A DNA stretch of 64,000 bases from Mizuhopecten yessoensis (lineage: Eukaryota). Position 1 is the first letter of the stretch; every line of letters starts with the position of its first letter. This document shows positions 1 through 64,000 of this stretch, piece by piece. The notes below the pieces were generated by a model, which saw only the letters and a list, made by a program, of their open reading frames with translations, was not told where the DNA came from and searched no databases. Both the position numbers and the translations under genes were made by a program. The stretch is from assembly GCF_002113885.1 (NCBI RefSeq), contig NW_018408322.1:1531562-1595561 (forward strand), in the 5' to 3' direction.

Positions 1-953
1 AGCTGAAGACGTTTACGGATTAGGAAAACCGGGTCTTTTTCTCTTTGGACTATTCAAGGATCTCCATTTTTTCACAATAGCAAAAAGTTTAAACCGCCTT
101 ATAAAGAGTTTTTTATTTTAGTTTCGGTGCCATCTTAAAAATAAATCAGAAAAAAAATGCAAGACGTGATTAATATTTTCCCTATGCAGCTCAATACATC
201 ATTCATATTTTTTCCCTTTCATTCCACCATGCATCTCAAGGATTATTTAAATATGATTTGTAACTAACAATAATTGGTTCGACTTAATCGAAACCGTTCC
301 TTCACAACAACCAGAACGTTCCTAAGATACAATACAACCGAAATGAAGAGTCAATGCCAAAACCTTTTATTTTTTAAATGAATATCCTATGTGAATGGCA
401 AAATTAACACTGGATTTTACCGGTGAAGGACGAGTATGTCACGAGGCTGAACGCTTCTGGTATACTGTATATCCTCCAACCCCTGCCAAGATTGAATTTT
501 GGTCTAATTGTATGAGACTTTTTTATTCCTGACAGAACGCTGTCAAATACAATAAAATATCTACTATGCTAATCATGCAAAACACGGCAATAGAACAGAA
601 ACCCATGTCGTTATTTCATTTAACGGGACAGCACCGTACACGCTGCTATGATTTCCTTGTTGATATTGGGAGATTCGTTGTATTGATTTTGTCTGTACAA
701 TTGACTCGTTTAATTTCGTGAATATATCGGTTTATAGCATCTGGCGATTAAAGACTGTCCGAATAATTACATACGATTACATCACATGCGTGTCTAAACC
801 GATTTACAACATCCTAATTAGCTTGTTATACTATTAACGATTAGTACTCGTGCATTTGCTTATTTGACATGAAGATTAAATTCAAGGGAAGTCTTCCGAA
901 AACGATTGTATTTTAAATTAATTACTGTCTCGTTGTAATCATTTGTAATATAC

Positions 954-1245
954 TTTGTTTGTTTTAGGTTTAACGACCCCGCAACGGCCAGGATCATATG
1001 AAGACGGATGCCTTGGGAGACACCATCGGAAAGAAAGAGTGATAACAGAAGAGATGCTCAACCCGCTTTTGGTCTCTTTGATATTGTTTTGACAGAAGTC
1101 ATCGTGCAAAAAGTGAAAGAACAAAAGATCCCCCCCCCCCCAAAAAAAAACCCCAACAACCTGCAGAGGGTCTCATATTATTTGCCCCTTACAATATGCA
1201 GTGGGATTTTAAAGGCCGATTCTTTTTCCAACATGCAGGAGGGGG
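954..1245 (-). mobile_element. Short non-autonomous retroelement without a tRNA head (here 'family C')
   Basis: Reverse complement aligns by eye with 50902-51170 (AAAACA..CAAAGAGACCAAAA; TCTTTC..TGGTGTCT..AGGCATCCG; tail GTTGCGGGGTCGTTAAACC followed by (AAAC)n). 5' part carries CCCACTGCAT.TTGTAAGGGGC. Confidence 0.6.
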
Positions 1246-2565
1246 TTCATATAACCGATATTCGCATTTCTCATGCTACCTTGTAATACGTTGCCTTGGT
1301 GTGTGTTTAAATAAAGATTTGTTGAATTGTATCACCTTTAGAGGATCGTACGTACTAAAAGTATATGAAAGATAAATCTGTTTTCAGCTGTCGTAATTTG
1401 ACTATTTGCTAAACGATATCGATTTGTCTTTTGTTTTGCAAATGAACGGAAAAGAAAACACTAAAAAACAAAAGAGCAAATGACTTTACACGAAAGGAAA
1501 CGGTGCCTTACATGGCCTACTAGGGAGTGAGTGAAAAGACGATTCACAGCCAGCACGACAGCGACATCGTTAACAGTGCATACTAGATTGTCAGTTTTGA
1601 GAAAACTGATCCTTAACAGAACTTCGCAATGTCACCCTGATGGTTGTTAATTATTTACGCAGGAAAGCATTATTCGATTAAATCTTTCCCCGTTCTGACT
1701 TAATTTCCCGAAATTAAACAAAGTAAAAAAACCAAAAAAAAACACATTCGGCCTTGTGAATGTTCAATCAATTATTTTCTACAAAACGTTTTATGAATAT
1801 TTTGTCATTATGACTATAGCTGTAAAATCGGAGACGAATCGTTATGGCATGATGCAATAGTTGTTTTTAAGTATTTGCTGTTTCGTATTTCTGTAAAACC
1901 AAGAAGCCTATGGGGACTGTATCGCTCACCTGAATATATATGCAATCTTATTAAAAAAAGATTAACATTATTATTGCAAAAACATAAATGGTTTCCAAGT
2001 TGTGAGTTAGGAACTAATTCCCTGTGTGTGTGGGCAAATCACTGTGCCCTCACTGGTATCCTATATATGCTGATATATGATTGTAAAAATGGTGATGGGG
2101 AATGGATCTCAACCATTCAAATTGATGGGAAAGGGACTAAGTCTTCATAAGTTGGGTAACAGCTGGAGGTCATTCTAGTATCACATGTGTATTAATCTCG
2201 TTGTACTCGGTAGCAATAAACATTGTTATAGGTCGGGGATATCAACCCTTTACAAGGTAATAAGTCTATGAGGCCAAATCCCTTAGCCCCGGAGACACCT
2301 CTTTAATTGGTACATTTTTGAATACCCAACAATGTGCACATAATATATTTGATATATATATATTATGAAAGTAACACAAACAGGTGTTTGCACATTTAAA
2401 ATTAAGTATTTAATAGAGTATGCGAAACAACAGATTATTAGCTGCATAAATTGGAACGGACAAGGAGTAACAAGAGATGTAACACGATGAAAAGGTATAT
2501 TATGGAGCAGTTTGGTTTGGTTTGGTATATAAGCTTAGTGTTCTTATAACAACTAAGAAATGTAA

Positions 2566-2852
2566 TGTTTTGTTTTTGGGAAGGGTTGGGGCGGGTGGGG
2601 GATTTACGTTCTTGCAACAGCTAAGGTCATATGAAGACAAAAACCTACGGGAAACTTCAGACAATTTGGAGCAGGAATGTTACAAAATAAACCAGTTACA
2701 CATATAACATAGGACGACAAGTGTCAAAACTAGCAAATAAATACAGCAAGAAAGTAGATAGGGGGAGAGATACAAGCGTATAACTGCAATTTTCTTAGGA
2801 CAAAAACAGATGTTAAGGTCCCTATTTAATTAGTCCTAATAAACGACAACAG
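2566..2852 (-). mobile_element. Degenerate short retroelement sharing the common SINE 3' tail
   Basis: TTTACGTTCTTGCAACAGCTAAGGTCATATGAAGAC tail motif at ~2603-2638; eroded AGTC..TAAACGAC module at ~2832-2847. Confidence 0.4.
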
Positions 2853-3749
2853 CGACCCAACATTACCAGATTTATAACTTTTCGCTATCAATGTCGTATT
2901 TTAATATTCACAATGTCATCATTTTACTTTACATCTCAACATCCTACACATATTCGATATCTTATGTATTCCCTTTGTAATCGTAGCCTTGTATATCGTG
3001 TTGATGAATCAAATTTATACACAAACCACGTGGATACCATTCACTGCCATTATATTTATTCTGTTAGTTATATTCATCTGCCTGTCAAATGCCACGTAAG
3101 AAATATGGCAGCGATTCCTATATAATAATTTTAGATTGACAAAAGCTGTGTCTATGTTCGTTGTTTATAATGTCTTGCTAATGTCTTGCTAATGTCTTTC
3201 TTATGTCCTGGTGTCCTTCGGTTTTTCTTTTTGTACCGACATTTTAGTTTTTATTTTGCCCTTGACTATAAATTAGACAATATATCGAAAGTGACATTTA
3301 ACGTTAGATAACATCTTGTACAAAATGTTTTCATGTACATATAAAATCAAAAATATCTATTTGACACTCGATCAATATAGCTATCTCTGTAAGACCTTGC
3401 AACACGACATGAAATCAGTATCCAGTGCTGTATTTGTCACTATACGCTTTCAAACCTGAATTGAGTAGTTGTTGTAAACACATTTTATTGCCAAAACACT
3501 GTCTGAACAATATATTGGATAAATAGTAAGAACATCTTATACATGTAAACGCCTTCCCTCATATTAAATAAAACATATACCAAAAATCAATTGTAAGGAA
3601 AAATGTTTACTACCAGGGAAATACATTTTAATTAAAGATGAAACGTAAGACATTAAAGTATGAAAAGTCAATAAGTGACTTGTTAAGTTTTATTTTTATT
3701 TTTTATTAAACATCCAATTAACAACTACAGTTATTAAAATACGTGCTTT

Positions 3750-3875
3750 CATGTGTGTGTATTTGCTGGATGGAATGTTTATTGATATATGTGCCTCCTT
3801 GCGATAGCGCGGATCTGATGCCGATTTTATAATGCTTTTTTCATTGAAATACCATGCAGAAGGCACCTGAATATT
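3750..3875 (-). mobile_element. Meta-domain SINE fragment (family B)
   Basis: TGCCTCCTTGCGATAGCGCGGATCTGATGCCGA..TATA.TGCT..TCA.TGAAATACCATGCAGAAGGCAC, nearly identical to copies at ~27313, ~41385 and ~61800-61860 (opposite strand). Confidence 0.75.
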
Positions 3876-6800
3876 CAAGTGAAAAGTGATGGCAATTTCA
3901 AAGAGATGTCTACTGTAGGAACCGAATCTATTAACAGGTTAAACATTTCGACAAGGTTTCAACAATGTACACAGAATACCTTAAAAACGACCAAAATAAT
4001 AGAATTCCATGAAACAAACGGTATGAACGTTGTTCTTGTAATAGGAGGTCTATGGTAGGAATCGTATGGTCCATTTCAATTTTGTGACTTTGGCGTAAGG
4101 GTAATTCCTCCAATACTCGGCAGTGAAGTAATGTGGAGTTGATGGTTTCTGTGATGGTGACGAATATTGAGACCCGTGTGAACATTTAATGAATAGGTAC
4201 CGGCATAAGCGGAAAGCACTGATACAATACGGGCAACGAGCGTTTCCTAACCTCTTTATAATTAAATCTGACACAGCCAATTTATAACTTACAATTATGT
4301 TATATCGCCAGTTAAATGAATGATTCATGACGTGTTAGAAGAGATTTCGGTTCAGTTAGCGCATCAGTCTCCACGACTCTTTATTTTTATCTTCAACGTT
4401 TGTTAATACTGAAATAAAATGGGGAAGCGTTACTATGTTATGTAGAATACTATTGGTGAATTGTGATTTTGTTTAAATATCGGGTTGCACTAGGGGTTAC
4501 ATATTAGGTTTCGTTAAATATTTTGCTTTGTATTGTTTACGACCTATTGACAATTTAAGTCATTTGGTGCCAAACAACACTGTAAAATAGACGTAAACAA
4601 GAAGATATACAGCAACTATTTAAAACTAAATAGGTTATAAGGTAAAAAACAACAAACTAGTTTGTAGTAAGCTTTACATTTTTGTAAATAAAAACGAGTG
4701 TAAACAATCACATGTTATTGGCACATAAAGCAAACTCCTTATATTCGTACATTATAAAACTTAAAACGCATTTGTTCATAAAGTGCTTTATTTTAGGTGA
4801 TTTGTCACATGCATGCATAACAACAAGATATATTCTTCTTTCGAAAACTGAAGGTGTGTTGACATAAGTATGGCTATGCACGGTTTTGAGAGGACGACTT
4901 CCTCTCTGTGGCCTACTCTATTTATGACACATTAACCCACATTATGTTGAATTGTTAGCTTGTTGTTTATTTCTTTAAAGCATTGATATTGTCAATTCAT
5001 TATAATAATTGGATAAAATATCATAGCAAGGCAGTTTGGTATATCTCCGTTGTGGCTACATGGTACCTTTTCATTTCTACTTATTCCGACATGACTGAGT
5101 ATCCAAATCGGGATCAGGTGGCAGAACATTAAAACGGTATTGTTGCGGATGATAATTGGCTTTACGAGAATAACCTTAAAATAACGATTTTTAATACTTT
5201 TTAGGTCATTGCTCTCGTTAGCTTTAAATTCTATATAAGCAGCAAACGGTAGGAATAATGTATGTTGCCAACAATATATCTGCTCTGACTGATACAAAAC
5301 TCTGAAATGCACTAGGATTTTTTTTATTGTGATGAACCAGGGTGGTATGCTATTTTTCGTAATTGTGTGATACGAAACTTACAACGGGATATTGAATTGT
5401 CAACGGTGGATTTGCAGTTATAATAGCAATTTCGATTGATGATTGGTCCTAATCCGAACAATTTAGTATTGGGTTTTGAAGCCGTGAGCCAAAATAGGGA
5501 ATTACTATCGCTTTTTAATCGAAACAATGTACAAATTTACATATTCTGAATGAAATAGTGACTATAAATCCTGGTTGTCTGGATTCGAAAAAATAATGAA
5601 AAACACACTGTTGTGAATTACAGTTCCTCGAGAGCATGTGCATTGTAGTTTGGTTTATCTAACCACATGTATATAAAAAAGAACACAGACCGTGTATGCA
5701 AAGTTTCAACACCAACAGGTTTATCAACGGCCCATTACCCCGAAGGCGAACCGATGTGCATTTAAACAACATAATAAGCTAATCAAGACGTAAATAACTG
5801 GTTAAAGTTAATTCGGTAAAAGACGATTTCAACATATTTAGGGAATTCCAGTTTGGATAACTACGCTTCAAGACACTCTGCTTTCTACCTTTGTTGTATT
5901 CTGAACGAGCTTATGTTACACAAAGACTTTCTAAGAAGATAATAATCAAGTTTATATTCAAGACTATTTGACAGCCAGCAATTGCCTATTCCTTCAGTAA
6001 TTGAAAATATGTTTCCGATGTTTCAAAACTTGATATTTATCTACAATACGAAAGTAATGGACATCTCGCTACTGAACATGCTAACAAACGTGACTTTGAT
6101 TTCATAACCGTTTACTTCCTTACCTCAGTATCACACTCCAGCATCGAGTTTATATCTATGATAAGTTAGTATCCCACCCTCCATATGTGTGTCTCCCTTT
6201 TAAGCCGGAGAAGATCAGCTTGTCAACCCTTAGGGGGAGATAGCCGCGTGCATATTGGCGCGATCTTAGTCATAACAATAGTATTACGTCTCGTCATCAA
6301 TGCATTGAGGTCACGTTAACAGTAGCAGACCATGGAAGACAACTATGAATTTGTTTAAAATACCAGCAAACTCCATATCCAGGGTTTCGTACTAAAGAAG
6401 CTTCAATCTACACTGCTAAATGTTAACGACTTCATTGTGAGCTGAACTTAACGTATAAACCTTTAATAGTTGCCATGCTTTTTTTTCTTTTTTTTTCTCT
6501 CTTGTGAAAGCCCGATGGATGTGATAGTTGGTGCAGTAGATGCATTTTTATATCCTCCTGTCTGTTCTGTTGTTGCCTTGGATGATGTTATTAATGTTCG
6601 GATACGACTTTTCGTTCAGGTGTTTTGAAGATGAAGTACATATTAATCTTTTATTTTGTGTATTATACGACAACTTTAGTTACTGTTCCCTATCATATGC
6701 ACACATATCCAAATACAACTAGTTTCACCATCGCAAACAGAAGTGTGTCCCTGCTACTCTGTCGGTTTGAATCCGTACGCATCCCTCTAGGTAGCACCTA

Positions 6801-7019
6801 GCTTACATCATACACAGCTGCGGAAGGAGCGGCTGCAGATGCTTCGTCAGTTCTAATAGCACATTTTCTTCGGAAAGTATGCAATTATACATTGTAACAG
6901 TACTATAACCACTAACGCAAACTCGGGAACACCAGAAAGGAATCGGCCCATGGCATGATAATATAGAATTGATAAATGTATAAGCCCCTGGTAAACGTGA
7001 AGCATTAAGAAAAAATGCA

Positions 7020-7250
7020 ACAACCAGTTAAGCCATTGTCAGTATAATTTCGTCGGATTGGATGCTGTGCTTTGTGCCTGTAGTATTTGTTCTCGAAGCA
7101 CTTCAAAGCCGGCATCAGATCCGCGCTATCGTCAGGGGGCAAATATATTAACATAACCTGCCTAGAGCAAACACACACGCACGCAACAGTGCGCATACAT
7201 TTCACACAAGGAGGCATTTCATTGAACGACCTTAGATGTTAACAGAACAT
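7020..7250 (+). mobile_element. Meta-domain SINE fragment (family B)
   Basis: CCATTGTCAGTATAAT...GGCATCAGATCCGCGCTATCG...(CA)-rich stretch...GACCTTAGATGTTAACAGAAC tail. Confidence 0.7.
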
Positions 7251-8380
7251 TACAGAAAATATAAGGAAACAAAACTGATACCTTCTATACATTGGATCTT
7301 TAAACTTTACAAGAGTCATTACAAATAGCAGCTTAGTGCATAGTTTTATATCTATTTCCCGAAGGGTTTTTCTTTACTCTTTAATCTGCTTAAAATGCAT
7401 AGCAAAACATTTGTACATTTAATTCACTGACGGAATTAATCAAGTCGGGTTTGCAAAATTGTCCAGTTTGTGAACAAATATTTCAGGCTGTATACCGCCA
7501 TATTTGGATCGCCTGTTCCATGAACGTGATGTGTTTATAACATTATGAATGTATGCGATGTCATGTAATTTTGTAACACTCCTATTTGCAACGCTTGGAA
7601 GTCAACTGCAAATAACAAGGAATAGTTTTGAATCAATTATTGAAGTGATATATGATTGTTGGAGTGCTGTTCCGTCAACATAATTTCATTGAGCGATACA
7701 CACATGAAACGCATTAATAATAGGAGAACGCTTTTACTTAAATTACTGGTAGCTAAATGTTTAGAATGTTAATATATAAAAAGAATGGTACGAGAGCGAT
7801 GGATTATATATTTTGTAGTATGCTATGTTTGCTTAGCCTGTGAAGCCAGATACAGAGACACTGTTTAATTACACTGCAAACAAAAACAGCACTACACATA
7901 AACAATCCTTTTTGCTTATATACCAACATACCGCTTCAAGGACAACTTATCCATATATTAAACACATTGAAGCATGTCCTTAAATTATAATAACGTTAAA
8001 TAGAACGCATCATCTGATAAAATCAATCTAAACGTGATGTGTTGGTCCTGGTAAAATCAAGAATTTGTTGGAATTTGAGAAATTGAAGAAATGAAGAGGC
8101 ATTTACTGACTGCATTTGTAGCACTTGGGCTTTCAGTTCTTGGTTTTTATACTTATTTGTCGGTATTTCCACACATACATCTATAAAAAGTTCGTCCATA
8201 GAACACCACCTGGCCACGCATCATTCGTACATAGCCATGGTATAACATTCCAGTGGGTGGCATATTAAAATGCCTCCCGTCATCAACGGCAGTCTTATAA
8301 AAAACATATCCTGTGTGATTTCAAGATATTGTTAGCTAATTATCAACATTGTCAGCATGTGAGTAACAGTTGCACCAACT

Positions 8381-9227
8381 CACATTGAACTCGGATACAT
8401 TGTATAACTGCTTTTATTTGAAGGTTTTTCACTCCCCGTGACAACTAATATAATTACGTTATAACTATATCGGGAAAAAAATGTTGCTCGCAAAGTTGCG
8501 GTCAGTGGCCCGAGCAAATAGCCAGGTAGGGTAAATAACAGGTGTCTACAGGTGTCCGAGCGTCACGCGCTTATACCGAGTATGGTTATACGTTTAGCTT
8601 TTATTATTATTATTGTTTATATTTTGTAAACGGAAATCGAAGGGTAAGGGATAACAACACTTCCCAAGGGCCATCAAGAACAGAAACAATTCACAACCGA
8701 GGAAAAATTGGATACAATATAGGAAGTGGATAAGAAAAAACCGAACAGCGAAATGGCCCGTAATTTTAATATAAACACCAGTAATTTGACATAATTTGTC
8801 AAACGCTGTCCGAAGAAAAACAAAAACATTTTTAACGCTAATGAAACGGGGTTGTTTTATAATTATGGGCCAGAGAAAAGTCTACATTTTCGCTGTGAAA
8901 AGTATCACGGGGATAGAAAAGTAAAGTATGGGTCAGTATGATGATCAGAGCGAATTTTAATGGATCAGAAAAACGAAAACAATCTGTAATAGGGAAATTC
9001 CGAATGGCTCGTTGATGAAAATTTTGAAAACGTTAATAATCAATCAGAAACGAGTCTGGGGACTGGCAAAATATACACGGCATGGATGGATATGTCCTGC
9101 AGTTTGTTTTCGTTACATTACGGGGATATTTCCCGGTCACGGTAACGCATATCGGTTACACTGGACATTGGTTATATTGAAAGAAAATGTTCTTCCCCGA
9201 GGAGTTCAATATAACCGGGTTCGACTG
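8381..9227 (+). mobile_element. Decayed Tigger/pogo-family DNA transposon
   Basis: Contains a transposase remnant (next feature). Right end GTTCAATATAACCGGGTTCGACTG resembles a CAGT-starting TIR, with internal inverted repeat GGTTATATTGAA (9170-9181) / TTCAATATAACC (9205-9216). Left boundary is approximate. Confidence 0.6.
8822..9015 (+). pseudogene. Tigger/pogo DDE transposase remnant
   Basis: Translates as KNIFNANETGLFYNYGPEKSLHFRCEKYHGDRKVK, then after a frameshift VSMMIRANFNGSEKRKQSVIGKFRMAR*. This matches the TIGD/Tigger pattern NIFNaDETGLF...GEKChGGK.SK.R.TV...AN..GSEK..P.VIGK; the catalytic D of DETG reads N. Confidence 0.85.
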
Positions 9228-10774
9228 TTCTTTAAAAATGTATATAAACAGCTGGTTGAGCTCGTATAATGGCACAAATACGTTGTTAAATCCGGTTTGA
9301 TTGTGTTTTTTAGTCCCCACAATGGTCAAGGTCAGGTGAAGAGGTAGGAAACACGAAAGCTCACATAGAAAGTACAGATATCAGGACCTGCCATAGAGCT
9401 GCAGTTCAAAGTCCTCCTTCTACATGCAGAAGGCTTCGGAGAAAATCCTCGATTTTGCAGTCGCATCTTATGGCGTCAGGTCTCTTCTTTCACATTGATC
9501 AGGGAGGAATCTGATGATGAGATGTGCTATGTCAAGCATAAACTAATTGCAAAGGAAAAGGAATCACCAGAATTACAAATCCGTAATTTAGTAGGTCAAA
9601 CATAAATCGTTTCAATGATACATCTTACATGACATTCCATTAATATATTTGTTCTGCTTCGATTTAAAGAAATAAATATCAGAAAATGTCTGTTTTCGAA
9701 AAGCCGTTATTACAAAGTTACTACAGTTTTGACCCAAGTAATATTTTCCATCAGTGGAAATAAACATTCAATCTAAGTCGTAAACAGTCTCTGTATGATT
9801 CATTGATCATTCTATAGGCTATTATATGCAAACATCATTTATACCGAAACGAAAATATATACAAGTTCATAGAGTTTGAACTCTCTTGTCATATCAAGTT
9901 AAATGATGGATCTGGCAAATGACATTTAACACGCAAGCTTAACGGCAAATAACCAAGTTATAAACGAAGCTATGAATATGTCAATTTTCCTTTTGTTTAC
10001 TTCATGTCTCCCTATGACTAATCTTAATTAGAAGTACACTTTTATTTGTGAGACATTTCAACGTTTAGGTAGTATCTTAAGTGCCAAAGTTTCGCAAACA
10101 GACAATGCGTTGCAAAGTCTGAGTAGCGGTATATCGTTAGCATAACATGTTATGACTGCTGCTAGATGTGACTGACCCTCATTGACCCAGGTCCGCCAGT
10201 GTACGTCCCGGGTCATTTCAAATATAGCATTGCCAATTACACTTTTTTTTCAACTCCGATGAAGACATCAACTGATTTCCCGAGATGGATTTCATAAGAG
10301 GGCAATATCATTACCTACAATAGCGGTTTATTTGTCAGAAAATTGTCGATTCTCCATCAGCGATCCTCAGATTTTTCTAAGAATAGGTGTAGGTATATTC
10401 GATCAACAGTGACTCTTAAGTCAAATCCCATACCGCAATACATCTTGCTGGTCCTTAAACGCATAGAGTGGTTACTATCGTTCAGTGGCGTGTCAGGGAT
10501 TAATAGCATGGTGTATAGCCTGTTATGATACACTTTTACTGGTGTAGAATACATTAAGCTTCGATAAAGCAACAGGCTACTAGAAAACATCCTGCTCCTT
10601 TCAAGCCCTTCTTACACGAGTCGTAAGCCATCAGTCGACTAAGTGAGATGTTTTTGTGTCGGTTTTTTTTCAATAGTCAATAAACCTTTTTGTACCGGTT
10701 TTGTACACCAAATTTAACATTACTGCTTTTTCCGATACAATTGGAGATTTCAAAAGTATAAAATATGTAGTACC

Positions 10775-11797
10775 AGAAATAGAGGTTACACAACGAGTGG
10801 TTGTTGAATATTGTATTTATTTCACTCGAGTTGGTTAATTTTCAAAAGTTACAAATGATACGAGCTTTAGCGAGTGTCTTTTTTGTAACTTTTGAAAATT
10901 AACTAACGAGAGTGAAATCAATACCATACTCAACAACCACGAGTCGTGTGATCTGTTTCTACCACAATCTCATGATCAGTCGGAAAAAACATACACACGT
11001 GTATTTGTTGACAAGTCTGGCGTAGTGATATGACCCATATGTAAAAAGTCACTCATTAATATTCAAAAACAATTTCTTTTTTTTACAAATTCAATAATTG
11101 TCAAAATTAATGTTTCGGATACAACTTTATGAAAAAAAATATAATAGATGAACGACTTTAAATATTGAGAGTAGCCGAATCTCATTGATTTATATAAATT
11201 AACCACGGACTATATGCGCGTAAGCATATCGTACGAAGTCTGCCACATGCCAAGTGACGAACTTATCGCTGTCAATGTCCAAAACCATAGGCCTATGTTT
11301 CTTCTTGACGGTTCTATGGTTGACGTTTATAGTGAGGTTCAGCCATAGTCAGGCCGTCCAAATAGCGATAACGGGACGTTGGGAGAACGAAATATTTTCC
11401 GACACTGTGGCAGATCTTAATTTGTTTTGGTTTCACGACCTGGACACGCGACGGTGACGTCGAAATGATACCAATCGTCTGTAGCAATTTTGCCTGAAAC
11501 TAGCGATCGAATCTTTAAGTATCATCTTCTTTTAATATTGCCTTAATAACCCCCTTTTCCTCATAACCTCACAAAGTCACCAACATTTGTAGGATGTTGA
11601 TAGCAGACGACGAAAACAAAACAGCATGTGGCAAAAAGCATGTGGAAAAAGTAGTCCCGGTCAAAGTTCATCTTCTCGACCAATCAAAACTCTTGCAGGT
11701 CATATACCACGTGTGGTATATAACTCATATTTATCTAGCAGTCTGCGTGTTTATACAATGATCTGAGAGTGGAATAATACAGCGTATTGTGGTAGAA
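10775..11797. mobile_element. Non-autonomous Crypton-like element with terminal hairpin
   Basis: ~185-nt imperfect palindrome 10775-10960; TTCTACCACAAT (10957-10968) is inverted at the far end as ATTGTGGTAGAA (11786-11797); 4-bp AGAA direct repeat at both ends; CCAATCAAAAC motif near the right end. Superfamily is inferred from architecture only. Confidence 0.6.
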
Positions 11798-12214
11798 TAC
11801 ACCTTATCCTCGGATGTTTCCTATTCAATATATATATAAATCAATGAACAAAACTTTCATTTGAATAAACACTAGCTTATAAAGATGACTCGCAAAACGT
11901 ATATCTGATTGACTCAAGGTCAATGCAGTCTAAGAACAAGTGTTGCTGGGTTACTGGATGTTAAGAAATGCGAACATTTAAATGTAAATGATCAGGCCAA
12001 TACATTCGATACTACCTGATCACCGCTACACCTTTCTTATGGTTCAAGAAATGCTAGCCGAAGCTGGGCACTTTGCTACTCCGGTTTAAGATGTGACTCC
12101 GCACTGTTTGTGTCTCTGTTTAACCGTTTTAATAAATCTGTTTACTTGTTGTTGTTATTGTTTTATGACGCTGACTATCAACTGTGTCCCTGAACAATGT
12201 CGCTTCTTTATGTG

Positions 12215-12444
12215 TTTGGTTTGTTTGTGTTTTACGTCCTGTTAACAGCTATGGTCATTTAATGACGTGCCAGGTGTTTGTGGTGGTTGTGGTGGTGGAA
12301 AGCTGGAGTTCCCGGAGAAAAACCACCAAACTACGGCACGTCCCTGGCGTCTGACACACGTAGGGTCGAACCGTCGACCTAGCGGTCAAGGGCTAGAAGT
12401 AACAGAATGTCAGACGCTTAACCACTTGGCCAACGTGCCACACA
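12215..12444 (-). mobile_element. tRNA-derived V-domain SINE, full length with TSD
   Basis: On the minus strand: A box TGGCCAAGTGG, B box GGTTCGACCC, V-like core GGTTTTTCTCCGGGAACTCCAGCTTTCCACCACC, tail AAATGACCATAGCTGTTAACAGGACGTAAAAC. 11-bp TSD TTCTTTATGTG at 12204-12214 and 12445-12455. Confidence 0.85.
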
Positions 12445-15400
12445 TTCTTTATGTGAAAGAATCGATTAAAATATAATTCTGCATTTCCTTATGATATGTC
12501 CTATTCTGGACAAAAGTAGAGACCTATTATTACAAAGTAGTAACACTGTCGACATTTATGATTATATTGTGTTTTCGAACTTAGATGATAAAGAGCAGTG
12601 TAGTTTCTTTCCTGGTGGTCTTAATGATGTTAAGGAATGTTTGATGATAAACATTTCAAGAAAGCTGAAAACAATAATGAATGAAATTAATGACTTTTTA
12701 AATGCCATATGACCAATGAAACACAATTCATGACATGCAACAAATAATGTGAGTGTACATTTTGAGTGTACTTTGTTTTGTAATAATCTCTGCCTACGAG
12801 AAAATACAGAATTCTGTCTGTTTTGAAGATTTTTATATTGATTGATGATTTGTTACGTTTCTTTATTGTAATTTACTGATTGCTATACTTATAATACAGA
12901 CTTCATATCTACAATTTGACTGTGTGCACTGTGTGTGTACATGTAAGTTGATAATCACTAATCATTTTCTACAGCGGAACGGACAAATAATGTGCAGTCT
13001 TTTATAATAAACAAGATGAAGCTCAGTTTACGGCTAGAATGCCAAAGCAATTCGTTCCGCATGGTATATTGATATCCAAGCAAAGATGATGTTTTCTGAC
13101 AACCGGAAATTATTGGGCCTTCAACATCGTTCCGGAATGACTATGATCGTCCGATTCGGTGATTTAGTCGATAACGTTGTCTTCCTGTTTAGGAGATTAA
13201 TTGGTTTAGGTTTTGCAGACCATGTATGTAAATCAGACGTAAGTCAGTTTTATATCCTGTTAATAATGGTAGAACATCGAGCTCTATCATCGTTCGGTAT
13301 GATTTATAGCTGCTACGAGGTCTGTTGAGGGTTGGCCATGTGTAACAGAAGGTTGAAGGGTAAGCACCATTACGAGACGGGCGATGCGCGAGAGTAACCC
13401 GGTCGATGCGGCTACGGTTTAGGTTACCAAAGGGTCGATTAGACCGGTTTCTGGTCATTACTATTTGTCAATGTAGCAACGGCCAGGGTTAATGACAATC
13501 GTCCATAGAATGTCTTCTTTGATACATTCTTTAAAACGGTGACCAATACACATTGTTGAATACTGGGTGTCGATATACCTAACATATTCCAGTGGACGTT
13601 TTATGCAGGACCTCAGTAGAGATGCCAGCTTTCTGACAAATAAATACCCAGTGATCTTGAAACCAATTTTTTTTCAGAATTTTGCAAAATATCTGTACTA
13701 AGATATAAATCTATTACGCTGAATCTATATGTTAGACGGTTTTGTTTGGAAGTAATACACGTCAGGCCGAACAAGTTTTTCGCTTTTCATTTTTAAATCT
13801 AGCTTATATGTAAAGCATTTGAATTTTGGTATTGTTTTTTCTGCTATTTGATTTAAAAAATACATCCAGACGAACTTCAAATGATATAGGAACAATATAG
13901 CAAAAGACCATAAAAGTTATTACACCCATGGATTTACGTAGACAGATATTACATAAAGCTTACTACACGACATTCTGAGACGGGCAGGTCGACTCGTGGT
14001 ACGTAAGGATTTAAGAGTTAAACGTTTTCGAGATGTCATTGCATAATTGATTGTCATAGACACTCGTAGCTGGTGCAAAACTAAGGAGTAAATACTGACA
14101 CCGGAGGCCTTCACAGCCGAACCTGACACATCATGATAAATGAAACACTAGGCCGAAGTTCCACCGAACAGTTTGCGGGACGAAGAAAAAACCACTATGT
14201 TTTCTGTCACATTATTCAAAATGGCGACATGACCTTTTTGTCGGTCGTCGAACAAAGCTCAAAAGGCATTGGGCTATACGTGAGTCTCTGCTTTGTTTTC
14301 AAATAGTCATTAAAATGGAAGAGGATCCGGAGTCGTAAAAGGCAAGTATGGATTACGTTGAAAAAACCCGTATATAACCCCAAGGCATAGATATATTGGT
14401 GCAGTAGGAAGGCAGACATATTGGAGGCAAGTTCAGGACATATATCATTGTGGTGAGGGAGGAGGATGGTGGGAATGGAGTGGGGGGAGCCCAGAGGTCT
14501 GTATCGGCGGGACTGAATATAAAATTATTTCATTACGGAAGTATTCTACAGTTCAAGAACTTTCCATTGATGAATATTTTTGATATTTGAATATATATCG
14601 TCGGCAGGATGTCCAATATGTATAATTTTTAAAAACAAATTTTCGAATTTTCTTCAAACCGACTAAACCTTATTACCATGTTGGGGATTGAACGAGAGAC
14701 ACGTGGTGCATTAAATCGACATGATACCGATCCTACCCCGGGATTTAATATCTAAACACAAACCGAAAATTACGTCTGTCTTTAACTCGTACATTCAACA
14801 GTGATTTATTTAAACAGTTTGTAATAAAAAAGCGCCAGCTTTTCACTGTGATAAACACAGCAAGAGACTTGACTTTTGATACATATGGAATATTTACAGT
14901 TGAACGATTTGGACCAAATATATTTATGATTTAAGGTTGTGTTATTGCAGTATACAAAGGACATGGAAATCCTCAAAATACGATGACAACACGGAACTAT
15001 TGATCTGTGATGTCGGTAGACACACTAGATCAAAGACAATGCCGCCATGTCATCATAATCGATGCACGCCTTTTTCTACCTACAACGTTCGGCTTGTTGT
15101 AGCCATAAAAGAATGGGATGAAATAAAACCTGTACTTAAAGATTGATAATGGGTTATCGTACTGTATATCGTTGTGTTGGGATACAGGTATATTTGCGTT
15201 TATTTGTGATGAAAACAGGTCGGGGATAGATTTTTTCGCAAAAGCCCTCATATTTTCAGGCATTCCTTATATAAGCCAGATATAGTGTTATTGAGTGAGA
15301 ATGTCGAATGTAAATCAAATTCCCTTGTGAAGTTTTACTTCGTCAGCTTAAAATTTTAACTAGAAACATATAGCTGTTCTTACGCAAGGAATACAACCGC

Positions 15401-18154
15401 AAAATGTAATTGACTTACACGTTAAAGTCACAGATAAATAAACATATACGACCTATGACACTGAATTACTGATATCTTCGTCTTTAGTTCTGGCTTTACT
15501 GACAATAGGCAAAGCACTTAGACTATATCGAACGCTCTTTCCCTGCTGACATAGCATTGATGTTATTTGATACAACAACATTCATTTAACGATGTTCAAA
15601 CTGATCGACCGATTATGTAAATAAAGGACACTTTTCAAAATATGCGATGTTTTCACAAAGAGGTTTATAAGATCAAGTAATAGAATGGTGAAGACTATAC
15701 TCGTAGACATAGGCTCCTCTGAAATTGCAGTTTAAGACATTAATTTGACTGTGATATTTCTATCTAATTTTCATTTACCCATTTAAATGGGAGACTGGAT
15801 CGGAGAAATGTACACACTGCTGATTAAAGTTTCCATTTACAGAACTTTTGTAGCTATTTTAGGAAATTAAGTTGTTCGGAAAATAAACATGTCTTCTTTG
15901 CCCAACGGCAATTACATTCTTAATATTGGTATTTTTAAGGTGAACATGTGTGTTGAGGTGGGCGTTTTATTTAGCCCCCTTATATATCGTTATGTGGACC
16001 ACAGGCTTCAACTTACCAAGCTTGGACGGAACTTTCAATTACATTTATTGTTAAGTACCATAAATGCATTAAAAATTTCATAACTGTTTATAAAAGCTTT
16101 CTTGTAACCATATAAAAAATGAAAACACAAACCTGTCGTGTTAGGATGCTTTTAATGTAAGACACAAGAGTACGGAGCACCGCGCCACTGGCGTTAAGTC
16201 CGCAGGAACATGTATAATCTAATTATCCCGGAAAGGGAATATTTCTCTGTCAAGCAATGTGTACCCCCGGTTTCATGCACATTGCTATTTCTCGGTAATC
16301 GGCTAAAAAGAAAACTGACTTAATAGACTTCGAAATTATAATCGACGAAATTGGTATTTTTGGTTAGGAGACAGGTTATAATAGGTCTGTAATGAAAGTG
16401 TCACGTGCGACTTCCTCCTCCGCGCGATCCGGCTATGACAGCCATCCCGATCCGCTGTAGAACACACGGCTCCTGGTATTAAGGAAACCCCGTTCAAATG
16501 CTGACTTCAATATTCTGTATTAAAGCTAAACTACTTGCACCGGTGATACAATTTACAGTATTCAATTTTTCCATTTCCCTTATTATTTTTAAGGAATTTT
16601 GGGAAGATTTGTGTCCAAATACTATTTTGATGTGTACACTTTTTTAATTTATTGCATTGGACACGTTTCGAAATAAAAAGAACAGAACTCACTTGAATGA
16701 TTTAGTGAAAGTGGTTGCTCGTATTACCATTTCATTGTGTATACTTTTAATGTTATTGCTTAATTACATTGCACAAATTCGAAAATTAAAGAAATTAGTG
16801 TATGCACAGAATTCACACTTGCGACCGAGAATGACTTCATGAACATAGGCAATTGAAGCGCCTCTATGACTTTGTCCAATTATAAACATGTCATTGAGCC
16901 CATGCAGGTTATTGTGACCGTTTTCTGCCATGTGGATTCATAACACGAATGAATTTGCTCCAAAAATAATCTTTTACCCTTTTTTAAGACTCTCCTTCTT
17001 ATAAAATCTCCTGATAAACATTATTTCTCTCGTTCGTTTGTGGACTTCCGTTTAACGGGTACTTCCTCATCATTTCCAAAGCCAGTTAAAAGAATGACGT
17101 AACAAGATTGGGTGTTACCTTTACATATCATTGGCATATCAGTTATAAATCGCCTTTGAACGTCTCAATCATTTGTGAACAGCATTTGATTATGACAATG
17201 TCTGCAGTGACACGTCACAACCTGCACTTATTTTTTTAAGGCATATCGGTTTCTTTAAAATTTGATATTTTGTTAACAAGCAGAAAACTTTTATCATCAA
17301 CACTGACATACGTCCAAGTGCTCGTTTAGTTGCTATATTCATTTATCTACATATTCAACTTGTTTTTTAGTTTTAGAATGCGGAACGACATCATTAATGC
17401 TACCGTGCATTGGTTTATAATGAAAGAAAACCTTTATTTATATTAACATTTATCTCCAAACATCAGTTATACTAATATTTGTACAGTCATAATACGATGG
17501 AAATGCAGGGGAGGAGGAGGGAAAACAAATTCTTTGCTAAACCATCGTGGAAACCTTCCTGTGTTTACATTTTTTTTCTCAGAGGAGTGTCACGTGACAT
17601 CCGACACCATAACTAGTCGTCAAAACCGTTGCCGGGCTGACTACATTTCCGGTCGACCAGCCCTTACCCGGGCTGGCTACATTTTACCTTTCCGGAATAA
17701 AAAGACTAGTATTACATATAACTTAAATGATTGAATACAACAAATACATTAATTGACTAACATAAAAATAGGCATTTACTAAACAGATTGTATAAATTAC
17801 TTTGTGTATAACCTCAATACAGTTATACTGCTGTAATGATAATCTGTGTGAAGGCGTACTATTAACACAAATACTACCGGACACGTCGTACAGCGTATAC
17901 AGGTACAGAGGTCTCACACCTATGACGTTTGAAACATTACATGACGGGTAACTTAATAATACGTCACCGAGAAATTTCGGCACGCTATAATAGCTTTGTA
18001 TGCTTTAATATTTAATTGTCTTTGTCAACTAGAGCCCGGGGAGATCAGACATACGTACGAACTATATCTATATCAAGTAAATATGTAGAATTGAGAACAG
18101 GTGCGAATATTTCGGAATTCAAGTGTTTTTAATTTCTAGGATAATATTTCGTTT

Positions 18155-18770
18155 AAAACAAGAGGCCCAATGGGTCTGAATCGTTCACCTGGTAGAGTAT
18201 CAGTGTTCGATTCAAAAGAACCTATTAAAAGATTTAAACATATGACGCCCGATACCTTGAATGTTGAACAAGGACATTAGGTTGAACAGAGTTTATAGTC
18301 TTCCAACCCAGCATGCTTCTAGCAAAATATCTTTACCCTGGACCTTTTGGTTATACAGAACAAATCATTGAAAAATTTAAACATATATTGACCACTGAGA
18401 CCTTAAATATAATTCAAAGTCATTTATTTGAGCAAACTTGGTAGCCCTTTATCCCAGCATGTTACTGGCCAAATATCATCACCCTTTGCCGCTTTGTTAT
18501 TCAGGAGAAGTTGTTTAAAGATTTTAACATATTTGACCCCTGTGACCTTGAAAATGGATAAAGGTCATTTATTTGAACAAACTTGGTAGCCCTTCATCCT
18601 AGCTTGCTTCTGGCCAAATAGAATCACCCTAGGCCTTTTGATTACTGAGAAGAAGTTGTTTAAAGTAAACAGTTGACGCCGGACGGACGCCGGACGGACG
18701 ACGGACGCCGCACCATGCCATACATGTCTTCTGTAGGATATTTTTTAGAGATAGCTCATTGTTCCTAACA
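18155..18770. mobile_element. Helentron-associated non-autonomous element (HINE/pearl-like) with ~146-bp internal tandem array
   Basis: Begins AAAACAAGAGGCCCAATGGGTC..GTTCACCTGG; three ~146-bp units (..ACCTT at ~18254, 18400, 18545); (GGAC)n microsatellite 18680-18707. Right end eroded. Confidence 0.75.
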
Positions 18771-19026
18771 AACCTTGTCAGCCTTTAACCAATATTAAGT
18801 CGCCACGGATGACGATTGTGGCGTCCGGTGAAGAAGCCATATAAGGGACTACTACATCGTGTCACTTCACTTAATTAAAGTACCTTTCATAAACAGTTTA
18901 GATATCGTATGGTAAACGTTATTTATTCAACCCATTACAATGTGAAATAGGGATAATACTTGTGATTGGTTGATTTCACAGAGTAATACAAAAAGTTTTG
19001 CGAAAGGAAAGAAATACCGAGGAAGA

Positions 19027-19258
19027 TTTTTGGTTTAATTTGTTTGTGAATTACGTCCTATTAACAGCAATGGTCATTTAAGGACGTGCCAGATTTTGGT
19101 GGTGGAGGCAAGCCAGAGTTCCCGGAGAAAAACACCGACCTGCGGCCAGTACCTGGCGACTGCCCCACGTAGGTCTCGAACCCGCGACCAAGTGGTGGAG
19201 GGTTAGTGGTAGCAGAATGTCAGACGCCTTAACCACTTGGCCAAAGCGATCACTTAAT
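19027..19258 (-). mobile_element. tRNA-derived V-domain SINE, full length
   Basis: Same family as 12215-12444; A box TGGCCAAGTGG, B box GGTTCGAGACC; candidate TSD GAGGAAGA at 19019-19026 and 19259-19266. Confidence 0.85.
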
Positions 19259-21492
19259 GAGGAAGACATGTCTGATAAACATTGTAATTTTCTTTCGCAG
19301 AATTTATATATTTATGTTTGCCTCGTGCAATTTCTGATAATAAGACTCCACGGTTTTTGAATATGTTCATGATAGGGCATATTTTGCTGTGGTCTGTTCC
19401 CGAATAATCAGACCTGATCTTTGCCCAAATGTAATAATTGATGCTAACTATTCTTCGGTGTTCTGTCCAACTATTTGCGTCGCTTTCGTTATGTTCTCTC
19501 TGTTTTTCAGGCATGTCAATGTAGTTATGGTACATACAAAAATGTGCATTTGTTCGATAAGACTTCAACTTAATCGCAACATTATCGCTCCACTGACATA
19601 ATAAATCGGTATGAGAAAAGAGAAGTGATGGATGTCGTTTGTTAGGGGTTTGCGTACTTGCAACAGCGTAGGTCATACAATATATACGTATTGTACCCAT
19701 TGATAGTGGATAGACATTAAAGCGACGTCTCACTGAGATGTAAATTAAGTTTATCATAAACACGATGGACATCATTCTGTATGTAAAATCTGACGATCTC
19801 AAATAATGCTGACATTATATGCGAAATTTAAACAAAAATATTATTACTACTATTCCTGAAATATATATCTTTTTAGTTATCTGTTACGGCATAAACAAAA
19901 TAGGACACTGTTAATGAAAAATGACGTACACATTTTAAGCAAAAATAAAGAGAACCAAATAAAAAGGGCAAAAATAAGAAAAAACGTTTGTTTATCTGGT
20001 CATTTCATTTCAACAAATTTTATTGCAAAAAATATGCAAAGGGACCTGATAGGGTATCAGACAAAGCCTATATAAGCCTTCTCCGAACAACTTCGGTATG
20101 TTATATGTACAGTCATTGACATCATCTGCTTATTGAACAGTATATGTTAACGAATTTTATACTATTAGATATAAGCTAATGTTGCCTTACGTTCGGTTTA
20201 CCAATGCCCGTTTGGTAACAGTTTAACTAATGCATAAAGGTGTTTCGAGGGCATTCGGCAAAAAGCAATCCGTTAGACGCTACCGATATATTTCATCAAC
20301 CATTGACAGAAATATTATTGGTCCATGTCTAATTCACTGTTAAGATAACCAATACAATTTCATTTCATACTGATTCATTTGATGTGAAAACTTAAGAAAT
20401 TGGTCAGCCGGTAAAAACCATGAAATCAGCATGGTACATAGGCGATCGACCATTATAATGCCAAAATATCATTTTCATATACATATATGGTCTACGTATA
20501 GCAATTTACTATACAAGTAAATGAATTAAATTCTGATGCGTCATGAACGTAATTTGAGAGAATGAAAACTTAATAGACGGTTATAAAGGCAGGTTCTATG
20601 CCATAACTGTCGTGTTCGTGTCTCAGAAAGAAAAAAAAAACGGAAGCAAAAATGGCGTAGGAAGATATGCAGATTATCTTCTCTAAATTCCGGTTAAATA
20701 ACGTATAAAAAGTAAGTATTATAAGTGTCTACTTTCAACCAACATAATACAATTAATAAACTATCAGGGATACTCTGAGAGAAACCGTGTCTGCATGGGG
20801 GCAGTGAATCGCCTCGGAGGATTGAAGATAATGAGATTATACGTCACTGTTGGACATGACAACTCACGTTCGTCCCACGCGCAGTCGGCGCCTTGGAACA
20901 GAAATACCGTTCGTGTTATGTCAGCACTTCTTGGCTGTGACTGCAAGTTGGGGGGAACATTGGAGTTGCATTTGTTCGTACCTATCATCTATTCAATTTA
21001 ATTCAATGAAGTAAAGTTGGGATCAGCATATAAATCCAACACAGAAAATATAACATGTGTGATATGGTGATTATTGACGTTATTTTTAAAAACAAGATAT
21101 TGCAGCAAGGAAAGTCGTTTAGGATAAGCAGGTTTGTAAGCCTTGATTAATTACAACCAATGGCAACTGAAAAAGCAATGATTCGTAAGCAAATCTTTGT
21201 TATAAAACGCAAGAACAATTGAACTATAATTGTTTTCACCCAAGTTGCATGTGTCAATTTTAGAATGTTGAAGGTATAATACTTTCGTCATCCAAATACA
21301 AGAAATATGTAATTGTGGATAAACCACATTACAGCTACATGTATGTAGTATATGAACATCACAAACTAAATACATCTGTCGATGACCAAGAAAACATACT
21401 TGAATCATGCAACAGATCACGCTTTTTGCATAAAATAAATACATTCGTCAACAAATATAGTAAAATAAAATCCCGCCAATTTAAAGTTTATT

Positions 21493-22608
21493 AAGAAATA
21501 ATCAACATAATGTGCGTGCATTATGGTGCAATATATAACGAGGGTGAGAAAATGTTTGCAACTTTTTCGAATGCCGAGTTATATATTCCACAATAATACA
21601 CGCACATAAGTTGATTATTTTTATTCTACCAAGTCAAATGTAACTAGTTGTCAAGTTTTGTTGTCTTATAAGGCGACATGACCTAGATAATTCGATATGC
21701 AAATTAGACGCTGTTCTTTTGCGCGTGCAAGGGACTGGTCTCTGGGGCGTGTGTCCGAGTCACATTACCTGTCGCGCACATAGCAGTAACTGGGGGGCTT
21801 ACAGGGCTAACATGTTCGAATTCACTGAAGGAGGCAATGGCTTCGTCATCCTCCTGACTACCCCAGGGACGTATATTGTCCTCTGGTGTATCGTCCAAAA
21901 GCTGGTGAAGAAAAGCCCGCCTGGTTTCGCCACTGTACATAGACCTCACCACAAATTGTTTGGCAAATTGAGGATTTGGTTGGTGAAAGTCCACAACCCG
22001 ACACAGTTCCCCACAATAAAACACCCTGTCTCTGATTTTTGGTCGTAATACCAAGGAACTTGAACTTGAAGCCATGTTGATTTTTTGAAAGCAGAAGACG
22101 TTTTGCTGACCAGAAACAACTGAACACGTGTAACGTCAGATACGATGTTTATTTCAATCAATCAAACATTGGCACGCTATCGACATCGTTCGTCAAATTA
22201 TGAAATCAACGCTTGGCAGTACATACACACACTGCACACATCGTGAAATGTACGGCACTACCCAGTGAAGTAAAAACAGAAGTAATTAATAATCTACCAT
22301 TTTTTCTTCAGACCTGTACATTTTAAATGTCAATAATTAATAAACCATTTTCACTGCAGGGACCCACATACTTTAGGTCGATAGATCCGTGTAATCTTAT
22401 GAATGGCAGGTCTGTCAGATATTTTAATCCCGCCTGACAGTTATGCTATTTTCGTTAATTCATGATAAAATACGTGGAGGTTGTTGGAACAGCATGCGTG
22501 CGCACTATTTCACATGCATTGGTTATTGGCACGCGCATGGTAAATCGCTCAATAATGCACTCTTTTTAACCAATGAAAACCGTCGTTACATCACAGACGT
22601 GGTAGAAT
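21493..22608 (-). mobile_element. Internally deleted Crypton-like element with terminal hairpin
   Basis: Imperfect palindrome 21496-21620; ATTCTACCA (21623-21631) is inverted at the far end as TGGTAGAAT (22600-22608); ACCAATGAAAAC near that end; retains a truncated minus-strand ORF. Same layout as 10775-11797. Confidence 0.6.
21704..22075 (-). pseudogene. Truncated N-terminal ORF of the Crypton-like element (123 aa)
   Basis: ATG-initiated and GC-richer than its flanks. Beta-strand-like segment (IRDRVFYCGELCRVVDF...FVVRSMYSGETRRAFLHQL) followed by an acidic/Pro-rich linker. Lies wholly inside the element; no recombinase domain remains. Confidence 0.5.
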
Positions 22609-22949
22609 TCCCCATATACGCCGTAAGCGTTGATGGAGAAAACTGCATTGGTTAAATCTGTATGTTAAGGAGTATAATTTTTGTCTCAGAAATGTGTAAT
22701 CTCAGTTTGTTTGAGGAGGCCATTGTAATAATATTTGATATAATTTCTATATGTTATGTCTCATATGTGTCTATATGATGTGTTATAACATACTTTATTT
22801 AAATGACAACATTTGAACATTGAACAAGGTACTTGTTTAGGAATTTCGAAAAGAGTGTGTTTCCAGACGATTATTTGTATTTCAAAGCGACATTCAAAAT
22901 ATGTACCTCTCTTGATATAGTACGTTCATGTATATATATGCTCTATTTT

Positions 22950-23160
22950 ATTTGTTTGGGTTTAACAATTTCGAGGGTACCTGGGGAGACAACGCTTAAA
23001 AAGAAATAGATAGGTAAGAAAGACAGGGAAAATGAAGCTCTTTAATGTGAAATAGGGGCAGCAAATCAATTTTTTTTCAATGTCCCTATAGCACAAACAT
23101 AAAGGAAGAACAATTGATTATACAGGGACCCCACGTAAGTCGACACTTTCATGTATCTTT
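22950..23160 (-). mobile_element. Degenerate family C retroelement
   Basis: TTTGTTTGGGTTTAAC tail, CCTGGGGAGACAAC segment, and GGGACCCCACGTAAGTCGACACTTTCATG head motif matching the other copies. Confidence 0.5.
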
Positions 23161-24392
23161 AGGTTATGATAAAGACGAACGTCACTATCTAAAATTAAAG
23201 GGGAATGCCACAAGGTACCAAAATTATGCAAGTCTGTTAAATTCTCTTAAATAACATGGTTGGGGAAAGGATATTATGATATATTCATAAATTTAATGTA
23301 AATTCCCCCTCCCCAATTTCATTCAATTTGTAAAGAAATATATACAATTGAGCGTTTGATGGAATAGCCAATTTTTACGTCATCATCGTGGTGACGCAAT
23401 CATACAATTGTATAAAGGGAGGGTGTTGAATGTTTCCTTGCTAACAAAGGTACCCAATTAGGTAGAAATTCATTAAGTTGAACTTGGCTTAATGTCTCGT
23501 GTATGTAGGTTTCTTTGTCATGCAGGAAGCAGATGACGATATTAATGAATTACACAAAGATTTCAGCATTTACACTATTAAATATATTATTACACAAAAA
23601 AATTACACAATAGACATAATATCCTGACATTAAACTATCCAAACATAGTTCTATTGTGGCAGCGAACGTATTAAAACGAGGTCAATGTCTCACAGAAAAA
23701 GGTGTGTTTCCTTCCCGATAATGAAACGTTGTGAGGAGCAGATGTGCGGTAACGTGATTCTTGGTTGTCTCTTAAAAGTCGTTTGGTGACGTCTTACTAC
23801 ATACATTATTTGAGGCTTATGCAGCTATATTTTCATAATTAAATTTAGGTCGGTGTATTAGCGTCGCACCAAGATAAACATAAGTTGAATTTAATTTCAA
23901 TTGTATGGGGTTTCACGTCCGCGAAACAGCCTAAGGGCATACAAAGACGGATGTCAAGGCGGTTTGTTCTCCTTTCTCCCCCTTTTTATAATCAAAGAAT
24001 TTATATAAACACTGGAAAACAATAGATGTGTTATTATAGTCTGTTCTGGTATAGTACAGGTATATTATTTACATGTATTTACCTAGTCACCAATAGGAAA
24101 TACTGTGTTAGTTATAGGAATATTTAACAATTATATTTCCTGATTTTCGTAATATTTACTGGAATTATAAGTCAATATATACAAGATTCCAGTTATTACT
24201 TAATACCTGCTTTTATTAATTTCATATTAAATCAATTGCATACATTTTTACTACACATTTATATGTATGTTATATATATATTTCATAAAATAGATCTAAA
24301 AGCAAGCAATTTATAACAAATATAATCAGTACAGACAGAGATCATGTATATGCAAAAACAGATGCAAAGCTGAGAATGAAAATAAATAAAAC

Positions 24393-25343
24393 AAAATTGA
24401 TTACACGTACACACGGAATACTTATAATAACTTGCAGCACTGGTTGTGGGGAAACCTTCAATGTTGCACATCTTGGTTTAGTGGCGGAGTTTGCCAACCC
24501 CCACTAAGGCTTATGGCCACCAACTAATGTATTTGTTTTACTTTATATATGATAATGCTATGCTGTACTTGTCAGATGTTTGACATCGTCATGTTTGGGT
24601 ATTATTTGTTTGAAAATATATTAAAAGTCACCAAACGGTGACCTTTTTCACTCATATGTTCTTTTGGTTGTTTATGTGACAGGACGGAAAGTGCATAAAA
24701 GGCAGCTAAGCACTTAGCTTAATTTATGCATCTGGAGTCGTGCACATAACCACTTTATTTGAATAAATAAAATTAAGAAAAATAGGTTTCGAAGAGTTGT
24801 CTCCCATGCATAAAAGCTAGGGATAGGAAGAGTTACTCGCCTTGAATTAAGAGCCGAGGATTGTGGGTAATCTGCATTGAGCGCGCCATTGAGAAAATTT
24901 GTAAACAGCGCGCCATTGAGAAAATTTATAAACAAAAAGGTCACACAGTGCAAAACTATTGTGTTAACCATTCTAAGTACAGACCTAGTCTGGTATACCT
25001 TCCGAAGTTTTTAACCCACCCACTTCCTCCCCTCTTCTTCTTTGTGAGAAATGCATTTTAACACAATATCTAAGTGGCGGAGTTTGCCAACCCCCACTAA
25101 GGCTTATGGCCACCAACTAATGTATTTGTTTTACTTTATATATGATAATGCTATGCTGTACTTGTCAGATGTTTGACATCGTCATGTTTGGGTATTATTT
25201 GTTTGAAAATATATTAAAAGTCACCAAACGGTGACCTTTTTCACTCATATGTTCTTTTGGTTGTTAATGTGACAGGACGGAAAGTGCATAAAATTGATTA
25301 CACGTACACACGGAATACTTATAATAAATTGCAGCACTGGTTG
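24393..25343. repeat. Nested direct duplication A-B-core-B-A
   Basis: B (~221 bp) at 24480-24700 and 25073-25293 with 1 mismatch seen; A (~53 bp) at 24393-24445 and ~25290-25343 with 1 mismatch; 27-bp tandem duplication at 24880-24933. Confidence 0.9.
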
Positions 25344-25539
25344 ATCAAACCAATCATATTCATAAATTGCACACATGCACAAAGATACATGATATAAAAC
25401 TGATATAATAGCACTAACTTACTAAAGGTGGAATATTGGAAAGTCCATAAAAAGCACAGATATTGAAAAGTCCATGAATTTAAGAAATCCTAGCAGCGCA
25501 CCAAATAAAAATTACATAACAAGCACATTTATAACAATT

Positions 25540-26280
25540 TCACTCTAAATGCAAAAGATGGGATGCTGTGTCGGCATACTGGATTACATCTGTTGAATCA
25601 TTCTCCAAGCGTTCCTTTAGTTGGTTAAGGCGGCTATCGATGTAACGGTAGTGTTTTGCTCTTGGTCTGAGTTGTCCTCCTGCTGCGTGTTGGATGCGCG
25701 TTATCTTGTTGATGGCTTGTATTTCATGGAAGACGCGGATGATGCTGTAGATGTTGGGGTGGGCATGTTCCACTTTCTTCTTCAGTTTGCTGTGCCATCC
25801 CTCTATGTGGTTGGTTGTTCTGGTCCCTCGGTCTCAAAGTGGTTCCAGAGTTGTCGATGGTCCCGGGTAGCTGAGGAGTCTGAGTACGTAGAGCGTTATA
25901 CAGTGACTTCTTAGTGGACTGGAAGGTGTGTAGTTGTCTGACTGTGTTCTCTGCGTCGTCGATCCGATCATCGGATCGAAGCTTGGTTATACCTCCTCGT
26001 CGTAGAGTCTGGTAATTGGTTTTTACTTCCTTCACGCAGCGGGTACGAATGGTCTCTCTAATCTCCTGGGCGACGATTTTAGTATGGTCCTGTGGGTGGT
26101 TGAGGGGATGGCGGCCGTTTCCGGTAGAGATGTTGTTTCGGGTACTAACTTAAGGGTAGCTGGACAGTTGGGGATGGTACATCTCCAATATACACGCTCA
26201 CCTCTGTTGTTCTTAACACAGTAAATGTATACGGTGTAGGCGATGTTCTGTCTTCCAAACTTGTTGCGAAGAAACGTCAC
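25540..26280 (-). pseudogene. MULE (Mutator-like) transposase remnant with FLYWCH zinc finger; DDE core deleted
   Basis: N-terminus FLRNKFGRQNIAYTVYIYCVKNNRGERVYWRCTIPNCPATL (FLYWCH); middle FQSTKKSLYNALRTQTPQLP; C-terminus LWNHFETEGP/RTTNHIEGWHSKLKKKVEHAHPNIYSIIRVF; several frameshifts. Confidence 0.85.
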
Positions 26281-27174
26281 TTAAATTTGTGCATTTGTCA
26301 TGTTGGTGGTTGATGTGAGACTTACAAAACATACAGCTTGGACAATCTCACTGGTTTAATCACCACGGCATCAATTAAGTGACGGATATATAGGTTATGA
26401 AATGTATTCACTGTTTATTACCGGGGAGATAATGCATTTCTATTGATAGTGATTAATCGCTTTGCAAACGGTCATCTTATATGTCCCTTTTTAAGTTCAT
26501 ATACTTGTATAATTTATTGTTGACTCAATGCGCACCAGTAAAGTGGTCAGTTGATGGACCCAAACCATCAGGTGTTAAGATTCATTAATATCAACTAGAA
26601 ATATCAGTGGACCCAAGCCATATGGGGTTATCAAATAGAAACATAGCTAATGATTATCTTTTAGGGGAAAATAATCTAATGAGTGATACTAAGTGATAAT
26701 AATTACATTGAAGACGCATTTATTGGTAAAATGGATTCTCTGAAAATAATGCTCCAATATGAATTTGCTTCACCCTAAATTAAATAAAGATAAATTTAAA
26801 TTTAAATTAATCAAAGCATTATCATCTATATATATACTATTAAGTATTTACAATATTTGTTTTTGTTTCGTATGATTTGTATAGATGAAAATGGTATAAA
26901 ATGGCTAAAAATTATGAAAATTGACTATATCAAAGCTACAAGTATATGACAGTACTGTGAACATGATACAGGTAATGTGGGAGAACACGGGTAAAAATAA
27001 GGTAAAATTTATATGAAACAGACTAAAACTTCTATCACAACATTACTGCCTCTATGGTTTTTTTTTTCAATTGGGAGAAAGGATAACACACCGTCAAGGC
27101 ATACACGACCGTACGAAAATAGTATCTATGACAAAAAAGGAAGTATTATGAATACCAATATTTCAAAAGCAGCC

Positions 27175-28232
27175 GTTTGGTTTCTTTGACCTCTCATTTT
27201 GTTTAACGTCCTATTAACAGCGAAGGTCATTTGTGGACGTGCAGATGTGTGTTGTGCATGCGTGCATGTCTGTATGTGTGCCATAGACGGATCATGTTTA
27301 TGTTGGTGAACTTGCCTCCTTGTGATAGCGCGGATCTGATGCCGACTTTATAGTGCTATCTCACTGAAACACAATGAAGAAGGCACACAGAAAAGCATCC
27401 CACCCCGTCATATTATACTGACAAGGGGTTAACCAGTCGTTGCCATTCCCTTTAAGGGGCTGGTCGGGGAAAAAATGTCATATTTGCTAAAATGGCATCC
27501 ACAAGTTTAAAATACCTTCTTATGAAATATACCGATTCAAATTTTGCTGAAATTCACTCCCTAAGAGTAAAAATTATAATTATATAAAGAAATCCTAAAT
27601 CGTTACCTGGCAGTCTAAACCTCTCAATTGACCCAGATCAGTGATGTAATTTTACCGCATGCGAGTCATCAACAAGGCCAAATGTAAACATCGCGGCGAA
27701 AGAAAAAGATGCATGCAAAAGTCATGACAGGCACGAGGTATCAATACCGTTATATATAACAACAACTTATAGGTAGGAATACTACACTTGAATCATACAT
27801 GACCTTTGAAAAGAATTATTTACGTATAGTATATTGCTGTCTTGTCCGCTAGTTGAGTCCGACATGGCTGATAGAAGGCGTGCTATTATTGTTATCTTCA
27901 CTGCCTCACTTTCGAAACAACCACATAACATATATAAATAGATCTGCGCAAAATTTACGCGGGGCTTCCCTGAAATTTCCGTGGTCAAAACTGGACATTG
28001 CAAGTAGAACTCGACCATCAAACTGCCGTGGTATATCTTTTGGAAGGCCAGAGAACGCATTTAACCCTTTAAATGCTGAACCATAAGCAGAAAAAAGCAA
28101 CAACCATTTTGAAGGACTGTGGTATGTTCCGGCCTGAGGACAGAACACATTGCCTTCTTCACCTGGACGAACACTCAATATTAAAGCCAGAAGTGAGGCT
28201 TTGCAAAGTAAGGTGCTAGTAAATAAAAGGTA
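27175..28232 (-). mobile_element. Meta-domain SINE (family B) split by a later insertion
   Basis: Tail and body at 27175-27455 continue collinearly at 28073-28232 (CCATTCCCTTTAA|ATGCTGAAC..AAGCAG) when compared with the intact copies at 41275-41758 and 61517-61995. Confidence 0.8.
27456..28068. mobile_element. Non-autonomous DNA transposon inserted at TTAA (Kolobok-like or 8-bp-TSD type)
   Basis: Interrupts the SINE; CCCTTTAA occurs on both sides (27448-27455, 28065-28072); weak subterminal inverted similarity (CCTTC....A.ATATACC). Confidence 0.6.
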
Positions 28233-28425
28233 AATAAACTTTGTGGATCACAATAAAAGGACTCAGCTTTCCAACATTAATACGTTAGAACGTTATTAGA
28301 AATGCGAACTTAATTGAAATTGATCAAAATCATCCTGCTTTATCAATCTGCAAACTTGCAAATTTCCAAGAGAATGACTGGTATGTTTTTTTGCAGGATT
28401 AGTCATGGTTACAGAAGTATAGCCA

Positions 28426-28612
28426 TGCTAATATACTTGTAAGACACCGTGAAACATAGTTATTTTTACCGTTTGCTTATATAATTGTACGAAATTGTGA
28501 TACAAGATCTTATATCGTTTGCTAAGATACTTTTAAGACACTATGAAACATATTTATTTCTTACTGTTTGCTAATATACGTGTAAGACATCGTGATGCAT
28601 AGTTTTAACACC
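28426..28612. repeat. Degenerate minisatellite, ~47-bp unit x4
   Basis: Units begin TGCTAATATAC / TGCTTATATAA / TGCTAAGATAC / TGCTAATATAC and share TAAGACA..TGA.ACATA.TT. Confidence 0.75.
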
Positions 28613-28865
28613 GCGGGATTTGATGTAAAGGATAACCAGCATGCTGTGAAGTATCCAGGCGAAAGACCGGCGTAATTTTAGGATTAGTCATCAACTTAAC
28701 AATATAACGCTTCAATGTCGTTTGCTTATACACACGTCAGTCATCGAGAGCTTTGATAAATCACCAAGGGATTTAGTGCAGGATGTTAGTTTTTGCATTT
28801 ATCTCAGGTCTGGTAAGTTTCCTGTCCGGTAATAAGATATTATTGTAAAAAAAGAATCATCTTAC

Positions 28866-28913
28866 CTGACGTAGAGTCGTACCCCCACCATTGTTCCCAT
28901 CGGTCGTCTATAT
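28866..28913 (-). CDS. Internal coding exon of a carbonic anhydrase-related protein (CA10/CARP-like) gene
   Basis: Minus strand: TTGTTGTGTTTCAG|ATATAGACGACCGATGGGAACAATGGTGGGGGTACGACTCTACGTCAG|GTAAGA. Strong acceptor and donor, phase 1-1, encodes xIDDRWEQWWGYDSTS(G), matching the invertebrate CARP motif W.EWW.YDG.SGP..WG. No other exon was securely found. Confidence 0.7.
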
Positions 28914-29531
28914 CTGAAACACAACAATATATAGATAAGGGATCAAACAGTTCAAAACATTTCATTGTCGAATTTGACCTCGAAAAATGGCATCGTTACA
29001 TCGCACAGATGAGTACTAAGGTATTGTGCACGTTGGTACACAGTGTAGTGTGTTTGTGAATTATTTAAGATTGTTGTCATGTAGTCCTCATAATACAAGG
29101 CTGCAAATCGTTAACCGTTGTTGAAATCCAATGCTGTTTCTTCAGTTGTCTTTTTCAATTGAAACAACCTTGGAGCACGCTATATTATAATTGCAAGTGC
29201 AATATTATTGACCTTCAGTAATTCCCGCTGGTTACATATAGTTTGTAGATGAACAATCCCTTTACAGAAAACACGTTTCCATACACATTTATATTCCTGT
29301 GTATTATTTTGTTATTCACCATAATAACTTACTATGTACACGCTACGTGTGTCAGCATTGCTTGGTGAACAATTTGATAAATCAAACGGATCTTGGGAAT
29401 ATGTCCCCCGAAATGAATGAAATTATGTTATACAATGATATTAAGGACACCACGATACGATATGTTGTTTGTTAACAATACTCATTTAAAAACTGTGTCT
29501 GATGTGATTCTTTGTTTTGTATTGTTTTGGA

Positions 29532-29672
29532 GGCATGGTAGTATTGTGGTAGGACGCCGGACTCGTGACCGAAGGGTTGCGGGTTCGAGTTACGTCATTG
29601 TACTGTGTTGTGTCTTTATACAAGATACAGTCTTTTCAGCTATAAATAAGTACGTGGTTGGGTAGTGCTGGA
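29532..29672 (+). mobile_element. Degenerate tRNA-headed CORE-type SINE
   Basis: A-box-like TAGTATTGTGG, B box GGTTCGAGT, then TGTTGTGTCTTTATACAAGATAC..CAGCTATAAATAAGTAC resembling the CORE domain. Confidence 0.55.
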
Positions 29673-29907
29673 ATTGTTAAATGCTTGTTTTGAGCCCCAG
29701 TTTGACGGTTTGAATCATTTAGAGCCAAATAACACTGTTTACGAGCACGCAGTGGGATACAACAGGTTTCCTGTTTCTTCGAACCCGAACAAATCATATT
29801 TCCAAAATCCATGCATATTGTTTTCAATAGGTTATTCGAATATTCGGCACGTTTGTATATAGATATCCATGAATTTTCACTAATGTAACGCATCTATTTA
29901 AGCGGTA

Positions 29908-30255
29908 TGGTTTTATTTATTTTAGCGTTCTATTCCCAGCCAATGTCACCTAAGGACGTGTCCTATCAATGACACGAGTACTGGGGGCGTTATGTTGGTG
30001 TACTTGCCTCCTTGCATGTGTATTATGCTGACATCAGAGGGCTAACATTCTGAATTGCTATGCCAAATGCACCCTGCATAGTATTCTGCCCGGTCACATT
30101 GAACAGAAACCATGTTTCGATATCCCGGACTGTTGAACGTGTAGCAGGGAATAGCAACTTCATCAGTTTAATAACTGTTGTCTGATCTGGCCTGGGGGCA
30201 GAAGCAGTCCAATCGCCTGTCTTACTTCAACGTTCAACATTAAGGCCAAAAGATG
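29908..30255 (-). mobile_element. Degenerate Meta-domain SINE (family B)
   Basis: Tail, TATGTTGGTGTACTTGCCTCCTTGC, CCCGGTCACATT, AGCAGGGAATAGCAACT and CAACATTAAGGCCAAAAG occur in the expected order. Confidence 0.7.
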
Positions 30256-32640
30256 AAAGCAATATATGTTCTTGTATCTGTCGATCAAAATGATCATATT
30301 GCATAAATACTCCTTTCCTTTGCCTTATTAATTCATTTTTTGTGATAGAATGAAAAAAAATTAAAAAAAATGCAAATGTCTTTAATAGTTTCAACTGGGA
30401 ATAGTGTAGCTTCGAGTGAATGTAGATTAAAAACGAAATGCTACTTCATTGTCTTTAGCTTATCAAAGACAATGTAACAAGGTTACATAAACAAATACTA
30501 CAAAAAGGTGTCTTTGAAGTTAAGAAGACAACAATCAGAAAACCATGCCGTTAACGGGTAAACTCTTAAATTTCAGACATAGAGTAAGATATGTTCGGTT
30601 AATGAGTATTGTCTTTTTCTATCTTTGAGCATACTAGATCGTTGTCTTCAGTATGTAGCCCTCAGACATTGCTACTGCACACATCACATCGATATACTTT
30701 GTCTAATAATATGAGTTGACAAACACATTCTGACTGGTACACAACTACGAAGCTTGGAGACACCGTAGACACATCAAACAAACGTAATCTGTGAAATACA
30801 AAACATCTTAGATAGCCCAACAAGAGAACTCTTCAACGTGGTCCTCCATTTGTCAGACGGCTCGAATTGCAGACATGTTTATTTAGGTATGGCGTGCATT
30901 TAAAGGTGTTTCGGCACGTCATGTCCACGCCTTTGGTGTCACACCAGAATGACTTGATTGGTTTTCTGAGACACGTACATTGGACATGTCCCAAGGGAGT
31001 CCGTGACAAACAGTCATGTACCCGTGATCTAACGAGAACTGGACACGATATGGTACGCACTGAATTGCAAATCGTCACCAAACTACCATTAAAGTACTAC
31101 TAAAGAAATAAGTGAAGTAGCTTGGGGTGTACCGATAACACTAAGAAACGAAGACGTGTGCTTATCTTGTCTTCAAATATGCATTAGCAAGACCGACCAC
31201 GCATACCAATTTACATAGAAAATATACAGAGACGGACTAGAAGTTTTCATTCAATATAGAAATTAAGTCCAATACAAAAATACTCACAATCAATGAACTA
31301 TAGGAAAAAACATTACATACAAGGAAACATTTACACAAAGACCATGTGTACCAGAGGAGTACGCGTCTTTTACTGCTATGACAACGCTCGCCCGGTAGAT
31401 TTTGCACAAACGAAACACATGTGCAGTTGAAAATCTCCTTTTGAGCAAGAAGTTATTATTAGTTGGTCATCATCTTCACAGGATTTCACAATTGCTGACG
31501 GAATAAATTAGAGAAAAGCTCTAGTTTTTCGTGGGTTGAATAAATTCGAAAATATGCTGAATATAGACAAAAAACGAAAAGTACACTTAATACTTATAAC
31601 GTACCTATAGAGTTTTTGTAATTTCAAAATCTTGTTTTTTTCATACCTTACTATTCAATCTATTTGAAAGCCTTTTATTCTGTTATACAGTTTTGTAAGA
31701 GGTCAATACATACGCCCATACTTTAACCCACCATCAGGGATGACGGGAAACGCTAAGCAGCGATAAAACAAATTTAGAAACAGCGGATGACGGAATAAGT
31801 GCTATTGGCCTACACGTGTACTTTTGAAATGCCCTCTCCGTTCAAGGTACGCCACGGGGAGAAGTGACAATTGGTGACCGTCGTGATGTACGTGAAGGGA
31901 CATAGGGCGACAATTTGACGTTAACGTTGATACATGAGACAACAGGGACGCGTGGCCATGGATATCAAAGCATGCTGTGCGAATGTGTGTAACTTGATGG
32001 CGGTTTATATTGACCAACAGTATTATCACCAGGAGGCACTGCCACTATCTTGAAAATGACCACTACATTTGTAACACGACGTAAAACTGCAAAATAAATA
32101 AAAAAATATTTACAGGCAATACCATAACCTCTCTAATTATAAGATTTTTTAAAATTTTAAGATGGAACTTTTCAGTTTCGGAAAACAATATGTTTTGAAT
32201 ACAACTATGATCGTGTATGTCAGCTATACGTTTCGATACCAAAGGAAAACACGAACAAAAGTCAAATCCTAGAATGCTATATCTGAAAAGTGTCAGGGAG
32301 GAATGGAAGCCTTAACTCGAGTTCGACATTGAACATCTTGAGCAGGTAAATTGTTATCGTTACATTCTTCACGGCCAATCAACACAGAAGAAGTCCAGGG
32401 TCAATAAATAGTCGAAAAACGTCAATAAATAAGAAAGAATAATGCTTAAATCCTGTGCAATTTCTATGTGTCGTAGAGAAATGACGTTATTATTTCTATA
32501 CAATTTAAAGGCACTTGAATAACACTATAAATAACAGCTACCATCAACATATATAATAAGACTACCCATTATCCAAATGAATATGTAATTAACTATTCGA
32601 TGTGAGGACGTGGCATTACTTGGAAGAAATATCAACTTTA

Positions 32641-32855
32641 TTTATTTTACAACAATTATGAAACAAGTTATACTAATCACTCTTGTTTGCCCGGATATTA
32701 GCGCGCGTAGGGTTTTTCTGTGGAAGGACACCCGAAGTACCCGGAGAAAACCCACGTGGTCAGGTAGGTGACTCCATACCTTTTCACGTCTGATCGGGGA
32801 ATCGCACCCCAGCCTACTTTGTGAAAGGTAAGTGCGCCGACCACAATTGCTCTGA
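32641..32855 (-). mobile_element. tRNA-derived V-domain SINE (second family)
   Basis: GAAGTACCCGGAGAAAACCCACG V-like core; B-box-like GGGGAATCGCACC on the plus strand; tail differs from the 12215 family. Confidence 0.7.
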
Positions 32856-32869
32856 TTCGACATTAGACT

Positions 32870-33027
32870 AACAAGGAGGGTGTCAACGATGCAACAAAAG
32901 ACGCTTCCCTTCCGGAACACCTTATTCGCCTTATATTTTTCCGAGGGTTTCCTTGTAAGTTTGTCATTTGTTCAATGTTTGCGCTAGAGATACCGATTTT
33001 GAGTTCGAAATATCAGTATTTTTTACT
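32870..33027 (+). mobile_element. RTE-X-like LINE 3' end fragment
   Basis: GGAGGGTGTCAAC..GCAACAAAAGACGCTTCCCTTCCGGAACACCT resembles RTE-X 3' ends; similar minus-strand traces near 31330-31400 and 58420-58505. Confidence 0.4.
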
Positions 33028-33149
33028 GTACGTAGGGGATCACGCAACGGTGATTAGTAAGTGTTGAATTATATCCCAAAAAGTGTCAGTCTTAAGATGT
33101 GATATATAAAAAACCTCTGCTTCGAAGTTTAACGATTCAAATATTTTCT

Positions 33150-33310
33150 TAATCAGCACTGTTTTTTTTGTGATAGGTTTTTGATTTGTCCAAGTCGGGG
33201 GACAGAACCCTTAACCTTCCTCGGCTGGACGAACGTTCAAGCCAAATACCAAAAACTATGTTTTTGAAAAAATAAGGCACGCAAAAACAAGAAAAGATTT
33301 CGGAAATAAG
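33150..33310 (-). mobile_element. Meta-domain SINE (family B) 5' fragment
   Basis: GGGGGACAGAACCC..AACCTTCCT..CTGGACGAACGTTCAA matches 61615-61660 on the opposite strand. Confidence 0.6.
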
Positions 33311-33644
33311 GAAACTGTACATTACCAAACAGTTCTAATGAACGTGCAGTTTTTCAAAAAGCATACTTTCTGATTGCAAACGGTTACAACGTTACTTTCC
33401 TTGTTAACAACAATACAATAGGTAACCGTAGGTATTTCTTTTCTTAATCTTTAACCTGCCGGGGTGTAGTGAAATTGTTTAAAAGGTGCGACTGTACGCT
33501 TAAGTTGTAATTTTTCTTCAAATAACATTTAATTATTATTTATTTGTTTGTTTGATGAAAGCTTTTTCTCCCTGGAGACAGCTTGTTTACCTGACGACAG
33601 TTTGTACAGATGGTTTGGTCAAGCAACGTCCAATTTAAGTACAA

Positions 33645-33985
33645 GTTTTGTTTTGCTTTTGTATTGTTTAACGACCCATCGACAATGTGAGTCATTTAGA
33701 GCCAACAATACTATAAAAAGAGCCATTCACGAAAATAAACACATCAAACCAAAACTTAATAGCTTGGAATATATAAAGGATTACAGAAATATAGAAATAT
33801 CGAACAGATTGTCTGCACAATATATACTATTTTATTGTAAAGATCAATAGAGTTTAAATACTCATATATTGACTGCTTAGAAACTATATCGAATAAACTT
33901 TTCATAGAGGGTATATCATAAAATCTGTCACGTATTTGTTTGGAATCAGCGCATTCAATCATACAGTGTTTGACTATTTAAGTAC
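33645..33985 (-). mobile_element. I/Nimb-clade LINE 3' end
   Basis: Encodes VKHCMIECADSKQIRDRFYDIPSMKSLFDIVSKQSIYEYLNSIDLYNKI, typical of the post-RNase H CCHC tail of I-group ORF2, followed by the 3' UTR and an (AAAAC)-like tail. Confidence 0.8.
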
Positions 33986-35354
33986 AACCACATTGATATG
34001 TCATGACCTGGACACAACATCATTGCATTCCACTTGAGAACATTCTGAAAGCCTGCTAATCATAAGTACGTGCTGGTTGCGACATTAAATACACATTGTA
34101 TCAATGTGTAACTATAAATTGTTATCTGTTGGTTGCAAGACAAAAATCAATAATGAATTTAAAATTGAACTTGATCATAGTGGATTTGTCGGTAATCAAA
34201 ATCTAGTGCAAGGATTTTCAAAATATTTCGGCCGCTCTTTTGAAAGAAATTGTATGTTGTATAACTTGAAATTGGAAAACGAGATAGCATTTATTCCTGC
34301 AAATATCTCGGTTTAGCAAGAGGCTATCCCTCAGTCACATCGTCAACGTAAAAAAATGACAAAGTTTGCAAACTGAATTTAATTATATTCATTTATCAAA
34401 TATATCTGACAAATGTATCGATTTATTTTATTTCTCTGAACAAATTTCTTCAATTGATGGCATTACGATATTTAAAACGGTAACAATGCTCTGTGATTTG
34501 GCGTTACCTGCATCCTTGCAAAAAGACATCATGTCACTCCAAATAACTACCCTGCAATGGAAACAGGAGCAGCTATTTTGAATAATGCATAAGGTTGAAA
34601 GAGCGGGTAGGGCATATGGCAACTAAATCACAGAACATCTAAAAATAGTTAATGACTACTTCCTGTTTTTATCAAACTGACACTGATTTGAATAAGTCAC
34701 CTTGGAAGTCAAAGATGTCTAAAACAATGTTTGAAAGATAAACGGTGCTTGTTTAACTGATCATAAAGCACGGAATTCGTTTCAGATAATGTAAAATAAG
34801 TCTCCCGAACGTTCCATACGAGATTAATGCATTTTGTTGTATCTTAAACGTTGCAATTTAATGGCGTGAACTCAGTAGTTAAGCAAGGATCAAAACCGCC
34901 TGTAAACGTTTATTCAAGTCCCAGAGCTTCCATTATCTATTCAAAGTTCGAATGTGAAACTGTCTGTTTGACTCAAATGATAATTGAAAAAATCTGTATC
35001 ATTCGCAGGTATGTGTCAAAATGAAACATTAAAAAGAAATGTGGAAAAATATTTTCTACTGGCACGAATTTATCACTCTGTGTGTTTTCTTTAAGTTGAG
35101 AACTAATATTCCGAAAATCACATGCTGTAATGATAAAAAGGGTGTCAGTAAAATCACAGTATAAACTTAATAAAATGTATTTTGTTTTCATTGCACTACG
35201 TGTATCTGTAATCACAAACACATACATTGTGTGTGGTTTAGTATTGGAGTTATTATTTCCTATCTAATGTACGGTCCTTGTATACACAGTAACCCTCCCC
35301 CTTAATATCGTTTCTGATTAAACTGTAGTACAGTTTGGCCCAAACATTTTCGTT

Positions 35355-35427
35355 GACTAGATAGCTCAGTCTGTTAGAGCGATAGCGTAACGGTCTGAAG
35401 CAATGGGTTCTAGTCCCGATCTAGCCT
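35355..35427 (+). pseudogene. tRNA-derived pseudogene or isolated SINE head
   Basis: GACTAGA TAGCTCAGTCTGTTAGAGC ... GGGTTCTAGTCCC GA TCTAGCC: acceptor, D and T arms recognisable; anticodon arm broken and T-loop mutated. Confidence 0.65.
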
Positions 35428-35654
35428 CGATGATTTTTATTTACATTCAAAATACTGTTGTTCGTGATATTTGTTTATTTCATCTTTATCAGTTCTTAAA
35501 AAATGTCTCACAAGCTATGCTTTTCTTTCAAGGAATAATCTATCAAAGAAGACGTCATGCAGGATAAACAGTTTTCATTGTGTTCAGTAGTACAACGTAA
35601 CATAATATCTGCAGCGATACGAGGAACCTTAAGAATGTGCTTTTATCTATATCA

Positions 35655-35985
35655 TGTACGCGTGTGGGCAGGGATCTGTATGTTGGTATATTGGCCTAAA
35701 GGCGATAGCTCCGATGTCTTGTCGATTTTAGAGTGCTACCCCACTACAATACCATGCCAAAAGCACCAGGTAAAGTATTCAACCTGGTCACTTGGGTTAG
35801 CCAGTCTTTTTTGCTATCTATCAAGTGCATGTACCAATTTTAAAGACGTTGGTGTGTCTCAGTCGGGGGACGACCTTCCCCGCCAAGGAGAACGCTCAAT
35901 ATCTACGCCAAATGAAAGGTATTGCTAAGAGAGGCGTACGGAAACAAAGATGTATTTAGGAATGAGAAGAAATATTAAGATACCA
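35655..35985 (-). mobile_element. Degenerate Meta-domain SINE (family B)
   Basis: GTATGTTGGT..TTGGCCT, AATACCATGCC.AAAGCACC, CCTGGTCAC, GTCGGGGGAC, GAACGCTCAATAT..CGCCAAA occur in order. Confidence 0.65.
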
Positions 35986-38900
35986 AACTTTGCTTTTGGT
36001 AGAGCAATTCAAATGCATAGTCGACGTTTATGGGTCATTTATACTTGTATTACAGTGCGGTTGAGCAAGCAAAGTATTCGTGTCATCCTGACAAGCGCCA
36101 TAGGCTTGAGTAGATTTGAATATGTTCGAATTGTAAAATATTTTTGATGACACATCAAATATGCTGACACACGTAACCATTCTTCTGATCAACATTCACA
36201 GTAGAATGACGTATAGAAATATTCCGAAAGGCAGTCAGGTGTGCGAATCGCAACTATTCAGCGGACATTTAATTACAGAATGAAACGAAATAAATTACGT
36301 GATGTGCTAGTGTTATTGTCGCTGAGTAAATATGAACAAGGAACAATGTGTATTCGATCGCGTCATTGAATATTCTTGGGTGTTTACGCAAACATTTTTA
36401 GCGAAATATAAGTGTATCACTGAGCGACACAATTCAGTTTGTTTCGTATAGGGCTGAACGCCGTCAAAACAGCAAAATGCATATGAAGACTGGGGACCAT
36501 GGATACACCGCCGTAATTAAAAAAAAAAAAAAATAATGATAAAGAAAAAAAGTAGATTCAAAGTCTTGCTGATTAATATTTATTTTTTCAATGTCGTCTA
36601 AGAAAAAGATTATTTTTAAATTTTCACAATGAACATTATAGACATTTAGAAGGCACAGCGTTTAAGAAATAATCATACGTTCTCAACTACATAGTTTTTC
36701 TAGTCATTTAGCAGAGTTGATGGTGATAATCGAATTTCAAATAGCAAAGCACGATTCCGATGCATCTTAGCAGTGCCTTGTAGCACGGTTTACTTCGGGT
36801 AAAACCACTCTTGAGCAATTTTCATTCAATTTACGTCATATATCGTATCAGGATGGCATTGCTTTGCGAAACAAGTCACCTTGAGGTGTCCTGGTGAAGG
36901 ATGGGTAACTACAAAAATCAAATTAAACGGAACCGAATGAAGATATAAAAAATCGAGAAGATTTTATTTGTTTTTAAATCCTTTAAAAACAAAAATGCTA
37001 AGGATTGCGCTAACGGAGAAATTCCTTTTATATTGCAACGGAAATAATTTACATTCAAGAACTAGCATTTCTATTGTTTCAAAGATATCTTGAATCTAAT
37101 ATTAAAACGCATGCATGGCGATGAGTATGTGCTTTCAGGCAGAACACTGCTACAACTTGTTCCGTAATGGCTACAGCCTTAGAAGAACGCGGCAGTGTTT
37201 TCAGAAGATCGAAGGACGCGTCACTTTGAGGTTTCTATATTGTTTAATGAATCAAAATTCTGTACGGTTTAGAAAAATAAGTTCAAATAGGTTTTCAGAA
37301 AAGGAAATGGCAAAGGTTGACGATGGACAAGTACGATAACATTTACTTTATTCTGTATGCTTAAAAATTAATACCAATGGCAAAAGTCTTATACGATTGA
37401 ATAGGCTGTACTTTATTTAATTGAAGCTTTTTTGTCGAAAGTTCTTTCAACGAGTTAATAAACTACCGGCTGCAATCTAACCTGTGCACGTACTTTAAGA
37501 TACCACTGATAAAAAAATGCAAGGACAAATCACGAAAGGGTTGCATTTTAAATCTTTTAATCCTAGAAAACACACATTACTCAATAAAACACTAACATTT
37601 CGCTTATTCTTATGAATAACTTTTTGAAATTCCTAATCTGTATATGTACATTATTTTATCTTGAAGCGTCCAACAGTTATACAAATAAACATGTGTTTGG
37701 TTGTGATTAATAGTGAGTGTAAACGCCGATCTACCTGTAAGTGGCAAACTAATTTGATCAATTCGTAGATAACAAATTACATTATATTACACCTGAAATC
37801 GGTAAATGTCATCCTAGCTACAGAGAGAGGCGCTGAGATGAGGGTGACCTTGCCCGTCTCCGGATGGGTCATTGAAACTACAAGATCAGCCTCAGCATCT
37901 CAGGAAATATTTACAGTAAAAAACTTGTTATTAGATTGTGTCGACCTTCAATCAACTCGAGAAGTTCTATAATAACGTTACATGTCATAAATCGATTTTC
38001 GAAAAAATAACCCTCGCTAAAATTTAGGGTTATCTGAAAGTTGTTGGTCTTTTTAATATATGTGTCAGCAAAGCCACTTTCAATATTAAAATTGACGTTT
38101 GTCTTTTACCTTTAAGTTTGTTTGATGTGTTTGATTTGTTTTTGTCGAACATTAGTTGGTTCTAATAAAATATCATGTGTTGATGGGCCGTTAAGCATAT
38201 ACTAGTAACAGTATGTAATAATCAAGATAGATTATACCTAAAGCAATGATATACTCTATATATCTTACTCGTCATCTGTTAATTAGCCATTTTTGATTAT
38301 TAAGCACTACAGGAGACGAATAAACCCGATAATATTATTTAAATACCAAACATCTCCTGGAATTTTTGTTTGTTGTTACTCCTTAAGCTTAAGTTGAACA
38401 CTTCCTAACCTGAAGAGCTGTTATTGAATCACTAATTTAAAAATATTTTTGAGCATAGTTGTTAACGTTATTATTATTTTTCCATTTGTCTCAAAAGGTT
38501 ATATTTCACGGATACATGTTCATGTGACCGTGCAGTAAATAGTGCATGGTCACATGACGTATATATGCAAGGTCACATGGCCGTCACATTACATTTTGTT
38601 TTAAAGACTGTGCTTTTGTTCACTAGTCATTTGGCTGTCAAAATGGCAGGCGGGTGGTTATTCGCTACTAATTCCGATTCGAAACAATTTCTTATTGAGT
38701 ATTTCAGTAAGGACACACAGAAAAGTATCCTAAATATGTTGAGGAATTTCATATTGTAAACATCGGGAAACAATATCTGAACCTGAACCCTACTTAAAGC
38801 AAATTGCCAACGAATCAATAAGGTGAAATTTCTTAAACAGTTTGTATGACATTCACAATGTTATGTTATCAAACAGGTGTATAATGCATCTAGAAAATGC

Positions 38901-39184
38901 CTTCTCAAAATGTAGTAAAACAATCCCTTCGGTGCTGGCATGCTGTTATAAATCACAACTAAATACAGAATCCCAGATGAAATATGTTTGACTGTACCAT
39001 GATATGGCAGTAAATTATTGTATAATGGTTTATAGCTATCCAGAGGATAGACGAAAACAAGAGTATCAGTGGAACTGATGTATGCTCCCCGCAAACAACT
39101 TTATTGAAGGTTTTTCCTGTTTGTGAATTTTGCATTTGGTTAGATTTATGAAACATATATTGGTAAAAATATGTTGAAATGTAT

Positions 39185-39435
39185 GACTAAATGTACATAC
39201 AACGTGAAAGTTTAATGATCCGATCTTCAATGCGTCTATGCTTCGGACACGAAATTTTAGCAAAAGGCAATAACTCTGAAAATAAGAGGTCGTGGGCCCT
39301 TAATTTGGTACAGGGCACATCGTCTTAGTATGACTGATGTACACACCAGGTTTCATGATCCTAGTTAAAATGTGGAACGGAAGGGCTGTTGGACAAAGCG
39401 GCAACTAATTTTCGGGGGAGCATACAAATAAAAAG
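39185..39435. mobile_element. Fragment of a HINE/pearl-like element
   Basis: AAAAGGCAATAACTCTG, ACACCAGGTTTCATGATCC repeat-unit motifs and a TTCGGGGGAGCATA terminal motif. Confidence 0.45.
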
Positions 39436-41274
39436 GAAACACAGGTGAACGAAGATGTAAATTCTGCTTAAACGAAGGAGAAAACTCAGAATTGAACTAA
39501 ACGATTTACCAGTCATGCAGCGATTATATTACAACACTGAATTTATTGTTGAACCTGAGATTGCCTACTCCGACAATGGTGATCTCTGCTATTTACGCCT
39601 CAAAGATATGAGTTTTCTCAAAACTGCATATGAGAAAACAGCAAATGCGTCATGAATATATAATCTTCCGTGAAGGAAAGGTCGTCAGCAATCTAACCCG
39701 AATAAATGGGATTTTATCCTTATTTATGGTTGTTTTCAGCAACTAAATCTCTCCTAACGAAGAAGTATCTGGTTTGAGCTGCACCTTGTAGGGAAAATAT
39801 TGATTTGCTATGTATATAAAAACAGTGGTTATTTGATCTTCATGTTAATCAGTCACACTAAATGTGATGGGATAAAATCAGTCCCCCGAGCAAACGTTGT
39901 TTTTATTAAATGTACATTTATGTCTTTATACAGTTATATGTAATAAAGGCGTAACAAGTAACATCATAGTTATCATCCGGGTGTTTAAAAGCGTTGATAG
40001 TTTGATATGCCCTGAATGATAGAAATTAAAAATGTCCTTTTATTACATTTGTTTTAAAACTGGCTTTTTTTTTCTTTGGATGTTAAATTCAAAGCATACA
40101 TTTTGGTTTACATTTGAATGTTCAATGATAAACTGTTATTAGTTTCATTAAGGTAATCAAGACTCCGAAGCTAATCTCCATCAACTTTTCCATAATCAAA
40201 TTCGCTGCAAATTAAAATTTTACGATTAAGGAATTAGCCATCAATTAATTTGTGTACTTTTAATTAATACTTGACACATCTTTAATGCATATGATTCTCA
40301 TTAAAGTCTTCAGAAATTCGGATATTAAAGGCAATCGTATTGACAGAATTTGGTAAAAAGTCAATTTACAATACGTTTTTTTTTAATCTGCTCGGAGCGT
40401 TGCAATTTCTAACCATTTTAGATGCTTTCGTAATGACAAAAGTACACCAACCATTCTTTAATCACCGTTAAATCCGTTCACATTGTCTCTATTTTCTGCG
40501 GTTTTAGTTTGAAATTGATCATTTGTACGAAAAAGGATTTGAAATAAAAATAAAATAAAAGACATAATAACATCTCTGCCCTCAGCAAAGCCAGTGTCAA
40601 ACTGAGTCACCAGGAACTAGTGTTGTAGATGAAAAAGCCTTGCGGGGAAATTCGATATTAAAGTTAATCCTTAAAACAGAATATTTATTTTATTCATAAT
40701 ATAATGAAATAGGTTTCTGAGAAGCAAAAGACGTGTCGAAAAAGGTTGGTACAATTAATCAAAGAAACACCCATAACACTGTGAACAAGGTTTTGGGTTT
40801 TAAAAAACCCGTACGTTCTAAACTCGGTTATGAAATGTTTTTTGCGTATGCATAGCTTGCAGAAATTTTGTTTAGGTGGTATTAGTTTTTATCTCGATTA
40901 GAATATTGGAATTATATTATTTTTATTATATATAATACACTATTAATTAGACGCTATGAAGGCAAATTTGGACTTGTTACCATGGCAACAATAATTAAAA
41001 ATATAAATAAATATGTTCATAATAGTATTTTGGATGTATTCAAATTAAAGAAACAGTCATTTCAAAGTTCTTTTGAAGGTTATGGATTTTAATGCATTTG
41101 GGGGCCAAAACAGGCCAAAGCCATACATTGAGTAACGTTTTCTCTTTCAATAAAGATAAATGTTTGATTCATCATGAATACAAAAAAAACGCTGACTCTT
41201 TCCTTTTTTATGTTATTTAATGATATATTGCACAATCATAATTAAAGACTTTGTTTATTTCTGTATGAAGATGT

Positions 41275-41758
41275 TTAGTTTAGTTTTATTTTGTCCAAGC
41301 TAAGGTCATTTAAGGACGTGCCTCCATGTATGTATTGTATGCGTGCTTTCGTTTGAGTGCAGGAGACAGGGTATGTTGGTGTGCCTGCCTCCTTGCGATA
41401 GCGCGGATCTGATGCCGATCACTATCTGATAGTGATATATGTATTTCACTTAAATGCCATGCCGAAGCATTCCAAAAGCCCGGTCACATTGCACTGAAAA
41501 TGGGTGAATCAGTTGTTGCCATTCTCCATAATGCTGGACGTAAAGCAGGGAATAACAGCTACCATTTTTAAACAAAATGTGGTATGTCCCGGCCTCGGGA
41601 CATAACCTATTGCCTTCCTAACATGGGCGAACGCTCAAAAGTAAAGCCAAAAGTGAGGTATTGCCTTGCAAAGCGCTAGGAAATTAAAGATAGTAAGAAG
41701 TAGAAAGAAAGATAAAGATCCCAAATATTGCAATGGGCGCAGAAGATTTATTTTAGTA
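41275..41758 (-). mobile_element. Meta-domain SINE (family B), near full length
   Basis: Collinear with 61517-61995: tail, Meta body, degenerate tRNA region, and a leader that is pyrimidine-rich on the element's own (minus) strand. Confidence 0.8.
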
Positions 41759-41764
41759 CCTAAT

Positions 41765-41880
41765 TGGGGACAAAAAAGCAAATCCCGAATTTTGCAGGGG
41801 TTTCCAACATAAGACGCCTCTTACTATACATGCATTGGGTAACAACAGGTGTATTTTATTTATCCCTGACCTGCAGGGGG
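41765..41880 (-). mobile_element. Family C 5' module
   Basis: Reverse complement CCCTGCAGGTCAGGGA..ACACCTGTTGTTACCCAATGCATG..GTAAGAGGCGTCTTATGTTGGAAACCCCTGCA aligns with 50902-50995. Confidence 0.6.
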
Positions 41881-44800
41881 ATGTATGAAGATAACATAAG
41901 ATGAAAACGTCAATCAACTAAAAAGAACAGATGTGGCGAGTAATGGTACCGATTATTGCTGTATGACAAAAATATGTCTGGAAGAGGTGCAGTTGTTTTA
42001 ATAAAGGTTAAACGTCCTTATCACATACTAAGTTTAAGGTTATTCTTTTATCCTTGACCTTGGGAGTCGCAGAGATGAAATATGTTGATAAAAAATATTA
42101 TATTTCATACCTGTGTAATATAACCATCCAACCATATATTCGTATTGCCAAAGTTCTATCGGTCGGTGATTGCATTATTTGTGTGTAGTTATACCATGCC
42201 TGTTACGATTGCACGGTAGATTTCTAGATGAGTCGATGATTTTATCCCGACGTGCCACAATCAATAGAGGACACTTCCCAGAACACAAAGCGTTTTCGAG
42301 ACCGCGACCTAGCGGCCACTCGTAGACGTTTGTAATGTTTCCTAGTCAGTAATTGTAACAAAGATGTCTGAGTTTGACCAAGGAAATACATTGCCTTCTA
42401 ACAGAAGCAGAAACGTACAGGTATTAAATTACAGGTCGCGAACCGAACATTAAGCAGTGACCTCGACGTGGCTGAGTACAACTGTCGGGCTTTGTTAAGG
42501 ATGACGACCTAGGGAATGGCTGATCTGTACCAATGTGTTGAGGCATAGGGGTGCCAATTTATACCCGTTTTCAGCATTGTTAGCTTTAAGAAAAAGGAGT
42601 ATTCATGCCGTATCTATTTACACTGTAAATGCATGATTATCTCTTCACTTGTACATTAATGGTTTTGTTTATCTGTTAATCATTTCATAATGTTATCTTG
42701 TACTTGTTCCTTGAAGTCAGAGATGATGCTACTTTTTAACCATATTGGTTTGTTTGAAATTTTTCAGATTTGTTTCTTCTCTAGCAAGGATAAAAACGAT
42801 GTGATACATATGCAAAATAGTAGAGTACGCAAATAACTATAAAAACAATAATTTAGTTCCAACTATTGCGAAATACCCAATCAATGTTGATATGTTGAAA
42901 CATTCCTACTTTTCGTGTATGTTTTATATTAAATATATTTCTGTTGGTGCAATTTGCGTTCAGGATGATTGAAATTATTCGTTTATATTTTTCCCGTTTT
43001 TAAATATGTAATTTGGGAATAAAAAGCAACCCCGAATACGTCTCGATAGCACGGATTTTGATCAGTTCTTGACCGACCATCAATATTTAAAATCCTTTTT
43101 CAGGCAAATCAAGCTATTGAGTTTGGTTTTGCCAGATTATATGGGTTTAAGGTTTTACTGGGAAAATTCTGAATGATAGCGTCAAAAGTAAAGGCAATTA
43201 CATGACAACTAGCAGCAAATCTGTCACTGTTAAAGGTGTAAACATATGTGACGTTATTCAAATGCAATACCATTGAAACAATGTGTCTTTTGCATGAAAC
43301 ACGCATCAAAAAGGAGCAATTAATATTAAAGAAATGCTTGGACCGGAACCTTAAAACCTGCGCTCCAGGGCTCGTTGATCACGTTCGTAACTGCGATGGG
43401 TGATACATTGTCGATAATTTTCGAAGACACGTTTCAATAAATGTTAAAATAAATTCACTCGAATTTCTGTGTGATATTCTTTATAACAAATATTACCAAC
43501 TGAAGGCATGGCGTATTAGCCTTTATTAGACTTTTGGATGTCTCTTTTTGTTTTATTGTTTGGACTTTCATGCCATTCATATTTAATGAATTGAAATGTA
43601 TTGTTGTGTTCGATTTTAGGAGGTGAATAAAACTTAAACATCATGTTGATCATGCTCTTTTCGTTCATAGATTGATTAAATTGAGTAGAAGTACAAATAT
43701 AGTGTAACGTACCTAAAGTTTTGTATGCAAACATAAAGACCAGCCCAACAGAAGCTTGACTACTTCTGGCTTTTATTCTTGCCATTACAACGACAGTACA
43801 AATCCTTGTAAAATAAATATAAAGTAGCTCATTTAATCGTGTACATATATATGTATCCAACATCAATCTGGATTACAGCACCTGAATGCAGATGGGTAGA
43901 AAAACTCCAATCAACCAAACATAAACTTCCCGGAGATTCCGTTTTCATGGCAGATTAATTAGTATCGACATATGAATTTTGTGAATAGCTCATTAAACCG
44001 GATATGAGATTGGGCGCAAAATTGGAAACGGCAGCTTCTCATAGGGAATGGTCGCTCTATGAATGTATAAAGCCACGCTGTGGAATAATAGCGAGATAAT
44101 AAACCCAGTTATTGGCTTCAAGTTTGTCTCAGCATGCAGGCCTCTCCCTATTGAACACACATCTTATCCTGATACGATATAATGGAAATGGCAATACATT
44201 TATTGTGCACGTGTTTTGCACAATCTTAACAAGGTGTTTGTACAATATCGACGATGATAGAAATTTAAATAAATAGACTGTATACATCAAAAGAATCCAT
44301 TGCAAAGTATATGTCATTTTTATTCTTGTATTTCCAGATTTTGCATTATCAATATAATAACGTTACATGTACCGACGTTGGAGTGTCCATAGTTCAATAT
44401 AAACATATATCTAAGCATTATCTTTTTAAAACGATATGGCTATGTGCTTGAATACCTTGCGATGTTCTATATTAGATTTCCATGTATATATGTGTTTCAA
44501 TATACAATTTAATGTCTGTGAAATGCTATCTGCCGAAATAATCGATAATCCACCAGGATTTGTGTTTCACGTGCGACCCTAACCACGCTTTCCAAAATAC
44601 AAGAAAAATCGAATCTAACAACAAAAGTGTCTAGTCGAATTTATCACAGACTGTATTGGGATATAATGCGAACACTCGAGGAGTAGACTTATATTTTAAT
44701 TATATCGACGTTGCTTTGCTAGACGTGGAATTTACAACAATTGATGGAAACGTCGTTTTTAGTCAAGATATTCGAAATGAAAGTACACATATAACATTTC

Positions 44801-46319
44801 TTAACTACCAGATTTGCGATAAAGTTATTTGAGTATCCTTATTCGTCTGCATAGTCAGAGCATAGACTTCAGTCTTGTTTACAACAGGAAAGCAGATACA
44901 TATGTATGATTTGTTTAGTAGATGGGTTTGGTTTGGTTTTATAGGGATTAGCATCATATCAACGGTTAAGGTCGTTTAAGGACTTGTCGCCGTGTGTGTA
45001 TGTACAACATGTACAATGTATAACATTACACCAAACAAAGGTCTGTTGTGATGTACAAACTGTTGAACCAGTACATATTTACGTCAAAATTTTGATCGTG
45101 ACAGTTTCCAATCCTATTACGTCACATAACGTACCAAGCATGCACATAACTAATATTTGAAGGATTACTTTGTTGTGGTGTAAACGCACATCAGACGATT
45201 TCAGCTGATGTTAACCTTTGTGGCGGATATTGTGAAAACTGCATTCTGACTCATTATATATTGACAATAATTCACACTGAAGAGTTTTTTTTTGTATGAC
45301 AGGTTCAATAATTATATTTATGATGAAATGGTTTGAGATATGTTTAATTAATTAGTGTATCAACATAAGCGGAATCCGTTTTCATCATGTTACTGGTTTA
45401 AATATTTCGTAAAGAGTTCAAGATACACAAATACTTTTGGCTAACACGCAGTCAGGTCAAATCAGTGATGCAGATACATTTTGTATGTACTCATGGTTCA
45501 TTTAGGAAAGCATGCTTGATCATTCTGGGTGGTCTAAACTTGTCTTTTGATCTTCTAAGGTAACCGAATTGCAATGTTGGCCGTTGCACCTTCCCAACAT
45601 ATCATCAACATATGCACGAGACACCATTCCTTTAGTTAACGTGCCTCTGCTTTTACAGCAGTAGTGCTGTTAAAGATTCTTGATCACTGACCTTCTGATG
45701 CCGAACAACATATGTTAAAATGCAAGATGTTGTATATGTCTTGAGAGCGGTTGGGTTCATTCAGTCAAGTATCCTATCAACAGTGTAGGTCATTTCAAGA
45801 GGCATTTTCACAGTTAAAAGCATACTGTGGTACGTTTAAGAGACAAACACCTCATTGTGAAAAGGTGATTTTTTACGGTGTAATTTCGCAATGGTTTAAA
45901 GAATGCCCGTGTTCATTTGCACGTGTATAAGTGATGAACATGAACTATGCCTTTAATCTAGGGTAAGGATGTGATGGTGGAATCCTATTTGTAGTGTCTA
46001 ATCGACTTCTTGTTCGTGTTCCCTGATTACAGGTGAAACAAGATCAAAGGACTAATGCCGTCACTCGATTCCTGAGTCATTGCGTGTGCATTTTACAAAG
46101 CGTAATGGTGTACCGTCTTCCAGTTCAATCACCACGAAAACAAGGAAACTATTTTACGGCGTTAACACAGTGGAGTAAATGTTTTATTTAAAACATTGAT
46201 ACAATAAGAGAACATTAGAAAAAAATAGAGAAACCTTGAAATATAAGGAAAAACAATATAACAATATCCCCCTCCCCCCCCCAATTCCAATCCCTTAAAA
46301 GCATCATAACGCCGGCTTT

Positions 46320-46422
46320 CAACATACCCTGCCTCCTACACACACAAACGCATGCACAACACATACTGAGTCAGTCCTTAAATGACCTTTGCTGTTGATA
46401 GAACGTCAAACAAAACAAAACC
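46320..46422 (+). mobile_element. Family B SINE 3' end
   Basis: CATACCCTGCCTCC, (CA)-rich stretch, GTCCTTAAATGACCTTTGCTGTTGATAGAACGTCAAACAAAAC. Confidence 0.7.
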
Positions 46423-49310
46423 TAGCTTAAAGAGAGCAACAGTGACATTAACGTTGATCTTTGGACCTTACTTCTTAACATTCGTAGTAACCTTTGATTA
46501 GTATCTGTTAAGAAAAGAAGCTGGCAGAGCTGTAACAAAGAATGACGTCGGGAGGCGCCAGGTCTGATGTGAATACTGCTGTACGCCCGATGGGAAAACA
46601 AGTTGATGCATCAGACATACATTGCATATCACCAACTGTAGCGAATGTACATTTACATTGATGCAATATTTCTATATTTCCAAAATCGTTTCAATGTCGA
46701 AATAAAAGCCATTTATAATGTACATTCACCTTATGGAGTACCTTAAATAGCATTCTGGAGAAAAATAAAAATGAAGGTTTTTACTACAATGCACCTCCTT
46801 AGCTGGATATTAAAGGGTTGCTTAGAGAAAGGGGAAAATTGCGTGATTAGGGTAAAGCCAGTTAGGACCGAAGCTATTCTCCGAAAATGGCTTGAACACG
46901 TGTTTTGAATGAAAACCGCCGAACGCCGCATTACGACAACAAGGAGCCCCACTGTAACCTAAATTAACACGGCCGTTGAGACTCTCCAAAAGGAAATGAG
47001 GAAGGGGATAACACGGAGAAACATTAATGGTGAATCCTCACATCTTCAATGTTATAGAACGATACCAGTTAGTCGCGGTCAGGTCAGTTCCGAGATCACA
47101 AGGTCATGTGGATGTATGCTATTCATGTGAACTATCTATAAATAATTCAAGCTTTTGAATAATTAAATGATTACGTTTGCAGTCTCTGATCATGCCTAAA
47201 TTCTCCATACGTTTTCTTTCATGTCGACAGCTATATAATATTGATTTTATGTATGTGATTTTATTTAAACCCATTAGGTACAAAGGCTATGATAAGGTAT
47301 ACGTTCTATGTACACGTCAGGCTAGCCAAACCAAAAGTAAAGCGTTGTGTATGCTATCATGCTTTTAGAACAGACGACCCCAAAAATACAATGACAAACA
47401 GATACAAACCCGAAACATGATATGATAAATTAGATCATGGCAAAATATCCATAAATAGTACTTAACAAATATCACAAAAAGCGGCGTTTTTTTCTATTCG
47501 GACTGAATCATAAACAGGAAACGCACAACCAGCACATATGATTTTTGAACACATACAAACAGACTCACAGCGTAAGATCAGGGTCGGATTTGCCAACATC
47601 ATGCTATTCTTTCACTGCTTACATGCAATTGCGAGATAAGTAGAGGTGAAACGGGTTTAACCCACCTGTGTGTAAAAACCATGCCCTCTGGCGCCAGTAA
47701 GGCCGCTTTGGCATTGAACATCATTCACACGAAACCGAAACATCAATAGATCGGAAACTTGGCTATGTGTCAAAAATTATTTTCAAAAGTTTTAAAATCA
47801 TACTCGGTTTATATCCTCACGTATAGTGTGTCTATATTTGTCGCGACCTTTCGCGTGACATGATGCTATTATAGTTTTCCCATATCACATTCTTTATGTG
47901 AAATAAATTGGAATGTTTGATGTCTGCCTTGATGCAATTGTGATTATCTGGTCTTAGCCAACATAAAAACGTGCCAGTTTATAGGGTTCTAGATCTGAGT
48001 CGGACGAAGATACTTGATTTGGGTGTACAAATTACCTGTACGGTTTATTTGTTTAGAGTTTTACGTTATGATGGATTGAAATAAGGGACCACTTAAAACT
48101 GCCATGTCACTGAAATGTCATAAATTCAACAAGGAAGCATGATACAAATTACAGAGGTACGATTCTTAGCAACCGCCGAGAATCAAGATACTAAGAAAGT
48201 TTTTTGCAGTGCTTTGAATTATAAATTACATATTCATACAGTGAAATAAGAATCGGTATTTCAAGTTAACTCAACAACATCTGTGACGGAAGGTATATCC
48301 AACAAATTTTAATATCTTATAAAAGCCCATAGAAAAAGGAGACATTAACTGGGACACCTGCAGGAATGTTTTCCACGACATCTGCTTTGTACAAAAATCT
48401 GTAGGTGCCAGGGAATGGAAATATTTTATATGCCGGCAGCTTTACCTCTCAAACTCATAAATAAATGGTTTACAAGATATTAAAGTGGTCAGTTTGACAT
48501 TTGACCCTTTAACCTTGACAGATGACCACCAAAAGCTGATCAGCTATCGAGCTCAATGTTACCATACTATGATACATGAATATATACATGTAGGGCTCGT
48601 GAGATATATACTATATGCCTCTCTGTAATTGGAGGTACATTTAGAGGCGGCCGCCAAATAAAATATTTTCATTTCGTGGCACCTACGGGTTTCCGTAGCT
48701 TCGGAGCACCCACGGAGAATTCGCAGTTCTTTACGTAGTACTTGCTATTCTGTCATCTGGATCACTATATATAATAACAAATGTTTTAATGTCCATCGCA
48801 CCTGAATCACTGTTCTTTTTATACGTGAATGGGATCCTTCTAATGCATGCTGTACAGTAACACCTTTGTCCAGAGAAATATTTGAATGGTAAAGAGGTTG
48901 AGCGATATATTAAGAGAAAAATAATTTCTAAGAAAAGTACTTAGAAATTGGTTTGTGGCTAAGCAAGAATGTACAGAACCCGTTTCTTGAATTATATATA
49001 TGAAAAGACAGATCAAACTAATATAATGACAGCATACTTTAAGATCAGTAAATGTAACGCTACCTATCTATATGTAGTGACACAAAATTAGAATTATATG
49101 ACATTTTACTTCCCCTTGTATCTTAGTTGAAATGGAACTGTGCGCAAGGTGATATGTGGGCATCTTAACTAACTCCGATTCATTTGCATCGGGCAACCGC
49201 AAACATTGCTATCCACTAAATTATATGTTCAGGAGGACTCGCGGAGTACCCACGAATATTTGAGATAACACAGTACAGCATAACATTTGATCGCACGGAA
49301 CTGTATATGA

Positions 49311-49590
49311 GAATAATAATAATAATAATAATAATAAAATACAACATTTATATAGCGCCCTATATAATTTGTAAAATTACTCTACGGCGCTCTACAAAAT
49401 ATGGATAATAGTAATGGTTATAATTGTGAAAACAAAAAACATTTTGCAAGGATTCTAAAATGCAGACGTGAAGAGGTGAGTTTTGATGTCCCTCTTGAAC
49501 TTGGCCAGGGTATTTGATTTTCTAATAGCAGATGGTAAGCTATTCCACAATGTAGCCGAAACCCTCCCAAAGCATCTGTTAAAAGGCACT
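49311..49590 (-). mobile_element. L2/CR1-group LINE 3' end with (ATT)n tail
   Basis: Encodes FGRVSATLWNSLPSAIRKSNTLAKFKRDIKTHLF; 3' stem AGCGCC...GGCGCT followed by ATATAAAT; (AAT)n microsatellite 49312-49338. Confidence 0.85.
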
Positions 49591-50901
49591 ATGATGCAGA
49601 TTCGTTCTAAGAATACATTCATTTGAGCAGTCGTCGCTGTTCTGTAGAAAAAATAGATATACATGTGATAGGGAAGCGTTTTTAGAGGTATTTCGGATAG
49701 TGTTGCAATGTGAAAGAGTTGCTGACTTGATTGCAACGCCGAACCATTACCGTGCATCCTTTTATAGAGCAGGAACTTGCTTATCGATTCCATACAATTA
49801 TACATAGATCAGGCGTTAGTCTTACGGCAACGCTTACATTGCATACAGTGTCGTATTGTTAAACTACCCGCCAGCGTATAAGAGTCCCGATTTGTGATAT
49901 CGACACATAGACGATAAATGACTTTTGAAGAAGCTTTCGTACATTAAGCGATGAATTATAGATACTTCCAATACTAAAACATAAACAGAAGAAATGGTTT
50001 TTCACCTAACGTCATAGGTTTACATCAGATACGAACTCCATACTCCAACACAAGAAAACGCCATGTAGAGCTCACATTGCGATATAGAAGAAATCACAGA
50101 GTGTCTCACGTATTGATTTTGTTGTTCTTTTAAAATGTAATTTCAAAGAAAATCACGGAACGCGTCTCCTAAATCATTCTTATCATTTCCTGTCAGCTCG
50201 TTAACAACACACTACCAAGGCAATATTTCGTTTTTAATCTTATCGTGTATTGTTTTACATTTATTTTTGAATATCATTCTGTGTCTGTGTTGTGAGAAAT
50301 ACAATTTACAGAGAGTTTTGTTAACTGATTAACAAAAACGTTTCAAAATGATTTTAAACAGTTACTTATTTTGGACCCTTTACTTTTTCTGACAAAATTG
50401 TAAACGATTGGATTAACATACACAGGTGTATTTTGCAAAGCCTCATGTATTAAAAAATCTTTGTCATAACACAGGCGCGGCGTTTTTCCACCATTCTACT
50501 ATTATACACACAGCCAAAGTCAAGGCCCATTACAGGGTAATTACACCTGAATACGCGCCAAAGGGAATGTATGCATTTATGTATGTTAGGATAATTTGTA
50601 CGTTAATTTTTAATGTAAGTATGAATGTAAGTATAAGTATTAAAGAAGACAGTGAAAATAAAGAAATAATAACATAATTACTAGTAAGTATGAAAGAAAG
50701 TATGAGGGCCCTTTTGTATGGGGACACATGATTGTGAAGATGCTTATCCCAGGGCTTCCCATTATTGGCAGTATCTTAAATGTGCTGGGGAAGTAAAATG
50801 TTTAAAAAAAAATAAAAAAAATGTTTGTTTATTATGTTATATGTGGTATTCGAAATGTATGAGTCTTCCTTTCACTAACTTTGCACGTCGTTGGCTTTTT
50901 T

Positions 50902-51170
50902 TGCAGGTTCAGGGAAGGACAACAATCTGCTGTATCCCACTGAATGAAGTAAGAGCCTACTTATGTTAGGCCCCATGCAGAATCGGAGCTTTTCCTCCGT
51001 GTGATCTGTTTAGAAAACATCGAAGAGATCAAAATTGATCTAACGTACTCATTGCAACCCTTTTATCTCTTTCCTTTTCTTTCGTTGGTGTCTTTCCTAG
51101 GTATCCGCCCTCATTTAACCTTAGCTGTTGCAAGGACCTTAAACCCCACACGAATAAAGAAACAAATCCA
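50902..51170 (+). mobile_element. Family C short retroelement, near full length
   Basis: 5' module GCAGGTTCAGGGA..AATCTGCTG.ATCCCACTGAATGAAGTAAGAGCCTACTTATGTT; tail TTAACCTTAGCTGTTGCAAGGACCTTAAACCCC. Confidence 0.6.
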
Positions 51171-53682
51171 AGTCTTTCCAAATATTGGTATTATACCTGT
51201 ATGACATATGTACAAATCAAGAACCATCTGTTGTACAATTATCGTTATCAAGACGATTTTACTTTGTTGAATATTGTTTCAATACAATTGTTTGTTACAA
51301 CAAATTGTCGGTTTTTTTCTTACATAGTTTAAAAAAAAAAACTCGCCTTATATAAATCTCTTGTGTGTAGTTGTGTTGAGCGTAAACGTGACTTCTGCAT
51401 CTAGTGGCGCGTCTAGGTTGTTTATAATTCTAGGAGCGGCTTGGCACAGACTATGTTAACACAGATTGTGGAAAGGAACATTGAGTGTTAAAGCTGAGTT
51501 GGTAAGGAGCAGATGCCATTCTCGAACGATCTAGTAATGTTTGCAAATTCAACGACTTTAATACTGTACTCCGTTTACCTTTTGTTTGCTAGGATTCTGT
51601 ATACCCCATTTTCTGTTTACTGCTAATTCAGTTAAACGTTAAAACCGATTTGTCTATCATAAGCATTTTCAGTGTTCAGGTTATACGTAAATCACAACAA
51701 CAACAATTTAGGTGTTATCTCTGTAGGTTGCGGACTAAAAAATACCTGCCGTAATCGATTGCATGTTGAAAGAAGCAACTAATTTGTGCCAACTAAATTT
51801 GTGGATATGTTCTTTCATGACCTCTTCTTAGAGAACTGAAAGCGATGGATAGGCGATTGATTGCACTACCTATTACAAGTGTATAACATTTTGGATAATT
51901 TCTTTCTTTCTGACTCATTTCTCCTTCTTTGAATGTAAGTATGAATCCTAGAAATTCCTTTAAATCGGCTGAGTGATTAAAAGTAGAATGATAAAAAAAA
52001 TATAATATAAAGTCATGTTTACTACATGTACCACCGACAATATGAGCTGTGATGTTCAAAAAAATGGTTAGAATATCGGTTGCTCCATTTTATTACTGAC
52101 TTCACGTAAAATATAGGCAGAAATTGTACTGAACTTGTCCTTTCTTGTAGTTACCGATCGTGAGACTATCTCGCAGACAGTATAGACAAATCAGGTAGGG
52201 TTTTAGAATGTGTGGCTTAGAAAAATATTTAATAGAAAATATCTGCGTTTTGTTTTGGTATAATAAAGCAGTTAAATTATGGGATTACGGGATATAGCAA
52301 GTTTGTGGTTCCTCTCGGACAGATCTTTCACACGCATTTTCATTTTGGTACATTACAATGATCTCCGCGAACTAAGAACAGGTTAAATACATTAAACTGT
52401 TATCGTAATTGAACTATTCGTTTAACAATATTTTATAATAAATAAGTTTCAGAAATATTACAATTATTTAAATACAATTTGAAATGTTTAGTGCCAATGA
52501 AAAAAGAAGAAGTGCAAAAGACAATGAAATGTGTCTATCTATTGAGACTAACAGTACATAACGTCAATATATACTGACGCCTATAGTACAGTGAATAACG
52601 CAGCTAGGGTTGGTAAACCAAAGCATGATAAATATGTTGTGCACATCACAGAAATAAAAATTATCAATTGGGATTGAAATAGATGATCGACTTTAAACGA
52701 CAAACTGGGTTCTCGTTTAGAACGGTATGAGATACCAATTATTCTCCCTATCCATGGAACAACCTTTCGCTAGAAGTTCGCTGAAATCCATTAATTTCCT
52801 ATGATATAGCTGAAGTCGATGCCTAGGCAGTCTCCATGTAGCAAGTCGTACAGATAGATTATAACAAAATGTTTTCAATTTCCAGGCGTCTGCAAAGATT
52901 ATAAGATATGAAGGAATTAAAGTTCATAAAAAGCGCTCTGTAAATCTCACAGTAACTTTAGATAACTAAAATGTAAGATATGGCGCATGAATTGAAAACA
53001 AGTATATACACATCACGATCGATTCATACCCACGCAGGAAAATGAAGATTCTCTAATTGACTTCCTCTGCTAATGAAACCATTATACCGTCATTGTCGGT
53101 GTCGATAATTCATGGGGGTGTAAAGGTGATTCTGTTTTATGTCAGCAGAGTTAAAAAAAAACTAGAGCACAATATAGAAAATGTTTTTACAAATGGGTAA
53201 GCGTTATCGCAAGAAGGCAAACACAAACATATATTGCCTCCAGCACATATGCAATGAACACACACACACGAATAATAAAGAAGTGTGTTTAATTTACCCT
53301 TGATATCAATAGAATGCTAGACGCTATACATGAAACTGTAGTTAATATAAGGAGCTTGTACGACGGGTTTGTACTTGACGAAATTGAGAAAATAGTTTAA
53401 AGCAAAAAAAAACAAAAAAACGAAAAAAGAAATATTCCTTAAACGAAAACCCTCCAGAAAACAAACAAAACTGTACTGAATTAAACATCCTTATTTATGA
53501 TCTATTCCAATCAAAAACATGTTTCGCAAATTTGCGGAGATTTGTTATCCTATCACAATTAATTTTATTGATGTTCATAGGATGAAAACAGAAATAGATT
53601 TTTTTAAATGTAGTCCCCCAAAGGGACTGTGCTTAAATAAAGAAAAAAAATATTTTGTTTTAGGCTAAGGGTTAAGGGTTAG

Positions 53683-54143
53683 TTTTTGTATTGGTTCACG
53701 GCCAAATCGGCAATATAAGTCATTTACGGTCCAACGACACTTAAAATAGACATTCACAAAAATAATTACATTAAACTAAAGACAAAAAGGCTAACATGTG
53801 TACAAATGTTCGACGACATCAACAGCAAATGAATTAGTTATATAATATATCGTAACTTATCATAAAGAACGATTAAGAGTACATGTAAATACTCACATAT
53901 CGATTGTACAGTAACTGTGTCAAATAAACTTATTATAAATGGTAGATTACATGACCTGTCACGTATTTGTTTGACATCAACGCATTCAATCATAAAACGT
54001 TTGACTGTAAATGGCTGATCCCATGAATGGTAATAAGGTTTGTCTTTCTTACGTAAAATGTAACTTGTGTGATGTAGGTATTGCCTATGCGTAGTGGCGA
54101 GAGGCCACATTCCTTTCTGTGTTCTGCTCTGATTGTTGCCCAT
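53683..54143 (-). mobile_element. I/Nimb-clade LINE 3' end
   Basis: Encodes SYILRKKDKPYYHSWDQPFTVKRFMIECVDVKQIRDR...SLFDTV; same family as 33645-33985. Confidence 0.8.
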
Positions 54144-55693
54144 GCACCTACATTACGTTGAACTGTTGAAAGTTTGTTGAAGGTTGAAGGTTTAAACTCT
54201 GAATAAGCGGTTAGTATTGAAATAATGGTGTTTTATTCCTGTTCAGTGAATGCAATTTTTAATCAAATGGATAGCGCGTTGAACTATTGTAAAAGTGTAC
54301 CTTTCTTTTGTAAACGAAGTGTTTTAATATTAGTTTTAGTAAGAATTGTTTTATCGAAACTAATAAAAGTTTCACGTGTTTATGCTTTGTCCTGCTGTAA
54401 TATGACTTAACCATTTGCATTTAATTGTGTTAGAGAATTTCAAATTAATGAAACTTCAAACTTCTCTTCGTCAACTTTACAATACTTGGTATCCTCGACA
54501 TGATATTTCATAAAGGTAGCACATGCTTAAATGACCCTAGCTAAATGACACAAAACCCTATACATTACAACCAGTATATTTTCTTTGTGAAACGAATAAT
54601 TGTATTTGCTAAATTAGTACGATTCATTTTACATGGATGGCACATAACGTTCGTCATGATTGGTAAACGGTAGTCAAAGTGCATTGCCAATCATTATAAC
54701 TCATTTAGAGATCTTTTGGATCTCTAATTTTTTTTCTAATATTTTTATAGTTGTTTTCCCCAGCCACATGACTTCACATGTCTTACATACTGAAATGACG
54801 TTAACTCCGAAAGAACCTGTCAACGGCCCTGACATGTTCATGAATTTGGCAGAAGACAACATGATTACTGACAATGAACTTTCTGGAAAGCCTCCTGACG
54901 ACTATAACGTTTATTGGAGGTTGCGAGTTTCTCCTTCAGTCCTGTTGTGGTCTGCTCGTATCGACTCTACGGACCAATTTTCTACAAAACTATATGATGT
55001 TTTTATACCTTGTCCTTGGCCTACACATTATCGCGTTACGTTCAAATTGTAGGCAATGGTAACTCTTCTCCATGGATATCCCACTCGTTCAATTACCCTC
55101 ACATACTACTAGTCGCCTTACGACATTGCTGTTGCGGGGACATCAAACCCCACCCAAATAAACAAACAAATAGATTGACCAGAATTTTCCATGTGATGTG
55201 CCTGACAAGGAGAGCTGATATATAATACCATTTGACCGTTATGAAAACACCACAGGACGTAAGAAGTTTGTTAATGGCACTCGTTTTGGTCTATAGCTGC
55301 CCTTCACCTGGTTGTTCACACCTCGACGAGTTACGTAAGTGCCCCGGTTGGGGGAAAACCATGGTCAAAGAATATGTACAAAGTGGCAATGTTTACCTGT
55401 ATATAAGTCCGTTTCCATCTGTGTTGTAATTTATATGTGATGATTTGGGTCGTTTTGATAAACACCGAAAACGCCATTTCTAAATTTAAGAACACATGGA
55501 TAGAAATATTGCCTTATTAATGTTGCTAGAATATAGAAACAAACTTAAAACAACTAAGTTCATATGTTCAAACACCAAACCGTATATATTGTTAGCGCAC
55601 AACGTTCGTCTTTCGTACGTACAAATGTGCGCAAGCAATTATCATGCATAATTGTAGAGTACAACGTGAAACGAAATGCGTTCCCACAACTGT

Positions 55694-56564
55694 AACAAAA
55701 GGCCCAGAGAGCTTTATCTTTCACCTGGATATATGTTTAAAGTAAAGCGGTCAATTTGTTTTAATGATTAGATCCTTATAGTAACAGGCACTACAAAACA
55801 ACTTGATGAAGACGACATTTGGATAAAATCTTGAATCCCTATTGTAGTAGAAGGATTTCAACGGTTCTACCTCTATTCCCATATTGGGCCCCATCCATCT
55901 GCCCCCAGGGGGGCAACAACTACCGTTTATACAAAACTGAGTCCCCTTGGATCAAGGATGCTCCAGACTAAATAAGAATAAAATCACGTTTCGCTATGGT
56001 AGGAGAAGGATTTTAAAGGTTTTACCTCTATTTCCCTTATTTGGCCCCGCTTCTCTGCCCCGAGTAGAACCACACCCTCCTTTATACAATAGTAAGTGTC
56101 GTTTGCCTAAGGATACTTCAGACCAAATTGGAATAAAATCCATAAATCCCTGTGGCAGAAGAAGGATTTTAAAGGTTTTCCTCTATTTTCCCTATTTGGC
56201 CTTACCGCTCCGACCCCCGTGGGGCCACACCTACCGTTTACACAAAACTGAGTCCCCTTGGACCAAGGATGCTCCAAACTAAATAAGAATAACATCCTTA
56301 ATCCCTATGTTAGAAGAAGGATTTTAAAGGTTTTACCTCTATTTCCCCTATTAGGCCTGGCCCTACTGCCCCCAGTGCGGCCATACCCAACGTTCATACA
56401 GAATTGAGTGCCCTCGACCCAAGAGTGTTCCCGACCAAATGTAGTAAAAATCTACTGGGTTGTTCAGGACTAGTGTTTTAAAGGAAAAGTTGACGGACGG
56501 ACGGACGGACGACGGACGCTTCGCCATGGCATAAGCTCACTTTTCCGTCGGGCAGGTGCGCTTA
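55694..56564. mobile_element. Helentron-associated non-autonomous element (HINE) with ~155-bp tandem array
   Basis: Begins AACAAAAGGCCC..TTCACCTGG; units start GGATTT..AGGTTTTACCTCTATT at ~55853, 56009, 56164, 56319; (GGAC)n 56492-56518; terminal stem TAAGCTCAC...CAGGTGCGCTTA. Confidence 0.85.
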
Positions 56565-56879
56565 TAACGGACGTTTTATATTTGAAAAAAATAATTTCTG
56601 AATCCAATAACACGATGTTTATGAATAATGCCCCCACTTTAAATGTTGTTCTTCCAAGTAAAGACATAAACGAGCAGACATTTACTGATAAATATAAACT
56701 TTAGTAATTGTAGTTAATATTTTGGCACTAACCATTTATGACTGAAACGAAAATAAGATACAGTTGTGGGATTGCAAAAAAAACGTTCCCTTCATCTAAT
56801 TCATTCCTTATGTATTATCTAAACATCTGCTATTAAGCCAATTCGAGAAATATCCTGGCGTTTTAAAATATTTCAGTTG

Positions 56880-57200
56880 CCCCCTTCCTGACTGGTTAAA
56901 GGAGAGCAAAACAATCTGTATAGCACTACATGTTATCATAAAATTCCACTACTGTAAGGTCTTGCGCGGAATAGGGGAATTTCTATATTATGTGCTGCTT
57001 AGAGGATATCAAAAATCCTCAAATTGATTTGCTTCCCCAAATGCAACACTTCCGACCTTTATTTATGAAAGTTTTTTTTTGTCTCTATTTTATTTATATC
57101 TTTTTCCTTTCGGCGGTGTCAACCCGGGGGGCATCCGACCTCCTATAACCGTAGAGGTTGCAAGAACATTAAAGCTCGAACAAATTACAAAAAGAACAAA
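56880..57200 (+). mobile_element. Degenerate family C retroelement
   Basis: TTTCGGCGGTGTC..GGCATCCGACCTC.TATAACCGTAG.GGTTGCAAGAACATTAAA 3' part matches 51080-51145. Confidence 0.5.
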
Positions 57201-58569
57201 ACACCGTTCTACACGTTAGACAGAACATCAACACTTCATGCTTTGGTAAGTGCTAATTTAGTGGATATGTGGTTGATATTAAATATCGTTGCAACAGCTT
57301 AAGTCATAAGAAGACGCAAAGACGTTCATAAACAAAGGGTAGAGCAGACAGAATTGACAATATACAGATTCCAAGTTTTGCCATTGGGGCAGCAGATCAA
57401 TAAGCAGAATACACAATAGAAATCCAAAGATTATGCAGGTGGTCTTTTAGTAGTCGTCTTTTACGACAGGTGGACGGAGATTAGCAGGCAAACCCCTCCC
57501 TGAACCTACTGGGGTAGGTAAGTGGCGTGTATTATGTTTGAGACTGGAAAAGGACACCAAGATATAAAAATGTACATTCCAACATACGCCAGAGGTTGGC
57601 TATGAATAGTGGAATTGATTACTTGTATTTGATATATATTTCAAACTAAGTCAAGAATTATATGAAATGCAGACGGTCCCTAGAGCAAATTATTAATTAT
57701 ATTGTCATTGATGATACTAGAGACGACTTGCATATTGAATCTCTATCGACTTTTCAGACAAAAAGGGATGACTATTATGTCTGATGTAACATTTATTCCG
57801 CAGTGATTGGTCAAAAGAAACCAAGTGATTTGCCCAGGACACTGCAACACTCGTGTATTAATCGCATACTTTTTATTAGGTTAAATACATGTATTTGCCT
57901 TGTTTGAGGGTAACATGAATATGTATCTCTTCAATAGGAATTATTACTCAAGGTAAAAACCTAAAGGGTTAACATAATCATCCAAGAAAATCCTCATCTT
58001 AAGAAAACCACAAAATAATACAGGTTCTCATAAAAAATAATGAATAAGAAGAAATTCAAAACAATTCAACAAATTTACACATTCTTTTACAGCTTTTATA
58101 TGAATAACAAGGGAGGGGTCCGTTTGTTTTTGTTATTCCGATAAGAGTTAAACATCAGCTGTTTCATCAACAAAAACGTTCATGCACTAGGCAGCTACTG
58201 GAAATCACTTTGCTATTCTTTTTTATATATTTACCATCGAAAGGAATTTTATTTTGTTTATTCTATATAAAATATACATATACACGTTTTAGTTTTATGC
58301 ACACACAAACACACACACACATATATATATAATAGTCATTGACATAAAATGAAAAAGACAATAAGAACGATGTCGCAAAGACAAAAATTGAAAGGTGACT
58401 CAATGGAGGAGACGCGAAGACTAAACACGACGTAACGAACCTACATAGATTTCGGAAGAGAAACAGCTGGCTCCGAACGGGTTCTGCATCTAATTAGGAA
58501 CCACATATGGAAGTGAACTTTAGTTTTTGAAGATACAAAATTGTAAATGAGGTCATTTAGTGATGACTA

Positions 58570-59340
58570 CTTTTGTTTTCGTTTTACGGCCCATCGACAA
58601 TTGCAAGTCACTTAGGGTCATAGCGCACTGTTAAAAACTTTCACAAAGATGTATACTTCAGGCTAAATAAAGACAAGTTGAAAAATGTAAAAGGTGTAAA
58701 AATTCACCAGTAGCAACCGAATGGGTTATCAACTATATTATATCTTATTGTCAATTGAGTCTACTTAGAAAGATTAATTTAAAACACACACAAGTGATGG
58801 CAACACCTTCAAAAGAAATGGTAATGGATGCAGTATGATTTAATGAATTACACTGCATCATTAGTTGATATATCCTTTTAGGACTCATTGGTGATGCTTA
58901 GTGGACCAACAGGGGCTAATCCAAATTGGCTTAACTACTTTTAAAACAGAAGGTGAGGAGCAAAACAACCCTTCATTTATAAAGTTCAAATTTAGAGGTG
59001 TGCTTTTCAATATAAAGTCGGTTACTCGTTTGTTTAAAATCAGCTCGCTGAATCATAAAATGTTTGACTGTAAATGGTTGATCACATGCATGACAATAAG
59101 GTTGGTCATCCTTACGTAAAATGTAACCATGTGTGATGTAGTTTTACGCAGTCACGAAAGGACCACTTCTTCTATGCCCTACTTAATGCACATAAACCCA
59201 CATTGGGTTGAATTGCAAAAAAAATGTATTGTTAATTTCTTCAGTCCTTTGACTTATTCTGGAAATACCGGGTATCTAAAACATGATCAGGGGGCAATCA
59301 TAATCCTAAAATCCTGTTAATGCGAATGGCAACTGCAAAG
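58570..59340 (-). mobile_element. I/Nimb-clade LINE 3' region, interrupted and decayed
   Basis: ~59020-59140 encodes YITHGYILRKDDQPYCHACDQPFTVKHFMIQRADFKQ (CCHC knuckle); tail TTTTACGGCCCATCGACAATTGCAAGTCACTTAGGG at ~58582-58617. Outer boundary approximate. Confidence 0.75.
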
Positions 59341-61516
59341 TTTCCTAAACTTGGTTTGACGCCAGATCGAAAACGTTTGGAAAATAGGTAACTTGCCAAT
59401 AGGACGAATATAAAAAACAATGGGACAGGCTCTTATATAGCATATAAACTACGGCGTGTGAAGCTGTTAAGAATTTGAAGGCGTAGATATTATTTCAGTG
59501 GAACGTTAAGGATCGTGAAATTGAAATGTATGATATATGTTTGCATCTTCGATCGCCTACTGTATTTGGGTTCAGCATGAAGATTGATGAAATACAGTTC
59601 GTACGTACGATTTAAGAGTCGTACGGGTTACATCAGAGTTTATATATAAAGTTGGGACGAGTGAATAGTTTCGAGATGTTCTATAGATTTTAGCAGAAAC
59701 AAACCTTGTTGCACATACTGTATTCATATTATTTTTTCTTCTTTAATTTGCTTGTTTTCATGTCCCCCGAGAACACAAACACGGTTTAAAATAAGTTTGT
59801 TTTTGGTATTTTGTGCCTCTCTCAAATAACTTTTTCACGCTGTAATGTTTTACTCGGATATACCTTCCACATTCACACTAGCGAGGGTGAATGGGCTGCT
59901 CCTCCCCCCATTTCCAAAATCCAAGACAAAACAAAATCGTTTCTACTGTAAATTACTAACATATGCCTGATTTGAATGGGTTGCGGTATGAGCTGCACCT
60001 CGTTGTTAGTTCTGTGTCCAGGGTACTGGTATTTCAGCGAAAAGGCACTTTCAAGCTTCAGTTTTTTCGATATCTTTATTACCAAAACAACCTTTCTGAA
60101 TTTGCTTTTTTCTTCATATACATTTTATCTCTTTATATTGCCACGTCTTTATACCGCTCCCAGGAAGGTGACGTCGAAATGTGACGGATGAACATGAACG
60201 GAATACTAATGCTATACATTTGATATGGGACAAACTAAATTTTCTGTATGTTCCTGCTGTAAATACTACTCAGTTAAATGTCTATTAACCGCTCCTACAG
60301 TATTGCCTGTTTTCCTCAAAGGTTATGATTGTTATTATTGTAATTAACGATGATTGATTCATAACAAATATTTGGAATGCTGTCCTGTACTTTCAAGCTG
60401 GATTGTTTTATCATTTTTAATTTGACAAAGAGAGTGCAAGTATTGTAATAAGTGCAGTTAATGCTTCAATCAATGTCAGAAACGTGTTTGAAAACTACAA
60501 TCTGGAGTTTCCCTGGGGACAAATATTCTATATGGAAATGTCAGTCGCTCTTATCTAGGAAGAATATATATATATGCAACAACACAGCTAAGATATTTTA
60601 CGGACAAGTGTTAAGACAGGAATTTAAACCGTGATGTATTTATTGCAGAAACGCCCGACGTAGAAGTAACGTACCCTGTAGATTCCGGACATCGCCAGAC
60701 CATACAATAAATATTGCACCCTAGCAGACGAGACACATAAACAAGAGTTAGTTTAAAGCATGCCATCGATCGCGATTTAGCATGGATGTGTGGATGTAAT
60801 GTCACTCCTGGTCTATATCAAACCGCCAATAGACGAAGCTCAGCCAAAACAACCGCTAAACAAATTTACTACCAATCCAGGAAGTAACACACCAGTGTTA
60901 AGCCATTGAAATTCCTTTTGTATTTAATTGAGTACACTTCATTGAAATACTCAATAGCATCTTCCTAGTTTCATATTCAACTGTGTTTTAAAAGGAGATA
61001 TGTAAACATGGTGGCATTATTTAAAAGTTATTCAAAGTCCTCTAGGAAATAAGGAATCAGACAAACTTGATTCCAAAAGCTATCTCAGACTAATAAAATA
61101 GAAGTTTCATCAATCTTAAGTAGAAATAGACCAGCTTTTGAATCGTTGTTTATATACTTTAGAAGGTCAGGCAATTATTTAAGTCATTTCTTGACTGGAG
61201 GAATTTTATGGGCGAAATCATATCAGTTAAACTATAATGGAATAAGAAGATTTCTATATGAGGAGGTATTTGTATAATGCAACAGTAATTTTCAATGTTA
61301 ATGCTCCCCAGCGATGCTCAAAAATGAATGTTCACGTAAAAGAAACGGTCATAACTTAGTTTTACTATTATTATCATTATCAGGTTTATCGTTCTATTAA
61401 TAGCTAAGGACAACTAATGAAATGCTACTATGTGTGTAATGTATGCTGTCATTGTGTTATGTAATCTTAGCTAGATGAGATATTCAATTATATTATCAAT
61501 CAATGTAATTTTTTTG

Positions 61517-61995
61517 AAGATCCTATCCATCCACCCTTTTACTTGTTTTCTGTCAACTTCTAACTACCTTTTATTTAATAACGCCTTGCTTGGCAACACC
61601 TCACTTTTGGCTTTAATGTTGATCGTTCGTCCAGGTAAGGAAGGCAATGGGTTCTGTCCCCAAGCCGGGACATACCAAAGGCCTTAAAAATGGCAGTTGT
61701 TATTCCCTGCTTAACGTTCAGTATTTAGGGAAATGACAACAGCTGGTTCACCCATTGTCAGTATATTGTGACCGGGCGGAATGCTGTGCTGGGTTCCTTC
61801 GGCATGGTATTTCAGTGAGATAGGACTATAAAGTCGGCATCAGATCTGCGCTATCACAAAAAGCCAAGCACCCCAACATACCATGTCTCCTGCATACACA
61901 CACGCAAACACGTATACACTACACACATAGAGGCAAGCCTTAAATTACCTTAGCTGTTAAAAGGACGTTAAACAAAATTAGAGCTGAACCAAACC
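61517..61995 (+). mobile_element. Meta-domain SINE (family B), near full length
   Basis: Pyrimidine-rich leader, degenerate tRNA region, Meta-like TTGTCAGTATATTGTGACCGGGCGG..TTTCAGTGAGATAGGACTATAAA, tail CCTTAGCTGTTAAAAGGACGTTAAACAAAA. Confidence 0.85.
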
Positions 61996-62094
61996 TTGTT
62001 GTCAAAGCATATTTGACACAAATATTATAATGTTTTACGACGTTAACCAACATTACAATAATTTGGCAATCATTATATCGTTTGAAGTCACAGT

Positions 62095-62285
62095 CAGCCC
62101 GTTGTCATTATAATGTAACCGGATGGAATCAAGTGTTGGGTGCCTTGGTATTTCTGTCAGGTTACCCTCTAAATTCGGCATCACATGCATACTATCGCAA
62201 AGAGGCAAATACACAAGCACACCTGCATAAATTAAAAACGGAGCAAAGTCCTTAAATGATATTAGCTGTAAGCTAAACGCTAAAC
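62095..62285 (+). mobile_element. Degenerate family B SINE fragment
   Basis: CCCGTTGTCATTATAATGTAACCGG..TCGGCATCA..CTATCGCAAAGAGGCA..GTCCTTAAATGA. Confidence 0.65.
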
Positions 62286-64000
62286 CTTTGATAAAACAAC
62301 TTCAAAGAAAAAACGCTGAAATAAGTTTCTTTCTCATCTATACATGGAGTGTCGGCCATAATTGAAAACATATTTACTATCTTGAATCATTACTTACCGA
62401 CGTATTTTCATTACTTTTAGGGGACATATCGAAGATATGGTGCCTTGTTTGGTACAGAAAAAGTCTGAGTCACATAAGCTTTTTCATGGTGTTTTCAATG
62501 TTTCTATTCTTTGTCTGTTCTTGTAATTGTCATTTCGTATGGCAGCTTCAATGAAGTCGCTGTGTGCAATTGTTTTGTATAATTCTTTAGCAAACATATC
62601 TTCATATTACAAAATTTATCAACGCATGACAAAACCCGTCAAATCATAGATCATGCAATGTGTATCCCTGCGTTCGTACGTTAGCAAGATCAACAAATTT
62701 TCCATTCATGTATTGAACTTTCGAAAGAGTTTGTGTTGGTTTAGAGCGATTCGAGACAAATATTGTGATATGTTCTTTACAAGCAATTTTTCAAGAATTA
62801 TTTTTAGTTTTTCTGTACCATCGAATAATGAAATAAAACTAAATGTTATAATAAGATCCAACCATTTCGTTATTTTCATTTTTAAAGTTTAAACCTATTT
62901 CCTTCAGTGTTTTTAGTGTTATACGTTGTAGAAGGGTTATTTTTTATTGTTGCCTGGCCCGATGTGACTTTACTGCTGCTTAAAAACTCAGAAAGTAAAC
63001 ATAGTACTTCTGTAATATTTTAATGCAAATAAGAAAAAAACAATTTTTACAACGTTAAGTAAAATCTGATACTTCTTTTTGTCAGCTTAGGATAATATGC
63101 AAGCTTTAAAATGTGATTTTGTAAATGAGAAAATATTTCTTGTTTATCAGCAATTAAGACTATGTTATGCAATGCAAAAAAAAAGATTATTTTATGGTGC
63201 AAATATGCTAAATGGAGTTTTCATTTTTACGTTTAAGGAGCATGCAGGTACAGTAACTAGTCATCCTACGTGATTTAATGGGGAACGTAAGATCTCACCT
63301 ATACATTTTGGTATTAGATACTGTATATTAAAAATAGATCGCACTGCATCATACTTCTAGAACTCATCGTTGATGCTTGGACCAAAAAGGTTAAGCAACA
63401 AATTGTTCTAAATAACTTTTGAAATAGACAGAGTGGTAAAAAAACACCTTTCTTATTTGAAAATTAGAAATAGGAGGAGTAGAGGGTAATTTCAAATCAA
63501 TGATGAGTACAATGTGTACACAATTTTATCATGTCCCGCGTCAGTTAAGAACAACTCCAATCAGGGATCAGGGAGAGGGAAAGAAAACAACAGCATCCAT
63601 TCTTTTCAAAATAATTGCGATTATGTAGACATTCTCCTTCAATACTCGCTTTCTGTTTGGCCATATTTACAGCTAAGGTGGTATTCGATGATGACAGAAA
63701 GGAAAGACAGTACTTTTCAGTACGGCAAATCAGGAGGCCTACATATTCAATACGAAGAAACGAAATTTGTTCACATTCGTAATGCATAGACTGAGGAAAG
63801 AAATGATTGGACCCAGTAGTGTAAAAAATGTCACGGAAAAGGTCAGTTCGGCTGGACACCAGACCGCAGTAGCTGTTTGTTAGCTTTAACCGGGCTTGGT
63901 GAAATATTCCAACAAATGCTAATAAGAAACAAAGGCAACTTTAAAAGCATTTTTTCTTTTTTTTAAACTTTTCCCACAACTCTTTCGCAGTGAAAAAGAT

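Follow-up and report, generated by a model that had tools for sequence, protein, structure and literature searches.

A probable Crypton derivative in Mizuhopecten yessoensis carries an internal complement of both its ends, with hairpin mismatches that point to single-strand folding

The closest described relatives of the element reported here are CryptonA and its derivatives (Kojima and Jurka 2011, PMC3212892). As described there, these transposons possess a single DUF3504 gene and have no reverse transcriptase (RT), terminal inverted repeat (TIR) or target-site duplication (TSD), deletion derivatives far outnumber coding copies, and terminal repeats are reported to be lacking in animal Cryptons. 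According to a 2026 review (PMC13565253), Crypton transposition has not yet been demonstrated experimentally and a double-stranded circle is assumed. The other close comparison is the retroelement DIRS-1, which also relies on a tyrosine recombinase, inserts into related elements and, as PMC7192593 describes, carries an internal complementary region (ICR), an inner segment complementary to the start of its left end and to the end of its right end. The element analysed here, taken together with its coding relatives, resembles CryptonA in its recombinase gene, in the lack of RT, TIR and TSD and in the excess of deletion derivatives, and DIRS-1 in the three features just named; it has an end design that we did not find described in the literature on Crypton ends and mechanism, where Repbase Reports and older Crypton papers might mention hairpins.

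The DNA that was analysed, hereafter the window, is a stretch of 64,000 nucleotides from contig NW_018408322.1. Positions 10779 to 11797 of its + strand are occupied by a dispersed repeat of 1019 bp that begins with ATAGAGG and ends with GGTAGAA. The exact 18-nt right end is present 252 times in the 988-Mb assembly (0 times for a reversed-sequence control), and full-length copies in a DNA search of the genome, in which the best 40 of 887 candidates were scored, are 88-94% identical. Both termini were set by alignment of copies, including the last 12 nt, ATTGTGGTAGAA (11786-11797, +), and both coincide with loose ends at which contigs of other sequencing runs break, before 10779 in 23 contigs of run X3 and behind 11797 in 35-37 contigs of runs X1, X3 and X5. 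A preliminary description had placed the element at 10775-11797; its right end is retained, and its left end is moved to 10779 by the copies and contigs. There is no coding frame within 10779-11797, all stop-to-stop frames being short, and no terminal inverted repeat. The pairings that were found are all inner, and the inverted ends of DIRS elements are thus absent.

Short derivatives with the same ends were observed at L139:6640-7091 (453 bp) and in L247 (202 bp), the latter without the inner segment described below. The window also contains a 221-nt direct repeat (24480-24700 and 25073-25293), 100% identical and 593 bp apart, a small element-like stretch with 51-nt inverted ends of 80% identity (48390-48697), which served as a control, and several diverged copies of other dispersed repeats, in both orientations, at 12214-12326, 19033-19136, 27186-27455, 41298-41710 and 61547-61995.

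The feature of central interest is an internal complementary segment at 10945-10968 (+). Its reverse complement, ATTGTGGTAGAAACAGATCACACG, opens with the same 12 nt that close the element and goes on as a near copy of the left end; 10945-10956 can therefore pair with the left terminus and 10957-10968 with the right terminus. A right-end match of at least 12 nt arose by chance in 4 of 20,000 shuffles. The segment forms the inner foot of a left hairpin of about 190 nt (arms 10783-10855 and 10882-10954), for which the DNA fold has a z-score of -10, equalled in 0 of 200 shuffles. Taken to its full extent, arm 1 (10779-10865, +) begins at the left terminus, with a G.T wobble and a 2-nt GG bulge no more than 7 nt away, and arm 2, defined by sequence, family alignment and mismatch count, covers 10870-10956 (+). 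The tip (10860-10876, +) consists of a tandem G.A (10862-63 with 10872-73), a stem of 2-3 bp and a short T-rich loop, and further tandem G.A pairs interrupt the arms at 10828-29 with 10908-09 and 10795-96 with 10941-42 (CGAG opposite CGAG). When the whole + strand is folded, the right 12 nt are paired with the inner segment in both the minimum free energy (MFE) and the centroid structures. Each column of 10945-10968 is kept in at least 29 of 30 copies, and the inner motif is present in 42 of 47 further copies. The proposals that the element carries an inverted internal copy of its own end-to-end junction, that this one segment is able to pair with both termini, and that its geometry resembles the DIRS ICR, an internal region complementary to both termini, are thus upheld, the second of them as a prediction from the folds.

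The reasoning by which that junction had been deduced does not survive comparison of copies. It was supposed that the two ends share AGAA as a terminal direct repeat, of which empty sites would keep one. We rejected AGAA as a terminal repeat: of 26 copies 3 have it before the left end, of 47 further copies 4 do, 7 of 73 in all, and it is target DNA. In the window it occupies 10775-10778 (+), as the 5' half of the target site, and it happens to resemble the right end; the consensus for the family is A[T/G]AW, and the preceding 4-mers are led by ATAT (15/47) and ATAA (8/47). Behind the right end, 51 of 60 copies, drawn from the 100 listed of the 252 places, have A as the next base, and the window copy has T. 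Judged from these flanks, the target is close to A[T/G]AW|A and is usually entered without target duplication, and it is this target, instead of one AGAA, that would remain at an empty site. Because A[T/G]AW|A loosely resembles the junction AGAA|ATA, the predicted junction was right despite the wrong reasoning.

The absence of duplication is seen in a related family, A, where a contig of run X3 passes over precisely the 2148 bp of the element, and no bases are gained at insertions into the tandem arrays L011 and L141. The exceptions are L014, with 4 extra bases, and L061, with a 48-bp duplication plus 2 bases on the right side. The latter (L061:4020-6178) is a young family A copy in which the target duplication is perfect and present at the right junction only; this may be a scar left by insertion or a product of the assembly. 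One-sided insertion scars were considered as a general feature and rejected, as L061 is a single case and the 4 flank repeats flagged in 47 further copies resemble tandem arrays or offset repeats.

An autonomous partner was sought around Pfam DUF3504 matches, 150 of 383 candidates in the genome having been scored. Among the first 60 regions fetched, L101 contains an element of 3007 bp that agrees with the window copy in both ends and in the inner segment. Alignment of the two (query 5-591 and 593-1023) covers the first 590 and the last 430 bases of the L101 element, with 86-88% identity over aligned columns; the window copy lacks a middle of about 2 kb, the deletion point lying at 11365-11367. 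That middle encodes a broken, intron-bearing DUF3504 recombinase (E 1e-17), fragments of which show the R, HxxR and GH..Y motifs. The partner copies found for the family of the window element are broken, and no intact direct parent was found among about 80 coding-related regions. L101 is a close relative and not the direct parent, and the window copy is a deletion derivative of the L101 lineage; a sister subfamily (L140-L142, L145, L090) has its outer terminal bases in common with the window family. The 1-kb gene-less element is almost certainly derived from a DUF3504 tyrosine-recombinase Crypton.

In five other families with long open frames the catalytic R, R, H and Y are invariant (5/5) and the first H is present in 2/5; relatives match DUF3504 with E values of 1e-21 to 1e-33, and also Phage_integrase and, mostly, QRICH1. 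A structural model of the family A recombinase (mean pLDDT 62) has Cre as its best match (E 5e-8), which would make the enzyme Cre-like. No RT, Rep-helicase or DDE domain was present in the 8 frames scanned, those of families A, B, C, E and F being without RT, and the partners of 2.1-3.0 kb that were examined contain recombinase frames only, with neither RT/RH nor gag. The conjecture that a Crypton-type tyrosine recombinase, and not a Helentron or DDE transposon, would prove to be the partner is therefore supported by L101. The features of a Crypton are present, namely a DUF3504 recombinase in the partner, the catalytic residues and the lack of RT, TIR and TSD, without the 4-6 bp direct repeat found at the termini of fungal and oomycete members; assignment to the CryptonA type is provisional and follows from the Pfam and QRICH1 likeness. 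Family A (L061-L066) is itself a young, intronless Crypton of 2.15 kb, with a 506-aa open frame and copies that are 98-99.8% identical; it is polymorphic in one run, and contigs from an RNA run cover it end to end. Retroelement frames of 1173 aa and 1179 aa, by eye of LTR type and LINE type, lie beside Crypton copies in L077:6481-10000 and L071:6158-9697.

If the inner segment serves to hold the two ends, it should change with them. In each of 10 DUF3504 families the inner segment could be aligned to its own right end plus left end, and the design is common to the ten families while the sequences differ. The inner segment therefore co-varies with both ends, as had been predicted. The match to the family's own right end extends over 9-15 nt, in some cases with 1-2 mismatches, and in family F over 22 nt with mismatches. 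In 8 of the 10 families the far end was fixed independently by copy alignments; families H and I are single copies, so that the far end there rests on the inner match itself. Families G and J were left out as their far ends are unreliable, and family K (L098) was not recovered in the 10-family alignment. In 10/10 families the pairing is disturbed, no more than a few bases 3' of the junction, by a wobble, a mismatch or a bulge. Metagenome contigs provided a second sample, in which 80 loci with related genes yielded 23 hand-picked hairpins, a set that excluded simple repeats, short internal hairpins of about 70 nt and several without a far side. Among the 22 testable recombinase-linked hairpins, 9 have a far-side match of 11-21 nt, compared with 3 of 88 control windows, and in the other 13 a far-end match of at least 11 nt is absent; a few related families account for most of the 9. 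In viral contigs there were 0 relatives among 99 pattern matches.

A further regularity, which the preliminary description had not recognized, concerns the mismatches within the hairpin. On the strand that reads hairpin first, G.A mismatches number 49 and C.T mismatches 6 in 9 families, and the stems are broken by CGAG opposite CGAG. When tandem sites alone are counted, there are 15 G.A and 0 C.T in 10 families and 41 G.A and 9 C.T in 28 metagenome hairpins, with 0 and 0 in 7 unrelated inverted repeats used as controls. Since the families are related, the counts of mismatches and of the design overstate independence. The bias is opposite in 3 of the 28 metagenome hairpins, which may be true flips or the result of assembly, and 5 of the 28 have no tandem site. 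Hairpin cores in reversed orientation, with C.T in place of G.A, were observed in L010:1479-1700 and in metagenome loci L156, L159, L164 and L183, and may reflect true flip-flop or assembly error. Tandem G.A pairs in a CGAG context are stable in folded DNA and their C.T complement is not. Sheared G.A pairs in mini-hairpins are treated in PMC13037366. Other measures are uninformative or speak against the bias. ViennaRNA energies hardly separate the strands, the top being more stable in 7/10 families and the bottom in 3/10, including that of the window element; the bias of G.T over A.C (16 and 11) is not significant; and loop type shows no consistent strand bias, family E having a GCGAAGC mini-hairpin loop on the strand without G.A.

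G.A mismatches favour the hairpin-first strand both where that strand carries the gene (families B, D and H) and where the gene is on the opposite one (A, C, E, F and L101). In family D a GT-AG intron on the hairpin-first strand is kept in 4/4 copies. Because the biased strand is independent of gene direction and this intron is retained on the folding strand, a fold of the mRNA is unlikely, and we argue for DNA rather than RNA. Strand-specific imperfections together with an unpaired region beside the crossover, as in attC and CTXphi sites, are both present. The strand-biased G.A pattern points to single-strand folding, insofar as this can be judged from sequence.

A circular intermediate would contain the right end joined to the left end. 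The exact 25-nt junction that had been predicted occurs 2 times in the assembly, and each occurrence joins the right end of the sister subfamily to the left end of the window family; head-to-tail 25-mers within the family itself are absent from the assembly as exact matches. Joins of a relative's right end to a left end were found in L007/L149, L295, L233 and L089 and in metagenome loci L161 and L201. At each of these the insertion point of one element is the exact right end of a related Crypton, so that members of different families lie head to tail. These cases demonstrate that such a junction can arise and that the right ends of relatives are used as targets, and do not reveal free circles. 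No end-to-start joint of the window family or of family A was found among the joints listed in contigs of 4 runs for each; contigs drop rare molecules, and this result does not speak for an absence of circles. One rearranged copy, duplicated 32 kb apart (L293:850-1780, L294:1489-1730), has 3 extra bases behind the right end and then the first 194 bases in reverse complement, the arrangement expected if the right end snapped back onto the inner segment.

Since one inner segment mirrors the joined ends and the strand that carries it is predicted to fold, such transposons are likely to move as a folded single strand, by a route already known in bacterial integrons. We lean, with a little better than even confidence, to the view that the recombinase acts on the folded hairpin-first strand while the inner segment holds both ends together. 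The top strand would fold where single-stranded DNA is exposed, or by extrusion as a cruciform, and the 12-bp duplex with the right end would provide one recombinase binding arm and the hairpin foot the other. Cuts at flank|ATAG and AGAA|flank, followed by one strand exchange, would free the element as a closed circle of single-stranded DNA, the flanks being rejoined on the same strand. The folded junction would enter a double-stranded target, also by a single strand exchange; the bulge beside the cut would block a second exchange, and replication would complete the insertion. Copies without a gene would use the recombinase in trans. The length of the duplex agrees with the binding arm of 11-13 bp given in PMC3212892, and because the 12-bp duplex is arm-sized and unpaired bases occur at the spacer position, as they do in attC (PMC2727003) and in the folded CTXphi attP (PMC4246890), cutting of the folded top strand is favoured. 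Against this must be set the distance between the ends. Pairing ends that are 0.8-3 kb apart needs more single-stranded DNA than the eukaryotic lagging strand usually exposes, and we count this against the single-strand model.

The folded site could also arise by cruciform extrusion from a double-stranded circle, and this leads to the alternative that excision proceeds by an ordinary double-stranded circle, with the top-strand arm of a cruciform on the supercoiled circle used as the integration site only. Such a route explains the strand bias without kilobases of single-stranded DNA, is in keeping with the clean empty allele of family A and is the Crypton model assumed in the 2026 review (PMC13565253). 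However, the ends share about 1 base at the crossover, which is little for a two-strand exchange, and the 12-nt inner complement is placed exactly to splint the ends before any circle exists, so that we regard this alternative as rather unlikely. Less probable again, in our estimation, is a DIRS-like repair, in which a linear single strand, peeled off or copied from the element, is splinted by the inner segment for ligation or priming, the circle is converted to a duplex and the recombinase acts on the duplex junction only. The geometry is that of the DIRS-1 ICR, which according to PMC7192593 is essential for retrotransposition and is modelled in this way, and the rearranged copy with its right end joined to the hairpin's reverse complement has the form of a snap-back, although that copy records a single event, later duplicated. 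But no encoded enzyme would make the linear strand, and a splint should pair perfectly across a nick, whereas all ten families are imperfect just 3' of the junction.

The two remaining readings seem to us very improbable. In one, an RT borrowed from a DIRS-type element acts on an RNA, and the fold is a structure of that RNA or of its cDNA. The end-to-end coverage of family A by RNA-run contigs would fit, although transcription itself is only putative. Tandem G.A pairs are stable in RNA too, which we count in favour of this route. Its difficulties are the retained intron of family D, a folding strand that takes no account of gene direction and the lack of RT in the family A, B, C, E and F proteins. 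The other reading, to which we give equally little credence, holds that template switching produced the mirror incidentally or that the mirror represents double-stranded binding sites only. Rearranged hairpins do occur (L010, L293), and recombinase sites are inverted repeats; but a by-product would not be expected to keep its design across 10 families as the sequence changes, and oriented tandem G.A pairs, which the control inverted repeats lack, would be meaningless in a duplex. As a whole, the comparison leaves recombination on the folded single strand as the reading that we prefer.

Because the end design specifies a strand, a substrate and the places of cutting, the mechanism is directly testable with the young and intact family A. 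The fold also offers curators a rule for locating the ends of Cryptons, which in animals have been reported as featureless. If excision and integration do occur on a single strand, eukaryotes would possess a counterpart to the recombination of integron cassettes, and if the enzyme reads the fold and a loose A/T target, it would constitute a compact eukaryotic integrase for single-stranded DNA.

It remains to place the element among the systems that it resembles. Helitron2 and Helentron elements likewise have a hairpin, an asymmetric inverted repeat and no TSD, but the partner here encodes a tyrosine recombinase and not a Rep-helicase, the hairpin is far longer, and insertion occurs before A and not T, so that the element does not belong with them. 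The integron attC site (PMC2727003) is also a hairpin that is selective for one strand, contains extrahelical bases and a spacer left unpaired, and is recognized by a tyrosine recombinase, as would be the case here. It differs in being bacterial, in having a single hairpin in each cassette and in its fixed target, attI, whereas here the far end completes the site, targets are loose and the enzyme, according to its structural model, appears nearer to Cre than to IntI. In CTXphi attP(+) (PMC4246890), a folded strand of about 150 nt is similarly the site, and one exchange is finished by replication. There, however, the phage strand is provided by rolling circle, the host XerC/D act on it, there is one target and no excision; no Rep is encoded here. 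The bacterial elements SE-6283 and SE-6945 (PMC9345347) also have tyrosine recombinases that circularise one element strand, but they have four genes and 19-bp inverted ends, and the att sites of SE-6945 are without a detected hairpin.

Compared with CryptonA as described in PMC3212892, the present element is distinguished by its long hairpin at the left, by an inner segment complementary to both ends and by mismatches that favour one strand, and it lacks the short terminal direct repeat of the fungal and oomycete Cryptons. Compared with DIRS-1, it has no RT/RH, no gag and no inverted terminal repeats at both ends. Its inner segment adjoins the left end and runs into a hairpin arm of about 90 bp. 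Across the junction this segment has imperfections, while PMC7192593 describes the ICR of DIRS-1 as exact. The end design nevertheless provides a structural link between Cryptons and DIRS elements. It is a tentative suggestion, to which we assign somewhat less than an even chance, that animal Cryptons are self-splinting single-strand transposons with a Cre-like enzyme, and that the DIRS ICR goes back to a DNA ancestor of this kind that acquired an RT.

Follow-up and report, generated by a model that had tools for sequence, protein, structure and literature searches.

G.A mismatches, an end-docking site and insertion-site shape pick the same strand of a Mizuhopecten yessoensis element, suggesting that Cryptons likely move as one folded strand

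The domain DUF3504 stems from the tyrosine recombinase of Cryptons, whose animal members are described as lacking terminal repeats (PMC3212892); Crypton movement has not yet been demonstrated and the printed model is a double-stranded circle (PMC13565253), as far as the available sections of these and the other sources cited here go. CryptonA and its non-autonomous derivatives (PMC3212892, PMC5753468, PMC13465315) resemble the element described here in the DUF3504 domain of the coding relative, the lack of terminal repeats and the abundance of derivatives having both ends, and Glomhopper was the Crypton case used for comparison (PMC13465315). The available sections of the published CryptonA accounts describe no hairpin, whereas the present element has a terminal hairpin with GA/GA blocks (tandem G.A mismatches), a splint (an internal complement of its last bases) and a dyad target. 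The word hairpin and words beginning with palindrom- are absent from the main text of PMC5753468 and PMC13465315, and the latter words are absent from PMC3212892. No published description of this Crypton design was found in the searchable literature; Repbase and Dfam texts, subscription papers and supplements may describe hairpins. The internal complementary region of DIRS elements acts as a splint for circularisation. It offers a further likeness, an internal complement of the termini in a tyrosine-recombinase element (PMC13465315); DIRS differ in being retroelements with reverse transcriptase, which none of the single frames of the present families encodes.

Integron attC x attI recombination (PMC5027507, PMC4792948) shares with the present element a tyrosine recombinase, an imperfect hairpin, strand-specific unpaired features and a purine skew, as well as one strand exchange resolved by replication, which is here deduced from genome sequence. 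The unpaired features and purine skew of attC select one folded strand (PMC5027507), and its extrahelical bases are read by the I2 domain and are complete within one site (PMC5027507, PMC4792948). The present element, in contrast, has tandem G.A marks, a core that would be assembled from two ends 830 nt apart, a Crypton recombinase and many degenerate targets. Identity with attC was rejected on the grounds that the crossover context differs from the R and L boxes and the AAC triplet, that the copies are dispersed with no cassette array and that the recombinase is DUF3504 and not IntI; the element works like attC and is not attC. The attP(+) site of CTX phage recombined by XerC (PMC4246890) is likewise a core formed from a folded single strand out of two separated segments, with one exchange and replication, but it uses host Xer enzymes and one fixed dif target, is supplied with the strand by phage replication and is irreversible. 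In the SE elements SE-6945 and SE-6283 (PMC9345347) one strand is circularised as well; these are bacterial and take 6 bp of flanking DNA into the circle, in contrast to the invariant first seven bases found here, and no hairpin is described for them in the available sections of that source.

The window analysed is the whole stretch of 64,000 nucleotides. It contains a 1019-bp non-coding element of which the hairpin is the left end (Table 1), and the limits were taken from an alignment of copies in the 988-Mb host genome, which are alike across exactly this interval and unlike beyond it. The stretch contains 749 first-look candidates, of which 40 were scored, and at least 237 copies of the element were counted. 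Comparison of the two ends identified no terminal inverted repeats in the element, and in 60 copies the lengths of apparent target duplications were not above those of shuffled pairs; a DDE-mobilised MITE was rejected, since neither terminal inverted repeats nor a target duplication is present.

Table 1. Features of the element and its target site (window positions)
Feature	Position	Strand	Evidence
Non-autonomous element, most likely of CryptonA type	10779..11797	+	fixed ends; 237 exact left and 183 exact right ends; longest stop-to-stop frame 77 aa; no duplication
Left arm of terminal hairpin	10779..10865	+	fold, pairing, consensus
First seven bases, invariant, mismatched in fold (T.T, G.G, G.T)	10779..10785	+	consensus, families
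GA/GA site 1, left CGAG, opposite 10940-10943	10794..10797	+	pairing; in consensus
GA/GA site 2, left CGAG, opposite 10907-10910	10827..10830	+	pairing; in consensus
GA/GA site 3, left CGAG, opposite 10871-10874	10861..10864	+	fold, pairing, 94-hairpin set
Apical loop, four bases	10866..10869	+	fold
Right arm of terminal hairpin	10870..10958	+	fold, pairing, cross-family comparison
Splint, internal complement of the last 12 bases of the element	10957..10968	+	cross-family comparison, junction fold
Short perfect palindrome near right end; L061 has one too	11702..11721	+	sequence
Right end, complement of splint	11786..11797	+	copy ends, families
Left half of target site	10770..10778	+	target profile
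Target-derived spacer (7 nt) and right half of target site	11798..11812	+	target profile

A coding relative (L061) was found through its left end, 1.5 kb from a DUF3504 match, and is a 2943-bp element resembling the window element at both ends (80% over the first 299 nt and 72% over the last 196 nt). Its recombinase gene lies on the opposite strand, is frameshifted and apparently intron-broken, and matches PF12012 with an E value of 5e-24; the R, K, HxxR, H and Y motifs are found in separate pieces of this broken gene and together in the intact 502-aa recombinase frame of family B (L062), one of the families described below. Because L061 combines both ends of the 1019-bp element with a DUF3504 recombinase gene, the latter element is a non-autonomous Crypton, and the features of that class were found: both termini in common with a DUF3504-encoding element, the catalytic R-H-R-Y in the partner protein, no terminal inverted repeats, no target duplication and, as in animal members, no terminal direct repeats. 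The sequence evidence makes it most likely a CryptonA, with which the DUF3504 match and the QRICH1 match (the sole match of the family B recombinase in a PDB sequence search) agree; single-sequence structure prediction for the same protein gave a pLDDT of 34. The original prediction had drawn a parallel with sites recognised by a tyrosine recombinase, and this class of mobilising enzyme is borne out by the DUF3504 gene between the same ends in L061, a single broken copy that points to a candidate mobiliser. A DIRS-like retroelement was rejected, the coding relatives being 2.1-2.9 kb long with a single recombinase gene and no reverse transcriptase. The host genome contains 150 scored DUF3504 matches; several multi-copy families among them have near-identical members and open frames of 344-645 aa, which suggests recent Crypton activity.

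The hairpin had been proposed from the sequence to hold three regularly placed sites at which CGAG faces CGAG, and all six CGAG words were found where they had been placed, with the G at element positions 17, 50 and 84. Sites 1 and 2 lie on a common pairing axis, while site 3 is reached through a 2-nt bulge in the window copy, a 1-nt bulge in the consensus and none in L061. Compared with shuffles using a folding program, the hairpin reached a z score of -10.1 on the plus strand and -11.4 on the minus strand, with 0 of 200 shuffles as stable; the predicted energy is equal on both strands (-51.3 kcal/mol) and the folding model shows no strand difference. CGAG opposite CGAG in DNA was found by NMR to form sheared G:A pairs with cross-strand stacking, according to the available part of PMC10085684. 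The G.T wobbles, which had been taken as a further mark of the plus strand, did not hold up as such: that at 10833 is one of the changes found in the window copy alone (six substitutions and an additional base), with A-T in the consensus, and that at 10857 is a register effect. Since the consensus hairpin holds two G.T and two A.C pairs, the wobbles have no strand bias.

The consensus was built from 52 copies, consisting of 30 top BLAST matches and 22 copies picked by their right end, after three duplicate loci, three truncated or rearranged copies and two copies without hairpin had been left out. It does not give a perfect hairpin and keeps all three CGAG/CGAG sites. Intact CGAG/CGAG was present among the 30 top BLAST copies in 27 (site 1) and 28 (site 2) and among the 22 right-end-picked copies in 16 and 11, respectively, and site 3 was GA/GA in 58/94 hairpins of a set in which altered copies are overrepresented. 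The expectation that GA positions would be better conserved among copies was reversed: counted against the consensus among the 22 right-end-picked copies, 14/172 GA positions (8.1%) had changed versus 74/2845 non-CpG stem positions (2.6%). Part of this excess comes from GA-to-TC changes of two bases, after which the arms are complementary, and the faster change fits copies that decay after insertion, as expected for inserted copies that are not under selection.

Forty longer stretches around the 150 scored DUF3504 matches were examined, and a hairpin end was identified in nine recombinase-coding families (A, B, C, D, E, F, H, I and J), the hairpin scan finding none in several of the 40 stretches. 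Read on the hairpin-first strand, the tandem mismatches of the nine families were GA/GA in 14/18, GA/AA in 1/18 and TC/TC in 0/18, so that GA/GA outnumbers other tandem mismatches across families, versus 0/9 GA/GA or TC/TC among the tandem mismatches of 18 control hairpin clusters unlinked to a recombinase (Fisher p 1.5e-4, in which independence is overstated as the families are related). A GA/GA site lies at element position 48-50 in seven families (A, B, C, D, F, H and I), and the full form of family B has three GA/GA sites. Families C, F, I and J carry CGAA/TGAG or CGAG/CAAG, in which the purine mismatch is kept and the word is not. Family E adds none to the 18 mismatches; a CGAG/CGAG core is present in one of its copies only, 2/5 copies have a common repaired right arm and the rest are collapsed or rearranged. 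The proposal that the mismatches are family features and not decay is thus sustained by their retention in the consensus and their recurrence in the arms of nine tyrosine-recombinase families.

Families A, B, D and E carry the recombinase gene antisense to the GA strand, C, F, H, I and J carry it in sense orientation, and families E and H have sister proteins and similar hairpins with opposite gene orientation. GA polarity therefore tracks the element ends and not the message, which argues against an mRNA role. On a protein tree confined to recombinases of the host genome the orientation switches only about twice; as the nine families are related and orientation changes are few, the family counts are not independent. 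One locus (L113) tried as a family E copy with its hairpin on the other side proved to be a separate element beside a truncated copy and was left out. In L022 and L023, which sit on a single contig and may stem from one event, the stretch of body from the splint to the right end is turned around, from about 1690 onward, so that the hairpin points the other way relative to it; such an inversion could be the source of the opposite gene orientation in E and H. Within the window, positions 21495-21625 hold a second hairpin with a plus-strand CGAG/CGAG block followed by a tract resembling the splint of families E and H, which is probably another non-autonomous Crypton family.

Repair of the mismatches was followed with pattern matches that were assigned to arms copy by copy. 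The diagnostic pattern gave 28 genome-wide matches (17 left-arm site 2 repairs, 10 right-arm C-to-T changes and 1 insertion) and the mirror pattern gave 19 (3 right-arm repairs, 14 left-arm A-to-G changes and 2 rearranged or truncated copies); at site 2, 17 left arms with the GA-to-TC repair stand against 194 exact unrepaired matches. A contig of an independent run matches the repaired arm over 56 bases with no difference, so that assembly errors alone do not account for the repairs. On a tree of 71 bodies the 13 GA-repaired copies correspond to 13 changes (shuffled mean 12.2), and L082 and L110 have a common repair within one starred three-copy clade. Repairs of A.C pairs, placed on a tree of 92 rows, fill two starred (well-supported) clades, with 7/11 and 5/7 copies. 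GA-to-TC repairs recur, yet in what is a weak test they formed no amplified subfamily. Amplified repair events numbered 2/8 for A.C versus 0/17 for GA-to-TC, a contrast that is not significant (p 0.09) and that may, weakly, fit a model in which transposition selects for GA/GA but not for the A.C pair. Repair in family A favours the left arm (17 vs 3 or 4, p 0.003-0.007), and the few repairs in families B, E, F and H run in both directions; for this reason the left-arm bias was not retained as proof that folding is specific to one strand and was given less weight.

The complement of the last 8-13 nt occurs once, at most 4 nt from the end of the right arm, in all eight families with a known far end (8/8), with a rough chance per family of 2e-6 to 7e-4. 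In the predicted fold, joining of the ends lengthens the stem by the end duplex (-60.9 vs -48.7 kcal/mol), and families A, B, D, E and H have identical T.T and G.N mismatches at the first four bases. The crossover would therefore sit in a mismatched spacer between two paired arms, with the first seven bases of the element (Table 1) as the predicted overlap region that would be carried along with the exchanged strand. Naturally occurring junctions in which a right end abuts a left end head-to-tail, matching the predicted circle junction, were found in families A and B (left flank of L007, and L041). Comparison of contigs from four public DNA runs with the window gave no empty site and, among the joints listed, none of a circle; in such contigs circles are indistinguishable from tandem copies. 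Two further copies are unusual around the splint: in L008 another palindromic element, with a related hairpin in L077, is inserted directly behind the splint of a family A copy, and L094 is a 200-bp mini copy comprising the left arm, loop, partial right arm and right end, without the right half of site 1 and the splint.

Reconstruction of 59 empty sites, from which one tandem junction was excluded, gave a dyad of AT-n3-ATA, eight spacer bases and TAT-n3-AT (A-4 in 40, T-3 in 48, A-2 in 53, A+1 in 48, T+8 in 51 and A+9 in 37 of the 59), with a best dyad score of 0.98 and 0.50 for the next axis; in family B, T-3, A-2 and T+8 were present in 10/10 targets. All 59 junctions follow the first spacer base on the GA strand. 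The product expected from the other strand, with the first seven bases of the element after the right end, was present in 0/29 right-end-picked copies, the best being 5/7 bases in one. Since two exchanges across a non-matching spacer are expected to yield two daughter types, these counts support one exchange that would be resolved by replication, provided that repair does not always favour the same strand. Tyrosine recombinases cut the top strand where the left arm meets the spacer; in loxP the spacer is 8 bp long and the cut lies one base inside it. The sites of these enzymes consist of two inverted arms with a spacer of 6-8 bp (PMC4792948) and the enzymes leave a 3'-phosphotyrosine and a 5'-hydroxyl (PMC5357621), as given in the available sections. 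From this standard recombinase geometry, on which the assignment rests, and the junction edge, we infer, independently of the mismatches, that the exchanged strand is the GA (plus) strand. A single exchange with the strand fixed relative to the element, the hallmark sought for attC-type behaviour, is thus what the genome indicates for these 59 junctions and 0/29 other-strand products. At L062 about 24 bases of flanking DNA recur on the two sides of the copy, unlike at other copies.

The G.A mismatches, the docking site and the shape of the insertion site all point to one strand, an agreement suggesting that Crypton movement likely involves a single folded strand. Judged from genomic sequence, the GA strand probably folds, brings its ends together and enters the target through a single strand exchange, and it is likely that the three CGAG/CGAG blocks were selected as marks by which the plus strand alone can form a continuous rod. 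The single-stranded plus strand would fold with tandem sheared G.A pairs preserving helical stacking at positions that would be T.C loops on the minus strand, and the right end would then pair with the splint behind the hairpin, bringing both ends together on one duplex. The joined ends would form the recombinase core with its mismatched spacer; one exchange would release or copy out a single-strand circle, and one exchange would join the strand into the target one base inside the spacer, the junction being resolved by replication. In the double-stranded form the mismatches may also serve to avoid a perfect palindrome, and the G.A pairs may either be contacted by protein or act through stability only.

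The main rival that remains to this folded-strand reading is a double-stranded circle with one exchange on a duplex site, as in VGJ phage and the strand-biased SE elements, in which the hairpin would serve copy-out, replication or cruciform extrusion and GA/GA would only make a long palindrome tolerable, favouring one cruciform arm. One-strand exchange with double-stranded circles is known from VGJ phage (PMC4246890) and SE elements (PMC9345347) in the available sections, such a circle is assumed by the printed Crypton model (PMC13565253, in the part available) and would account for the single junction type, and the junction of family A alone has a weak inverted repeat of about 7 nt. However, the complement of the end directly behind the hairpin in 8/8 families and the conserved mismatches opposite the first bases in A, B, D, E and H are left unexplained by it, and we consider this rival rather unlikely. 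It is improbable that the CGAG words are direct-repeat protein sites on double-stranded DNA whose facing in the fold is a by-product: most sites do have the same word and the spacing of 33-34 nt is near three helical turns, but the words lie exactly opposite their partners though the arms differ between families, and C, F, I and J keep the purine mismatch without the CGAG word on both sides.

Tandem G.A forms in RNA too, and weak Rfam matches to microRNA precursor models were obtained, both of which would suit a structure that acts as RNA, either as a precursor-like hairpin or in escape from double-stranded-RNA silencing. These matches are, however, far below the gathering score (best 58.7 bits vs 140) and occur on both strands, GA polarity is independent of gene direction and RNA-labelled runs contain only 0.06-0.17 of the words, making an RNA role more improbable still; a microRNA precursor or other Rfam family was rejected, there being no match at gathering score. 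Least credible of all is that the mismatches are neutral relics of a decaying inverted-repeat element. The faster decay of GA positions than of the stem among inserted copies would suit such relics, but the consensus and cross-family counts contradict them, the same mismatch, strand and position 48-50 recur in seven families, and the families keep the mismatch even though inter-arm copying erases GA/GA in about 8% of copies at one site.

If the folded-strand reading is extended, animal Cryptons would be eukaryotic single-strand transposons with a tyrosine recombinase, a G.A strand-identity code, a splint-built core and one exchange into a loxP-shaped degenerate target, a generalisation that is offered tentatively as a real possibility. 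The strand-identity code read in synapsis would then consist of sheared G.A blocks set at a constant distance from the crossover, and the splint would build the recombination core only in the folded strand. If true, integron-like chemistry would have been reached independently in animals, and this would suggest that the Crypton-derived ZMYM, QRICH1 and KCTD1 descend from binders of structured DNA. Substrates are now defined (end, splint, hairpin and target consensus, together with a predicted strand and cut position) and the same genome holds young families with intact recombinase frames, so that Crypton movement is directly testable; the hairpin and splint also provide a rule for locating Crypton ends. 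New here are the coding partner with the same ends, the contrast in gene orientation, the rule of a site at position 48-50, the analysis of repairs and the use of target geometry to assign the strand.

Other repeats are present in the window. Dispersed repeat families were found at 12214-12330, 19033-19140, 27186-27455, 41298-41710, 61547-61995 and elsewhere, one of which has very high depth in public runs. Positions 24480-25293 contain an identical 221-nt direct repeat whose copies are 593 nt apart and which could be a local duplication or an assembly effect.

Follow-up and report, generated by a model that had tools for sequence, protein, structure and literature searches.

The window, that is, the whole stretch of 64,000 nucleotides of Mizuhopecten yessoensis DNA analysed here, holds two mobile elements of different sequence and like end design. 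A preliminary description of this DNA proposed that a hairpin with tandem G-A mismatches, together with an internal reverse copy of the joined element ends, is a cis structure of a whole superfamily and has a fixed strand polarity. This raises the question of how far the layout extends, which strand it marks, and what it can tell us about the way in which such elements move. We address it by starting from the second element of the window (element 2, Table 1).

Element 2 and its recombinase relatives

Element 2 is a member of a repeat family (family 2) with 656 candidates in the 988-Mb genome; 40 of the 656 were scored, and the best full-length copies are 88-93% identical. The element is real as first described, but its limits have shifted. 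Flank statistics place the start at 21491 and not at 21493, and the end at 22607, with 22608 belonging to the target. In public contigs, these limits are marked by a depth step together with loose ends, ahead of 21491 and past 22608/22609. For element 1, the genome contains 874 candidates, and both ends of this element are shared with recombinase family G. The CCAAT..AAAC motif that was said to be shared by the two elements is indeed present in both (22570 and 11680). The octamer TGGTAGAA is present as well, but its frequency in the window does not exceed chance (5 matches against 2.59 expected, with 10 of 100 shuffles as high). At L092:3790-4000, a stretch of family 2 with short open frames lies between the gene remnant and the hairpin, and this stretch is retained in a commoner non-autonomous subfamily of family 2 (153 candidates).

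Table 1. Positions of the two elements, of the parts of element 2 and of its target in the window
Feature	Position	Strand	Remarks
Element 2, putative non-autonomous Crypton-type element	21491..22607	+ (strand starting with the hairpin)	sharp common ends in family copies; depth step in public contigs
Spacer of 7 bases at the hairpin end	21491..21497	+	T21492 and G21495 predicted unpaired after end joining; equal length in families A-J
Long hairpin, inner arm ATAATC first	21498..21618	+	tip partly deleted in the window copy
Two tandem G-A loops	21539..21578	+	21540-41 with 21576-77; 21546-47 with 21569-70
Internal reverse copy of the end junction	21613..21631	+	inner-arm partner 21613-18, 5-base spacer 21619-23, far-end partner 21624-31
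Recombinase gene, truncated 5' part, 123 aa	21704..22075	-	cut by an internal deletion
CCAAT..AAAC motif	22570..22580	+	also in element 1; upstream of the recombinase frame
Far end TGGTAGAA, outer arm of the joined site	22600..22607	+	
Target, left half	21488..21490	+	TAW in the family; TTA at this locus, TAA in the empty allele
Target, right part: 6-base spacer and ATA	22608..22616	+	
Element 1, non-autonomous relative of recombinase family G with like end design	10779..11797	+	both ends 72-80% identical to L158

No frame of the window has a Pfam match. A search of the genome for DUF3504 gave 383 candidates, of which 150 were scored and 60 loci were fetched by score and frame length, i.e., non-randomly. 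Together with L093 and L095, these 60 loci fall into 10 multi-copy families (A-J), the L093/L095 pair and 6 singletons. The frame of element 2 is 48% identical over 85 aa to that of its sister L095, which has a similar far end and an internal copy and arm matching those of element 2 at 81% over 53 bases. L095 carries a whole but broken recombinase gene with HxxR, GH and Y, and its middle exon matches family F (E 2e-06). The frame of a further relative, L241, clears the DUF3504 cut-off (37.1 against 29.7 bits). Longer copies of family 2 (L063, L065, L066) extend further, through the first recombinase helix, where they align with the beginning of DUF3504 recombinases, to a GT donor. Direct BLAST of the family-2 N-terminus against families B and F gave no significant match, and a PDB sequence search returned QRICH1 as its sole match; no relationship to IntI emerged.

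Intact partners above the DUF3504 cut-off are found in families A, B, D, E and F (5/5); in family B, an intact recombinase of 506 aa is encoded at L104:862-2379. HxxR, GH and Y align in 7 recombinase rows, with Q or T for H in A, E and F, and the first catalytic R aligns in all 5 rows that cover that region; element 2 itself is without the catalytic part. The partner elements are 2.2-2.9 kb long and occur as interspersed copies with sharp ends. GT donors break the frame at an equal place in several G and H copies, which points to introns. Neither a reverse transcriptase nor a DDE transposase was seen by eye in the frames of 11 representatives, or by Pfam on 5. Family 2 yielded no intact autonomous copy (42/42 candidates scored; 12 extended regions), and a search with the internal stretch of the family gave none either (40 of 153 scored, 25 loci fetched). 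The Crypton-type assignment of the window elements made in the preliminary description is borne out by the DUF3504-type partners and by the sister gene. Thus, element 2 is very probably of Crypton type, and to judge from these sequence relationships it is a non-autonomous derivative of a CryptonA-type DNA transposon with a DUF3504 tyrosine recombinase.

The end design in ten multi-copy families

In 10 of the 10 multi-copy families, there is a hairpin at one end of the element with a reverse copy of the family's own far end at the hairpin foot. The layout is therefore common well beyond the two window elements, and the idea of a superfamily-wide cis structure stands for all ten families, its scope being this one genome. 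The far-end copy is 8-15 bases long, a length reached in at most 8 of 300 shuffles for nine families; for family J, the match to the junction is weak, as 47 of 300 shuffles reach its length. The copy varies in step with each family's own far end. The pair TTCTACCA/TGGTAGAA, which was offered as a motif of the superfamily, turned out to be family-specific, with other far ends reading TGTGATAA, TATAATAA, TTTTAA, TGGGAGAA and TAAATAT. Because the pair is not superfamily-wide, a genome scan based on it would miss most families.

The reverse copy of the end junction within element 2 is real. Because the element spans 21491-22607, its joined ends read TGGTAGAA-TTAAGAA-ATAATC, against TGGTAGAA-TAAAA-ATAATC in the internal copy. 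Hence, when the ends are joined, a 7-base spacer lies opposite 5 bases and two bases, T21492 and G21495, are predicted to be unpaired. When the window ends are joined in silico, the predicted stem grows to include the far end, and the folding energy falls to -41.6 kcal/mol, from -32.9 kcal/mol in the genomic context. The joined-end spacer, read by eye, is 7 bases in families A-J, and the internal-copy spacer is 5 bases in 60 of 62 copies. Within family 2 the latter is 5 in 17 of 23 copies, and the other 6 read as mis-anchored or inverted. For the clade of element 2, 20 of 98 matches were taken as further regions; L241, which is among them, has the 7-against-5 spacing. In the L248 family, L258 and the L094 hairpin, the spacing reads better as 6-against-5.

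The predicted end junction has one occurrence in the genome, in an old sister element that is 68-69% identical. No circle junctions were found among the listed public-contig joints for this locus and family B, and such contigs drop rare forms. In L037 and L213, a far end directly meets a hairpin end, either that of another element or the element's own; in L037 (about 1490-1520, minus strand), a family-G far end abuts the start of element 1. These joints suggest stacking at old far ends, resembling a cassette array. A tandem dimer at L213 was considered and rejected: since the hairpin does not recur within 5 kb, we read it as a single junction.

The hairpin at 21496-21620 and its motifs read exactly as first reported, and the hairpin beats shuffles on both strands (z about -9; 0/200 shuffles). 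In an arm-to-arm alignment, both of the tandem G-A pairs claimed for the window copy are in register, forming GA/GA loops 43 and 49 from the inner arm; in fuller family-2 copies, the loops are mostly at 42 and 48, with a third at 75. The second pair is missing from the minimum-energy fold of the window copy because part of the hairpin tip has been lost. Tandem G-A pairs are stable in DNA. Among two-base hairpin loops (n=125), 91 are GA/GA and 3 are TC/TC on the hairpin-first strand, where orientation was set by the element ends alone and copies within one family are not independent. Counted per copy, 49 are GA-rich, 2 are reversed and 11 are ties. In family 2, 13 of 23 copies tie, mostly through deleted hairpins. 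Across families, the distances of the G-A loops from the arm cluster around 10 and within 41-45 and 65-77 bases. Tandem G-A is nevertheless not a universal trait, as family I has none; the loops of family F are visible but absent from the count because its hairpins are rearranged.

Folding energy was rejected as proof of strand choice. With ViennaRNA DNA energies, the G-A strand of the window copy is not favoured (-32.2 against -33.6 kcal/mol), and in the fuller family-2 copies it is favoured by only 1.7-3.1 kcal/mol in 6 of 8, with the order reversed in 2. The hairpin interior is inverted in L014, L015 and L029 (of 22 rows) and in L188, and the outer ends keep their orientation. In L040, L044 and L051, partly, the interior is inverted or one arm is converted, again with the outer-end orientation unchanged.

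A fixed strand polarity does exist, but it is set by the ends of the element and not by the open reading frame, to which it had been tied. Relative to the G-A strand, the gene runs antisense in families A, B, C, F, G and I and in both window elements, and sense in D, E, H and J. Families E and F are sister recombinases (tree support 91/92). Their genes align plus/plus and both of their ends plus/minus, so the gene has been inverted between the ends. In the recombinase tree, which holds sequences of this genome only, one branch forces at least 2 orientation changes. Because of these changes and the E/F inversion, the rule that the G-A strand is antisense to the frame fails, and we rejected a polarity fixed against the frame (6 versus 4 families). 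What is invariant across families is that the G-A strand is the strand beginning with the hairpin.

A few loci stand apart. The copies L172-L179 (family I) are divergent and have a 90-base internal direct repeat near both ends. About 2 kb downstream of a family-2 relative, at L094:4480-4790, there is another 5' fragment of a recombinase gene, which has a long hairpin of its own; elements of this sort occur in clusters. Recombinase-like matches at L205/L250 and L259 lie within open frames of 948 and 998 aa, and these are possibly fused or domesticated genes.

Insertion at a short palindromic target

The target is a palindrome, TAW^N6-WTA, and insertion takes place at its left edge, with the hairpin end at 5'. 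Insertions of family 2 read TAW ^ T-N5 WTA. In the left flank, -3 is T in 30/30 and -2 is A in 27/30; in the right flank, +1 is T in 43/45, +8 is T in 45/45 and +9 is A in 41/45, all of these counts including one mis-anchored row (L237) and L019 twice. The same signal is found when eleven other families are pooled (-2 A in 66/72, +8 T in 57/72). Positions 2-6 of the target spacer vary. A terminal direct repeat of 4, 6 or 8 bases is seen in 0/30 family-2 flanks. Gap-free empty sites are available for L018 and L225 and, within tandem arrays, for families F and G and element 1. The terminal direct repeats of 4-6 bases that distinguish CryptonF and CryptonS are accordingly not found in these flanks and empty sites.

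The locus of element 2 has an empty allele in 3 of 4 public runs (small-share runs X15-X19 were left out), with the target TAA ^ 6 bases ATA. The empty and filled alleles differ in about 10 bases left of the site, and many nearby sites differ too. The empty allele thus fits a clean insertion, though not perfectly to the base.

In families E, F and I, the element starts with T in 16/16 and the first right-flank base is A in 12/16, a base that the internal copy can pair. In families D, H and J, the first flank base matches the internal copy in 1/9. A 1-base duplication of T was rejected, because the element start and the first flank base differ in E, F and I. Long target duplications were also rejected as a rule, since 6 of 83 flank pairs match (5 older tandem arrays and 1 unique; control 1/300). 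At L104 / L135:5474-7673 (family B), there is a unique 50-base flank duplication, and four public runs show the empty allele with one copy. This duplication may be a rare repair product or an assembly artefact.

A proposed folded single-strand route and its alternatives

Tyrosine recombinases cut each strand at the 5' edge of the spacer. Combined with a crossover at the left spacer edge, this makes the hairpin-first strand the one that would be exchanged. By analogy with known folded sites, we consider it reasonably probable that one strand of the element, with its ends joined, folds into a duplex recombination site and is exchanged with the double-stranded target by a single strand swap. The hairpin-first strand would be freed, e.g., during replication, and the internal copy would splint the far end beside the hairpin end. 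The folded junction would then present two arms flanking a bulged spacer, and the recombinase, supplied in trans, would cut, at the left edge of the spacer, both the hairpin-first strand and the corresponding strand of TAW-N6-WTA. Beyond their first base, the spacers of element and target differ, and because of this no second exchange would follow; replication would resolve the junction. The G-A loops, at their three recurrent distances from the arm (about 10, 41-45 and 65-77 bases), may serve to stabilise the active strand or to label it. Pairing of the incoming target strand with the internal copy should make the first target base follow that copy, as it does in E, F and I. Counting against this single-strand model are the weak energetic strand bias, family I without G-A loops, the inverted hairpin interiors, family J and the 6-against-5 cases, and also the seldom matching first flank base in D, H and J, the 50-base flank duplication in family B, the imperfect fit of the empty allele, the negative result for circle junctions among the listed contig joints and that for an intact autonomous copy of family 2.

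Known recombination sites offer both likenesses and differences. Tyrosine-recombinase sites consist of two inverted arms around 6-8 bases (PMC3212892), and cuts at the spacer borders leave a 3'-phosphotyrosine and a free 5' end (PMC3458562, PMC3442271). The attC site of integrons, used by IntI (PMC3458562), is likewise an imperfect hairpin of similar size with an unpaired spacer, extra bases on one strand and a one-strand polarity, and a single exchange resolved by replication, as at attC, is what would be expected from the insertion pattern of our elements. Unlike attC, the site described here needs both element ends and the internal copy, each family has an enzyme of its own, and the stem carries tandem G-A loops. 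In the CTX phage, attP(+) is formed when two inverted site copies fold on one strand with unpaired spacer bases, XerC/D act on it, and missing spacer homology blocks the second exchange (PMC3442271). That phage depends on enzymes of its host, has dif as its one fixed target and packages a single-stranded genome, whereas here the target is a short degenerate palindrome. The imperfect fold, the unpaired spacer and the strand-specific extra bases of such folded sites are all present in our elements as computed features. On balance we lean slightly towards the view that animal CryptonA may be the eukaryotic counterpart of integron cassettes and the CTX phage, with one folded strand that is internally splinted and read by its shape (7-against-5, G-A), leaving the orientation of the gene free.

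CryptonA elements, as portrayed in PMC3212892, PMC5753468 and PMC13465315, resemble those studied here in having a single DUF3504 tyrosine-recombinase gene and abundant non-autonomous derivatives, without classical terminal inverted repeats or target duplication. Animal Cryptons are reported there to be without terminal repeats, and fungal ones to have terminal direct repeats of 4-6 bases and a circular model (PMC3212892, Kojima and Jurka 2011). The elements here differ in their asymmetric ends (hairpin, G-A loops, junction copy) and palindromic target, with no direct repeats. A 2026 review describes Crypton transposition as being without experimental demonstration and assumes a double-stranded circle (PMC13565253). 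In this textbook route, the circle would integrate through two exchanges, and the hairpin and copy would act as a cruciform, as an extra binding site or in circle replication. Besides being the published Crypton model (PMC3212892, PMC13565253), it would accommodate a window copy without energetic strand bias, a family I without G-A loops and the inverted interiors that occur. We regard it as unlikely all the same, since a pair of exchanges ought to require matching spacers and to generate short direct repeats, yet no such repeats are seen and spacer positions 2-6 vary. In addition, a symmetric cruciform leaves the 91 to 3 loop polarity and the constant 7-against-5 bulge unexplained.

DIRS-1 is also a tyrosine-recombinase element, and it has an internal, adjacent reverse copy of both outer ends, a region required for its transposition (PMC7192593). 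By the same logic, the copy in our elements could template or splint cDNA ends, with a reverse transcriptase acting in trans, before a double-stranded circle integrates. An internal complementary region is found in 10/10 families, but it is short and bulged: the 88-base region of DIRS-1 is exactly complementary and comes with a reverse transcriptase and inverted LTRs (PMC7192593), whereas the copy here has about 19 bases, keeps its bulge and continues a long hairpin, and no such gene was seen. In the 2.2-2.9 kb partners, no reverse transcriptase/RNase H and no inverted LTRs were seen; their plus-strand frames read as recombinase only (Pfam on 5). Furthermore, the GT donors that interrupt the frame at the same place in several G/H copies suggest introns, the gene is found in either orientation, and a repair template should match the junction exactly, yet the 2-base bulge is kept. 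For these reasons, a DIRS-like route appears quite improbable.

Fold-back template switching at element ends might instead have produced the hairpin and mirror copy as functionless by-products. Such products are visible in single copies (L040, L153, L154), and many family-2 hairpins are deleted. This origin is very hard to reconcile with CGAG facing CGAG, which is two transversions from a perfect repeat per loop, with loops at like positions in families of different sequence, and with a junction copy that changes along with each family's own far end. We give equally little credence to movement by an HUH enzyme (Helitron-, IS200/605- or rolling-hairpin-like) with the recombinase gene as a passenger, although the subterminal hairpin, the lack of duplication and the inverted hairpin interiors would suit it. 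All 10 multi-copy families surround a DUF3504 recombinase gene, in a sample that began from recombinase genes, and a two-fold target whose spacer measures 6 bases is in keeping with a tyrosine recombinase.

We found no published description of this end design in a search that covered the main texts of mainly the open literature. To our knowledge, the single-strand route would, if true, be the first such tyrosine-recombinase mechanism in eukaryotic transposons. The main texts of PMC5753468 and PMC13465315 do not contain the word "hairpin" (0 occurrences each), and neither does the text searched for PMC3212892 (0 occurrences). The exact ends, the target rule and the foldable junction provide short DNA substrates for direct tests, and near-identical young families with intact genes are present in this genome. 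If true, the single-strand route would also give an end-finding rule for annotating such elements, and would suggest insertion without duplication at a short target. The domesticated DUF3504 domains of ZMYM, QRICH1 and KCTD1 would then descend from a folded-single-strand recombinase.

The window also holds other repeats. Short tandem arrays of about 155 and 146 bases lie at 55825-56440 and 18242-18665; the first resembles a satellite of the kind carried by Helitron-related elements. At 48390-48697, two inverted 51-base copies stand 206 bases apart and show neither the G-A loops nor the junction copy; they probably belong to a MITE. An exact 221-base direct repeat occupies 24480-24700 and 25073-25293, 593 bases apart.
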